This document shows positions 1 through 64,000 of a stretch of 64,000 bases of DNA, piece by piece (within the stretch, counting starts at the first letter, position 1; every line of letters starts with the position of its first letter). Both the position numbers and the translations under genes were made by a program. The notes under the pieces were generated by a model. It searched no databases. It was not told the DNA's origin and worked only from the letters and a program-made list of their open reading frames with translations. This DNA is from Octopus sinensis (Eukaryota): the NCBI RefSeq assembly GCF_006345805.1, contig NC_043002.1, positions 1,612,001 to 1,676,000 on the forward strand, in the 5' to 3' direction.

Positions 1-89
1 TGTACACTAAGTTTTAACGTTCTAGTCCACTTCCCCTGTTTAGCGCAGTGCTTAGAAATAACCTGTGTCACGTGTGATCGTCACATTGA

Positions 90-770
90 CCATGGCAGAA
101 AAAAGCTGTCATGGCGATACCTGCTCAGAGGCCAACGCAAATTTTCAGAAAGTGTATGGAGAGGGGAGTGTATGAGTTGCGCACAAGTGTTCAAGTGGTT
201 CAGACGTTTCAAAGATGGCTGAAAAAGTGTCGATAGTGACGAACGTTCTGGGAGACCCGCAAGCAGCAGGAGTGAGGAAAACATCGCAGATGTGCGTGCT
301 GCTGTGAGGAAAAATACTCAAATCACCATCCGTGAGTTATCGGAGGATGTGCAGGTTAGTTACGGTCCAGTTCAGTCCATTAACACTGAAGATTTAGATA
401 TGAGATACGTGTCTGCCAAGGTTGTACCAAAACTGCTTTCAGCTGACCAAAAGGTCGCTCGGATTTCAGTTGCACAAGATCTCCTTGGTTGTATCGAGTA
501 CGATGAAATGTTTTGAAAACTTTGCGTAGTCCTCTGAGCAGGTTTCGACAAGATTTTGGCAAACTTTTATGCAGATTCTCAGCTCAGCTCAATGCAACGA
601 CCGCACGTTACTTCCAAGCGCTGTTGTAAACAGGAAAGGTACTAGAACGTTAAAACTTAATGCACATTCACAACAGCGATTAAGGTCAATCTGTGCCAAG
701 CGGCTTTACTCTCTGTGCTTTAGCTTCGCTACTATAACAACGGTCCGGATACTTATTGATCAGACAACCT
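90..770 (+). mobile_element. Degenerate, internally deleted mariner (Tc1/mariner) transposon: N-terminal transposase HTH region and right TIR
   Basis: Translates to KVYG..AQVFKWFRRFKDG*KSVDSDERSGRP...ITIRELSEDV...VSAKVVPKLL (mariner HTH region and a WVPxxL-like motif), with a stop and frameshifts. A mariner-like TIR (GTCCGGATACTTATTGATCAGACAACC) lies at ~743-770, followed by TA. Confidence 0.85.
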
Positions 771-791
771 ATATATACATGCATACATACA

Positions 792-858
<67 letters not shown>

Positions 859-1199
859 CATTGTTGCTCTTATGCAGAAGTGTCGTAAGTCCAAAACGTT
901 GCTTTTTCAGAAAACGAAAGAATAGTTTCACCATTCCATAGCAAAGCTGTTGTACTACACTTTGACAGCTTTTGATATCTTGGCATTTGTAGCAGCCGGA
1001 GATACGATAGTTTGACCAAAAGAAGGGGCTATTGCAAGCAAAAATATATATTGAAGAAAATGCATTGTGTTTGTAAGAATGAGGACATTGCGGTTATTCA
1101 TCCATAGATTTAGTTAAAGTGTGGTTACCAATTTAGTGAACGATTACTCTAATTCATACACACTGTATTGCGTGAAAGTTCATTTAGTATCATGCAAGC

Positions 1200-1640
1200 A
1201 TCTTGACAGACCTTCAGAAATCCTATTAATGAACTTCTTATTGGTCCACATAATGGACAACGATTCATCAGAAAACAGTCTTCATTTCCTGGAAAGGATA
1301 ATTGTTTGGTTGTGCATGTTTTATCATGGACCAAGTGAGATCATATTTAATATTATTCTCTTTAAGTTGCTCAAAATCAGCCAAAGATGTCGAGTGCCTG
1401 TTGATTTTATTGTTGGAGACGTAGTTTTTATATCGGTTCTTGAATGAATCAGCTGTAGCACCAATGTAAACGTACCCCTTGTGTATACGGTGCACACATA
1501 CAACATTGGTACCAATACAGAGGTTCATCAATGGGCATTTTGTGTTTTCTCTGCATGGGCATTTATTAGATTTATTTGCATTTCTAGATCTGCTGATTTT
1601 ATTTTCCGACACCGTAACCATGTTGGCTATATCTCTATTT
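1200..1640 (-). mobile_element. Penelope-like element relic, GIY-YIG endonuclease region (Naiad-like)
   Basis: ORF 1268-1621 reads KCPCRENTKCPLMNLCIGTNVV...YVYIGATADSFKNRY...STSLADF..LKENNIKYDLTWSMIKHAQP: a CxC..CPL..C linker plus the YIG motif typical of PLE endonucleases. Confidence 0.8.
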
Positions 1641-1846
1641 TTGTTATTATTCGGATGTGGAGGCAGCGGTTACTTCTCATTCTGCTTGGTATTGCTTTTC
1701 CTGATATTTTGTTCTATATATTTCGTATCTTTCCTATTTGTCGAGCCGGAAGTAGTCTCCCCGTCGTAGGCAAGGTGCTCACTAGGTGGGCTCTTCGACG
1801 CTTGGTTCATTTCTCTGTTATTAATGCGGTGCATACACACACATAT

Positions 1847-2278
1847 ATGTATGCATGCATGCATGTATGTATGTATGTATGTATGTATGTATGTATGTAT
1901 GTATGTATGTATGTATGTATGTAGGCATGTATGTATGTAGGCATGTATGTATGTATGTATTTATGTATGTATGTATGTATGTATGAATGTATGTATGTAT
2001 GTATATATGTATGTAGGCATGTATGTATGTATGTATGTATGTATGTATGTATGTATGTATGTAGGCATGTATGTATGTAGGCATGTATGTATGTATGTAT
2101 GTATATATGTATGTAGGCATGTATGTATGTATGTATGTATGTATGTATGTATGTATGTATGTATGTATGTATGTATGTATGTATGTATGTATGTATGTAT
2201 GTATGTATGTATGTATGAATGTATGTATGTATGTATGCATGTATGTATGTATGCATGTGTGTATGTATGTATGTATGT
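1847..2278. repeat. (TATG)n microsatellite, ~430 bp, with periodic TAGGCATG variants
   Basis: Direct reading of the sequence. Confidence 0.97.
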
Positions 2279-3451
2279 AAAAGCGTATATAGCTGGTTCT
2301 TTGAATATATCTAAATACACATCACCAGATAAAATTGGAAACAAATATTGTATTAACGTATGATGGATGTTATCATATACTGCCGTATAAAAGAATATTG
2401 AACCCTTTTCAAAACTATGCGATCTTTTGTAAATGAGAGATAAATGAGCGTTTGCTGACGCAAAAGAACGCTGCAAGAGACCGGGACTGTCGTCTGCTTT
2501 TCTCCAGTTTCCACACCACCACCACCACCACCACCATCATCGCTATCATTCGCTACTCTTTCTGCCCATCTATATTTCTGTCTTGAAGTCTGTCTTCCAT
2601 ATTCCGTTTCTGTTTCACTATACACAAGACAAAGAGGATGATGACGAAATAAAGATACAAAGATCATATACTGACGAAGGAAGAAAAACAGTGTGTTTGA
2701 CGTCACGTAAACGTACTGCCCTCATCATCAATATCACTCTATTGTCTCATCTAGATATCTGTATATTCCACTCTCCCCCGTACAAGTATGACAGGGATAG
2801 AGAGAGAAGGCGAGAATATGAAAGGGAGAATGAAAGGAGGAGGAAACTGAAAGTTTGAGGTCATACACTTGTACAATCATCATCATCATCATCATCACCA
2901 TCGTTTTCCTCCGTTTTTATGTAATCATTCTTATGTCTTACATTCTCGATCTCTCTATATTACAAAATGAAACCGGGGGAAAGAGAAAAAGAATGTTCAA
3001 AGGGAAACTGAAAGAGACAGAAAATATGAGAGTTTAACGACAACAAAGGGTGCAATCACCACCTACACCACCACCAACAACAACAACATCACCGTAGCGC
3101 TCCGTCCTATTTCACTCTGTGTCTCTTTACCTGTGTTCTGATATATGTTCGTTATTCTCTGTCTTCCAATTTCAGTGAAATCGAGAGAGAGAGAGAGAGA
3201 GTGAGAGAGAAAGAGAGAGAAAGAGAGAGAAGTGTGAGAGAAACGAGTAAGAAAAGGAGAAGTGTGTGAGAGGGAGGGAGAACTGAGAAACATTGAAACA
3301 ACTGCTCTCTTTCAAAATGACAGCAGAGTGTTGTCTGAGAGAGAGAGAGAGAGGGGGAGAGAGAGAGAGGGAGAGAGAGAGAGATGTTTGTTATTTCTCA
3401 ATAAAACTCTTGCAAAACTTTTCTGTGAAGAAGCTTACAACAACAACAACA

Positions 3452-3518
<67 letters not shown>

Positions 3519-4351
3519 TAATAATAATAATGAATAAATAAATAAGTAAATGGATATGGTGGGTGTTCGTTTTGTTGTTTCTGAATATAGTCACACACAC
3601 ACACACACACACGCACACACACCCACACACACACACATGCACACATACACACACACACACACACACACGTAAATGTCAAAATGTCTCGAATGAGTTTTTA
3701 GTCTTATGGTTATAGATTTTTCGAGGATTAACGTCATTTTTAGAGATGAACCATTTAAAAAAAAATATCTATAAAAATAAACGATCATTTATACGTACTT
3801 TATATTTAATCGCTTTGATTTCCGGCCCCCGTCAGGTGTCGCATTCGTAGTTGCATGCATAGCGCCTTTCTAGAGTAACATTAGGTACTTTTATTCTGAA
3901 ACCCAGATTGACAACTTCCATATTCATTGCACTTCGATATCCTGTCTGGTACCTAAATAAGACCAGGCAGATTATCAGACATCAAATTCATTGAAACATA
4001 GTGTTAACACAATTTTCAACAATCTTTCATCTTTCACAAAACTTATAATCGTAATAACATTATAGACTTGAGCAAATAGTTTTATAATGGAGAAACTATA
4101 AACGACTTTCTGTAGCCCGAAAGAAAATACATTTATGATAAAAGACGGGTTCTACACTTAACAAGTATATCTTCATATGCTGTTCAATATTATATAGCTG
4201 TTTATAACGTCTCATGTTTATATAAAAAATCAATATAAGTGTGTATGCGTGTTCGTGTATGTATACATATTTAATGCACCCACGTATATAATCGTATACG
4301 TATATAACTATATTTATAGATATGTATATAATGTATATGCATATACATATA

Positions 4352-4724
4352 CTAGCAGTATCGCCCGGCGTTGCTCAGGTTTGTAAGGGAAATGACTATA
4401 AAGCATTTTTAGAGAGTTATAGCCAAAAAATAGCCAAAAAATGGAAAAAAAATGATGGTAAATTTTTTTGAGAGTTAAAAAAGGTGGAGTTGCGTCCCCT
4501 AGACGGTCTGTGGTTTGGGTTTCTGATTCTCGACCCCATGTCGAATTTATCGATTTTTTTTCAGAACTGGGGGAACTTTTCAAAATTTTCGCTGCGTTAG
4601 TTTTGAATTATGACATTGGGCTATGTGTGTGTCAAGTTTCATCAGAATCGGTTGAAAGCCGTGGTCAGAGTGAGGGTACAACCTGACAGACACACAGACA
4701 AACTGCCGTTTATATAGAGAGAGA
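4352..4724 (-). mobile_element. Non-autonomous Helitron, copy 1
   Basis: The minus strand starts A|TC and ends CCTGAGCAACGCCGGG-CGATACTG-CTAG|T (subterminal hairpin, one mismatch in this copy, plus CTAG terminus), inserted at an AT site in (TA)n. The same 3' terminus occurs at 29485 and 30032. Confidence 0.8.
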
Positions 4725-4759
4725 TATATAAATTACATATATATGCATATATATGTATT

Positions 4760-4820
<61 letters not shown>

Positions 4821-4979
4821 GTGTGTGTGTTGCATGTACTGCATATATTTACGCTTATAGGTGTATCTGCTTATATGCATTATCGGTATATGAGCATGTA
4901 TATACATTTAATCCAGTCTTCCTTTCCAAAAGTAACAGGGGGTCTATATAGAGATGACACCTTTTTTTATGAACAGAAG

Positions 4980-5810
4980 TAGTAAAGTACAAATAGAAAG
5001 GCATAGGAGAAAATTCTTTGGATTTTTCTATTTTAATTAGGACTAAACATTACTATGGGAACGGATTATCATAGTGTAAACTATCTTGACACTGTCGGCT
5101 GATTTTATATGGCGACTGAAAGAAGGTAAAATTAACTACAACATAACTTGGTCCATAGTAAGGCATGCAAAGCCATACAATAACATTTCCAGGAGATGCA
5201 GATTCTGCTTTGAGGAATCTCTGTCTATTCTGTGGACTAATGAGAAGATGATTAATAGAATTTCTGAAAGACTTTCAAGATGCCTACACGCATATAAATA
5301 TACTTCCGCACAATGCAGTGGGAATGAATTTGAGTATCTGTCAACATAATTTACGTTGAAGTATGAATGAAGTTTAGCTTTAAGCTCCCCATTCTTATAA
5401 GCGCCAAGTACGCTTCGTGATCATGAGTGCGCCACACCACACGTTTTTTCACGGATTCTTGTATGAGCGAGTGTACACGCCTCACGCGGCTTGGGTGAAG
5501 GTCTTTATACATCCATAACAGTTAACGGTTATTTTTAATACTTTTCTCACTGTATTGCGTGTTCGTTTCTTTTTTGCATCCGTGATTTATTTTTGATTTA
5601 TGTAAATGAAGTTATTCCCGTTGTTTTGCTGCTTTTTTTTTCTACGAAATGAAAAGATACGTTGTGTAACTGCTAGTTTAACGAGTTGTGTTTATTTATC
5701 ACCCGATGAGACGCATCCGTGAGGGATCGATGCGAGATGTGCCGAAACAATTGTCGTGATTAATAATAAAAAAAACCTCATGTATTCCATCTTGTGTCTT
5801 TCACTTACCA
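4980..5810 (+). mobile_element. Penelope-like element 3' relic (GIY-YIG C-terminus, 3' region and hammerhead)
   Basis: ORF 5086-5349 reads FIWRLKEGKINYNITWSIVRHAKPYNNISRRCRFCFEE...INRISE.LSRCLH, the PLE endonuclease C-terminus. It is homologous to 1268-1621 and is followed by an HHR motif at 5698-5760. Confidence 0.82.
5698..5760 (+). ncRNA. Type I hammerhead ribozyme-like motif (U4->C variant)
   Basis: ATCAC-CCGATGA-G[stem II gacgcatc/gatgtgcc]-GAAAC-AATT-GTC-GTGAT: stem I ATCAC/GTGAT, core C(C)GATGA..GAAA, GUC cleavage triplet. Confidence 0.75.
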
Positions 5811-6019
5811 CACACACACACAGATATATATACATACAGTATCAAACATCAGGGGAAATGGACGTGTGTGTGTATGTGAGAGAGAGAGAGAGAGAGAGAG
5901 AAGAGAGAGAGAGAAGGAAAGAGAGAGCGCGAGCGAAGGGGTGTGTTATCATGTACACGTACATCCATAAATAAATAGGCATACATCATTTTTGTATGTA
6001 TGTGTGCTTGTGTGTGCGC

Positions 6020-6057
<38 letters not shown>

Positions 6058-6109
6058 GTGCCACTTAGACATCACTCTCTCTGTTATACACACACATACA
6101 AAAAATATA

Positions 6110-6310
6110 TACGTAATCTGGATAAATAACTGCATATTTCTCAATAGTTCAGCGTAGGTATTCCCTTCTTCCCTGATCTTCAGCTTTATGTTAACATCCA
6201 CTGTGCAGCTGATTCCCACAAATATCCACAGTTTCTCTTCTGTATCCCAAATCATTATATCAGGTGTGTTGTGTTTACATTTTATTGAGGCCTTCACTGG
6301 GATATTCTAC
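6110..6310 (-). mobile_element. RLE-type (R4/Dong-like) non-LTR retrotransposon fragment
   Basis: KHNTPDIMIWDTEEKLWIFVGISCTVDVNIKLKIREEGNTYAELLRNMQL resembles the RPD..D..K..KY restriction-like endonuclease domain. Confidence 0.65.
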
Positions 6311-8569
6311 CAGTGTGTATGTATGTATGTATGTATGTATGTATGTATGTATGTATGTATGTATGTATGTATGTATGTATGTATGTATGTATGTACGTAC
6401 GTATGCATATATGCATGTACGTATGTATGTGCTACCTTTTAATCTCTCTAGGTCAATAAATAAAATACCAAGCCAGACTGACAGTTTGACAGAATTGGAT
6501 GAAATGTGTTACCGTACTAATCCCCGCATTTTGATGTCAGTTGTCCCAAACAGTATTTGGCCTTGCCTTTCATTAAGATAATTTGAGTGGCATAATGAGG
6601 AAAAAACTTGCTCGTATGATGGCCTGTTTTGAAGGAAAATATCTGTGCAGGGCAGTATCTTTGAGACGAACTTTGCAAGTGTAGATCCCTGATATCACGA
6701 GCACAAGTGTGGCAATGGTCAACTGAAACCCAGGTATACCTGCATGGTCACACTCAGTATTTGAAGTGTCATTAGCATTCCTCGATATAGGAAGAGTATA
6801 TAGTGAAAGTATATAGTGCCGCATAGAATATAAAAAGGTTTTCTGTCGCTGTACCTATAAGACCGAAGTTCCAGCCTAGTTTTTTTTTTTTTCGCACACA
6901 TCGCTCTTCCATAAAGACGAATATAAACTATAAAATATAAGTGAGGTTTTAAGCAGAGAATTAACACTGCTGTATATTGTAATATTAAATCACAAGTCTT
7001 CAGCTAAATTGGCGATGGCGAAATAACAGCGTCTCTACGAAATCCGAACTTATTTAACTTGTTTCTTTCGAATACCCACTCTTCGATTATGTTAAGAAAA
7101 AATACAATGGACCGAATATTCTGTGATTTTATATCGATCGTTATTTTTCACCCGCCAGGCGATAACCCAGCTCGTCTGCAGTTTGTATACATCTCGATGA
7201 TTTCTATGTTAATATAATTATTTCCTTCGATGTTGCTTTCGGCGAGAGCTTAATAATATCATAAAAAGTAAGAAACAATTTGTTTCCTCTATCGTAACAT
7301 AATATTGCAAGTTTCTAACATTTTATTGTTACAAATATAAAAAAAGAAATGTGCGAGAAAAGTTACTTCTAAAACATTGATTCCCAACTGATCATATAAT
7401 TTGAAGAAATTTCTTTCAATATCTCTTTTTCAGTATAATCTGGCTCTGATGTAAAGATCTTACAGGAAAACAATGAACCGTATCATAAAGATGTAAAACA
7501 ATCAACAGTAAGTTTCGCTGAAACTGAAGCCAGATAACTCCCACACGCTTACAATCTACCAACAGTTGCAGATCTATGATAACTTTTTCGAAAAAAACAA
7601 AATGGGAAGTAAGTTGCATATATTTCATTGGTAACATGAACCCAGTGTGTGTTGAACTTTGGCAGTAACGATGTTAGCCAATAGTTGACCAATCATAAGA
7701 AATGTGGATCATTTACCTGCAAGTGTTTTGCTAAACATGAAAGAAGAGGCAGGTAACATATTCGGTACTCTTTTGCTGTACTTCTATTTGTTGGAGTACC
7801 CAATAATGATTATTTAAATATAAAATGCTTTTCCATAATTTCCCTGTATAGATGTAAAACATACGTTTGATCCCTTCCATAGGTAGCAGTTACAATATTG
7901 ATTTCGTTTCATTAGATAAGTTAATCTTCGTTACAGATGAGTCATTGTGCAATACAGTAGTGATAATAATTTTTGTGAAAGGGGAAAGGAATTATAGAAT
8001 GTTTTCGCTAATTGGGATTTTAGGTGTTTAATAATTAGGTGTTTAATATCTTGGGATGTCAAAGAGAAAATGGTGTATCACAAACTATGGATATTTGAAT
8101 AAGACGCTCTACAGTGTTTGTGTAAGTATTTCACCCAACCAACTACTGTGTGTTGGTCAAGCAATTTAATCCCAATCACCAGTACTATGTTGACCAATGA
8201 ACATCTCTTAACCAAGTGTAGAGTGACTCCCTCAATGCATCGATCTAACAATCTCTTCTAATTTAGTGTAGCGCGTTGGTCAGGGGATCAACTCTAATCA
8301 ACTGCAATGGGTTCGTTAATGAAACTGTTTTAATCAAGTTTAATGTGATTAGTTTAATGTGTTGGTCATGTAATGTCTCCTAATTAACTGTAATCCCAAC
8401 TACATGTAAAATGTTTGTTGAGTAATATGTGCTAATTCATTACAGTTTGTTGGACAGATAATCGAACCCAATCAAATTTAGCTTAGCTATAATGAGTTGG
8501 TCTGACAATGTCCTCGTTTCAACTGAAATTTTGCCTCGTTAAACCGATTGGTGCCAAAAATAAAACGAG

Positions 8570-9600
8570 AGCAAAATCATCTTCTAACTTGCAACCAGTA
8601 TGGCTTTCGTGGCGAGAGCGACTGTCTAACACAGCTCCTCCACCACTTTGATGACATCTTAAATGAACTAAGTGAGAACTCCGACCCGGATGTCATATAC
8701 CTTGGTTTCAGCAAGGCCTTTGACAGAGTCGACCACAATATACTGTTAAGGAAACTATCCAACGCTGGAGTCGGTGGAAAGCTACTTCAATGATTTGGGT
8801 ATTTCCTAACAAACAGAACCCAGCATGTTGTGGTTGATGGTATCCCCTCAAAACCAGCAAAAGTCATCAGCGGAGTTCCGCAGGGTACTGTGCTGGGTGC
8901 ACTTCTTTTTATTGTCTATATCAATGACATTGCAGATTCTATTGAACATAGCACCATTAAAATATTTGCAGATGACTCTAAGCTCCAGAAAGTCATTAAG
9001 GGAGCATATGATCTAACAATGCTTCAATCGGACCTATGCACAGTAACCCAGTGGGCACAAAAAATAATATGCAGTTGAACGAAGGAAAATTTGAGCTCAT
9101 CCATTTTGGAAGAGAGGGCACACTCGAACAACCATATATACTATTGTCGGGAGACCTTCTTGAACCGTCAGATAACATTAGAGACTTAGGTGTAATTGTC
9201 GACATCAACCTTAGCTGGAATGTGCACATCAACAAAAAAGTCAGTGTTGCCCGCAGAATGTGTTCATGGATCCTCAGAACTTTCCAATCTAGGGATCATG
9301 AAATCATTACCCTTCTCTTCTCCACATTCGCTAGGCCCCACCTCGAATACTGTTGCCCATTGTGGTATCCCTATAAAAAAACAAGACATAATGAAGATAG
9401 AAGCACCACAAAGATCAATCACAAAAAAAATAAATAAATGGAATGATGGGACTTGATTATTGGGCTCGACTTAAACAGCTGAAGCTCTATTCTCTGCTAG
9501 GCCGCCGTGATAGATACATTATTTGTACCATGTGGAAAATATTCCACCAATATTATCCAAATGATATCAGTATTATGTTTACAATTCACCCAGAACTAGC
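8570..9600 (+). mobile_element. Degenerate CR1/L2-group LINE RT fragment, related to the element at 59541-62597
   Basis: QYGFR..CLTQLLHH..DVIYLGFSKAFDRVDH, SGVPQGTVLG.LLFIVYIND, KIFADDSKL, RDLGVIVD, RPHLEYCC, with stops and frameshifts. It is collinear with the intact ORF2. Confidence 0.93.
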
Positions 9601-9609
9601 CCCCCCCCA

Positions 9610-10985
9610 ATGACTAGTGATTTGTACGGAGTGTTGGAGCTCCTGGAGAGCGTTGACTCGGAATATGAAAGCGAATCGCTAGAAAGTGTGGAAAATTATA
9701 CTGCAGCGGTTGGTGAAAAGCAAAAAAGATACAACATCAGGCGAGAGGCCGTGGGAAAATTTCAATCAATTCTGTGGGGAGAGAGAGAGAGAGCAAACGT
9801 GAGATTAGCTATCCCCACCCCCTAGAAACCACAGAAGTAACAAGAAAAAGAACAATAATTTATGGAACACTATCTCTTAAAATAAAGAAAATAAAGATAG
9901 CGTCTACTGAAGAAATTGAAAAAAGCCCTAAAACTATATTGTACAAGGTGGTATTCATGAAAAGAGGAAAGAAATTCGGTACCGTGGAGGTAAAATATGA
10001 CACCAGAGATGATTCCGCAATCACCCAGCAGACGAACGAGCTGCCTTTTACTTTCATACCTTGGCAAAAGAACCGCAAAAATCGCAATATAAGTTTATCC
10101 ACCTGAAATTAGATCGGCCTGGCTTTTGGCACACACTTGATCCAATACCAAGGAGAAGGTGACACTACTGGAGTCCGAGGAGAAATAAATGCAGAACTGG
10201 TGTGGTGGGAGTCTTCGGGAGACAATTCAAGACATTCCAGAAGTGGAGGAAATTCCAGAATTTATAATTCTACAGGATGAGACAAACCTTAGAGTCTCGG
10301 TCCAGGGCAGCATCTTAAGATGTTTCGAGTGCGGACTGAAATGGCACAGGAGGAAAACATGCCCCACACCATTCAGCCTGAAATACAAAGAAAAAAAAAC
10401 AGGATGAATTAAAGGTACAGCAAGAGAAGCCGAACGAGGACGCTGTAGGTGAGTAGGAAGAGAAGCAGTAAGAGGCGGAGAGGATAGTGGAGAAGGAGAA
10501 TTGCGCGTCGGAGGGAGGTTGACCGTTCACATGTACTGAGGTAAGTGAGGAGGAATGGTCAGTTGCAGAGAGGAAGAGGAAAACAAAACGTTTTCGTTCT
10601 CTTCGTCCGACAAACACAAAAAGCTTAAAAATGGATGCAGAAGAACAGATACGAACACAGACAAAATACATTACAAACGCAGACAGCAAAAAGGAAAAGA
10701 TGTCACAAAAAAGTGAATATACAACAATACAACACAAGTAACACACAACAAAAATAAGGAGACAAAAATAAAATAACTGTTTAAAATCTCTTTCTAAAAA
10801 TGTTCAATGACCTTATCTGGTGTGTAGGGTTTCGAGTTGACGTCTTTCTACCGTTTCTTTTATCATTTCCATTCTTTTCATTTCATTTTCTTTTTCCCAA
10901 CTTTTGCGGGTTTTTTCCCGTCCTTGTTTTTTTCCCCTCTATGTTAGGCCCTGTGTGGCCGATAAGGAAATTCAGTATCAGTAGT
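9610..10985 (+). mobile_element. ORF1-only (gag-like, CCHC knuckle) non-autonomous retroelement, copy A
   Basis: Broken ORF with RGKKFGTVEV...LRVSVQGSILRCFECGLKWHRRKTCP. No EN/RT follows. The 3' UTR ends in a SINE-like tail (TCCTTGTTT..CCCCTCTATGTTAGGCCCTGTGTGGCCGATAAGGAAAT) plus GTA repeats. Confidence 0.7.
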
Positions 10986-12548
10986 CTTCCTCTTTTTGAT
11001 TGCTGTTGATCGGCTATTTTTGTGTGGACCACGTGTGTTCTGCCGTCTTGCGGTGGTATTGTCGACGTCCCCGCCTTGTTTGAAGGGGGAACGTTGTAGG
11101 TTTGTCCCTTCGTAATGGAATACGAAGGTTTGAGTTCCTCCTCTTCAGACTTTACGTTGTCTGAGGAGGAGGAGCTGGTTAAGAGTCTGAAGAGAATGGC
11201 CGAAACAATGGCAGTGAAGAATTATGCAAAAGCGGTGAAAGATAAAAATGAAGGCTTGTGTCTGAAGGAGTTGAGTAGATTCAAAGAAATACTTAGAAAA
11301 GGAGGGGAACGACGTAAAAGTGTGTCGCCCAAAGAATTTTTAAAAGCGAAAAAAGAAAAAAATAGCATTATACACAGGACAATTGAAGTCATGTCGACCC
11401 CACAAGTCGAAAAGGCATTAAAACCAATCTGGCAAGGGATTCCTTACCTTGCCAGAGGAAGAAAGTTTGGAACGCTGGAGGTGCAGTTCCGGGAGTTAGC
11501 TCTTGCTAGGCTTCAGTCGGCAACTTAAAAACAGATGAAGTGATGCTACTACCTATATACCTTCGGAGACGTGCTTCCACGTTTAGGGTAGAAGATATAC
11601 TGCCAGAAATTGATATAGCCTGGCCAACAGCTGTCATACTACTGGGCACGGAAGAGAAGGTAGTGATCCTCCAGGCCACCAGAACGCCCTATAAGATCTG
11701 GTAAAGGCAGATCCAAGATATGATAGTCTAGGCGGCCCCGGAGACCTTGAGGACATGGTCAAGACAATCACTGCCGAAGAAGTGACACTCAGGATCAGAG
11801 TGGCAGGCAGGATCCTGCGATGCTACAAATGTGACCCTAAAGGCTACATTAGAGCAGACTGTCCTCCGCCACTCGTGAAGACTAAAGAGAAACCCGAGAG
11901 CTGGAAGGAAATCGCGACTTCACTGCCGATGAAAACCGGTACCAGCACCGAGGAAGAGGAGGTGAACGAGGAAAATAAAGGATAGGAAGCGGATGGTAAA
12001 AAAAGAAGAAAGAGAAGGAAAAAGCACACTTTGAAAATGATGACCCCCCATCCCACATTCACACGAATCGCAACCACACCTACCCTACCCTAACCTCCCC
12101 CTACAGACACCAACCCACTCCATGTCCCACAAAGACAAGCACAAGCACACAGGAGCCTCACCCCTGCCCTGTGAGGAAAAATATGTTATATTGTACAACG
12201 GACAAAATGAAAAACTTTATAATGAGATAGACTCGGGAGACAAAGCGATAAAAGTGAATACAACAGAAGTTGGGGGATTGCCTGGGCACATTCATTGTGC
12301 GGTGGCAGACCCAGAGTGTCTTTTGAGAGTGAAGGATTATGAGGAGAATTTTGAGTACTGGGGTCAAGAAAATTGACACCAGCATAATACCAAAACAGGT
12401 AGGCTATCTTGGACTGTTAAAGAAATTTAACATACACTTTTTTCGGAAAGATGTAAGTTAACTGTTGCAAATAATGTTTTAAACTGTTAAAAATAATATA
12501 TTCGTTATTTACATTCGATGGATATTTGTCCTCATCTTGTTTGTTGTT

Positions 12549-12594
12549 AACACAACGTTTCGGCTGATATACCCTCCAGCCTTCTTCAGGGGTC
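12549..12594 (-). ncRNA. Minimal type I hammerhead ribozyme in the PLE pLTR
   Basis: Minus strand: GACCC-CTGAAGA-A-GGCTG(gagggtatat)CAGCC-GAAACGTT-GTGTT. Core intact, palindromic minimal stem III (AACGTT), one mismatch in stem I. Confidence 0.82.
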
Positions 12595-12662
12595 TTGGGG
12601 AAATTTCGAACCTGGGTCCTCATTCCTAAGATATTTTTCGATGTTATTATTATTGTTGTTAT

Positions 12663-12739
12663 TCAGGCCATTGCTTGGAGTAGACCTCGGAATCTTGGGA
12701 TTAGTAGCCCGAGCTCTTAACCACTACGCCATATACCCG
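12663..12739 (-). promoter_or_regulatory. tRNA-like Pol III internal promoter (A box, degenerate B box) inside the PLE 3' region
   Basis: Minus strand: TGGCGTAGTGGTTAAGAGCTCGGGCTACTAATCCCAAGATTCCGAGGTCTACTCC. A second B-box-like GGTTCGAAATT lies at 12602-12612. Confidence 0.6.
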
Positions 12740-14474
12740 TGGGCAATTATGGAGTGAATTTTAGGGATTATAAATCTAATATTTTTCTATCCTTCCTTAA
12801 TACCGGTTCCCATATGTTGCTCATATCTGCACTCAGTCTGCTTAGGAGGTTGTTGTGTCCTAGCATATGTGCCGCTTCTTTTAGTTTTCATATTTTCCAG
12901 TGGTGTTCTCTGTCTATTATTTCAACTTCATCCCACAAGGGATCATACATGATCAGCTATACCCGATTTTTCAATATCTCGTGTCACAGCTTTGCGATGT
13001 TCGTCTACGCTTATTTTGAGGGGGCGGCATGTTTCGCCTTTGTAAAAACCTACCACAGCTGCATGGGATGGAGTACACACAGTCTTTGGTCATATTCTCT
13101 TCTATTGGTGGTTTTACTCGAAGGAAATATTTGCGAAGTGTTGTATTAATCTTGAATACTGTCCTGATGTCATATGGGCCGCATATCTTTTGTATCTTTT
13201 CGGAGAAGCCTTTCACAAAAGGTAGACAGACTGTGGACAGTTTATTGGCCTCATCCTCTCACTTCTTCATAATTGGAGTGGAGAGTATACTTTTGGGGTA
13301 GTTGTTCCTTAATAGATTGTTACTGAGCTTGATCATTTCTTCGTGGTGTGTATCACGATCCCTACTTATATTCTTTGCACGATGTTTTCGGCACTGAGAA
13401 ATCTCTCTTTTTACACTGTATGGATGGTGGGAATTGAAGTTGAAGTATCGTCCAGTAAATGTCGGCTTGCGGTATACGGATGTCCTGAATCCATACATGG
13501 TGCATGTTATTTGATTTCAAGATGAGGACAAATATCCGTCGAATGTAAATAATTTAAATAATGTACATAATTCCTCATCTCTTAAATATAGAACTGTTAC
13601 AAATAATGTTTTTAAAAAAAGTTGTATTAACAGGTTCAATGAAGTCGCGCGGTGGTGGGGGACGGACGGCTTCATTTCATTAATAATTTTATCTAATTCA
13701 TCATTTTTTACTGTCCCCACCATATGCTGTCTTCTCTTATGTTAGCCCCACCCCCTCGTCTGACCAATAAAAGAAAGTCAGTGGTAGTAAAGAGCCAAAA
13801 ATAAACACAGAGCAGATACGAACGCAGACAAAAATATTACTAACACAAACAGCAAAACAAAGCCCCCAAAATAATACTGAATATTCTACACAAGCAACAC
13901 ACAGCAAGGACAAAAAAAAATACAAAAATAAAATAACTGTTCAAAAACATGTTCAATGATATTATCTGGAGTGCGGGGTTCGAGTTAACGTCGTTCCAGT
14001 TTTTCATTTTTGATTCCCATTCTTTTCATTCGTTTTTATTTTTCCCTACTTCTGTGTTTTGTCTGTCCTTGTTTGTCCCCCTGTGTTAGACCTCGTGTGG
14101 CCAAATAAAGAAATACAGTAGTAGTAGTAGTAGTAATAGTAGTAGTAGTAGTAGTAGTAGTAGTCGTACGAGTTCTCAGTTGAAGTCATCGTCAGTTACG
14201 TAATAGATACGAGTTCGAATTACTGTCAAGGTAGACGTGTCAGCGATAGCACAATAGACAATAATAAGATTCGGAATACCACCACACCATAATAGTGGAG
14301 ACAGGAATCTTACAGTGCTGATGACAACATACAAATGGACGAGGATCCACCTGATAACCTGTATAATCGAATATGAAATCTGCATTAATACAGAGGAGAG
14401 TAACGGCGGCAAAAGTGAAAACTGCACAAGTGAGAAGAATGGGTGAGAGCAAACCCGGATTATTTGATTTCAGA

Positions 14475-14679
14475 TTTTGGTACAAGGCTAGCAATTTGGG
14501 TGGAGGCTGGTGATTCGATTAAACCGACCCCACTGTTCAACTGGTGCTACATTAACGACCCCACAAGGATCACAGGCCATGCCGACATCGACGGAATTTG
14601 AACTCAGAACACAAAGACAGACGAAATGCCGCCAAGCATTTTGGTCGGCGTGCTAACGATTGTGCCAGCGCGCCGCCTT
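14475..14679 (-). mobile_element. tRNA-derived SINE (family 1, older copy)
   Basis: Reverse complement of the GGCGGCGAGCTGGCAG...GAGTTCAAATTCCGCCGAGGTCGAC head that recurs throughout the window. Confidence 0.85.
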
Positions 14680-15839
14680 CTATGTTGTAGTATATTGGCA
14701 TCAGTTATAAGGACAAGAATTTTATCCTTCATGAACTAACATTGTTACGAATTATTTGAAACTGAAATAAAAGACAGAGCTAAAATGATCGTTGTGTATT
14801 GCCTGATGAATGTAGATGCAGGCATAACGATGTGGTCAAGACGTGTCATGCTCGTTCTCCCAAGTAACGCATGCCCACTGGATGCTCTACTACAGCTTAA
14901 GCGATTTAAGTATGATTTCTAGCAAATAAACATATCACATAGCTGCTCCCTTGCTGACACTCCACAGTTCCTCGCTTTGTGGTAACTCATGAATACTTAT
15001 TGTTTATCTTGCTTTTGCTGTTTTGTTTTATATTTTAGATTCAGGTCTGTCATATTTATAGGAAAGCATTACCTTCATTTATTCAGCCAAATTCTCAGGG
15101 ACTTCGACAAGAATTGAATGCGGGACACGGCACATACAATGTAAAATGTATTCTATTGTTAGCCATTCACTTCATTAAAGTTTGTTATAAAATGAAAAAA
15201 ACTGAATGAAATGTCGCGCGACTCTGAAGAAAAAGAACTAATAAAATTCGCCATTTTGTACTTTCTTTATCAACTTGCCAGTTTTCGCCACTTAAAAAAG
15301 AAAAAAGAAAAAAAAAACAGGAAATCTAGTTTTTGTCAGTTTTGTTAAGACCAACTCTCTTTATGATTTCCAGTTATTTGAAATATATTCTTTCAGCAAA
15401 CAATTCAAATTTTTCTCAGCCGGTAACAGAGGAGAAGCACAAAACAAATATGAATATAGTCTTATATTTATGTATTGAGAATCCTCACAAAAATTTGTAT
15501 CTTATTCAGAAAAGTAGAAAATTTCATAAAAATGAAATTTTTGATTTTTGGATGATTTTAACCTTCGTATTATATTAAAATATTGATTGACGTTAACCGA
15601 CGTGGGACAAAGTTCGTCACAAAAGAAATTCTGCAAACTTAGTAAAAGACAACTTAATTGGATAAAGAAGATCGTAGCATGTATGTAGCATAAGATAAAC
15701 GATAGGTGGAGATGAAGTGATCCTACATTGTATTAGCCTCTGGTGGGTAATAAAAGAAATAGTTCCTACACTGTATTTGAAATTCCCCCCATTTAAAAGG
15801 GGGAAAACATCGTTTAGTTTAATTATAATGCATGTTAGC

Positions 15840-16070
15840 AGGCGGCGAGCTGGCAGAAACGTTGGCACGCCGGGCGAAATGCGTAGCCGTATTTCGTCTG
15901 CCGTTGCGCTCTAAGTTCAAATTCCGCCGAGGTCGACTTTGCCTTTCATCCTTTCGGGGTCGATAAATAAAGTTCCAGTTCCGCACTGGGGTCGATATAA
16001 TCGACTTAATCCCTTTGTCTGCCCTTGTTTGTCTCCTCTATGTTTAGCCCCTTGTGGGCAATAAAGAAAT
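15840..16070 (+). mobile_element. tRNA-derived SINE (family 1)
   Basis: A box GGCGAGCTGG, B box GTTCAAATTCC, body CCTTTCATCCTTTCGGGGTCGAT, tail TTTAGCCCCTTGTGGGCAATAAAGAAAT. Near-identical to 49953-50185. Confidence 0.92.
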
Positions 16071-16479
16071 ATATATTGCATGTTAGTTCAAAGATGTCAG
16101 ACACACTGGAATGTCGAGATAGGATTGAAACAATTTAGATCACGCAAGCTAGATTAAAACATAAACTAGATTCCGAGGCCGACTTTGCCTTTCATTCTTT
16201 AGTGGTTGATAAAGCACCACTCGAAAACTAGAGTTGATGTAATCGACCACCCCCCTCCCTCAAAATTTCAGGTCACCCTTAAAATTGCTGGCCTAGAGAC
16301 AACATTTGGAACCACACTTTTTAACATTGTTGTTGTTATGATGATGATAATGATATTTGGATTTTGCTATGTGTTTGAACGAGCTGAGTCCAAGTCTTAC
16401 CCCGACACACTGAGCGAGAGTACGTTATAAAGTTCAAAAGGGTATTATGGCTAGGTTAGTTGATAATTGACATGTTTAG

Positions 16480-17280
16480 GAGGAGGAAATTAGTTCGGTG
16501 AGAGGGTCACATGTTTTAATTGTGAAACCTTGGATTCATGAGACGTACTGTTTGGGAAAATGTGCTTTTGATAATATTTGAGAACAGATTTTGGAACTAT
16601 ATAGAAAGTATTTATTGTGGGACATGAGTAGTCCCCATGAGTACCAGTTTTTGAATTTCTTCCATTTTGGGACTCTTTAGGATTTGCGATACGCAATTTT
16701 TCTATTATTACTAACGCGGTTACAATCACAGATATTGTTCTAGACTTGAGCTTCCGTAATTTACCAATTTCTATTTCAAGATCTTTACATTTGCTCATCT
16801 TGTTTAAGCTCTCACCAGTCTCTTTGATGGGGTGGGTCTAGGTCTTTATAAAAATTACCCAGGAGATATTCTGTGCAGCTCTCTTCTGCGCACTGAGATC
16901 CTCTGAAGATACAAGAAAGCAACACGTGAAGAAATATATAATTAATGGTTTCAGGTGGTCATTTGCTCACCCAACATTTTGGGGCTTCTGCCGTTCTTTA
17001 AGATGCTGTCTTGAAAGCTTCTTACAGGTAGGCATTGATCCTGGTTTTGTATGATAAACCCTGCTGTCTCTAAATTTAGGCCAGAGAGCACAAACCACAT
17101 TCTTAGCACTTTTTGGGTATTTACCACGAAGTGGTTTTTTCCTGCCATTTGCCGATAATATTAATTAAATCCGTGTTTCTAGCAATGGTTTTTATGTGTT
17201 CTGCTTTTTATGCGTTTGTTCTATGTTAATCTAATTCCGGAAATTGTTGTACTTGGAATTCTTTTGAATATGTTTCTGCC
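16480..17280 (-). mobile_element. R4/Dong-like (RLE) non-LTR retrotransposon fragments
   Basis: SKCKDLEIEIGKL..ISVIVTAL (RLE C-terminus) and SGLNLETAGFII..QDQCLP..ILKN (region before the zinc knuckle). Confidence 0.7.
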
Positions 17281-17345
17281 TCTGATAAATTTTCTTGGTC
17301 TCTTTTTTAGTGTTCCTTTCTTCATCTAATCTCACCTATTTTTTC

Positions 17346-17346
<1 letters not shown>

Positions 17347-17379
<33 letters not shown>

Positions 17380-17392
17380 GTTATCATTATTA

Positions 17393-17424
<32 letters not shown>

Positions 17425-17500
17425 GTTATCATTATTATTATTATTATTGTTGTCATTACTATCATTATTATTATTATTATTGTTATCATTATTATCATTA

Positions 17501-17541
<41 letters not shown>
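17347..17541. repeat. (TTA)n microsatellite with TCA/TTG variants
   Basis: Direct reading of the sequence. Confidence 0.95.
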
Positions 17542-17554
17542 TTACAAAAAAAAA

Positions 17555-18175
17555 GAGGTCGTATTGGATGAAGAAAGGAACACTAAAATAAAGAGATCGA
17601 GAGCCCTACAGTGGCAGCACAAGACCAGGCTTTTACCACGAACTGGAAGCTGGACATTAGGAATGAGCAAGTGTCTCCGCTGTGCCGCATCTGCAATAGA
17701 GTGGATGAAACCATTGTTCATATCACGAACTTATTATTATAATTATTTCCTTTTTATCTCTGTCAGTCTGAATGTTAAAGTCTTATATCTTTCTAGTACT
17801 TTCCAGTACTTTACTACGTCCATGTTCATACCATTTCTCAGTATGTTCAAATCCTAACCTTGTACATAACTACCATTGGATTACTCTCCCTAGATTGTCA
17901 TGTCTTTTCTTGTATTCTTTCTGAGCCAGCATGCTACATTCACTTAATATATGAGTAACGCTTTCCGTTTTTGATTTGTATCATCTACATAGTTGTTGTC
18001 TATCTTGGCTTTTATCCAATTAATCTTTAATGCTTGATCTTGTGGTGTTACTAACAAACTTTCTGCTCCCCTTTTCAACCTTCCTTTCCGCAACCATGAC
18101 CATGTCTTATTGCTATTATTTGCTGCAACTATCTTTGGGAAGCTACCAGGAGAAGTCTTCTTCCTACCCCTCAAA
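17555..18175. mobile_element. Two R4/Dong-like fragments in opposite orientation
   Basis: Plus strand ~17555-17730: YWMKKGTLK..AAQDQAFTTNW..EQVSPLCRICNRVDETIVHI. Minus strand 17944-18174: TWSWLRKGRLKRGAESLLVTPQDQALKINWIKAKID. Confidence 0.75.
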
Positions 18176-18573
18176 TTTTCTGGTTTTTAACTTGTGTTGT
18201 TTTTGAAGGAGTGTTGCAGAGTAGCGTGTGTCAATCATAAATCGACCATTTCATAGTATTCATGGTTATCTGTCTATCGTTCTTTGTTTTGGTCGGTTTT
18301 GTTATGGGTTTGTCTTTACAGCGTTTACTTTTTGACAGAACACCGCCCACGATCAAGTATTGATTTTTTTTCGTATTTATAATTATTATTGACGTATAAG
18401 CGAGAAACCGAGAGTTATGTGCAGTTATGTGCGTATATAAAAAGGAATTGTATAAATATGGATGCATAGGTAATTAAGATTTTAAATTTTAAATTTTACT
18501 CACAGGTTTGCAGTCCATGTGTTTACATTTCCACGCACATGTTGCTGCAGCGGCGCATCCGAGGTAAGCTATT

Positions 18574-18628
<55 letters not shown>

Positions 18629-19059
18629 ATATATATGTATATATATACTCCATATAGAAACATCTTTCGTTTTCTAGAGATGGCTTACATTAAAACATAC
18701 TTTTCTCTCGTTGTTTTCGCAGATTATTAATTCCTGCTTCTTCACAGTTTCAAATTGAATCTATTTTCCCCAGCAGCTTGCTCTCACACTTCCATGTTGT
18801 TTGCCACCCGCTGTGTTATTCTATTTACTGTTTGAGTTTATTCCTGTATGTTTTTGGAGGAGCGTGGCATAGTAGTGTGTGTGTGTAAATCATAAATCAA
18901 CCAATTCATAGTATTCATGTTATCTGTTCATCGTTGTTTTTTTTTTTTGGTGGGTTTTGTTATGAGTTCGTCTTTACAGCGTTTACTTTTTGACAAAACA
19001 CCGCCCATGGACATGTGTTGATTTTTCTTTCGTATTTATAATAATCTTTTTCCTTCGTA

Positions 19060-19272
19060 ATACAGAGTAGGTAAAACCGGACCGGTATCTTTAGTCATCT
19101 GTCAAGTAACAAAAAGGACCTCAGACAGATAATACTTTCCTTAAGGTGTGTCCTGTGCCCAATAAGGTTGCTTTTGACAAGACATCAATCTGGCATGGGA
19201 TTTCCAGTTGCCTTAAGAAGTTTTGAAGTTTCAATGGGATTGCGCCCCGATGCTCTGATCACCAATGTTGTC
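19060..19272 (-). mobile_element. R4/Dong-like RLE 3' end fragment
   Basis: Minus strand: LVIRASG..IP..FLRQLEIP..IDVLSKATLLGTGHTLRKVLSV*, the typical RLE-LINE terminal motif. Confidence 0.7.
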
Positions 19273-19273
<1 letters not shown>

Positions 19274-19303
<30 letters not shown>

Positions 19304-19371
19304 CTTCTTCTTCTTCTTCTTCTTCTTCTTCTTCTTCTTCGTCTTCTTCTTCTTCTTCTTCTTCTTCTCTT

Positions 19372-19445
<74 letters not shown>

Positions 19446-19447
19446 CA
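19274..19447. repeat. Compound (TTC)n(TTA)n microsatellite
   Basis: Direct reading of the sequence. Confidence 0.97.
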
Positions 19448-20103
19448 TCAATTATAAGTATAATGCTGCGAGATGGTCGAATATTTAGCCCGTACGATAA
19501 AAATCTTCCCGGACCTAAAAAAATTCAGCCCTTGTGCCTATAGCAGAAAGAATTATTATTATTGTTGTTGTTGTTGTTGCAAATGTGTTGTTTTCAATTA
19601 TTTTTTCTTAGAATAGAATCAATAAATAATAACGAATCAATAAAGTCGAATTGTAAATGAGAGAGAAATACATCTGCATTACAATATTGAGAATTCTTTT
19701 CAATTTCATAAATTCCAATTTAGTTCACAATAGTTAATTACCACAATTAGAAATACTATCATTATAAACTCATTCTCTCTTCTTTTCCACTGTTTTCTCG
19801 TCTGCAATGGAGAACAATAATGAAATCATAAGATCTTTACAATCACACAATTTATTGTTCGACTCGTTTCCATATTATTTTCTTGTCTCACATTCGGCTG
19901 AATTCAATGTATGCCACGACGACGACTACCGTCACTCATTAACTACAAGTGATGTCGATCTGCAACTGGCTTTCAATGTGATGGAGTCTCAAATTAATTA
20001 GGACATTCCCTCACAAGTTATCCATGTAAGACATATACATACATGCATACATACATACGTTCATACACACACACACATATATATACATATATACATACAT
20101 TCA

Positions 20104-20142
<39 letters not shown>

Positions 20143-22816
20143 ATATATATATAATGAAAGTAGCTAGTCGTATATATACACATACATACATACATACATA
20201 CATACATACATACAGCCTGTCGTATATATATACATACATACATACATACATACTTATATATATATATATATATACAATTATGTATGTGTATATGTTCGTG
20301 TGTATGTGTTTGTTCCCCACCATCGCTTGACAACCGATGTTGGTATGTTTACATCTCCGTAACTTAACGGTTCGGCAAAAGAGAGCGATAGAATAAGTAT
20401 TATGCTTACCAATCATAATACCTGCAAGAACATAAATTGCGCTAAAAATGAGAACGGAAAGAGTTTGGAACAAAAATGTTTAGAATTGCCGCAAAGAAAC
20501 CGAAATAAACTCACTTTATATTGATTGGGAAGAACAAGAATTAAGAAATAGACAACAACCAAATATATTACTTTCGTCTTTGAAGTTAAAGGGGTAGAAA
20601 ATAGATTGTGATAAAACCACCCCGAATTAATTTCAATTTTATCGGGTTCGCAGAGAAAGTCATTTGCTATCCAAGAAATATAAAACTAGCAAACAATTTT
20701 CTGAAGCAAAAAAATAAATCAATTAAATGTGACATTATCAGGAATATTAGAAATGTTTGTAATGTAATTGCTCTTCATAATATTAACTGATGTATATGTT
20801 AGTTGGATGGCTTCCCCGTTCCTACTTTACATCCTACAAAGAGGGTGTGATCGATTAAAATAGAAAGGTAACACAGGAGACACTGGAAGATCAAACAAAA
20901 TATTTGATGAGTGTTGAAGTCTGCCAAACATTCAAACAAAAACCTATACAGCCATTCACAATACGTTGCGGCAAACACGAACGTGGATACCTAAAAGCTT
21001 TTGTATTTAGGCTTCGGAGAACACTTCTTCCCTTTTCACGGTGTATGTTATGACCATACGTGGTACATTGACGGAAGGAGACTCAGAGACTCTGAGATTT
21101 AATCTGCTAGAACGTAATGACACTGAATAAATATGTTATTCTTTTGACTCTTGGTGTTCGGTTGAACAATTTTGGAACGTATTCAGTACAAAAGTTAAAA
21201 GGTATAAAATATTATTTCAATAGAATTCTAAATTCTAAAATTCAAGTTGAGATATCTAAATTTTCGTGGTATTATCAATGATAGGAGTAGATGTAAAAAT
21301 ACTTTTGCAAATATTTTACGGAAATATAAAAAAAAAACATTATCTTTCGCCCACTCAAATGATTTTCAATTGTGCAATGTTTGTTGGGGTTTTATAATCT
21401 CTCAAATGCAGCCGAACAGCCACTTCTTATCTCATTCGTGCATGATGGCTCATTATCCCAGTTGGAATACAATATAAATATATATCCACATTGGAGAACG
21501 TCTGCTTATTACTATGTCGGGCGTGAGTTTTTCAATTTTCTTCAGCGGTTGTGGTTGAAATCATATACAATGGATCTGAAATACATTGTTTAAGGAAGTA
21601 ATACTCCATTCCGTGATACGCTTTAGGCAAACCAGTTAAACGCTTTGTATGCTGTGCGTCGAAATACTATAATAGTTTTCGATTATTTATTAATGAGAGG
21701 GTTTCTGCAAATAATGTCCCATTTTTTCCTTTTGCACATAAATTGCAAGTATTTCTACCTCCAAAGGAAGCTCCTTTGATTTTGCTATATTCAGTAGCAT
21801 ATTGTGTATGATTAATTTTCAGATGCAGTAGATACATTCTTATAGATTTTCGAGAAGGTAAATATTTAAACGAAATTGGGCTTAATTGACTAACACAGTA
21901 TCTTTATAACATCTTGTTCCTTTGCATCTCACAATATCCACAGAAAGTGTAATACACAAAACAGACACACACACAGAGTTATATATATATATATGTGTGT
22001 GTGTAGAAACGCTCAAAAGGTTATATTCATATCACCTTATTCACCCATACATAATGAATTAATTCGCATAAAACAGATCAGAGCTCAACTGCAAATGAAA
22101 CTGTTGAGAAACTAACAGACTTGTTTTGTGATCGTAAGCGACATGTTTATGGCAATGTTTTTAAAATACACTTCTGAAATCATTTAATAAACATTTGGTG
22201 TAATTAAGGAATTAACTTAGTTCATTAGCACAAAATAGTATATTGTTCAAATTGAAGACTATGTGTTGCTCTATCATTAAATGACCTTCGAGATATCTGC
22301 GTATTCATCTCTTCATACTGGGTTACACACACATACTCATATTCACACACTACAAACACACACACATATGTACATATCTTTCATTTTTTTACTTGTTTCA
22401 GTAATTAGACTGCGGTCATACTGGAGCACCGCCTTGAAAATTTTCTACTCGAATGAATCGAACCCAACACTTGCTCTTTTTAAACCTATACTTATTCTAT
22501 CGGTGTCCCTTGCCGAAAACACACCGACACCAGTTATCAAGCGGTTGGGGGACAAACACAGACACAGATATGCAAATACTCACGCACATATATATGTTAT
22601 ACACAAAGGTACACGATGGGATTCTTTCAATTTCCGTCTAACAAATCTATTCACAAGGCTTTGGTCAACCCGAGGCTACAGTAGAAGAAACTGTGATTGC
22701 GAAGCAAATTTCTTATCACACAGTCATACCCGTGTCTATATATATTATACACACACGACACAGACACATATATCTATGTATATACAGACATATATATATA
22801 TAAATATATATGATAT

Positions 22817-22859
<43 letters not shown>

Positions 22860-23000
22860 AATATATGTGTGTGTGTATATATATATATATATATGAATAG
22901 GTATATATATATATATATAATGTATATAATATATATATATATATGAATATGTATATATATATATATATGAATATGTATATATATATATATATATATAAAT

Positions 23001-23032
<32 letters not shown>

Positions 23033-23230
23033 AATGTATATATATATATGCATATATATCTATATACATACATATATATAAATATATATCTATATACATA
23101 CATATATATAAATATATATATGCATATATATATGTGTGTGAAATTTGATTTAGTATTTAGTATTTAGTATTTAGTATTTCCTTGTAAGTTAGGAATAATA
23201 TTCCCTCAAATTATTAGTATTATTATTATT

Positions 23231-23773
23231 GAGTGAGAGAGCAGTTCATGCCATCAAAGTGACACTGGGGTAAAATATACGAAGCCCAATATACCCATCA
23301 TGACTACCCGTCTGATAAAGGTACACCAGGCACATGCATCACAACCATATGTGCGCGACATGGTGATCTCATATCAAGATAAACAGCACATAACCTTGCA
23401 GGTGGGGCCCAGTTAGAAATTTCTTCAGGTTGAGTAGCCCATCCCGCTCAAACGGTCCCTGAATAAGGGTTGTTTAAGGATGTTGAAAGAACCACCCATG
23501 TTCCAGAGGTGAACTATTCAAACCCTAAAGAATCCTCTCAACACATGGCTATGATGCTCCCCCACTACTTCTGCTCGTGATCAGAGATGCACATATCGTC
23601 AGCCACTAAGGGACATGCTCAACTGGTTAAGGTCAAACAACTGACAAGCAAATCTGTGGTATTGAGCAGAATATTTGCTGTAGCCCATCTTTTATACCAA
23701 GACAAAACAATGTACATGATAACACTTCCAATCAGTTAAGATCAGAAGCCATGAGAGCCACTGCCTGGTACTG

Positions 23774-23775
<2 letters not shown>
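23231..23775. mobile_element. Interspersed repeat embedded in (TAA)n/(TTA)n, possibly the 3' UTR of a microsatellite-targeting RLE (Dong-like) element
   Basis: A sharply bounded, balanced-GC 545-bp block with TTA repeats on both sides. The family assignment is an inference. Confidence 0.45.
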
Positions 23776-23833
<58 letters not shown>

Positions 23834-24173
23834 CATCATGATATATATATACATATATATATGTATATATATATATCTTTGCGGGGTCGATTAAATCAGT
23901 ACCAGTTACCCACTGAGGTCGATATAATCGACTTAATCCTTTTGTTTGCCGCCTCTGTGTGTAGTCCCTTGTGGGCAGTAAAAGAAAGAAATATATATAT
24001 ATATATATATATATATTATGTGAATAGAAAGATGAATATCTTGTAGTAGATTAATAGTTAACCGATACCTAGTAGAAAATCACAGCAGTGAACAGCACGT
24101 TGGAGGTCAACCATCTGGCGTTGCAACCGTGCGTTGGTGCGGATATTGAAATTAAAATTTCTTCAATTCACCA

Positions 24174-24218
<45 letters not shown>

Positions 24219-25941
24219 ATATATATACATATATATATGTGTGTGTGTGTGTAGTCTGTATGAAAGAAAATAAGACTCAAAACCTGGGTATATACGTACA
24301 TATTTTTTCGGCAGCTGTTACAGTTGTTATAGTCAATGAAGTTTTTTGACAAGAGTCAATGCTGGAAACTCTCGGTCCTTTAGTTACTTCATAACTTGTC
24401 CCATCAAATAATTGATATACGAGCATTAATATGTGTGTGTTTGTGTGTGTGTGTGGGTGTGTGGGGGAGGTGTAAACCAGGTTTCGACTTGCTCACCTTC
24501 ATCATTGTGATGAACGCAAGCAAGCTGAAATTTAGAAGACACTCTCAAAGTTTCCTTCGTAGAAGGTAATGGATGCACATACAAAACACACACGCTTTGA
24601 AATATCGATATATATATACATACACACACACACACACACACACGCACACGAACATATATATATATATAATAATATATGTATACATGTGTATGTATGTATA
24701 TATGTATGTGTATATATATATACAGATATAGATATAAATATATGTATGTATGTGTGTGTGTGTACGCATACGTTATGTTTATGCATTCAAATGTGCAGCT
24801 ATGTGCGTGGTGTTGTGTGGTGTTGTGTGAGAAGGGAATGGACGCAATCGCACGCATTCAACAAGCAAAAGAAATGGTGAATAGTGAAAGTTAAGTATTC
24901 ATTGATTGGTGGGTTTAAATTTAAAATGTCCGCCTATTATAACTAAAAGCAATTATCAAAATTACTTTATGCCTATTTAACAGGAAATCAATAGCTTTTA
25001 TTGCTAATGTATTTCCCTTTATTGTGTGACGTATATTTTTCTGTGCATGTGTATGTGAATGCGTGTGCATCCATACACTTGTGTGTTGTGTGTACGCGTA
25101 TTTGTTATACTTGCACATATGCGAACGAGTATGTGTGTGATTGTGTGTGAGTTTGTGTGTCTGTGTGCGTAACGATTTTCAGATCAGTGCTACAATCAAA
25201 TTTTGGTCCATTGACAGAATTTTCTTGAAATTAACTCCCCACCACCACCACCACCACCACCACCACCACCACCACCACCACCACCATTTTGTCATGGCCA
25301 GTTCACCCCCCCCTCTTTGTGTCACTAATAAGTACAATAATCTGTTCACAGATTAGGAAATGGTTAATGGATCAACTTGACGATAAACGTCACACTTTTT
25401 CCTGTGAGTTGATCTTTGCGAATCTCAACCAGAGACTTGGAGACTCCTCAAGCTATTTTGCTTTTATTATTCCCGGACATATTATCACATCCAGCTGCTT
25501 TTTCGATAATTTCCCATTATTTCGTTTATTAACGTTATTTATTACATTCTCTTTAACAGTAACGACAATGTAATCAATTAATTCTTCTCGACTGTGAAGC
25601 TTGTTTATTCCGCCAATTACTTGATTGTCACGTGACGCTAACTGAGATGACAGATCGTTGAAGCGTCGGAAAAAAATTCTCTTCCGTTACAGAAGGTGTT
25701 GCTGTCTGCTATGGTTTTGGGTTCACTTCCACTGCGTGGCACCATAAGTAAGCATCGTCTACTATAGCCCTGTACTGATCTTGTGAGAGGGTTTGGCAGA
25801 AACTGAAAGTAGCCCGTTACATATATGTCTGTCTGTCTGTATATATGTGTGTATGTATGTATGTATGTATGTATGTATGTATGTATGTATGTATGTATGT
25901 ATGTATGTATGTATGTATGTATGTGAATGTATGTATGTATG

Positions 25942-25972
<31 letters not shown>

Positions 25973-25976
25973 GAGC

Positions 25977-26029
<53 letters not shown>

Positions 26030-26732
26030 AAGGCGCATGGCCAAGTGGACTGTACCACTCACGACCGCCGGATGGTGTGTTCGATTCCGAGACCGTGCGG
26101 CGAGTTGTGTTCTTGAGCAAAACACTTCGTTTCATGTTGCTTTTGGGGATGGGAAAGTGTCTAAGTTCAAATCCTGAACAGGTCAACTTTGCCATTGTCC
26201 CTTTCGAGATAGATAAAAGATAGTCCCAGTCAAGTATTGAGTCCTTAATATCATCTAAATCGTCCATTGGCATTAATCCGTTTGTCTGTCCTTGTGTGTC
26301 CTCTCTGTGTTTAGCTCCTTGTGGGCAGTAAAGAAATAGTTATTTTGACTGTCTTTACGTTCTGAGTTCAAATTCTGCCGAGGTCGACGTTGTCTTTCAT
26401 CCTTTCGGGGTCGATTTAATCGAATGAGCCCCACGCCCGAAACTGCTGGCCTTGAACCAAGAATTGAAACGAATTGGATAATCCAATTTATTAAAACTTT
26501 AGTCTCTCTAACATCGTTGCTCATCTTTCGGGTTTCCTCAGAGCAATATTAGAGGTTTCAATCGAATTTCATTGATTAAAAGATAGATACATCTCTCGTT
26601 TCTGTTAGTATAACTTCTGATATAAAGGCGACGAGCAAGCAGAATTGTTAATAGTCCGGGAAATATGCTTGTCTTTATGTTCTGAGTTCAAATTCCGCCG
26701 AGGTCCACTTTGCCTTTCGGAGTAGATAATAT

Positions 26733-26960
26733 TTCTTTAGTTACCCACAAGGGGCTAAACACAGAGAGGACAAACAAGGACAGACAAACGGATTAAGTCG
26801 ATTACATCGACCCCACTGCGTAACTGGTACTTTATTTATCGACCCCGAAAGGATGAAAGGCAAAGTCGACCCCGGCGGAATTTGAACTCAGAACGTAACA
26901 GCAGACGAAAAACGGCCACGCATTTCGCCCGGCGTGCTAACGTTTCTGCCAGCTCGCCGC
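26733..26960 (-). mobile_element. Young family-1 SINE nested antisense in an older family-1 SINE (26625-27058), with a 15-bp TSD
   Basis: TSD CGGAGTAGATAATAT at 26718-26732 and 26961-26975. Full head-to-tail SINE on the minus strand. Confidence 0.9.
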
Positions 26961-27171
26961 CGGAGTAGATAATATAAGAACGAGTTGAGTTCTAAATTGA
27001 CGTAATCAGCTGACGCCCTTCTCCCCGAAATTGCTGGCCTTGTGCCAAAATCTGAAGCGAATATATAATTTGTGATTGCAAGATATTTATTTTTTGTAGC
27101 AGCAGAGGAAGAAGCGATTAAAAAACTTGGAGTAACAGCAGCATCATTGGTACGATTAGTGGTTGCAGTAA

Positions 27172-27231
<60 letters not shown>

Positions 27232-27394
27232 CAGTAGTAGTAGCAGCAGTCGTGAAATGATAGTCGTGCTTCTGGTGATGGTTTATTTTCAGTCTAAGGT
27301 AAGCCCTGTGCGAGTAGATATGATCAAATATACTCGTGATATGACCCTTCCCACTTTTAGTGGACATACTTATCCGCCATATATCATCATTCAT

Positions 27395-27810
27395 CTTCAT
27401 CATCATCATCATTTAACCCCTGTTTTCCATGCTGGCATGCGTTGGACAGCTTGACTGACAGCTGATAAGCCGGGGAGCTGCACCAATTTCCATTCTCATT
27501 TGGCATGGTTTTCTCAGCTGGATGCCTTTCCTGACGCCAACTACTCCAAAAGTGTAGTGGATGCTTTTTACGTACCAGTTACGTAACCCCTGCATCGACC
27601 GCGACTACGATCTCGCTTGGCTTGATAAGTCTTCTCAAGCACGGAATTCGCCAGGTGTCTCGGTCACTTGTCACTGCCTCCGTGGGGCCCAAAGTTCGAA
27701 AGGTGTTTTTTTTTTACGTGCCACTGGCACGGATGCCAGGTAAGCGACACAGGCAGCGGTCACAACGACGATTTCCCTTGATTTGTCCAGTCTTCTCAAG
27801 CACGGCATAT
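27395..27810 (-). mobile_element. SINE/RTE-related repeat with an (ATG)n tail and an internal ~160-bp duplication
   Basis: Minus-strand motif GTTGGCGTCAGGAAAGGCATCCAGC, a (CAT)n tract at the left end, and AGTCTTCTCAAGCACGG repeated at ~27628 and ~27789. Confidence 0.6.
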
Positions 27811-28311
27811 CGCCCAAAGGGGCGGAGGGCGTCAATGGCGATGGTTGGAGAGATCAATAATGATAAAAAGAGATAAGCCGAAGGAAGACGTGAGACGGTG
27901 ACTCTCTGTGAACAGGATCTTGGCACTGGTCAAACATGAACTAAGTGTTCAAATTGTTATTGTCTTACTAATAGATACTGCAGAAGGCTTGAAATGAAAA
28001 TATTTACATGGACATTTATTTTCTGCACAAGAACTCCAGGATATATGCAAATAATATGTTATGTGTATGTATGTAAATGTATATATGTGAGTAGGCTTCT
28101 CTGAATACGCCTGTGAACCAAAACCGAATCACAAATCGTCGCGAGATCCACTGCATCGTTGCAGTGGATTTAAATTAATAGCAACAGGTACAACGACACC
28201 GGTGCCAATATCAGCTCCAGTAACCCCCCACCCCCACCAACAGAATGGCAATGACACCCTCTGCGAATAGATGAAACACACTTCTGAAGACAGAAATTGA
28301 TTACTTTAGAT

Positions 28312-28591
28312 CAGTGGTTCTCCAAATTTTTCGGGCTGCAGCCCCTTTGACGCCCAAACCACATTCCTAGTGTCCCCGACCACAACTAACCATCACAAAC
28401 ATAGAACTCTTTCTGAAGCAAATTCAACGCAACTGTATTTAACAAATAAACTTAACCCAATGAACACATTGTTCGACTGTTTTTACATGAATCGTTACCC
28501 CATTATCGCCCCACTTTTCTTCAACGCTCCCTTGGAACTTTCCGCTCCCCCCCCACCAGGGGGACAATACTGCACACTTTATGAACCGCTG
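28312..28591. mobile_element. hAT (Charlie/Buster-like) MITE, 280 bp
   Basis: Termini CAGTGGTTCTCCAAA...TTTATGAACCGCTG, with a perfect 8-bp TSD CTTTAGAT at 28304-28311 and 28592-28599. Confidence 0.88.
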
Positions 28592-29484
28592 CTTTAGATC
28601 ACAATTTGCGTCAATTGTTTCGGAAATATCATAAATGACATACCTATTTAATCACTAAACCATACATGGTGTTCAATACGGAAAAAAATATGGAAAATTA
28701 CATAAAACCTAATGAACTGAGATTAGCGAAATCGGATTCAGCCAAGTTAAATACGACTTATTTCCAACACTACACAAAAGCCTTTTTTAGCCACAAAACT
28801 CAAAAATGTATTTACTAAAGTCTTTTACTATGCAAGAATCTCGAAGCAACGTTTGGCTCGAAGATTATTAGTACTTTGGTTTTTCATGTGTTATCTTTTT
28901 GTTCTCATATATAAACATTCTTTTATTCTTTAGCTTGTTTCAGTCATTTGATGTGACCATGCTGGAGCACAGTCTTGAAGAGTTTTACTCAAACACATCG
29001 ACCCCAGTACTTTTTTTTAAAGCCTAGTACTTATTTTATCGGTCAGTTTTGCCAAACCGCTAGGCTTCGAGGACATAAACAGATCAACAGATTGTGAAGT
29101 GGTGATGTGGGAACAAGCGCAGGCACAAAGACACATATATGTAGTATATATATATATATATATATATGTATATACACACATATATATATATATAACACAC
29201 ACACACACATATATATATACATACATATATATATACAATATATATATATATATAAATATATATAATATATATATATAATATATATATATATATAAATTAT
29301 ACATATATATATATATATACACATATATATACATATATATATATATACATAGATATATATATACATATATACATATATATATATACATATATACATATAT
29401 ATATATACATATATACATATATATACATACATATATATATATACATATACATATATATATATATATATATAATATATATATATA

Positions 29485-29983
29485 CTAGCAGTATCGCCCG
29501 GCGTTGCTCGGGTTTGTAAGGGAAATAACTATATAAGCATTTTTAGAGAGTTACTTCCTTTATAGATGCCAATTCGGGCTTTCTTAGCCATTTCTGTTTT
29601 GGTGTCTTCAAGCCATGAAGTCGTTGTTCTAAAAGAACGCTGGTCTCCTTGACAACGCTTTACGATGTTGATTTCCTTACACTGCCTTCCCCACAGCTTC
29701 ACGAGGGAGGGAAGAAGGGGAGAAGCAAACACAGGTCCAGGTGTTTGAGCGTGGACGCCAAATCCGCCGCCATCGACACACGAAAATTATGCATTAAAAT
29801 GGAATAAAAAATGATGTTAAATTATTTTTAAAATAGTAGACTCATCGTAGACGCGCGCTAAGAGCCAGATGGGCTAGATATTAATCACGACTATAAGATA
29901 CCCGAATTTGGTTAAACTGCACCGCAAAATGTGGGAGTAGTTAGGAATCTAAATCGAAGGGGACAGACACTCACACAACTACA

Positions 29984-29990
<7 letters not shown>
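29485..29990 (-). mobile_element. Non-autonomous Helitron, copy 2
   Basis: Minus-strand 3' end CCCGAGCAACGCCGGG-CGATACTG-CTAG|T. Shares ~65 bp of 3' end with copy 1. The 5' end merges into (TA)n. Confidence 0.78.
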
Positions 29991-30031
<41 letters not shown>

Positions 30032-30032
<1 letters not shown>

Positions 30033-30421
30033 TAGCAGTATCGCCCGGCGTTGCTCGGGTTTGTTTCGACCCGCTGGAATTGGAATTTTTGAAAAGTAAA
30101 AATTTTGCATTATGTAGCTTGTCTTTATCTTCAAGTGAACATTTTTCTGGTTTAAATACACCGAAAAGTGGCGACACAGCAGTGAAAAAAATCGTAAAAA
30201 ATAGGGATTTTCATAGAAAAAAGCACCTTTTTGATGTAAATAATTTTTGGTGTTAACATGGTCCGATTTGAATTTTATCTTCTACGGAAGGAAGAGCAAC
30301 CCTTCTTCTATTATACTCTCAATTTTGGTCAACTTGCGCTACAGGGTCTCGGAGGAGATAGTGTTAGTTGAAGGCTACCAAACCTGGCGCACACAGACAA
30401 CTTCAGCTTTATATAGAGAGA
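30032..30421 (-). mobile_element. Non-autonomous Helitron, copy 3
   Basis: Same hairpin+CTAG 3' end. The 5' end A|TCTCTCTATATAAAGCTGAAGTTGTCTGTGTG resembles copy 1. Confidence 0.8.
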
Positions 30422-30437
30422 TAACACACACACATTA

Positions 30438-30476
<39 letters not shown>

Positions 30477-30627
30477 TGTATGTATGGGTGTATGTATATA
30501 TGTACATCTGTCCACTTTTTGCCATATTTTTATCCTTCACTTCCTACACACACACACACACATACACACACACTCACACACACAGACACACACACACACA
30601 CACACACACATACCCACATACACCACA

Positions 30628-30658
<31 letters not shown>

Positions 30659-31345
30659 CCTTCTTAGCTTACAATTTCTTTCTTTCAACAATCGACAACT
30701 GAAGTACGCTCGCAAATTAATACTACGAAAACTTAGCGACAGAAAGTAAATTAAAAACCAATTTACCTTTTCTGTTGAGTTATCATGGCAATTTGACCGT
30801 CTGATTTTCTTAAATCGGTCTCTTTCCTCAACTGAACTTAGTTCCTATCGTTTCTTAAAGTCCTTTGTGAAATCTAGGAGTGTTTTTTTTTGTTATTTCT
30901 CGAGAAAGTTTTGTTTCCTCGACACTAAAAACTAACGGGAAGTAGACAACAGTCCCAGCACAATTGGTGTAATAGTGTTACTGATAATGTGAGCGGCTAG
31001 CATCTACTCACCGTATGTCAGTGAATTGTTTGTGTGTGTTTGCAAATGTGTTCGAATGAGAAAGTGAATTATGTTTGGCGCCATTTTTTGAAATGAGAGA
31101 GGCAAATCGTAAAATATTTAGTTTTCTCGAATTTTTGCTTAATTGGGGGTCAAATTGAAAAAAATTTATATGCCATGACCCAATCGAATCTAATTAGAAA
31201 AATCATAGGTAAATTCCAATTGAAGAAATTCTATATTGTACAATTGTATTAAAAAGAAACATAGTCAAAGCAGAGAAAATCTGCCTTTTATCATAAGAGA
31301 TATATATACATATATACATATATATATATATAATATATATATATA

Positions 31346-31434
<89 letters not shown>

Positions 31435-31461
31435 CGGAACAGAGAGATGTACATATTTATA

Positions 31462-32309
31462 TACGCGGTTCCCGGACTAGTTCTCTAGTGCGCCTATACA
31501 TGGCCTTACAACATTGCAGTGACCTTCATGAGGCAGTGTGCCAAGTGACATTGCTGTGTTTACTTCTCAAGTTGTGAAATTTGTGTTCTTTTCATCACGT
31601 GCACGCTGTTGCCTGCGATTTTCTCATGGACAGGAAGAAAGCGCCAACGTGAAATCTTGCGTTAAACTTGGGAAATCTGCTACAGAGAGATTGAACATGC
31701 TTCGGCAAGCTTAAGGTGACAAGGTAATGGGTCGTACGCAATGTTTAGAGTGGCACAGGCGTTTCAAAAGCGGAAGAGCGTCCCTGGAAGACGATGAACG
31801 CTCTGGAAGACCTGCCACAAGCATCAGCCCCGGAAATGTGGTGTTGTGCATTGAGAATTCGTCCCCCAGGCCCAGAGGAGAACATTCGACGAAAGCGATC
31901 GGATCTGTGGAGCACAAAGAATTGGATTCTTCACAACGACAATGCATCCTGTCACCAAGCTCTCCTCATTCGTGAGTTTCTCACCAAAAGCAACATGGTA
32001 TCACTTCCACACCTGCCCTATTCACCAGATTTAGCACCTGTGAACTTCCATCTCTTCTCTAAGATGTGAATGCATCTCAAAGGTTGCCATTTTAACACTG
32101 TTTTGAGATCCAGAGCGAATAACAGAAGGTCCTTGACTCACATATAGAAAATGACTTCCAGGCCAGATTCCAAAAGTGGCAGAAACACTGGGACTGGTGT
32201 ATTGCTGTGCAAGGTGACTGTTTCAAAGGAGATGAGGTTAAAACTTTGGTAAATAAGTTATTTTTTATTAAACATAACTGGTCTGGGAACCTTTTGATGC
32301 CACCTCGTA
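31462..32309 (+). mobile_element. Internally deleted mariner transposon with both ends
   Basis: KLGKSATE..MGRTQCLEWHRRFKSGRASLEDDERSGRP joined to WILHNDNASCH...HLPYSPDLAP. Right TIR CTGGTCTGGGAACCTTTTGATGCCACCTCG|TA; partial left TIR TACG..GGTTCCCGGACTAG. Confidence 0.9.
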
Positions 32310-33665
32310 ACACAGGAATTTTAATAAATATCGCACATGCAAAATATCTGGTAATTAAAAGGAAAAAGAAAATAATTGAAAGTTCTTACTTTCTTCAACA
32401 GCTGTCGCAATTTTCAAAATGATTAAAATTTAATTGTTATAATCAATATAGTCTTACAATTAATGTATTGTTCAATATAATTAATATAGTCTTCCTGGCA
32501 AAACTTTTACGCATTTCAGTGTCAGATTTAATAATATAATTGCGAGAGAAGAGGAATGACAAAAGTTATCATTCAACAGATGAGAGAAGGTTGGCTAAAA
32601 ACAGGCAAGGGACTTCTGATTTTGAAATATGAACGACATCGGTAGAAAAAAGAAGCTGCAGGAAGAAGCTATGAGAGTAAGATATGAAAAAAATGTTTGT
32701 ACGTTTCACTCTAACCTAGGAATAATATATCCAGCGTTATGAAGAGTTTTTCTAGCAGGAAACTGACGAAAATGAAATCGGATGAGGTAAAACAATACTA
32801 AACATATTCAGACATTTGTTTCATTTCCTTTAGTTCTGTATACGATTATAATTTAATCAACCAATACAAGCATTTCAAGTACTTGACATCGACTTTAGAT
32901 CAATCATACATGGCGTCTTTTTGTCGTTATTACTTATTTAAGCGCAATACTTTCATCTATTTAGAAATAAAGTCGAAACACAAAACTATAAAAGCTTCCG
33001 CCTCGTTAAGGTGTATAAAATCTTTTCTAGTAATTCAACTACGATATTATTCTGTTTTGCCAGTGATCTAATCGAGAGGATTTAGGGAGAAGCGATTAGG
33101 ACTGATATATGGAGAAGCTGAGGAGAAGGAAAGATGTGCAGGCGTAGAAAGAAGCGGAAGGATACTATACACTTATATGTTGATGGAGGCGGGTGGTATG
33201 GATGATATTAAGAGGACTATATATACATGTGTTGTGTGTATGCGCGCTCGCGTGTGTCTACGTGCTTGTGTGTGTGTATATTGATGTATGTACATATATA
33301 AAAAAGAGATAGAAAAAGGGAAAGGTCAGTTTGAAACATTTGATCTGTAAAAGACCGTATTCACTGCCGTTTGTCGTCAGATAAAAATATTTGTTTTAAG
33401 AAGCTGTTCAAACGCCAGCAGTCATTTCATGGTCGTCGTCTGACGGAACGACAAATTTACTACTTGCTTCTCGACTATAATCAACATTTATAGTAAATCA
33501 CGATACTGAAGCACTACAAAGAAGCAAAGACTTCATGAGTCATTTCAGGATTGTCACTTTTGCGGTACACAGTACGGATGATAGCCAAAAAGCTACAAAA
33601 TCATTCACCGTTCCGCCAGAGTGCGACCATGAAATTACTGTTGGTGTTTTAATATTTATTGCCTG

Positions 33666-34070
33666 AAGGCGGCGAGCTGCCCGAAACGTTAGCACGCCGG
33701 ACGAAATGCGTAACCGTGTTTCGTCTGCCGTTGCATTGTGAGTTCAAACTCCGCCGAGGTCGACTTTGCTTTTCATCCTTTCGGGGTCGATAATTTAGTA
33801 CCAGTTACGCACTGAGGTCGATGTAATCGAATTAATCCGTTTGTCTGTCCTTGTTTGTCTTCTGCTGTGTTTAGCCCCTTGTGGGTAGTAAAGAAATAGG
33901 TATTTCATCTGTCTTTACGTTCTGAGTTCAAACTCCGCTGAGGTCAGCTTTGCCTTTCATCCTTTCGGGGTCGATAAATTAAGTATTAGTTGCGTACTGG
34001 GCTCGATCTAATCGACTGGTCCCCTCAACCCTAAAGTTTTCGGGCTTTGTGCTTAGAGTAGAAAAGAATA
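33666..34070 (+). mobile_element. Family-1 SINE, full copy plus tandem partial copy (dimer or nested)
   Basis: The SINE body GAGTTCAAACTCCGC..CCTTTCGGGGTCGATAA occurs twice. Confidence 0.88.
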
Positions 34071-34527
34071 ATTATTGCCTGGAGCATGGACTTTTCTTAA
34101 CGGGTAACAGCAGAGAATACGGCCTTTTACGAATCAGATATATCCCAAATGTATTTCAACTATTGTAAATGTTTGTTTACTCACAACCCTGCTTTTGCGT
34201 GCCTAATCCAGTATAATACATGTGTGTATCTGAATACATGTCTTTGTATGCGTGTGTGTATGTGTACATCTTTGTAAATATGTATATATATTTATACATG
34301 TATATGGGGAAGCGCATGCCATAGGTGTTAGGGTGCTGGACTAATAATCGTAAGATAGGGGTTCCGATTCTTGAACCGAGGGCTGCGTTGTGATCTTGAA
34401 CAAAGCACTTCTTTTCGCATCGTTTCTGACAAATCAGTAGATAAAAATGTGTAATCCTGAGACGGACCAGCGTCCCGTCCATGGCGGGAGTTATATGTGT
34501 ATGTATGTGTGTGTGTGTGTTTGCATG

Positions 34528-34582
<55 letters not shown>

Positions 34583-34675
34583 AAAGGATATGTTATAATG
34601 TTATTCCACAGCCATACCAACAATCCAGCATACCTCCATCATCAGCAGCCCCAAGGATGTCATTATGGTTTCGAC

Positions 34676-34960
34676 ACGGCCGATCTTACCAATCAGTTTG
34701 GGCACCAGGGCTTCAAAGGAGTGTTTGGTAACAATCTGATTATGTAACACTCTGGTTTTCAGAGATGGCACTTATGGAATGAAATATAGTGACTACTCTT
34801 TATTGTTGGCGGGGTGTCTGCTCACCTCCAGCAATAGAAAGCAGCCACCATATTTCATTCCATAATTGCCATCTCTGAAGAGCGCAGGGTTACGTAATCG
34901 GACTGTTACCTAACACTCCGTTGAACCCTCAGTACGAAACTGATGTGTAAGATCAGACGT
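34676..34960. repeat. Long imperfect palindrome (fold-back or MITE-like), arms ~135 bp
   Basis: The left arm TTCAGAGATGGCACTTATGGAATGAAATAT.. is the reverse complement of the right arm ATATTTCATTCCATAATTGCCATCTCTGAA. Pairing extends to GATCTTAC/GTAAGATC. Confidence 0.85.
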
Positions 34961-35072
34961 AATGGATATATATATATATATAATACCGTACACTTCGACT
35001 GATATACCTACTCTACTGACAGACATACGAGTGCATTTTTTCCTGATTATGGATTTTTAGACGGATACATAT

Positions 35073-35404
35073 AAAGACCCCCTTCGGTCATGAATGACCA
35101 TGGGATTGCACCTAGAAAGTTACCCTCCTAGACACAAGTCCGGGCAAGGTTGTTTATGGAAGACCAGCAGTCGCCCATGCATACCAGCCTCCCCTCTCCA
35201 CGCCACCGATATTATCCAAGGGAAAGACAAAGGTCGATACAGCTTGGCACCAGTGACGTCGCAACTCATTTCTACAGTTGAGTGAACTGGAGCAACGTGA
35301 AATAAAGTGCCTTGCTCGAGAACACAACACGCAGCCCGGTCCGGGATTCGAGCTCACAACCTCACGATCGTAAGCTCGACGCTCTAACCACTGAGCCATG
35401 CGCC
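35073..35404 (-). mobile_element. tRNA-derived SINE (family 2) with a 16-bp TSD
   Basis: Minus-strand head GGCGCATGGCTCAGTGGTTAGAGCG...GAGCTCGAATCCC. TAGACGGATACATATA occurs at 35058-35073 and 35416-35431. Near-identical copy at 58195-58526. Confidence 0.9.
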
Positions 35405-36207
35405 TTCACTATACATAGACGGATACATATATATATTATATATTTGTTTTGTTCGAATACTAGAGACTGGTCACATCTAAATGTTATTGGCATCGAAATT
35501 GGAGCGATGTTGTACTAGAATATATAGGCAGATGGTGTAAGAAGAAGGACAGGAAAATCAAATAAGGAATTAAGATTGTATTGACGGAGGTATGTGAGTT
35601 GGAAATGTTTAACTTACATATTATTTTATGGGTTATTTTAACACTTAAAGCAAACTATTGGAAACATTTGAAAATGGCTGCGTTGGATATTAAGTGAAAT
35701 AAAATGAATTACGAATGTTGCCGTTCTAAATTTAAAGTAAAGTTATTTGGGAAATGTTTATAAAGATATTCTGTTGTATTTTAAAAATGAAATAATTTTA
35801 TTTGTTACATATGTATTAACAAGAAAATATTAAATTCACTGCATTATTAAATTGGAAAATGTATGTTTGAAAAAAAATGAATTCTCTCCAGTATGTTGTT
35901 TAAGAGAAATATTTTATTCAAATTAAATTAAAGAAACAGTGGAATGTATGAAGGTATTATGAATTAATGGGATTTAAAGATGATATTTTTTCAAGATCAA
36001 AAATGTCAAATTTAGTAGAAATATAATGTCTTCGAGAATGAACTTCAGAATAAGATTAAAACGTCAAAAGCAATAAACAAATTATTTACTAATTCTGATA
36101 AAACAAAATGTATATGAGATTAACAAGTGAACTTAACACCGACTTCTTTTCCAAAATATAACAAATACATAAATACATGCATCCATACACATGGAAGCAC
36201 GCGCGTG

Positions 36208-36250
<43 letters not shown>

Positions 36251-37264
36251 ATTCATGCTACAGAAATTGTTCGTTACTGCAGAATTAGATGTCACTTGTA
36301 AAATTCTTATACTAGTGATATAAAAGCTATATTCCACTTTTAAGGCCCATACGAAAATTACTAACCATTTTTTAACGAGACACCGCGTTGCGAAACAGAT
36401 TTCGGAATCCTTACTAAAATCATATTAAAATCTTAACAATGGCTGTATCACAATTCATTCTTAATATGTCCTGCAGCTTCAAAAGTGTATGTACTAAGCG
36501 CAAGTCGGAACACTGTCACGTTTCGATTTAGCTGTGTCTCTTTCGTCAAAGTTACTCTCAGATCAATGAACTAAACAAGAACCGTTGTGGAATTCAACGA
36601 ACAGATTCTTTTCGGATGCGTGCTGATGTCTACCAAACCGATAACAAATCGTAACATGCACGGAGAACTGTAACAACCTCAACAACGTCATACGTGCTCA
36701 GTCTAAACACGTTCTCGCAGGTTTTTAACGCGAATCTACCGATGACTCTTCTAAGAACAACTCTTTCAGAGTATGAGGACATTCACCACGACATTTGTTA
36801 CATTCCATAAAGAATGTTCGAAATCAATGGAATCAACATTTGCTTTGAGTTGTGTTTTGGATTTTACGAAATCCTGATTCTTGGGGGAGGCGATTCTCCA
36901 GCGACTCCGTATCTTCAAGGATATTACCAACCAACTGCTTCTGCCTTCCCTACCAAAATAATTGCGATACACTCATCAATACAATTAAGAGTCTTGTGGA
37001 TTGGAGTAACTCAAATGCTTGATCGCGTTTTCTGCTTGTTGGTGTTGTTTTTTCTGACATTCTTTTTTGTGGTTGTTTTTTTAGCCAATCACAACTCGTA
37101 TTTATTTTGGAATAAAATATTCGGATCGAATCCTAGACTGAACAACTATAAATAGCAAGAGAATGTTCCATCTATGGGGGAGCACATCACTGCTTAACTG
37201 AATCCATTTACCTCGATTTCTCAATTTTTCGTGTTCCATTCTATTTTTGTAATTTGTTTCACAC

Positions 37265-37302
<38 letters not shown>

Positions 37303-38042
37303 ACACACACACGCGCGCGCGCGCGTACTCCTAAATGTAAAAGAAAATTTACTTGTATTGCATCGATGCAGACTTGTTATTTAAACAGTAATCTATTTTC
37401 ACTCTATCTCTTCTCCTGCTTTTCTTAAACGGTCTTTGAACTGTAATACGTTACGTTGCATTTGTGACTCATGTTTCCCAAGCATTTTGGAGTTTACAAA
37501 ACCAAAATTCGTATGAAACCTTTCTCCCAAACCTTACATATTTTTGCCATCGTACGATAGAACTACCACATTCGATACTTGCTGAGTTTGATGCTCGAAC
37601 CTCCAGTATATAACATCTTATATGTATTTTGTATGAAAGCTAGAGCAGTTTATTGTATAAATTAGAGTCGGTTTAACAAGCAATGCTTCCGTCTTCTATT
37701 CATCTTCGTCCATACTAAACTCTCCTAATATTAACTTTATTGCACCATAAATAATAGTTTCTTTAAAAATAGTTTTCTATTTTATTTTATATATTTAAAG
37801 CAAGGTTTCTCATTTTTTTCTTGATCCACTTCTTTTCTTTTACTTAATTTTATGACCCCGCCCCTTTTTCTACGATTCATCGCCCCCTTTTCATTTTCAA
37901 TATACATCCACGTAATATCAGGCCAGAGTAATTTAGTTCCGGATACTACTTTGATGCAAATGACTACCCAACTATAAGTGAATATTACATTCAGACAAAG
38001 CATATACCTTGCTTTTGTCTATGTGTTCTCATTTCCCATTAC

Positions 38043-38400
38043 ACTGTTCTACTCTAGGCACAAGGCTCCCATTTTTTTTGCGGGGGGTGCAGTCGATTAG
38101 AACGAGCCCAGTACGCAACTAGTACTTAATTTATCGACTCCGAAAGGATGAACGGCAAAGTCGACCTCGGCAGAATTTGAACTCAGAACATAACGGCAGA
38201 CGAAATACCTATTTCTATTTCTTTACTACCCACAAGGAGCTAAACACAAAGGACAAACAAGGACAGACAAACGGATTAAGTCGATTACATCGATCCCAGT
38301 GCATAACTGGTACTTAATTTATCGACCCCGAAAGGATGAAAGGCAAAGTCGACTTCGACGGAATTTGAACTCAGAACGTAACGGCAGACGAAATACCGCT
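38043..38400 (-). mobile_element. Family-1 SINE dimer (5'-truncated)
   Basis: Two reverse-complement SINE bodies (CCGAAAGGATGAA.GGCAAAGTCGAC..GAATTTGAACTCAGAAC). Confidence 0.85.
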
Positions 38401-38639
38401 TTCTCATTTTTTATTATTATTGAAGTTCTTATTTCTACCTGTGTTGTCGTTGTTGTATTTGCAGTTGCAAAGACGTGTACCATAATATTAGAAGTAACTT
38501 TTGAGGAGGAATTCCGTCGGTCTTTACATTCTGAATTCAAATTCCACCGAGGTCCACTTTACCTTTCATCCTTTCGCGGTCGACAATAGGCATACAGCTG
38601 TCCATCAATATTGAAGAAGACGCTGTCCTCTAGCAGTCT

Positions 38640-39090
38640 TAACCTATACTTTGGGAGTTGAAAATAATCCGATCCTGGATTGGCTTGTACTTGAATACCG
38701 ATGACAAGGCAAGTTGCGCATTATATTGTTGCTGAGTCTAAGATGACTTTGACGTCTCTTTTTCTCAAGTTTTTCACGTCGGATTAGTTCAAAATGTGTA
38801 TTTCCTTCGTCGCAGAGAGAGCGCCAGCTTTGCCGGTACTGAGCAAAGTGTTCAAATTGTACCGGTTGAATGCTGCAGGAGTTGAGGACAAGCTTAAGAT
38901 GGTCCCTGAACTTCTTCTTAGGTCCGCCGTGCAGGTGAACACCGATTCATAGCTTTCCGAAGACCATTTTCAGGAGACGATTATCAGGCATCCTGATAAC
39001 TTGGCCGACTCATCTTAGAAGACGGAGTTGGATGATGGCTTCAACGCTGGAAAAATTCTGTGCGGGGGTCCTTATCTTTCCAAATAATGC
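38640..39090 (-). mobile_element. RTE-clade LINE 3' fragment
   Basis: Minus strand: SVEAIIQLRLLR*VGQVIRMPDNRLLKMVFGKL..GGPKKKFRDHLK, the typical RTE post-RT W.GH..RM...R.PK motif. Confidence 0.8.
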
Positions 39091-40043
39091 GTAAAATTCG
39101 TTGGAGGCAATAGGTGTGAAGTACCAGCTGACCACTTGGGTCGATGTAATCGACTTACCTCTCCTAGAAAAGACTATACTAATGCACCAATCTACACTTC
39201 CGCCTCATTATCCACATAAAATGTTATCCCCACCCACAAAGCTGGCACCGTTTGCTTCGTTTATTAGAGCGATCGATTTGAGTTCAATTTCAATTTACTA
39301 ACTTCAAACAAACAATGCAGGACTATAACAGCCACCTCTACATTTCGTCAGTAATTATCATAAGCTATCAACTAAAATGTTTAATCCACTCAATAGTTTG
39401 GTAAATCATTGACAATATTCATCTACAATTAATCTTCAAATATTTGGCTTTGTTTTAATTTTAAACGGAATAATTAGGATGAAATTTTAGTTGATATAAA
39501 TTTTAGTTTGACTCGATTTATGCTATATGATACCAAACAAAATGTCGAATGTCTGGACTCTAATCAGTTAAAGAGATAAATGTTATCAGTTCTCTTATGT
39601 TTGTCGACTGCTTCCATAGTAAAACTTTCAGTGCAAATAATGAAATATTTATAAGATTTCAAAATACTTATCATGTCTAGATAAAATTTATCTCTAAATT
39701 CTGTTTCCTCGTTTCGCTCGTAATTATTATCATTTTGTGAAATAAAATGAATTTATTTTTTCATAGTGATGTACATTTCTATTAATTTTATACACCCTAC
39801 TGTTAATTTAATTTAATTTCAATCTAGGAATATTCATGTACAGAAATTTCTAGACAAGTTTTTACCAATAGCAGCTTCAAGAATATCACAAGCGCAACAC
39901 AAAGAATTGTTTACAGACATTTAATATTTAAAAGAAAAAAACGTTCAACATAAATTTTTAATGTAGTTTTTTTTTTCTTTGCTTTCCCTAGTTATTTACT
40001 ATATTCCGAAAAAAAATCACTTCCAAAGTTTCAAAATTTGAGA

Positions 40044-40105
<62 letters not shown>

Positions 40106-40119
40106 CATTATTATTTTCT

Positions 40120-41160
40120 CTTAATCAACGGTTTTGTTGGAACTCCTGGAGTCTTGCATACATAGCGGGTTTACTACCTGCAGTCTACGGTACCATGCTG
40201 TTAGTTCTTTTCAGCTATCTATTACTTACCAGATTATTCTGGCCGTGTCAAGGAGGCAAAGCTTTTGTAACAGTTCTACTGGGAACTCTATTCCAATTTC
40301 CTTTATATTCCTCTTGCCAACAATAATTGGCACGATCTTCACCGTCTTCATTTTTCCATAGCCGAGCCATTTCGTATTTCAGAGAGTTGTATCTATCTAT
40401 ATTTTCGTCTTCCTTCGTGACCATTCGTGGGTGAAAGGGGTATGCAACATCAACTATATAGCATATGTGGTGCACCCTGGTCACGACCTCTAGGTTTAGT
40501 AGATTATGCCACAGTACCTGATTTGTTTGGATTGGGAAATCCTAGAGGATTTTGCTAGTCTCCGACTCTGCCACTCACTGCGGTTTGTGTTCATACCACG
40601 TCTTGCCTCTCTCTAGACCCCACTTTTCACATAGTTTCCAATGTAGCACTTTCCCTACCTGATCGTATTGCCACAACTTGTAGTGGCTTTGGGGAAGTCT
40701 AGGGCATTCGTTCGTGATATAGGCAATGGTTTCATCCACTCTATTGCAGATGCAGCACAGCAGAGACACTTGCTCGTTCCTCAGATTGACCCTCCATTTC
40801 GTGGTCCTTCGCTGACAGTATAGTTTTCTCGGTCTCTTTTTTCAGGGTTCCTTTCTTCAACCAATCTCACCTATTTTTCCAGCAATTTCTGTTGTGGATG
40901 CATGGAATTGATTGTGTAGTCCCTTCATGTGTAATTCTTCTTGATGTCCTTTTTGTACTTCTTCCTTTGTTTTCCCTTTTTTATTTCTACCCAATTCTCC
41001 CACTTTCGTGTCACAAGCAAGGTTTCCTTACTTTGTGTTAGGTATCCCTTTACGCTCTCGTGTCCGATAGGCAGTCTTCCACAATTATCAGTCCCCTTCC
41101 TCCATTTGCTCTTCTCATGCGTTGGCGATAAGAGGTTGCACGTGGATGATGGGCTCATGC
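40120..41160 (-). mobile_element. R4/Dong-like (RLE) LINE 3' fragment ending at (TAA)n
   Basis: CCICNRVDETIAYITNECP..DQVGKVLHWKLC..WYEHKP, then IVDVAYPF..KEDENIDRYNSLKYEMARLW. The 3' end abuts the TAA array at 40044-40113. Confidence 0.85.
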
Positions 41161-41233
41161 CTCGTTAGGAGCTAACTTGACTTCCTGTCCACCTGTAGCT
41201 CCTCCTCTGTCCACTTTAGGATTACAGCGCCAT

Positions 41234-41271
<38 letters not shown>

Positions 41272-41354
41272 GCATGCATACATGATATATATATATCAAT
41301 ATCTATCTATCTATAGACACAAATTATTTTCAAGATATATATGTGTGTGTTTAT

Positions 41355-41395
<41 letters not shown>

Positions 41396-41720
41396 AATGC
41401 AGCCACGGGGGTACATAAGGTAAGTATGCATAATCCTACACACACACACACTCATAGAAACACGCATAAATATATATGTGTGTGTATCTAAAGTTAAAAT
41501 CCAATACAATGATAATGCGCTCCCCTAGAGGGATGGGAAACATTCAATTTTTCACTGGTTCGGCGGTTTAATACCCAATTTAGCAAGAAAAACTTTTCCA
41601 CATTTCAAAGGGTTATATGTTCAATATACAAAAATGAAAAGAAAATGGAGATTTACGACTGTCATATTTTGATTTATTAACATAATATTATATTACTATT
41701 ATATTATAAATATATTATGA

Positions 41721-41796
41721 TCCTACAATTGTTTTGATTCAGACCCAATAATAAATTATAAAAATTCATGTTTATAGGTAAGAATCTCATCAGGGA
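41721..41796 (-). ncRNA. Hammerhead-like motif with long stem II, G12->A variant
   Basis: Minus strand: TCC-CTGATGA-GATTC...GAATC-AAAAC-AATT-GTA-GGA. Confidence 0.65.
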
Positions 41797-42377
41797 AACA
41801 TTAGACCAAAATTTCAAATGGGGATTTTTAGATCCTAAAACAGACTGAATTAAATATATTTATGTTTGTAAACCTGACCGTCAATAATTTCTAGAAAATA
41901 TATAATAAAAGTATATAATAAAAGCAAAAATAACAAATTATAAATAAATAATATCTAATATCACGGTCATAAAATATGTTTGCGTAGTTTTAAGAATATA
42001 AATCTAAGTATATTTCTGTGCATTATTTAAAATAAATAAAGAAAAAACAGAAGTAATAGGCTAAGAATTTATGGCGGAACAGGAAATATTTCATTTTATT
42101 ATTCTGTACTATTTGGAAAAATACATGTTATTCAGACAATTTATTGAGAAAAATTCTTTATTGTCACTCGTGTTATAAAATAAAAACAACACGCTATTAG
42201 TCATGGCTAAATAGAAAAAAAAAAAAGCTACTTTATCCTCATTAGGTCAGTATATATTAATATATTTAGGAAAATGTATACTGACATATATATGATGTAT
42301 GTCATGTGTATATATGTATAGGTGTGCATGTGTGTGTCTGTGTCTATATATATATAAATTTTTATATGTATGTGAAG

Positions 42378-42457
<80 letters not shown>

Positions 42458-42972
42458 ATGTACATATATGTATATGCGTGTATATCTATAATCTATATGT
42501 ATTTGAATTCATACACGTGTTACTTAACAGATTACTATATAGTTAAGGAATACAAATAAATAAATCGGTACGAAATCAAATAAATTAAAAGCTACATAAT
42601 GTTTTGGTAAATTTCTAACGTTATTGACGATAAATCAAGTACCAGCTGCGTACTGGGTCGATATAATCGGTGCCTCACCCCCAATAACTTTTGGGCCTTG
42701 TGCTTAGACTAGAAAATAATGTTTATTCTCCTTTATCACGTGTTCCACATTTTGATGTAATTGGATTTTGAAAAAAATATTTCATTGGGACTGACTGATT
42801 CATAAGTTTAAATTAGTATCTTCATAGGGATATTTGTAATAATTCAGTGTATTACTAACTAAAGATTTTATTATATTATATATAATATAATTGTCTAATG
42901 TAAGGTTATATGCAAATACTGTGATGTATTCATCTTAAGTATATAATTATATTGGTACATGAATAAAAGTTT

Positions 42973-43165
42973 CCCCCTAGCATTGCTTGACAACCGATGC
43001 TGGTGTGTTTATGTCCCCGTTACTTAGCGGTTCGGCAAAAGAGACCGATAGAATAAGTACTGGGTTTACAAAAGAATAAGTCCCGGGGTCGGGTTGCTCG
43101 ATTAAAAGCGGTGCTCCAGCATGGCCGCAGTCAAAATGACTGAAACAAGTAAAAGAGTAAAAGAG
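42973..43165 (+). mobile_element. SINE 3' portion (family 3) with a CR1-like tail and (GAGTAAAA)n end
   Basis: GCGGTGCTCCAGCATGGCCGCAGTCAAAATGACTGAAACAAGTAAAAGAGTAAAAGAG. Related pieces at ~20315-20405 (+), ~22385-22560 (-) and ~28920-29105 (-). Confidence 0.8.
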
Positions 43166-43985
43166 AATATTATTTTATTTTATCTTGAATAATTATAAGC
43201 CTTTAAATTAAATTTAATAATGTACAAATAACTTAATAGTAGACCCTATAGTAATTAAAAACATTTCTAATGTCATATTATGAATTTCCAGCTATTCTGT
43301 TTTTTCGAAAATACTTTTATAATAATTCTTAAATATGATTATATATGTTTAACATAAATTTTAAATAATAATACATATAGGAATATTTTATAGTATAGTA
43401 TAGGTAATAAATAATCGTAATTTATATAAAATTGTTTAATATCGGCGTACTTTTAAATTTTGATTGCATTTTTATATGTGTGATTATAAATAATGAATAC
43501 AGTGTAATTTATAATATTATTTAGTTTTAGCCAAGTGAGGATAAAGTATTTAAACAATTTTTTTCACTATTTTCCCATGATTAATAGTGGGTTGTTTTTG
43601 TTTTATAATACTAGTGAGAAGAAGGAATTTCCTGAATAAATTGTCTGAATAAAATGTAATTTTCCTAATAGTATGGAAGAATAAAAGGAAATATTTTCTA
43701 TTTCGCCATAAATTCTTAGCTTATTATTTCTCAGTTTTTTTCTTCAAACTAATGCACAGAAATATATTTAGATTAATATTCTTAAAAGTGCACAAACATA
43801 TTTTATGACTGTTATATTAGATTTTATTTATTTAATTTTTTATCTGTTTTAGCTTTTTTTAATTATATATTTTTTAGTACGTTTAAAAAAATTATTGACG
43901 CTCACGCTTACAAACGTAAGCATATTTAATTCAGTTTGTTTCAGGAGGATCTAAAAATCCTCATTTGTAATTTTAGTCAAATATT

Positions 43986-44063
43986 CCCCTGATGAGATTC
44001 TTACCCATGAAAAATAAGTTCTTATAAATTTATTATTGGGTCTGAATCAAAACAATTGTAGGA
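43986..44063 (+). ncRNA. Hammerhead-like motif with long stem II, G12->A variant
   Basis: CC-CTGATGA-GATTC-ttACCCA...TGGGT-ct-GAATC-AAAAC-AATT-GTA-GG. Confidence 0.65.
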
Positions 44064-44158
44064 TTATGATAGTTATATTATATTATAATAATGATATGAT
44101 ACTAAGTTAATAAATTAAAATATGTCAGTCGTAAATCTCCATTTTCTTTTCGTTTAAG

Positions 44159-44196
<38 letters not shown>

Positions 44197-44577
44197 ATAA
44201 TTCTTTAACGAGAATGGTAATGACAGTGACTTCGAAGTTTTAACTTGTAAAGCCGTCTTCAAACAGTCCGATGATGGCTTAGCAGGCATCGCATAATGTT
44301 AGTATAGTCGTGACTTACCATGACGAGTCTTGTTATCAGTTATTGGAACTCTTCATGTCCGGTATATATAATCTGCGACTGCGAAGTTATGTACACCAAC
44401 AGATATTCTCTTATCTGGCCACTCAAAGATTCCAGTGAAGCTGACATAAGAAAGCTCACAGATTCTCACTCATTGGTGCCACATTTTTCGTGGATGATTG
44501 TGTAAAATAAGGATCTTCTTTTATCATTATTAAGTAATGTGTATGGATAGAACACATACGTTGATATATGTATACGT

Positions 44578-44642
<65 letters not shown>

Positions 44643-46038
44643 GAAACATACACATGTACCCATGTATGTGTGTGTGTGTTTGTGTGTGTGCGCGCGTCTG
44701 TGTGTGTGTGTATCACTATTTCGACTAGACTATTGGATATTATTTCTACAACGCCGGTCACAATACGCTTCGTGGCATTGTTGTAGGTTCCGAATGCTAC
44801 CAGCCCAATGACCAGGAAAGCAGACAAGCATGACTCCAGTCCATGGCAGTGGTGTCCATTCACAGCGGAGTTATCTGCAGCAACGGGAAATGAAATGTTC
44901 TTTCCTCAGAAACACAATGTACCACCCATCTACGAATCAAAACTCCCATCTTGCGATCGTGGGTGTAACTCCCAAGCAATAATCTGCGCTCATCAAAACT
45001 TCTGATTATATCGGGAAACCATATTGTCATTTGTAAACTTAAATGCTCGAAGTTTTGGTACATTGCAGGCAGGATATAAAAGACAACGCTCGACTGCAAC
45101 CCCGGAGCGGCAGTCAATGCGTGACTTGTGTCTGTTCCAGATATGTTTTATATTCTTAGCTATAAATACTTTTTAAAATTATAAAACGACTATTGAAATA
45201 GAATAAATTTATATATATATATATATTAGTCAGAAGGGAAAGTTATTCCTCTGACAGTTTACAGGACCTCAGAGAAATCTGAGGATAAGAGAGTAAGTTG
45301 TTCGCAAACTGGAGATCTGGCAGTGAACCCCGCTAAAAGGATCCTATATGCCAGGTGGGAGTGTTAATCTGTGTAACGGATTAAGTGTTTTCCTTAAGTG
45401 GACCATGATGAGGATTAAATATAGTGATGCCAAAAGCATGCAAATCAAGTTGAATTCAGACTGAAGACAGTTGGAAAAAATACAGATCGTTAACTCTACA
45501 AGAGTCGGCCGCTCAGCAGAATAAATAAACCTTTCTATCATAGACAAAAATTCTGACGTTTTGGAGGAGGAGGAGGAGGAAGGAGAATCAAGTTGATTTC
45601 ATCGAACCCAGTACTTGACTGGTCCTTATTTTATCGACCAAGCGCAAGCAATTACGAAATGCCTCTAAGCATTTTGCCCTGCGTGCGAACGACTCAGCCA
45701 GCTCGTCGCCTTCCCAGCGGAATGAGTAATAGCATATCATTCGTAGCAAGAAATACAACTCATTCTGAAACATAAAATAAACAAAGACATTTCTCTCTAT
45801 ATTTGAATTCTAAATTCTGTTAACCATAATTAAGATATTACTTTATCAATCAAAAGAAACATTGTACAGCACACTTAAGCTTGCTTCACTCGTAACTAAT
45901 GGAAATTTGCCAACTTGAAAGACGCATTCACCGGCGAAAAACACTTTTCAATATTTATACATATGTGTATGTTTGTTTGCACACATGTACGTGTATGCAT
46001 ATATAATGATTCATATTACACACACACACACACACACG

Positions 46039-46108
<70 letters not shown>

Positions 46109-47099
46109 TGTGAGTGAGAGAGAGATTCACATACGTACGTATATATATATATATATATATATGAAGGTAGGTATGTATATACTTGTGTGTATAAACATAT
46201 ATGTACGTATGTGCATATCTCTATCTAAATATATGGGTTGGGTGGGGGGGGGTATGACCTTTATGTTATAAGAACAACTCAACTTAATTTCCATTAATTT
46301 TACTTCTTTACTCGGTGTTTTCATTTTAACCTTTCAAAGTTAAAAGTGAATTCTGAATTTTGTACTTTAAATCCGATTTTTATAATTTTATCTCGATTTC
46401 TGTGAAACGTTTGTTGTCAATTGGAGAAGAAGGAGTACACAGGTGTTATTTCTATATTTGGTTAAATTTATTTTCTTCTAACTGAAAGAAAATAGTTTAA
46501 TAGCAAGAGTTCTTTTGTGGAAATTATAAAATGTACACAGACGTATTTGCCATCAAGATAATATTATAAATTATTTAGAAGCACTTGATGTATGTATGTC
46601 ATAGCCCAATAGAGGTTATTATCTGCTTTATATCTTATCACTTTTACAATTTTGTATCAAACTCATGGGTAGATTACAATAAAATTATTTAAATATTCAA
46701 GAAATCAGTTTTGTCTTTTGAAGATATAATTTTGCTTTTAGTCGGTTTGCGACTCAGAGCACTCTGATATGAAATAACGCATTCCTCCAGAGGCGAAATA
46801 AACTTGAATAAACCTATCGATAACCGTATTTTTCTTATTGATTTCTTAACTTAACTTGAAATTGATTTTGGAGAATATTTTATAAGATACTAGCATGGTA
46901 TCTACAAAACATGGCGTATAAACATATTTTTCATAATAATTTTAAGTTTTTGCTGCTTAAGGGGTCTTCCATTAATCGTGAAAAAGGGAGTGGATTAAAA
47001 CTATTTAGTATTTATCATTCCAATCCTCTTGACAAGAAAACTATAATTAAACTCATTTATAACGTTTCGGTCCTGTGTGACTCCAAGAAACCCTCAGTA

Positions 47100-47450
47100 A
47101 TGCTCTCATGTACCCATTTCAACGGCGATGTATGCTTGTCAGCTACGGAAAAGAACAATAAGTCTATGCAACAAGCTAAATGTTTTTCGTGGTTATACAT
47201 CTGCGAAAGAGAGATTGTATTACCAAAAAAAGATTGATAAGGAGAGCGATCCATGAGGGCCCTGTGGACATCATCAGTAGCAGAAGATTTTAGGGAAAAT
47301 TCAGTGTATGATAGTATAGACCAGGCTATATTGCCTGGGCTGGATTTTGAAGGGAGGAAGGAGAATGGGAGATGTAGGACCTTCATGGAAGATTTTCAGA
47401 AAATGGGCGTCACATGGAATGGTAAAGAAAAACAGAAAATGACAGAAATA
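47100..47450 (+). mobile_element. Highly degenerate RTE-like LINE 3' fragment
   Basis: ...ISNEE-like region, then QAILPGLDFEGRKENGRCRTFMEDFQKMGVTW, resembling the RTE G.R.RGRP..TW motif. Confidence 0.5.
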
Positions 47451-49952
47451 AAGGCAGACAATTTGTCGTTGGAAGTCCAACAAGTAACGGAAAGAAATAG
47501 AAAGATGAATAACATAGGAGATGCTTAAACACAAGTGTTTTTCTCTGCTGGTGTACTTATGTAAGCATTTGAAAAAAATATAGAAACGTGTTTCCGTAAC
47601 CTCAGAATTGATTTCTATTATTAGTGGTTAAGAGGTTAATATCCAATAATATACGTAAACATACCTAGTAAAATTATTTCAAAAATGTTATTTCCTTACT
47701 ATCGGAAAGCGAACTTGAAACATATAATAAAAAGATATAGTGTATAGTAATAAAAAAATGTTTATAGTCTCCTTCCGAAGATCACATGACCAACTTTATG
47801 AAATATATTCATGTTGCTGTTCATGAAAATAAATAAATATATAAATAAATAACAGCAACAAAAACAGCAACAACAATAACTATCATAGTGCATATATATC
47901 TGTATGCGCATGGACATGTCTCTGAGTGTCTCATCTCTGATATTTCCCAAAAAGTTTTATACTTCCTGCTTATAGCTTCAAAATCCGAAACAAATCTAAA
48001 TTGAAAAATAACTCACATCAAATTGTAGAACTGAATTGCTGTATGCTATTTCTAAATTTTTATCAAATTTATCTCAGCTATTTTCTAATTTTGTTATTTT
48101 TGTTGTTTTTAACTAATGAGTTTTACTAATGTATGAATATGAAATATTAAATATGATTAGTAATTTATGAAGAATTTTAAAGACCTCTTTTATTCTAATT
48201 ACTTTCTGTTTATGTATTAAAGCAAATAGTTGTATGCGAAACAAAGTCATTATATGATCGGAGGTTTGAAATTATTCATTATTTGAAGTCATATTTTTTT
48301 AACTACATGAAAGTGAATACATCCGTTTATATGTTGTTTATTTACAGATTCAAATTACATAAATGGATATTTCAATGAAAAGTTTTAATAAATGACAACA
48401 AATTCACAACAATTTAACTTAATCTTAACCGCTATTATTGGATTTTTATCACGCAAGCGGGCCCTCGTTTTATAGATTTCTAGTCGTGGTAATGGGGTGA
48501 AGTCTTGGCTAATCTTCAGAGATATAACTAGTTGTGCGATTGGTAATATTGTTGGAAGAGTAACCACTAGTGCCTGCTGCTAGTGTTGTCAGTCCTGCTA
48601 CCAGTCACCGTCCTCTCTACCTCGGATTAGAAACTTTCAACTGTGCTCTTGTGCAATCTGTTTAGATTTTTATTACTATTAATCCCCTATCCGATGTCAT
48701 TTCTAATCACCTCTCTCCTCACTATCCACCTTAAAAAGGTAACAATGAACCAGAGCTTAATGTCGTTGACAAGGTCCATGATTGTGGACCTGGTATTCTG
48801 CATGGATACGCGTGTATCGTACTAACTCGGTGTGTTGCCTAAAGGTCGGTTTGAAATATCAGGTAGATTCTTTCGTAAATCCTTTGTCGATTAGTGGAAA
48901 ACCCACACACCTTTTCTGCTCTTTTAAGAGCACACAAAGCGATCTCCGGTATTTATGTTATTTTCCCCTTTGCTTACTATAACTGGACAAATTCCTCAGG
49001 CAAGGATTTGCATATTGTGACGCACCGTTGTTACCTCTTCAGTCTGCATTCGTTCCATTTCCAATTCCGACCAGACTGAGCGAAACTGCTTCCATTGCCA
49101 TCGACATCATTTGCATTAATTTCGTTCGCTAAGATATAGGTGTGATAGTATTATTGCTGCCACCAAAGCTGCCACTAGAATTGCTCACTATGTTCAACAA
49201 TGTCTTTTACTTGAAGCAGAAAAGCACAAAAATCGATTCTTCAATCCTTACACTTCAATTATGGTTCACAATAGTTTCGATTTCATGCCACAATCCTGCT
49301 TATATCAGTTTATAGATCCTTGTTTTCCCCAACTAAGGTCAATCAAGGAACCTACGAAGCAAAGTCACCTTCACAACCAATGCCAAGTGACCATTCCCAT
49401 CTCTTGTGCTCCGATCGGCATATAAACTTTATATAGACCATAAGTTGCCGAACGATGGTTCAAAGATGTGTCGGGATCGTATCTTTCTTGTACAATCCTC
49501 CTATATAAATACGATTCGATTGTAACAAGAGCTTCGATCTTGCTAACACACAGCATTGATTATCTTCTACTTCTACACAATTCACATTATTAAAGTCAGT
49601 TTAAATAGAAAATAGACCACGTCATCCTAGCAGCAAAATATGCTTCTTTATAGACAGTACAATTATTATTCACTTACATGTCACTCAGAGTCAGAACCCG
49701 TCCCTTTCTCAGTCAGTAAATCATATTTTCTTCCTTCTTTCTATGGTTAGCTCAACTTGTTCGCAGTTCGTCTCGCAGTCGCAAAGGAAAATGTTTTGCT
49801 TGTCGCATGAATTATTCGCTTTCCGCTTGGGTAAACTTAGATAGTGTTACTTCATTTTGTTTATTTATGACCAACAGTTTCCAATCGGTCTTGTTCTGCC
49901 TGCTCTTCACGCTGTAAGGTGATGGTGATTTATTTTACTATTTTACTTATTA

Positions 49953-50185
49953 AAGGCGGCGAGCTGGCAGAAACGTTAGCACGCCGGGCGAAATGCGTAG
50001 CCGTATTTCGTCTGTCATTACGTTCTGAGTTCAAATTCCGCCGAGGTCGACTTTGCCTTTCATCCTTTCGGGGTCGATAAATTAAGTACCAGTTACGCAC
50101 TGGGGTCGATGTAATCGATTTATTCCGTTTGTCTGTCCTTGTTTGTTCCCTCTGTGTTTAGCCCCTTGTGGGTGGTAAAGAAATA
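49953..50185 (+). mobile_element. Young full-length family-1 SINE with an 18-bp flanking duplication
   Basis: GGTGATTTATTTTACTAT at 49924-49941 and 50186-50203. A and B boxes intact. Confidence 0.92.
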
Positions 50186-50422
50186 GGTGATTTATTTTAC
50201 TATCGTCGGACTTGCCAACAACAGTGAGGCTTGGTGTCTGTTAAGATCAATTTGCACGACCGACAGTTGTTGCTGTTGGTGTGCTCTGGCTCCGGTTCTT
50301 TCCTTAGTGCAGCTCCGTCGGACAGAAAACCATCTAATTTCGCACGTATACCAGGTGAGCTTTTCCTCTTGCTCAAACTGTTTCACTGGCTTTCTCACTC
50401 ACTGCTTGTCTGTCGGTTTCTT

Positions 50423-50483
<61 letters not shown>

Positions 50484-51319
50484 TCATAACGGATATCAGC
50501 TTCAGGATCGTTCCGTATTATTCAAGTAACACCAGCATCCGTACGTCTATGTAGACCCAACGTGTCTATACAAGTAGCCATGTTATGCATGTCATCCGGC
50601 ATTTATCACTACGTATTCGATTACAATACTGAGGACAAGCTAAAGGTAAACACCACCAGCCTTATGTTTCTTTGCCCAGACCTGTATTCCGAGGAAGGAC
50701 AGTAGCTGCAGCCATAGTATTATTAGTGCTTACTGCTGTCTCCCTTGGTTGTTGGGTGGAGCGGCTACAGGAGTAGCACCAGTAAAAGTCAGGGTTACCT
50801 GAGGCTTATAACAGTCTATAAACTAGCTAGCAGTAGTACAGTTGACTTCTGGCAGCTTTCCTTCTATAACGTAGCAGTACTTGTAGTGGTAGTTGCAGTA
50901 CTGCGGATGGTGGTTGTTGTTGCTTCCCTTTCTTTGCTATAGAACTTCACAAGTTGATTTGCATTTGATAATGGCGAACATTTCTTTGTTTATACGTTGG
51001 CATTGAGTTGAATTATTACCAAATTTGCAAAGAAGAAAACTCGTAAATTTAGATTGTTTCTTACCTGCACACGTATCTATAGGTTCATTGAGTTCTATTT
51101 TTCTAAATACCCGTATTTTAATTGGCGATCGATGTAGGGTAATTCGTTGACATAAGGCGATTTTTACTGGTCGAATGTAATCTTGCCCACATTCTGAGCT
51201 TGTTATTACTTTGATTAGATTCTTAGATGCACCGGTGAAGTTATTTTTTATTGTAAAGGATTATCCTTGTTTCAACTTGAACTCTTTCAGATTAAAACGA
51301 CTCCTCTGTCAGATTAAAA

Positions 51320-51358
<39 letters not shown>

Positions 51359-51529
51359 TAGATAGATAGATACATACATACATATATATATATGTATACA
51401 CATATATATAGATATATGTGTGTGTGTATGTATGTATGTAGAAGCAGGCACAGACACACAGAGACACACATATACATACATATATACATATATCTATGTA
51501 TATATGTATATCTCTCTCTCTCCCTACAT

Positions 51530-51565
<36 letters not shown>

Positions 51566-52803
51566 CACATTTATATATAGATAGATAGCTAATACATACA
51601 TATACATACATATATACATATTGTGCACATTTAAACTTCCACTCACTTCCCAGTATCAGGTTGGAGTTCAGCTGCAATGTCTCCAGTTACACGAGACGGT
51701 CTTTATACTTCAAGAATATAAATATTCGTCTTTGTATTTGTTTTGCTATGTCAATTATGTAATCTAGAAACGGGCTTCTCAGAAATGTAGTTTTATGGCT
51801 GGAGGCGGTTTACTTATCTTCTGTTCAACTACATGTTAGAATTTCACGTGCAAGCTGTGATAATAAGCGAGCACGAATTAACCGCTGAAACGAATAACTA
51901 TAAACATTGTTTACAAGGAAACATTATACTAATAAATGATTTACTGTTTGTTTTGCCTGAAATATGACCTCATATGTTACACAGATGTTTCTGTAATCTT
52001 GAAAGGACCTAGATTATGGCAGGGGTTTATTTCTACAGAAGTTGACAAATATCTTTTATGATCATTTACTGTAAGATGTTCCAATTTACGAAAATGGCAG
52101 CAACTCCCTATACTTATTTATGCTTATTTCTATATATTTAGATTATTTATGAATCCTAAATTTCATGAATTTCTGCAGCTACTAATTTGATTTTCCGACA
52201 ACAAAACTAAATGCGTTTCTCATGACAGCAATCCATAATTAGAAGTTAAGAAACGAGATGAAGTCTGTGTTAATTATATGTTCCTTATACCAGACACCAT
52301 CATTATTTTATTATTATTTTTTTGTAATGAGGTGTATCCATACACAGAGACGATCAGGCACCAGGAGAACAATAGTGAACCATCGAATGTTAAAGAGTTA
52401 TCCTTTATAACTCAAGCATTCTTGCTACGTTTTATCTCAAATTTCATATCAAGAATTATTTCATTCTTTCGATTAATGGTAATACATCTTGCCGCATTTG
52501 CTACTGATTATAATGGTCACAGGATTTTTTTTGTGTGAGCTTAACGAATAAAATTCAGGACCAATATTCCACAAACACCAGTCAGTTCAAACTTTATTAT
52601 TATTAACATTTGAAAAATGTTTATTTGAGACATTGCGTAAAAAATTATCATGAGGTTAGATGAGGCATCGCACACATATTACTTTGCTTGTATGTATGCA
52701 TTTATGCATATAGTATATCTGTCTGTGACCAAAGATTGGCTCAGGCCATGTTTAACTTAACAGCACCACGTGATATATATATATATGATATATATATAAT
52801 ATA

Positions 52804-52844
<41 letters not shown>

Positions 52845-54149
52845 GAGTAAATAATTTCTTTAATGGTTATTGCAAATGTGAATTACAGGGATATGTCGTA
52901 TGTGGAGTCTATGACTGCTATTTCTAATTTTTTCGGTATGCGGCCAAGCAACCTGTTGCCTGCCCCTTTTATTTATATACAATGTATATATATATATATA
53001 TAATATATATATATATATTATATATATATATATATATCAATATGGAGTAAATAATTCAGGAGAAAATAATTGCGAAGCTGTTATTGACTCTGTTATGATC
53101 TAGTGTAACAATTATTAACAATTAAAAATGATAATAACATAATCAATAATATAGTCACATACATCCCCCCTTCCCCACAAAAAGCCTTAATAGCTGAGGG
53201 ATTAAAATTAATCAAGGGACTTACTAAGTATGTCTATCTGCTGGAAATAGGAATTTTGACTGTTATTTCCAGCAAGTAGACTTAGTATGTCTTTGATTAA
53301 TTTTAATCCTTCAACTATTTAAAAAAAAAATTTAGATATGTTTCGACCATAGATTGTGCAGGCCATGTTTATATAAATCCCCAAAATTGTAGAACATAAC
53401 AGATGGCAATAAAACATTCGGACGAATAGCGGCTACAAAAATGGACAAGACCTTCTCGCTTCAGTCAAGTTTTCCAGATTATCCTTACAGTTTCGGCCAG
53501 TTACACTTGAGGCTGTTCAAATATGGATGTCCCCAAACATCTAAGCTAACTGCATTAAATATTTGGAAGAAAGCAAGCGAATGTGTACGACAACAAAGAA
53601 AAAAAAACGAAAAACACAAACAAACGGGGAAAGTGAATGTTGCACAATTACAAATACAAGCAACAAGAAAATAATAAGAGGTGTATTTCTAGTAACAGGG
53701 ACGAATGAAGTTGAGTTGGCAAGTGTAGAGTGAAAGCCTTGAGACGGGAACATAGGACATGAACATAAGAGATGAAAGTCCTGAGACAGGAATATAAAAG
53801 ATGCTGCGCGGCCGGCAGTCAAGCCATGAAAGAAAGACCATGCTTGGCCGAACACCGGTCACGTGGAAGGAAAGGAGAGAGGCAAGGGCATAGGGATTGG
53901 AGAATTAGGAGAACGAGAAGGAAAGAAAGAAAATCGAAGGGGCATGGAGAAGGTACAAGGGAGATAAACGAGAGAAGTGGGTAGATTAAAGAAAGAGAAA
54001 GCCAAGAAATATGAGAGAGGGGAGAGAAAAAGGAAAGAGGAAAGAAAGAAGAAGGTATGAAGGGGACTAAAAGAATGGGTAAAAAAGTCGTACAGAATTT
54101 AAATACTTACACCGACACACACCCACATCTACATACATATATATATATA

Positions 54150-54201
<52 letters not shown>

Positions 54202-54971
54202 GTGCATATATCAGGTTACATAAGTGTTCGTTTTTAGCAATCTTCTAGTTTTCCTGTACTAATAAATTATTGAAGGATATAGAAGAACATTTTTGAATAC
54301 ATAATATATTTGCAAGCGAGGTAGAAAATAATCAATGTTAGGATGGGAAGCAATGTTCAGAGTCCACAGATTGGATCAAAAGGATTCAGAAGAGATGGAG
54401 TCAGTTGATGTTGCTTAGAAAATGCCGCTCTAAACATAGAAAGAGATTTCTGGATATGTACATTATTTCCAGAGGAATAATTCCGATGTAAGCAAAGTAT
54501 TGGAAAATCATACATGCTTGGTCGTATACATTTATTTGGTCGATCAAATATGTTAATAGGAGGGGAAATAAATAAATTATTCTCTAACAAAATGAAGAAG
54601 GGCGTGTATTGGTAGAAGACGTATTTGTTGTATCAATAATCCGATTAAAAGAATATAATCAGGGAAGCTTAAACATCTCTAGACGAATTAATCTGGTAGT
54701 AAAGACGTAAAAATTTTGTTGAAAACCGACTTAAGAAAGGAAATCTTTAGTTGTGAAACATGATGTAATTGTCCGATACAATTTATATTGATATATTACT
54801 TGTCAGTTCACTAATTATCGAGTGGGGACGGTTTGATTATCTGTGGATGTAATTTAAAGTTTTGCGTTTCATTTGATATGGGTAGTATAACACAGTAGAA
54901 ATGTCCATGATAGCATCGAAGGTATTTATAATTTTGTCATTCGAATCAAAATTCGCAGAAAGAAGAAATTC

Positions 54972-55023
<52 letters not shown>

Positions 55024-55213
55024 ATATATAATAATAATAATAAATATTAGGGAATAATCCAAATTTACAGGGAAAAAAAATCAGATTTAGGATTAAATCC
55101 AATTTTATAGTAAAATATTATAAAATATTATTAGAGACAAAACCACTATTTTGCAAAACAACAAGGAAAGACTTAATCAATACATAAAAGTTTAATAAAT
55201 AGTCAAAAAACCG

Positions 55214-55256
55214 CCACTACAATCGTTTCTTGTCTTGATCGACAATCTTCAGGTGG
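55214..55256 (-). ncRNA. Type I hammerhead ribozyme, intact core
   Basis: Minus strand: CCAC-CTGAAGA-TTGTC(gatcaa)GACAA-GAAAC-GATT-GTA-GTGG. All core nucleotides and stems I-III are present; GUA triplet. Confidence 0.85.
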
Positions 55257-55303
55257 ACTTCCAATAAGTCAGTTTCAAATTATGAAACTGACTTATTGGA
55301 AGT

Positions 55304-55345
55304 CCACCTGAAGATTGTCGATCAAGACAAGAACGATTGTAGTGG
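55304..55345 (+). ncRNA. Hammerhead copy with a one-A deletion in GAAA
   Basis: CCAC-CTGAAGA-TTGTC(gatcaa)GACAA-GAAC-GATT-GTA-GTGG. Confidence 0.7.
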
Positions 55346-55431
55346 CGGTTTTTTTGACTATTTATTAAAATTTTATGTATTGATTAAGTCTTTCCTTGTT
55401 TGTTTGCAAAATAGTGGTTTTGTCTCTAATA

Positions 55432-55482
<51 letters not shown>

Positions 55483-55512
55483 AAATGTATGTATGATGTA
55501 TATATGTATCTG

Positions 55513-55584
<72 letters not shown>

Positions 55585-55596
55585 ATATATATATAT

Positions 55597-55770
55597 ATAT
55601 CTATTGTATAAGGGCATTATATAAATGCCTCACACTAGGAGGACAAAGTCATTACTACCAAAAATTACTACCAAAAATTATACCAAAAAATTATACAAAA
55701 AATGGTAGTAATGACTTTGTCTAGTGTGAGGCATTTATGTGTAATAATGCCCTTTATACAATATAGATAT
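55597..55770. repeat. Second palindrome (~65-bp arms) with a spacer of short tandem CCAAAAATTA-like units
   Basis: TTGTATAAGGGCATTAT..ATAAATGCCTCACACTAG..ACAAAGTCATTACTACCA versus TGGTAGTAATGACTTTGT-CTAGTGTGAGGCATTTAT..ATAATGCCCTTTATACAA. Confidence 0.85.
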
Positions 55771-55890
55771 AATAATTTGTTCAAAAGAAAAAAATTATCG
55801 GATTCTTTATGAGGTTTTCACGCTAGCTACGATATTTCTTGTTAAGACCCTTATTAAGAGATTATCCTTAATTGTTAAACGTATATATAT

Positions 55891-55933
<43 letters not shown>

Positions 55934-56029
55934 TAGTAATTAAGGTTTTAGCAAACGATTTTGCCTCCCACACACCGAATTTAGAAATAGCAGTCAAAAA
56001 GTTTTGGCTATTCTTTCTACTTAAAAGGG

Positions 56030-56460
56030 AGATCCCAGTAAAACCACAGCGAGACTACTCTTGCTTGATGGAGCTGGGGTTATTCCAAGTTAGTGGTTCT
56101 AGTGGCCTCATCATGCATAGAGCCGAGCAGGTCCACCAGTGCTCTCCATCACTGGCGGCCCCGTGCGGGCTTCTCTGCATCTTGCAAGGTGACATCGAGC
56201 CTTTGGAGATCTTCCCCAATCACATTCAACCATCTAGTGCGGAGACAGCCATGAGGCGTCTTCCAGCCCGTAGTTGCTGCATCGAATGACAGTAAAGCCC
56301 TGGTAGAGTGATCTAGCAGATACGGAGGACTGCCCGTAGCAGCAGCAGATGGAACGGATAGCGATGAAGTGAGAGATTGTGAGCTGATGCGTGCGCGCGC
56401 GCAGTTCTTTGTTGGAAACATCTTGGTAACATCTGATGTTCTTGATGGCTTTTTGAATTA
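56030..56460 (-). mobile_element. RTE-like LINE 3' fragment
   Basis: HSTRALLSFDAATTGWKTPHGCLRTRWLNVIGEDLQRLDVTLQDAEK.AR.RQ*W resembles the RTE C-terminal W.RP.GRP.TRW.D motif. Confidence 0.75.
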
Positions 56461-57721
56461 CAGGTATGACTCATTTTTGCCAGATGAGTGAACTGGAGCA
56501 ACGTGAAGATAAAGTGCCTTGTGCAAAGATGCAGAGCACATTTTATATACCCACTGTAACTGTTTCATACTCCACAACTCTGAATTTTTCGAATATTGTC
56601 GCTACAATGAACTGTAAGAAACTTAATAATACTACTAATTATTCAAACGGAAATATGGGTTTTTGAAATTCCCCAACACCAAAATATTTATGCAGGACAC
56701 TGCGATTCCTAAATTTTCGTCGCTGCAGCATAGCGCACGTTGGTATTTCTTTGCTACCCGTTCATAATAACTGCCTTCGTAATTGTAGAAATAAGGAGAA
56801 TTGAACTTTGGATAACAATTGTCTCCGATAAAAACATTGCCTATTACTGTACCGCCTGCACACCTGATGCAGTTTAATACTATATCTGTGCTACAGTAAC
56901 AAAATTGTAGGTAAGATGGAGAAGCTATCTTAGATTTCTTTAGCTATAGGAAATAAATACATAGAACTTTATTGAATGAGCTTGTTTGGCAACTGTAAGG
57001 TAACAATTTGTATTTACTAATACGTTCTTGGGATTTTCCTATGACCTGGGTCACTTCTCTTCGATATTTTCCCCTCGACCTAACACTCTCTGTTCTCATC
57101 TAATCTCCTTATTCTGGATCTTAAGTTTGAGAGCTGGGAACCAACCCAATAGAAACACATCCCACCTAACTTATTACTGACTGTGCCATAGTAAAGAGAC
57201 TTCACAAAACTTCGCCGTTGCAAACAGACAATTACCTGCATTTATAGACAGATAAACGAATGGAACCAATGGAATTATCTTGTCACGGGAAAGAATTGTC
57301 TGTTTGCTTCCGCTTCTTTTGCACTTCCAACGCTAACTCTCGCTTCCCGAATTAACTAAACAACTTCAACCAAATCATCCGTTTTTCTATATGTAAGTGA
57401 ATTCATCCAATTTGTATCTGTATTTGCTCACAAGTGTTATGACTAAATGGCTATAGGTCTGTCACTAATCAATAACATGTAATCGATATTACGGTATCAT
57501 TGCTCACTTCTGTGTTTACAAACATATGATTTGCAATCCATACGTTACTGAATGAAAAACCGTGGAATAAATGAGACACCAACAATCCCATTCGTCACTT
57601 TTTCCATATATAGCCATATATACATATATAAATATATATATATATAATATATATATATATTATATATAATATATATATATATATATATGTATATGTAGAT
57701 GTATATATGTATATGTATATA

Positions 57722-57790
<69 letters not shown>

Positions 57791-57791
<1 letters not shown>

Positions 57792-58092
57792 GCAGATACT
57801 GTAATAGCCTGGGGTTCAGGGGCCCTCAGCTGTTCAACAAACTGCCAAGAAAACTAAGAGATCTACATGATGCGGATGTGGACATTTTCAAAAAACATCT
57901 AGACAAGCTGCTTTCCGGGATCCCAGATGAACCCACTGCAAGGTACGAAGGTAACCTAAGGGCAGCAGCTACAAACTCTCTCTTAGATCAGTGGCCAGCC
58001 ACGGCAAACTGGACTTAGAGAGGGTAGCAACAAGGGCGGTGCCTCAGCATGGCCTCAGCCGGATGGCTGAAACAAGTAAAAGAGTAAAAGAG
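57791..58092 (+). mobile_element. CR1-group LINE extreme 3' end (ORF2 C-terminus, 3' UTR and tandem tail)
   Basis: RGPQLFNKLP..LRD...DIFKKHLDKLLSGIPDEP...NSLLDQ is homologous to the end of the intact ORF2 (GPALFNIVP..FKQSLDRFLQRIPDKP..NSLLEQ). Tail AAGTAAAAGAGTAAAAGAG. Confidence 0.88.
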
Positions 58093-58163
58093 ATTTATAT
58101 GTATATATATATATATATGTATATAAATATATATGTATATATATATGTATATATATATATGTA

Positions 58164-58194
<31 letters not shown>

Positions 58195-58195
<1 letters not shown>

Positions 58196-58526
58196 AAGAC
58201 CCCCTTCGGTCATGAATGACCATGGGATTGCACCTAGAAAGTTACCCTCCTAGACACAAGTCCGGGCAAGGTTGTTTATGGAAGACCAGCAGTCGCCCAT
58301 GCATACCAGCCTCCCCTCTCCACGCCACCAGTGTTATCCAAGGGAAAGACAAAGGTCGATACAGCTTGGCACCTCTGACGTCGCAACTCATTTCTACAGC
58401 TGAGTGAACTGGAGCAACGTGAAATAAAGTGCCTTGCTCAAGAACACAACACGCAGCCCGGTCCGGGATTCGAGCTCACAACCTCACGATCGTAAGCTCG
58501 ACGCTCTAACCACTGAGGCATGCGCC
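58195..58526 (-). mobile_element. tRNA-derived SINE (family 2)
   Basis: Near-identical to 35073-35404. Confidence 0.9.
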
Positions 58527-58557
<31 letters not shown>

Positions 58558-58592
58558 CAGGCATATATGTATATATATGCATATACATATAA

Positions 58593-58672
<80 letters not shown>

Positions 58673-58772
58673 CAGTTAATCCAAACAAGAAAACACAAAA
58701 AAAAACAGCAACGCGAGGAGGTGGAACAAATAAATTATTATTGGACGCTCAGGAAAGAAGGGAAGAAGGAGG

Positions 58773-58807
58773 GTTTAACGTTTCGAGCGGAGCTCTTCGT
58801 CGGAGAC
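58773..58807 (-). ncRNA. Degenerate minimal hammerhead in a probable PLE pLTR fragment (~58672-58905)
   Basis: Minus strand: GTCT-CCGACGA-A-GAGC(tcc)GCTC-GAAACGTT-AAAC. Same minimal architecture as 12549-12594, with U4->C and one stem I mismatch. Confidence 0.6.
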
Positions 58808-58914
58808 ATAGAAGAAGGAAAGATCCCGAGAAGGGAAGACAGAGGGAAAAAAATCGCTGGCGGTACTCACGAGGTCACATATTGAAAGACCGAAAGTTGA
58901 AAGGTGAATATATA

Positions 58915-58999
<85 letters not shown>

Positions 59000-59239
59000 T
59001 TGTGTGTGTAGAAAGAGCGCGCGCGTGCGAGAGACAGAAAGAGAGAGAGAAACACAAGAGAGAGTCTCTTAATCTTCTGCTTGTTTCTGTCGTTCGTCTG
59101 AACGGGCTGCTGCTGCTGCTGTTCTGTAGGTCTCGGCACTTCTTGCCTCTCGTACTTTCAATCTCTTTCTGCCCAGCTGCTGGATTACACGACGTAAACA
59201 AAACTCTACCAGTCGCAGGGCAGTGAGGAAAAAAACGCC

Positions 59240-59274
<35 letters not shown>

Positions 59275-59289
59275 TATATACACCCATAT

Positions 59290-59333
<44 letters not shown>

Positions 59334-59540
59334 AGTCGAAACATATGTCGAGAGTAAAGGAATTTTGTTAACATCTTCGTTCGACTCCATTCTTTCATTA
59401 TTCATATATATATATATATAATATATATATAAACTTAGATAAACTTAGATATGTTTCGACCAAAGATTGGTCCTGGCCATGTCTAACTTAATAGCACCAC
59501 CTGATAGGATTATTCGAATCCTGTTTAAGTCAAGTTTTGT

Positions 59541-62500
59541 TTAAGTCAAGTTTTGTTCAAGTAGTGAGTTCTTGTTGGGTGAGTTGTATCCCATTATGAG
59601 TGGCTTATCTGGTATTCTTTGAAGGAATCTATCCAGACTCTGTTTAAAGTTGATGGGATTCTTTTCCTCTTTGATCTCTTTCGGGACAATGTTAAATAGG
59701 GCAGGGCCTGTTGAGGAAAAGAAATTATGTTGCAGTGTACATGTATGTTGTGATCTTGAATTGGGCAGGGGACGTATAGCCCGTGGTCCAAGTCTCGGAT
59801 GAACCTTGAAGCTAATGTTTAGGTCGTTTGGGCAAAGTTGGCGGTATATTTTCCACATCGTACAAATGATGTACCGCTCACGGCGACGCTGGAGGGAGTA
59901 AAGTTTCAAGGCTTTAAGGCGATCCCAATAGTCGAGAGCAGCCATGCCTTCAATTTGTTTAGTGAGTGCCCTCTGGGGTGACTCAATTCTGGAGATGTTT
60001 TGTCTTGTGTGAGGAGACCACAGTGAGCAGCAGTATTCAAGGTGTGGCCGTACAAAGGAGGAAAAAAGTGGTATGATGACACCTTGTTCTCTGGACCGGA
60101 AAGTTCTTAAGATCCAGGAACTCATCCTACGAGCTATGTCGACCTTCTTGTTGATGTGTGCACTCCAACTGAGATCGTCATCAACAATTACACCCAGGTC
60201 TCTGATATTGTTAGAGGCTGTGAGCGGTTCCCCTGAAGGAAGAGAGTATGGCTGTTTTAGTGAGGAGTTTCTTCCAAAATGCATCAGCTCAAATTTTCCC
60301 TCGTTCAGTTGCATTTTGTTTCTGTCTGCCCATTGACTCACAGCATATAGATCAGACTGGAGTTGAGTTCGGTCTGCTTCTTCATTGACGATTTGCTGGA
60401 GCTTGGTGTCATCAGCAAATATTTTCACTTTGCAGTAATGTACGACACTGGAAAGGTCGTTTATGTAGATTATGAAGAGTAGCGGTCCCAAGACAGTCCC
60501 CTGGGGGACACCGCTGGTGACTTTTGCTGGGCTTGAGTTGACTCCATCAACTACAACATGTTGTGTTCTATTCGCCAGGAAATACTTGAACCAGTGTTGA
60601 ACTTTTCCACGGATTCCAACATTTGCCAATTTTGAGAGTAGGATATTATGGTCTACCCTGTCGAACGCTTTACTGAAGTCAAGATATATGACATCAGAGT
60701 TCGAACCTGATCCTAAGGCTTTGAGTACATCTTCAATGTGGTGTAAGAGCTGTGTTAGACAGCCCCTGCCACATCGAAAGCCATGCTGATTTGCATTTAG
60801 GAGTTTCTGGGTCTCCAGGAGGTCAGCTATCATTGATCTTAACACTCTTTCAAACACTTTAATGATGTGGGAGGTGAGTGGGATTGGGCGATAGTTGACC
60901 GCGAGGGATCTGTTTTCCTGTTTGAAAACCTGGATGACCGACTGGGATAGAAACTGTTTCGGTATATAACCTGCGTCTAACGAATTTCTCCAGAGGTTGG
61001 TCAGAGGGACTGCAAGTTGGTGTCTACATTCCTTCAGGAGACTAGCGGGGAATCTATCAGGGCCTACAGCAGAGTAGTATTTGACCTCATTTATTGCTGC
61101 TACGATGTCGGTGGGAGTGAAGGTTATGTCTGAGATTTTATGTTGGGAGTCAACTTCGTTCGCTTCTCTTACGTCAATATCAGTGGGAACACTAAAGACA
61201 GAGCAGTATTGTTTCTGCAGTATTTCTGCCATTTCTTTAGCATCGTGTTGGGGAATGCCGTTAGCATCAATCAATGGCCCAATGGGTGAGACAGTGGTTC
61301 TATGCTTATTTGCATAGGAATAGAACACTTTTGGGTTCTGTTTGATGTTTTTGATTACCCACTGTTCCTCCACAGCTCTTTGGTTTTCAATGGAGGTTTT
61401 CATGTCGTTCTGCAGATGAGGTTTTTCCAGCTCTAGCCTTTTCATTGTTGTTGAATGTGGATGTTGTTTGTGGGAATATTTTGATTGGTTGATTTTTTTG
61501 TTAAGTCTTTTGATGCGCCTGATGAGTGTTTTCTTCTTTTTAGGGAGCCGATTTCTGTTTGTGTTAGATTTCGTGGGAGCGTACTTAGAGCATGTATATG
61601 TGACAATGTTTTCAAAGTGCCGCCATGCCGTCTCAATATGGGTGGAATTGAGAGTAAAAGACCAGTCGATGAAAGACAGATCCTTTCTGATTGCTCCCCA
61701 GTCCGCTTTGTGGAGGTTTATGTTATCAAATGAGTGCCATGGAGTGGGATTGGCTGGTTTGGTTTTTATATGTCGGGAATTGAAATTGCAGAGTACCTTG
61801 TCGTGATCTGAGAGGAGAGTTTTTTCAACTGAAATACTGTGAACGAAGCTAGAGTGATTGGTCAATACCAGATCCAAGATCGTTTTATTCTGTCTCGTTG
61901 GTTCGAGCACAAGCTGAGTCAGGAAGTATTCATCCATTAGATTAAAGAGCAGTTCCACTGCTGCTCTATCTGATGTAGAGCACTTGCCTAACTTTAGAGT
62001 ATTTGTGGGCCAGTTCACATGAGGGAGGTTAAAATCACCCATCACTAGTATGTTTCCGGAGTGGTACTTCCGAAGGAAGGACTTGACTTTGCTAAGGCAC
62101 TCTTCAAAGCACTTTAAAGGTGCTTGGGGAGGCCTGTAAAGACCAACAATGTTCTTGGCCTTGCTGAATAGTGATACAGATTCACAATAGCCATTGGAAA
62201 ATATGTCCTTGGCATCAAGTGAGAAGGAGTCATGGATAAAGATGGCTGTCCCTCCCTTATTTCGGTTTGTACGATCCGCACGAACAATGGTGAAATCTTT
62301 TATTTTCACCTCGGCGTCTATATGGGTGTTGTTCAGGTGAGTCTCGGTAAGGATAAAGAAAGGGAAGCAATGTGTCGTTTCGGCAAGCCAACTCTCTATA
62401 TATGGGATCTTCCATTTTTGGGCAATAATTGATGGGTTGATGCCACGTACATTTAATAGGAATGTCGAGGTAAGTGAAGTTTGATGTTTGCATTGTTCTA

Positions 62501-62597
62501 AGTTGTTCAGTGGTAACAATGTGGGTAGTTCTTGTATGGAGCTGTGTGTGTATGATTTTCTTGTTGGTAGTGGGTGTGTGGTCCTTGTGATTTGCAT
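59541..62597 (-). CDS. LINE ORF2: apurinic-like endonuclease plus reverse transcriptase (1018 aa, uninterrupted)
   Basis: APE motifs LNVRGI, LTETHL, GGTAIFI, YRPP, GDFNLP, LDLVLTN, SDH. RT motifs NYRPI, QHGFR, YLDFSKAFDRVDH, GVPQGTVLGPLLF, FADD, RDLGV. Confidence 0.95.
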   Translation of the reverse strand: MQITRTTHPLPTRKSYTHSSIQELPTLLPLNNLEQCKHQTSLTSTFLLNVRGINPSIIAQKWKIPYIESWLAETTHCFPFFILTETHLNNTHIDAEVKIKDFTIVRADRTNRNKGGTAIFIHDSFSLDAKDIFSNGYCESVSLFSKAKNIVGLYRPPQAPLKCFEECLSKVKSFLRKYHSGNILVMGDFNLPHVNWPTNTLKLGKCSTSDRAAVELLFNLMDEYFLTQLVLEPTRQNKTILDLVLTNHSSFVHSISVEKTLLSDHDKVLCNFNSRHIKTKPANPTPWHSFDNINLHKADWGAIRKDLSFIDWSFTLNSTHIETAWRHFENIVTYTCSKYAPTKSNTNRNRLPKKKKTLIRRIKRLNKKINQSKYSHKQHPHSTTMKRLELEKPHLQNDMKTSIENQRAVEEQWVIKNIKQNPKVFYSYANKHRTTVSPIGPLIDANGIPQHDAKEMAEILQKQYCSVFSVPTDIDVREANEVDSQHKISDITFTPTDIVAAINEVKYYSAVGPDRFPASLLKECRHQLAVPLTNLWRNSLDAGYIPKQFLSQSVIQVFKQENRSLAVNYRPIPLTSHIIKVFERVLRSMIADLLETQKLLNANQHGFRCGRGCLTQLLHHIEDVLKALGSGSNSDVIYLDFSKAFDRVDHNILLSKLANVGIRGKVQHWFKYFLANRTQHVVVDGVNSSPAKVTSGVPQGTVLGPLLFIIYINDLSSVVHYCKVKIFADDTKLQQIVNEEADRTQLQSDLYAVSQWADRNKMQLNEGKFELMHFGRNSSLKQPYSLPSGEPLTASNNIRDLGVIVDDDLSWSAHINKKVDIARRMSSWILRTFRSREQGVIIPLFSSFVRPHLEYCCSLWSPHTRQNISRIESPQRALTKQIEGMAALDYWDRLKALKLYSLQRRRERYIICTMWKIYRQLCPNDLNISFKVHPRLGPRAIRPLPNSRSQHTCTLQHNFFSSTGPALFNIVPKEIKEEKNPINFKQSLDRFLQRIPDKPLIMGYNSPNKNSLLEQNLT

Positions 62598-63880
62598 AGG
62601 TGGTTGCTGATAGCTCGTTGGATCTCCTGGCTTAGGTCGGCCTTCATATTTTCTAGGTAAGTCAGTAAAAAAGAGTTACCACTTTGGTTTGCCACTTGGT
62701 CGGAGGATACATATTTCATGTTTGTGTTATTTGGTGTTATGGTTTTTTCATGGTTCTGTCTTCGTTGTTTGATTGTAGGAGGGAAAACGTGGTTGTATGT
62801 TGCTTTTATTGTTGTCGAAGATCTCCTCTGTTGCTGTTTATATCTATTTTGTGATCGTTTTGTGCCCTTCAGATGGTGGTGGTTGCATTCTGGGTTCAGG
62901 CACATCCTTAGTGACACAGAAGTTTGGCACAGTTTAGGATGAAAGAAGGTGCATCTATTGCCTTTTGTACATCCATATTTGGGATCAGGACCATGGATTC
63001 TGTATTTAGGACAGTATTTGGGGTGGAGGTGAGGGCAGTTTTTTCCCGTTATACCGTATGGACAGGTGCCCTTAACAAGTCTACGACATAGGGTGGGATG
63101 GAAAAAAGCACAGCGTCCCTTGTTGTTGTTGCCGCTGGGGCCAAATTTACAGTTGCCTTGAGCATAGTAACGGCAGGGTGTTTGATATGGGTGTATGGGT
63201 GATTTTTCTATAGAAGAGTGTTGTTGTTGCTGTAGCAGCAGTGAAACTTGACTTGCAACAGCAGGGCTAGCAGGTGGAATCGGGTCAGGTACTGGTGACG
63301 TAGTAGCAGAGACAGGCTGTTGTGGTATTGAGTCCTGTGGAATGGGTGAAACTTGACTTTCAACAGCAGGGCTAGCAGGTGGAATCGGGTCAGGTACTGG
63401 TGATGTAGTAGCAGAAACAGGCTGTTGTGATAGTGAGTCCTGTGGAATGGGTGAAACTTGACTTTCAACAGCAGGGCTAGCAGGTGGAATCGGGTCAGGT
63501 ACTGGTGATGTAGTAGCAGAAACAGGCTGTTGTGATAGTGAGTCCTGTGGAATGGGTGGAATGAGGTCAGATGTTTGTTGCTGGCTATCGAGTCGTTGAA
63601 GTGATCCCTGACCTGTTGGAGTTGGGTCATTTGGTGCACTACATTCATTGACAAGGATGGCTTTTAGTGTTGCCATGTGCGTGTGAATAATAGGAAATAT
63701 TCTGACAATCTCTTTTGTTTTATTTTCTATCTGTTTTACAGATCTGGGAAAGGATTGTTTTGCTAATTTTTCAGCTATTTTACTGTAAACATTAGCTTCA
63801 TTGTGGTGAGTGTACCAAGCGTTTATCATTGCAGTGATTTCATTTTCAACCCAGTGGCGTTTTTGAATATTATCGGCCAT
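62507..63880 (-). CDS. LINE ORF1: Myb/SANT-like N-terminus, Pro/Ser/Gln repeats, four CCCH zinc fingers, C-terminal helix
   Basis: W..NEITAMI.AW...VYSKIAEKL....RSVKQIENK (trihelix-like). Fingers C-x7-C-x12-C-x3-H, C-x7-C-x8-C-x3-H, C-x13-C-x5-C-x3-H and C-x8-C-x4-C-x3-H. First ATG at 63880. Confidence 0.88.
   Translation of the reverse strand: MADNIQKRHWVENEITAMINAWYTHHNEANVYSKIAEKLAKQSFPRSVKQIENKTKEIVRIFPIIHTHMATLKAILVNECSAPNDPTPTGQGSLQRLDSQQQTSDLIPPIPQDSLSQQPVSATTSPVPDPIPPASPAVESQVSPIPQDSLSQQPVSATTSPVPDPIPPASPAVESQVSPIPQDSIPQQPVSATTSPVPDPIPPASPAVASQVSLLLQQQQHSSIEKSPIHPYQTPCRYYAQGNCKFGPSGNNNKGRCAFFHPTLCRRLVKGTCPYGITGKNCPHLHPKYCPKYRIHGPDPKYGCTKGNRCTFFHPKLCQTSVSLRMCLNPECNHHHLKGTKRSQNRYKQQQRRSSTTIKATYNHVFPPTIKQRRQNHEKTITPNNTNMKYVSSDQVANQSGNSFLLTYLENMKADLSQEIQRAISNHLCKSQGPHTHYQQENHTHTAPYKNYPHCYH
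63241..63558. repeat. In-frame 105-bp x3 tandem repeat within ORF1
   Basis: GTGAAACTTGACTT.. recurs at 63241, 63346 and 63451, encoding IPQDSLSQQPVSATTSPVPDPIPPASPAVESQVSP. Confidence 0.95.
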
Positions 63881-64000
63881 ATTCAGTGGGACAGTATTAT
63901 ACACTGTACGTTAGTTATTGATGAAAAGTTTGTGTCGATATATTCGGAAATGCGTGGCTATATCTGAGTGTGTGTGGGAGAGTTCAGTGTATATAGTACA

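Follow-up and report, generated by a model that had tools for sequence, protein, structure and literature searches.

The array and its neighbours

The window analysed here is a 64,000-nt stretch of the Octopus sinensis genome (contig NC_043002.1, positions 1,612,001 to 1,676,000). On its forward strand lies a head-to-tail array of three elements, not two as originally predicted: a member of a family designated A, a member of a second family, B, and a 5′-truncated copy of A. To the left of the array, and outside it, is a reverse transcriptase (RT) fragment without its 3′ part (8527..9600, + strand), which we take to be CR1-like; its two Pfam RVT_1 matches (E=3e-5 and 1e-4) are both below the cut-off, and it is 73% identical in nucleotides to CR1-like copies at two other loci (L131 and L107).

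Element 1 (9609..10971, +), recognized by homology to dispersed copies, belongs to the ORF1-only family A and is colinear over 9609-10974 with L061, L069 and L062 (76-81%). It lacks the 5′ UTR of approximately 200 nt present in other A copies and adjoins the CR1-like fragment. Its ORF1 (9610..10404, +), interrupted by stops and frameshifts, comprises an RRM-like region and a CCHC knuckle, and its 3′ tail (10912..10971, +) consists of a pyrimidine tract, a 4-bp hairpin and an AATAAAG-like end. A first spacer (10973..10986, +) resembles a target-site duplication (TSD), being a copy of the target in the LTR family designated LTR3 (11/17 match). Element 2 (10994..13777, +; 1.7 kb without its insert) is of subtype B′ of the ORF1-only family B; it falls in the B clade of the tree and is colinear on both sides of the insert with L238, L241, L252 and L108 (77-82%). 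At its 5′ end is a 7-nt remnant that matches the duplication of another target. The ORF1 (11115..12376, +) is broken and contains an RRM-like region, a CCHC knuckle, a low-complexity linker and a C-terminal segment of approximately 110 residues. The tail of element 2 itself (13712..13777, +) has a damaged hairpin.

The insert in element 2 (about 12484..13593, − strand, with boundaries set by alignment of copies) is flanked by a duplication of approximately 22 nt and is presumably a Penelope-type fragment, a label that we base on its motifs. Pfam gave no match for it; positions 13262-13516 resemble PF26215 HTH_animal clusters (score 0.97), and the fragment is 83-87% identical in nucleotides to dispersed copies. 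The claim that neither endonuclease nor RT precedes the 3′ end is thus correct in that element 2 has no ORF2 of its own, but not for the antisense insert, which is RT/endonuclease-like.

A second TSD-like copy of the LTR3 target (13779..13794, +) separates element 2 from element 3 (13795..14114, +), which retains only the 3′ UTR and tail of an A copy and is 75-80% identical to dispersed A 3′ UTRs. The array ends in a solo LTR of the LTR3 family, the right part of which (14116..14358, +; 40 dispersed matches) begins at the target motif. The elements are set apart by short copies of their landing site; there is no left TSD, because the left half of the LTR and the 5′ UTR of element 1 are absent. 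The GTA repeats, previously regarded as part of the family tail, are an expansion of the LTR3 target motif (14117-14168, +). This locus is the sole place in the genome where the tail is combined with (GTA)n, and both a (GTA)n tail and a (GTA)n microsatellite target were rejected on this ground. Further right is a SINE copy (15840..16072, +), the last 58 nt of which match the tail; other SINE copies lie at 26729-26961 (−), 33667-33898 and 49954-50185.

That two frameshifted, homologous ORF1s follow one another head to tail is borne out by tblastx (E=2.7e-25, with blocks 33-46% identical), identity over the 199 columns of the ORF1 core being 27% in amino acids and 43% in nucleotides. The match of approximately 340 bp reported between their 3′ ends is also real (72.5%, E=4e-48), but its second piece (13795-14114) is element 3 and not the end of element 2, which can be aligned with other B copies over its whole length and stops at 13777. 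The end of element 2 itself is far less like that of element 1 (score 55 versus 300). Head-to-tail arrays are also formed by HeT-A. The order of the units and the presence of A twice could be attributed to local tandem duplication or unequal crossing-over, to which we give almost no credence: the units come from two families with ORF1s only 27% alike, the two A copies (72.5%) are no closer to each other than to dispersed copies, a copy of the target lies at each joint, and mixed arrays (P-A, C-A and A-A) occur at other loci.

Dispersed ORF1-only families and their protein

Families A and B have spread as units, as seen from dispersed copies, 5′ truncation and TSDs (15-20 bp in L060, L126, L251, L195 and L206). 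ORF2 follows ORF1 in none of 27 family A loci with a 5′ end and, among 40 loci of 10 kb anchored on ORF1, 36 have no ORF2 within 3 kb, one is a distant autonomous copy and three contain ORF2 pieces. It might be supposed that such copies are decayed LINEs that lost ORF2 in separate deletions, or that their tails are separate SINE fragments. In three of the 40 loci (L103, L118 and L127), ORF2 pieces are indeed joined to ORF1 or to the tail, and one ORF1 is chimeric; the latter, ‘AUT_L326’, had been regarded as an autonomous element within the A/C clade and was discounted. However, the distance from the end of the ORF1 core to the tail is constant in family A (540-698 nt), no SINE body intervenes between the family-specific 3′ UTRs and the tail, and the ORF1-only clades include no autonomous member in the sampled tree, in which five ‘AUTtandem’ labels are provisional. 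There is also selection on shared branches: dN/dS of B ORF1 is 0.29 on these versus 0.57 at the tips (49 copies, p=3e-14), which shows that B ORF1 has been under purifying selection, and the values for A are 0.46 and 0.61 (19 copies, p=0.07; not significant for A alone). Decay is accordingly a very improbable account, and the two outcomes that were to have counted against the original prediction, ORF2 at variable breakpoints and independent SINE fragments, did not materialize. The ORF1-only lineages are deep clades (SH-aLRT 100 for A). The similarity of their ORF1 to any autonomous ORF1 in the sample does not exceed 37-43%, and it does not derive from the ORF1 of the autonomous family P described below.

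ORF1 appears to have the expected architecture, a probably RRM-like part with one CCHC knuckle. Pfam gave no useful match for the ORF1 pieces of the window; zf-CCHC is above the Pfam cut-off in ORF1. The best Foldseek matches of a predicted structure (pLDDT 72) are tandem RRMs, although weak (E=3.5e-3 to 6e-3); VIA relates the model to ferredoxin-like folds including RRMs (Z up to 7.7), and Atlas provides a lead to ZCCHC3-type RNA-binding domains (0.89). The C-terminal segment of approximately 110 residues is conserved among B copies and has no Pfam match. Homologues of ORF1 lie in Tx1-like elements of the same genome, and five of ten that were looked up are named from Octopus and Argonauta. 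L1 ORF1p is absent from the 27 PDB sequence matches to ORF1, and A and B are not HAL1 proper, in the sense of derivatives of mammalian L1.

Landing sites, tails and the probable autonomous partner

The main feature of these elements is site-specific landing in LTR promoters. Insertions of A, B and their relatives lie 30-33 nt behind a TATA box in LTRs of five families that are unrelated to one another; the junction is fixed in three families and is seen in single flanked copies in two more. The target duplications measure 15-18 bp. The target is identified as an LTR by TG...CA ends and a PBS-like flank in other copies; a DUF7083 gag-like frame follows LTR3 at one locus (L190, E=1e-11), and LTR1 pairs lie 0.5-1.3 kb apart. 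A tRNA gene was dropped as a candidate target, since ARAGORN detected none among 50 target loci. At least 11 of 17 positions match one of three LTR sites after 27 of 41 A 3′ ends, compared with 0.7% of random positions; eight ends (L085-L090, L092 and L093) were kept among the 41 as misses. These eight A-like ends look like one short piece within another repeat. When LTR copies were fetched by LTR similarity, 13 of 72 carried a tail at the target site, within about 3 nt; for LTR2, two of eight ‘tail’ calls (L294 and L310) were false and were removed, and L315, with a cut tail, was left out.

In empty LTR copies, the modal start of the TATA box is at −33, −31/−30 and −32, and at −30 and −32 in the two further families. 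Across independent targets, a TATA box at −34..−28 is found in nine of 16 (at −29 to −33) versus two of 176 control windows, figures for which the interval and the TATA pattern were chosen post hoc and the representative copy of each target was picked by hand. The seven targets without it are the SINE head, T4, L126, L325, L327, L333 and one LTR copy (TATA at −19). Autonomous sister families likewise insert 29-31 nt behind a TATA box, at other promoters of unrelated sequence, and one of them adjoins base 1 of a U1 gene. Sister families are also found at (TC)n, (TATC)n and the SINE head, and thus plain sequence targeting exists in the clade; of the B-clade copies whose end can be read, the majority lie in the SINE head and not in LTRs.

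A rival explanation, which we consider rather improbable, retains the same elements and partner but has the site chosen by sequence alone: the endonuclease would cut at a short GT|(C/A)AG-type motif, target-derived tags on the ends of the RNA would pair with the site, and start sites would be enriched only through transcription of the copies there, which become masters. Evidence for this includes the CAGT with which all three LTR targets of A open, the SINE-head and microsatellite targets that have no TATA box, and the match of the 5′ remnant of element 2 to the duplication of another target; cotranscribed target RNA is, moreover, known to strengthen targeting (PMC4494074). Nevertheless, other CAGT motifs in the target LTRs, some of them nearer, are unused (−21, −17, +30 and +46; −6 and +26; +31), and the autonomous targets behind a TATA box are unrelated in sequence. 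Close B′ relatives occur in five different target sequences, and A and B′ copies from different LTR families (three in the case of A) are intermixed in the tree, from which it follows that the landing site is not inherited with the lineage. Inheritance of the site via RNA tags, once considered as the main rule, is weakened by these trees and is kept only within this rival.

The autonomous LINE that had been postulated was found, and is designated P. A complete copy with ORF1, endonuclease (EN) and RT lies inside an LTR1-type LTR with a duplication of approximately 17 bp; RVT_1 is above the cut-off, and residues 16-1134 of ORF2 are matched. All four independent close copies (the duplicate L343/344, L345, L346 and L347) end at the LTR1 site. 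P copies are 75-84% alike, comparable to A copies; those examined are broken, and P was found only at LTR1, not at the LTR3 of the window. For B′, no partner with a tail as close as that of the P-A pair was found. The autonomous relatives have PF03372, PF00078 and PF13966 above the cut-off, possess an APE endonuclease, RT and a C-terminal zinc finger, and insert target-specifically with a TSD. We take them to be Tx1-like on the basis of this architecture, their targeting and sequence motifs. In O. vulgaris, the annotation includes L1-Tx1 families (PMC13282606).

The likeness of the tail to the SINE, as first noticed, is confirmed over 58 nt (E from 1e-8 to 1e-11 in the window; none of 1000 shuffles reaches the score) and stops at 58-60 nt. 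It was proposed on this basis that one LINE moves A, B and the SINE through one tail. Amongst the tails compared, those of A, the SINE and P are mutually closest (48-52/58; 50/58 for P versus A, 48-50/58 for the SINE versus P), but the tail of a fourth family (L171) is equally close (47-50/58), and that of element 2 is only 36-40/58 like any of these four. The hairpin tail recurs, in different versions, in 15 or more autonomous Tx1-like families, every one of which has a target of its own. A Watson-Crick stem of at least 3 bp is present in 16 of 17 family tails versus 3.8 expected (0/5000 shuffles), and the stems differ; a hairpin score permitting G-U pairs gives a weaker result (68.5 versus a mean of 55.6, with a shuffle maximum of 76). 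Rfam found nothing credible in 8000-17000 or in the SINE. Other SINE copies, furthermore, provide the SINE with a fixed insertion site (25 of 69 3′ ends), which is not the LTR site of A and P, and among the 72 loci the 13 LTR-site tails include none that is SINE-like by eye. A single shared partner is therefore not established, both because the hairpin tail belongs to many Tx1-like families and because the SINE uses another site; the three-part system as originally drawn is unlikely, and the difference in site suggests that the partner of the SINE is probably a sister family.

Proposed explanation and relation to known elements

Our preferred reading, which we consider probable, is that three non-autonomous, ORF1-only LINE derivatives are stacked at the predicted start site of an LTR, moved by the enzyme of a partner Tx1-like LINE. 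The partner is known from the same site in a related LTR, and it is this shared spot that makes borrowing of its enzyme likely; the LTR promoter is likely to be borrowed too, to judge from sequence. A copy at the start site would be transcribed from the LTR promoter, its RNA starting in the duplicated first 17 nt or so. The ORF1 protein would coat its own RNA in cis, and ORF1 would consequently stay under selection. The ORF2 protein of the partner would bind the pyrimidine tract and hairpin at the 3′ end and nick the target at a point determined mainly by its position in the TATA promoter, a CAGT/AGT-like core being weakly preferred. Target-primed reverse transcription would then duplicate the target at both ends, so that later copies of any family using the site stack head to tail.

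A bolder version, which we put forward tentatively as a possibility, is that an animal LINE clade finds Pol II start sites by position, via the TATA-bound initiation complex, with ORF1 kept in the long-lived ORF1-only lineages as a tether; these lineages may then be hyperparasites on LTR promoters, exchanging tails so as to be mobilized by the partner enzyme that is active at the time. Both ORF1-only LINEs and Tx1 elements inserting into other repeats are already known; the literature searched contains no report of ORF1-only Tx1-like families, nor of a LINE landing rule by distance to TATA across unrelated promoters. Should such a rule be correct, a single system would allow tests both of the reason for which ORF1 is retained in ORF1-only elements and of the way in which an APE-type LINE selects its site in the absence of a long recognition sequence; sister families that are young, intact and of this geometry (the L323 and L340 types) provide material for such tests. 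It would also point to the probable source of the enzyme for a large fraction of octopus repeats, and would predict that LTR and host promoters are silenced or captured.

Non-autonomous, ORF1-only LINEs have been described as HAL1 (from L1), HeT-A (Jockey) and Ag-Sponge (CR1) (PMC5786205, PMC5753468). Like these, A and B encode one protein, ORF1, probably depend on an autonomous LINE and share its 3′ end; unlike them, they are site-specific, have neither a poly(A) nor a repeat tail, and have a Tx1-like parent, outside the three clades named in the relevant part of PMC5786205. HAL1 arose several times from L1, whereas A and B are deep ORF1-only clades. The target-specific Tx1 clade includes Tx1L, Keno (U2), Kibi ((TC)n), Koshi and Tx1-Mar with SINEU, and LTR retrotransposons are already known as targets, of Tx1-8_Crp and Tx1-4_AMi (PMC4494074). 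As in that clade, the elements have an APE endonuclease, RT and zinc finger, use fixed targets within repeats and form tandem copies about a TSD; a non-autonomous passenger is attributed to them from the target that it shares, and transcription from flanking DNA is proposed. Unlike the passenger described there, however, the passenger here encodes ORF1, and a single family inserts at the same promoter position in several LTR families unrelated to one another; the account of these targets in PMC4494074, the supplements of which may give positions, states neither where within the LTR elements insertion falls nor any rule based on a TATA box or start site.

A fixed distance between insertion and promoter complex recalls Ty3 and TRE5-A of Dictyostelium; the latter is of L1 type and makes contact with TBP, Brf1 and Bdp1 through its ORF1 protein. 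Both target Pol III genes, TRE5-A approximately 50 bp upstream and in antisense (PMC5911963). In contrast, the landmark here, known from sequence alone, is the TATA box of a Pol II-type promoter, and insertion is in sense at the predicted start. R2 is autonomous, uses one rDNA target sequence and has a different type of endonuclease from that found here. The likely borrowing of transcription from the target is nonetheless a likeness to R2, as the latter is treated in PMC4494074.

The array in the window and its families

The broken ORF1s of element 1 (family A; 9610-10404) and element 2 (family B; 11115-12376) are homologous (tblastx, E=2.7e-25), with only 27% amino acid identity in the core, in agreement with the original observation of two head-to-tail, diverged frames. 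Element 2 is interrupted by a 1.1-kb antisense insert, of Penelope type as judged from motifs, and is colinear with other family copies on both sides of it, with its 3' end at 13777. The 340-bp 3' match is real (72.5%), although its second piece (13795-14114) is not the end of element 2 but the 3' UTR of a third element, a family-A copy. The GTA repeats do not belong to a shared tail; they stand behind the hairpin tail once in the genome, here. The array lies in LTR3, one of three LTR families used as landing sites by A (right part, 14116-14358), and both joints between elements contain short copies of the landing site. Seven nucleotides at the 5' end of element 2 (10987-10993) match the duplication of another target (loci L242 and L245); in this single case, they may be a tag inherited from the source copy.

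Searches of the 2.7-Gb genome gave 241 candidates for the A 3' UTR, of which 40 were scored, 26 candidates for the A 5' end, with 27 matches, and 5227 candidates for the element 2 ORF1, of which 150 were scored; all are minimum counts. Family A copies are colinear (a 200-nt 5' UTR, ORF1 and tail; 1.4-1.6 kb) and often arrayed. No ORF2 followed any of 27 A starts within their loci, and none occurred within 3 kb in 36 of 40 ORF1-anchored ten-kb loci (the 20 top hits outside the window, and 20 picked for long open frames); these are thus ORF1-only elements, as predicted, and not decayed LINEs. One of the 40 (L129) is a full autonomous element of a different clade, and in three, ORF2 pieces are joined either behind the tail or behind a truncated ORF1. 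LINEs that encode ORF1 only have been described in the L1, Jockey and CR1 clades (PMC5786205, PMC5753468).

In a tree of 54 ORF1 rows, selected from 126 merged copies and 12 new ones, ORF1-only elements fall into two deeply separated groups, A with a third family, C (SH-aLRT 98), and B with others (94). One ‘autonomous’ row among them was discounted as a chimera: at L326:3880-4950, an ORF1 joining two families lies directly 5' of an ORF2 start. Shared branches of B show purifying selection on ORF1 (dN/dS 0.29 versus 0.57 at tips, p=3e-14) and A shows the same tendency (0.46 versus 0.61, p=0.07); tip values below 1 are expected because the simple counting used ignores transition bias. Of the RRM and CCHC expected in ORF1, one CCHC knuckle is present, and the predicted structure (pLDDT 72) resembles tandem RRMs weakly. 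Named homologues come from Octopus species and Argonauta (five of ten looked up). The C-terminal segment of B ORF1 (~110 residues; 12044-12373), 32-55% conserved among B copies and without a Pfam match, is a candidate targeting part.

A clade-wide hairpin tail

Elements with the full autonomous set (ORF1, APE endonuclease, RT and zf-RVT) are common, some of them young. In at least 15 families, the 3' end is a variant of one tail that lacks poly(A) and abuts the family's own target ((TC)n, (TATC)n, a SINE head, the first base of a U1 gene and others), with duplications of 15-18 bp. Of 17 families, 16 have a 3-5-bp stem just 5' of AATAAAG (against 3.8 expected; 0/5000 shuffles), and because it is kept with different letters across so many families, the tail is taken as a clade-wide signal. 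The U1 case is at L175:2228-2391, where the end of an autonomous family abuts the snRNA gene exactly. Tx1 families are known to target transposons, U2, microsatellites and LTR retrotransposons (PMC4494074).

The resemblance noted between the element and SINE tails holds over 58 nt (0/1000 shuffles). The three-part system of autonomous LINE, ORF1-only family and SINE stands in that the LINE exists and the SINE shares the tail; it is not supported as stated, in that this tail is clade-wide and the SINE has its own fixed site. Indeed, 25 of 69 SINE 3' ends are followed by a second piece from the SINE's own position 55-56 (33667-34017 and 38091-38400 in the window, and in ten-kb loci), which is a fixed self-target. 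The accessible portions of PMC4758252 and PMC4824008 name no partner for this SINE.

The window also holds a nearly intact two-ORF LINE (59544-63910, minus strand), a relative of the 8527-9600 RT fragment. It has a 1044-residue endonuclease/RT-like frame and a 467-residue frame with CCCH-like motifs and a tandem repeat of 105 bp. The available text on O. vulgaris repeats (PMC13282606) describes 13 recently active L1-Tx1 families; ‘ORF1’, ‘non-autonomous’, ‘nested’ and ‘target’ are absent from it by term search.

A landing site in LTR promoters

Three dispersed repeats account for the DNA 3' of A tails. All start with TG, end with CA and have a PBS-like stretch behind some copies; a gag-like DUF7083 frame follows one of them and another is paired, 0.5-1.3 kb apart. 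They are therefore LTRs (LTR1-LTR3). Short paired LTR1 elements of 0.5-1.3 kb (L212, L217, L219/L220, L227, L229) are TRIM-like: their ends are PBS-like and purine-rich, and no coding DNA was seen in them. One of the three sites follows 27 of 41 A 3' ends, against 0.7% at random; as the site references came from A flanks, independent support comes from empty copies and from the constancy of the position. When 72 LTR copies were collected by their LTR similarity, 13 proved to carry a tail at the site (2/19, 5/24 and 6/29), and other CAGT motifs in them are unused. Separately, a ~250-bp A 3' end occupies one site of another repeat at eight loci (L085-L090, L092, L093), probably a single insertion amplified as a passenger.

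TCAGT is a textbook initiator, and the TATA box lies at about -30. The landing site is 33, 31 and 32 nt behind the TATA box start in the three LTRs, and 30 and 32 nt in two further LTR families used by B relatives; most B-clade copies use a SINE head instead. The spacing recurs where autonomous sisters sit at promoters other than LTRs (L323, L334, L340, L324). A TATA box at the set distance, a range fixed post hoc, is found at 9 of 16 targets versus 2 of 176 control windows, and seven targets do not fit. The main rival account of this pattern, targeting by sequence or an RNA tag together with selection for transcribed masters, is rather unlikely; we favour recognition of the promoter position itself. 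No paper on ORF1-only Tx1 elements or TATA-relative LINE insertion was found in the open-access main texts searched.

At L323:3320-3430, an autonomous copy lies 30 nt behind the TATA box of a promoter with what we take to be a CCAAT box and a motif resembling a heat-shock element. A young autonomous family (L340, L341, L176-L183) lies 29-31 nt behind the TATA box of a multicopy promoter, behind which come a short stretch resembling an exon and a motif like a splice donor.

The partner family and a proposed mode of movement

An ORF2 end directly 5' of an A copy (L272) led to family P, with ORF1 and ORF2, the autonomous LINE that had been postulated unseen. Four close, independent copies of P have their ends at the LTR1 site, with none seen at LTR3. 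One of them is a full 5.1-kb element that lies within an LTR of LTR1 type and has a duplication of ~17 bp. The P tail is identical to the A tail at 50 of 58 positions, and likewise to the SINE tail; that of the L171 family is about as close. The ORF1s of P and A are far apart and A is therefore not a deletion product of P; more likely, A took on a P-compatible tail. The pairing of SINEU with Tx1-Mar was likewise argued from a shared site and tail (PMC4494074).

With structure, site and partner observed, it is quite probable that these stacked ORF1-only LINEs are transcribed from LTRs and moved by a partner enzyme that nicks at a promoter position; transcription, mobilization in trans and positional recognition are what we infer. 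The transcript of an ORF1-only element would be driven from the LTR, its ORF1p would act in cis, partner ORF2p would bind the 3' tail, and promoter position would set the nick. TRE5-A offers a precedent for ORF1p-TBP contact, at Pol III genes (PMC5911963). Target-primed reverse transcription (TPRT) with the ~17-bp duplication would renew the site and so build arrays; Tx1 tandem copies around a TSD are described in PMC4494074. Young ORF1-only copies are stacked 5' of other families' autonomous copies at shared sites (L115, L142, L333, L342), and autonomous elements, Tx1-like by architecture, targeting and motifs, are very often in tandem, with 3.6-6.4-kb spacing (C3:72501693-72518843, C9:76607599-76623566 and C25:11943354-11955794, on other contigs).

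Follow-up and report, generated by a model that had tools for sequence, protein, structure and literature searches.

Palindromic insertions of the spliced 5' leader of a Penelope-like element in the genome of Octopus sinensis

The window, a 64,000-nt stretch of Octopus sinensis contig NC_043002.1, contains a palindrome flanked on both sides by (TA)n. Its inverted arms (about 55115 to the centre and the centre to 55446) share 95.8% identity over 330 nt (E 2e-148), are about 165 nt long and are separated by a 5-nt loop, AATTA (55278–55282). The left arm exceeds the right by about 75–80 nt (55118 to about 55036). These data confirm the preliminary description of near-perfect arms with a 5-nt loop inside (TA)n and bear out its view of the locus as the product of a Penelope-like element (PLE) with a tail. 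The same description took the locus for a minimal PLE insertion, but it is no stand-alone element: judged by 99% identity, both arms are copies of the 5' leader of a Penelope-like retrotransposon that is autonomous and carries an intron (the parent), with the intron removed. The features of the locus are as follows.

54972–55035, no strand: left flank, a (TA)n target with two extra AAT units, read from the sequence
55036–55286, minus strand: long arm, derived from the parent PLE's spliced 5' leader; based on the exon-2 match to parents
55036–55118, minus strand: tail, the stretch between the two end sites, from comparison with L132, L173, L176, L186 and L230
55214–55256, minus strand: type I hammerhead motif with complete core, from a descriptor scan; predicted cut 55218/55217
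55266–55286, minus strand: what remains of exon 1 in the long arm, with the splice junction at 55266/55265
55278–55286, no strand: head-to-head junction, comprising the 5-nt loop and a 4-nt microhomology, TGAA (55283–55286), assignable to either arm
55283–55441, plus strand: short arm, the same spliced leader up to the upstream end site (site 2), from the parent match
55283–55294, plus strand: what remains of exon 1 in the short arm, with the splice junction at 55294/55295
55304–55345, plus strand: second hammerhead motif, with GAAC for GAAAC; one A of GAAA absent (55331–55333)
55442–55480, no strand: right flank, a (TA)n target within which a target-site duplication is unreadable

The long arm begins 2 nt within the inferred transcription start and stops, as all long arms do, at the downstream end site (site 1). 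Its exon-2 part matches the intron-bearing parents L168, L172 and L173 at 219 of 221 nt (1 mismatch, 3–4 gaps). The short arm matches L168 and L172 at 133/133 nt, with no mismatches and 2 gaps, and stops where the short arms of other loci stop. The window's type of left flank recurs at nearly all loci.

Two other inverted arrangements in the 64 kb, listed earlier at 12501–13596 and 41633–44157, stood up to re-examination. The first is a 35-bp inverted piece (12505–12539/13518–13552) next to a hammerhead core and a disrupted GIY-YIG frame; the second has 638-bp arms (41624–42241/43536–44163) that are 81.5% alike, with cores facing outward. A second, older hairpin lies 150 nt to the right of the palindrome (55594–55771). 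Its arms are 73% alike, it is unrelated to the palindrome family and a 49-nt piece of it recurs in L203; it is possibly a small inverted-repeat element. On the minus strand at 59544–63910 there are two long open frames of 467 and 1044 codons, the longer starting with what by eye is an AP-endonuclease-like stretch; this is likely a young LINE with ORF1 and ORF2. Weak matches to the parent's endonuclease region at 1322–1561 and 5098–5289 (33–35%, E about 1e-5) are, going by this similarity, remains of another, older element of the parent's kind.

The parent was traced through a contig guessed to be RNA, which has the same hammerhead core with other flanks, and then through a copy whose 5' side is long and T-rich. 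The unit measures about 5.6–7 kb and consists of a short head, a GT donor, an intron of 1.0–1.8 kb, an AG acceptor, the hammerhead, site 2, the tail and site 1, followed by about 55–60 nt up to the ORF start, the ORF, a long 3' region and the head again. Full-length copies thus have a leader, an ORF with YRDD and GIY-YIG-like motifs, and a second leader. The single ORF of an endonuclease-bearing (EN+) PLE, with reverse transcriptase (RT) followed by a GIY-YIG endonuclease, was recognized from motifs in ORF pieces of 506 and 598 aa, and partial tandem pLTRs, an inverted 5'-truncated arm and the tail, also marks of such elements, were found at L131, L132, L173/174, L175/176 and L186. Direct Pfam scans returned neither an RT nor a GIY-YIG family. 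The ORF has 169 homologues carrying PF26215/PF28514 (best E 1e-109) and Atlas clusters at 0.95–0.97, some with RVT_1 in 16–20% of members; these sequence searches support an RT element of animals.

Comparison by eye with the available text of Craig et al. 2021 (PMC8557442) shows Hydra-clade motifs in the ORF, namely IKWKAF, SDKTRN, CTCRDKSNC, CYLC and KCRH, with KWK where Hydra has RWK; CCHH was not seen. The (TA)n target and canonical hammerhead of that clade are both present, and by these motifs the parent is a putative Hydra-type PLE. In L172 (1070–2863), an asparagine-rich stretch lies between the thumb and linker of the ORF, like inserts described for Adineta Penelopes in the part of PMC3846280 available. 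At L168, L173/174, L183, L184 and L228–L231, the head and part of the intron are tandemly repeated at 0.8–1.2 kb spacing, placing two or three candidate start sites and donors ahead of one acceptor.

In six copies of the window's subfamily, exon 1 is followed by GTAAGT, an intron of 1817–1833 nt and TTTTAG. Joining the parental exons gives the window sequence exactly, without microhomology at the joint. In processed pseudogenes, intron loss marks an mRNA template. Exact loss of the parental GT–AG intron was found in four subfamilies, each with an intron-bearing form and a spliced form that share diagnostic bases.

Window's subfamily: intron-bearing parents L168 and L172
GACACTGAATT subfamily: L226–L231 against L200–L202 and L205
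GTAACTGAATT subfamily: L186, L187, L190 and L191 against L203
GAAA-donor subfamily: L150 and L162 against L050

The joint in the window predicted a GTAAGT donor 4 nt 5' of the donor first seen, and this upstream donor was then found; most of the 100 listed among 360 intron-bearing heads have it. Both of these donors, 4 nt apart, are used by one parent type. Among the first 100 of 3055 exon-2 starts, all on contig C1 and scored by eye, 56 were spliced and 42 unspliced, with 2 of another kind. DNA copies are the source of every statement here on splicing, start site and cap; spliced DNA copies confound RNA-type contigs, and contigs from sequencing runs do not report strand, start or level. At L204, the joint in both arms lies 9 nt 5' of the usual acceptor and follows TG instead of AG, reflecting either a non-canonical acceptor or a template jump. 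At L194 and L196, spliced arms are joined to ORF-end or ORF-start fragments, suggesting template jumps along the same RNA.

The exact head-to-head junction pattern identified at least 230 palindromes in the 2.72-Gb genome, compared with none for a reversed-pattern control, so the earlier suggestion that ribozyme-bearing fold-backs are common here was correct. A search for long arms gave 1300 first-look candidates, of which the 40 scored had 97–100% identity, and an inverted second arm stopping at the same point was present at 24 of 30 fetched loci. No sequencing-run contigs bridging the window locus were found and several arm differences are homopolymer indels, as an assembly fold-back artefact might produce. 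Such an artefact would nevertheless have to account for junctions that vary across 230 loci, for arm ends that are fixed yet unequal, and for left and right flanks that are unrelated to each other, and the palindrome sequence is present in runs of 8 studies; we regard an artefact as extremely improbable.

The two arms follow a strict rule. At all 41 junctions sampled from the first 50 listed, one arm bears the tail and the other lacks it, and the end sites are fixed: the tail-less arm stops at the upstream one and its partner about 75 nt beyond it (41/41). The one-long, one-short pairing also holds at 20/20 asymmetric loci and, by eye, in 22/24 long intron-bearing insertions, the exceptions being L173/174 and L175/176. 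Asymmetric loci have one complete and one shortened arm; the complete arm is the long one in 12/20 and the short one in 8/20, and in these eight the truncated arm is the tail-bearing one (L210 has only the last 30 nt of the tail). Older related families, 84–88% alike, with both end sites and the tail, were seen at L019:720–1042, L004:938–1269 and L192:3060–3950; the L019 copy has a hammerhead-like core with other stems.

By contrast with the arm ends, the junction varies: 40 classified loci comprise 19 junction types. The window's type, present at 6/56 loci, spans both stem-III subfamilies, and each of the two commonest types is likewise shared between subfamilies. Because the same junction appears in different subfamilies and the types are so many, its recurrence points to a microhomology hot spot rather than descent, and the junction is likely made anew at each insertion. 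The preliminary description had proposed that the fold-back is independently mobile. Recurrence of the window's junction and a few local tandem pairs of palindromes (L023, L036 and L195) are in its favour, but inheritance of the junction with the lineage, expected of such a unit, was not found among these loci. The palindromic insertion is likely a dead-end by-product.

Within a locus the two arms are alike in sequence. Splice isoform was identical in both arms at 36/36 callable junctions (5/41 were uncallable), whereas two RNAs drawn at random should give about 10 discordant junctions among the 32 from the parent type with two donors. The stem-III A/G variant was discordant between arms at 1/53 loci, against about 26 expected under random pairing; private substitutions occurred 12 times in both arms and 18 times in one arm only, and the two arms of L225 disagree at a single subfamily site. 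The likeness could also stem from gene conversion between the arms once they were inserted. Exact intron removal in both arms makes it likely that one spliced mRNA was copied twice.

We therefore think it probable that the two head-to-head, intron-less leader copies arose at a (TA)n target whose two strands used a single spliced sense RNA as template. In this model, both cut strands would prime reverse transcription at two internal leader sites, one per strand, the cDNA 3' ends would join through the 4-nt microhomology near the RNA 5' end, and one protein–RNA complex, possibly a dimer, would serve both strands. The hammerhead would ride along uncut in the template RNA.

Fold-back self-priming, in which a cDNA is copied back on itself or an antisense RNA primes itself, would also explain identical arms and junction microhomology, and the available part of PMC3846280 proposes an antisense template for head-to-head PLE palindromes while not excluding a sense template. 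An antisense RNA, however, is incapable of carrying a sense-strand GT–AG splice joint, and a spliced sense template contradicts the antisense self-priming model of PMC3846280 for these copies. Moreover, at the 8/20 loci with a complete short arm the truncated partner has the tail, which the site-2 cDNA lacks; with no tail to fold back onto, both arms must have been primed on RNA. We consider self-priming very unlikely here: it is largely refuted for spliced copies, although it could hold for some unspliced ones.

A spliced tip might instead act as its own non-autonomous, SINE-like master, copied by the parent's enzyme, with palindromes still forming at insertion. About half of exon-2 arms are spliced, and in counts that include some overlapping loci a core-breaking variant occurs at 5 spliced loci and in 0 of the unspliced arms sampled, and the variant of the window's long arm at 3 spliced loci only; thus some spliced copies may have their own source. 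The spliced read-through copies L195 and L198, which keep 180–380 nt upstream of the start, could carry a promoter. Against this, all seven common variants (in the same counts) are found in both spliced and unspliced arms, and spliced products of four subfamilies and two donors require repeated splicing from intron-bearing parents. A SINE-like master is accordingly an unlikely source, and we retain both-strand priming on a spliced parental RNA.

The hammerhead motifs were found on both strands by descriptor scan, as previously noted, with a complete core on the minus strand and one A missing from the plus strand. The minus-strand motif comprises stem I (55256–55253/55217–55214), CTGAAGA (55252–55246) and GAAA (55229–55226), and only the minus arm has the full CUGANGA/GAAA/NUH core with three stems. 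The A absent from the plus motif, one of several single-base indels in homopolymer runs that distinguish the arms, may reflect either true mutation or misassembly of a homopolymer. No hammerhead was among the 150 of 157 Rfam matches listed, and in a single arm the hammerhead is not the lowest-energy fold (z 0.40). The loop that closes the short stem III can pair with itself in either natural variant (self-duplex −5.8 kcal/mol), which suggests that the candidate ribozyme would be used as a dimer. Its layout is that of the Hydra-clade hammerheads in File S2 of PMC8557442, and the available text of PMC4209133 describes dimer-type PLE hammerheads with short stem III.

The preliminary description had further envisaged that a read-through transcript chooses between ribozyme and double-stranded hairpin. 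This switch is unsupported. Whichever side read-through enters a head-to-head pair from, the complementary arm is transcribed ahead of the ribozyme, which leaves no room to expect a switch, and the full hairpin has a computed energy of −252 to −255 kcal/mol, compared with −5.9 kcal/mol for the hammerhead fold. Both motifs pass the descriptor pattern at only 19/40 loci, and minimal PLE hammerheads showed no cleavage as monomers in the part of PMC4209133 available. Within the palindrome, the hammerhead is predicted to be masked. Taken with the junction data, this makes a fold-back that moves as a unit and switches between ribozyme and hairpin extremely improbable.

At L031–L070, the hammerhead pattern is intact in 23/40 short arms versus 31/40 long arms, and short arms carry 3 of the 4 internal deletions seen; synthesis of the short arm may be rougher, although the difference is borderline. 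At L096:418–465 (contig C27, about 18.713 Mb), the 48-nt hammerhead core of an intron-bearing copy lies within an RNA-type contig from run X11 (RNA by guess, depth 543). In this contig the 48-nt core is linked in frame to a piece from upstream and to an exon further downstream, at L096:1495. The acceptor of the 48-nt piece is the element's own and its donor coincides with the predicted ribozyme cut site, making exonisation into a host mRNA possible. No upstream exon was found within 20 kb, and a Pfam scan gave no match.

The 5' ends of spliced copies pile up at the initiator-like TCACTTC of the parent, which from these DNA copies we infer to be the transcription start. The letter after the last templated base, in 79 rows, was the cap-expected C in 34, the genomic letter in 19 (15 of which continue into upstream sequence) and another in 26; the last letter of the search pattern left out the commonest junction. 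The extra G that a cap would leave is thus no more than suggested, most of the 34 being also explicable by microhomology. No shared extension 5' of short copies was found in 73/73 rows, the parent having another base there, and no shared sequence 3' of the tail among the first 100 of 195 rows, the parent continuing in A/T only. Pol III transcription was rejected because of a T6–T7 run located between the hammerhead and the end sites, well ahead of both.

Much of this architecture is already in the literature, namely inverted pLTRs, an intron that ends at helix I, tails, and hammerhead pairs on opposite strands. In the text of PMC8557442 available, the Hydra clade shares with the parent DKT, a CxCx5C linker, and CxxC and CxH at the endonuclease end, as well as (TA)n targets, the hammerhead layout, an inverted 5'-truncated arm and the tail. 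It differs in that described Hydra members are under about 3 kb, whereas the parent measures about 5.6–7 kb with its leader intron; the parent hammerhead also differs in sequence from that of Hydra-1_oBim, and intron-less leader palindromes do not figure in the Hydra-clade account as available.

Penelope of Drosophila virilis and Pen2a_Av of Adineta vaga, in the available parts of their papers, resemble the parent in having the start and a 5'-UTR intron in the pLTR and in head-to-head inverted pLTRs with overlap at the junction, and also in an intron ending next to hammerhead helix I and an initiator-like TCACT (PMC2377424, PMC3846280, PMC4209133). Those papers report intron retention, whereas here about half of the leader copies are spliced; retention was explained there by an antisense self-primed template or by selection against intron-less copies. 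The same sources record opposite-strand hammerhead pairs 100–700 bp apart in Schistosoma (PMC2377424/PMC3846280/PMC4209133).

Metazoan non-LTR retrozymes, from the portion of the preprint available (bioRxiv 10.64898/2026.07.22.740005), are likewise short, non-coding and pLTR-related, with a type I hammerhead. They are head-to-tail tandem repeats, whereas the window palindrome is head-to-head; unlike retrozymes, it has a coding parent of 99% identity, and its ends lie away from the ribozyme cut site. The head-to-tail monomers, each with a hammerhead, that define such retrozymes were not found in the palindrome, whose arms are unequal.

The closest biochemical parallel is PAc (Poseidon of Anolis; Frangieh et al. 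2024, PMC11167929), which belongs to another clade than the parent. In vitro, as described in the accessible part of that paper, PAc nicks and extends both strands, two internal start sites set the tail, uncut hammerhead RNA serves as template, hammerhead cleavage is not needed and the protein is predicted to be a dimer. By analogy, both-strand priming on one RNA would fit this system. PAc showed no strand difference in start site, whereas here the assignment of one arm per site is almost invariant, and neither spliced templates nor palindromes are discussed in the available text (PMC11167929).

The proposed scheme also has a counterpart outside PLEs. During L1 twin priming, two target strands prime on one RNA, joining occurs by microhomology, and each of the two cDNAs covers its own part of the RNA. 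In the palindromes, by contrast, the cDNAs overlap almost wholly and have fixed internal starts without poly(A). We found no description of spliced PLE leader palindromes or of the one-long, one-short rule in the literature searched, with subscription papers largely outside it.

With reverse transcription beginning within the leader, nothing beyond tips of 170 and 250 nt would be expected from a spliced mRNA. ORF-bearing copies would then need a read-through RNA in which the internal intron is mostly left in, and this origin would make the element appear to retain its intron. An ORF follows 0/183 spliced and 7/113 unspliced arms, a weak contrast from a non-random sample of loci, and spliced read-through copies exist, so read-through RNA is not always unspliced. 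On balance we lean, by a small margin over even, towards the full scheme, in which PLEs copy spliced sense mRNA, priming of both strands on one RNA gives leader palindromes, and ORF copies come from read-through.

The significance of intron retention in PLEs was called unknown in PMC8557442, and the reason for it and the way inverted ends form are open questions stated in its available text. The palindromes, attributable only to a sense, spliced RNA, bear on the first of these. The strict one-long, one-short pattern offers a sharp prediction for the existing in vitro system, and the hundreds of apparent ribozyme hairpins in such genomes would be insertion by-products rather than regulatory switches. 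If the full scheme is true, internal priming would be what causes intron retention, and start-site and donor choice would be recorded in more than a thousand leader arms of this genome.
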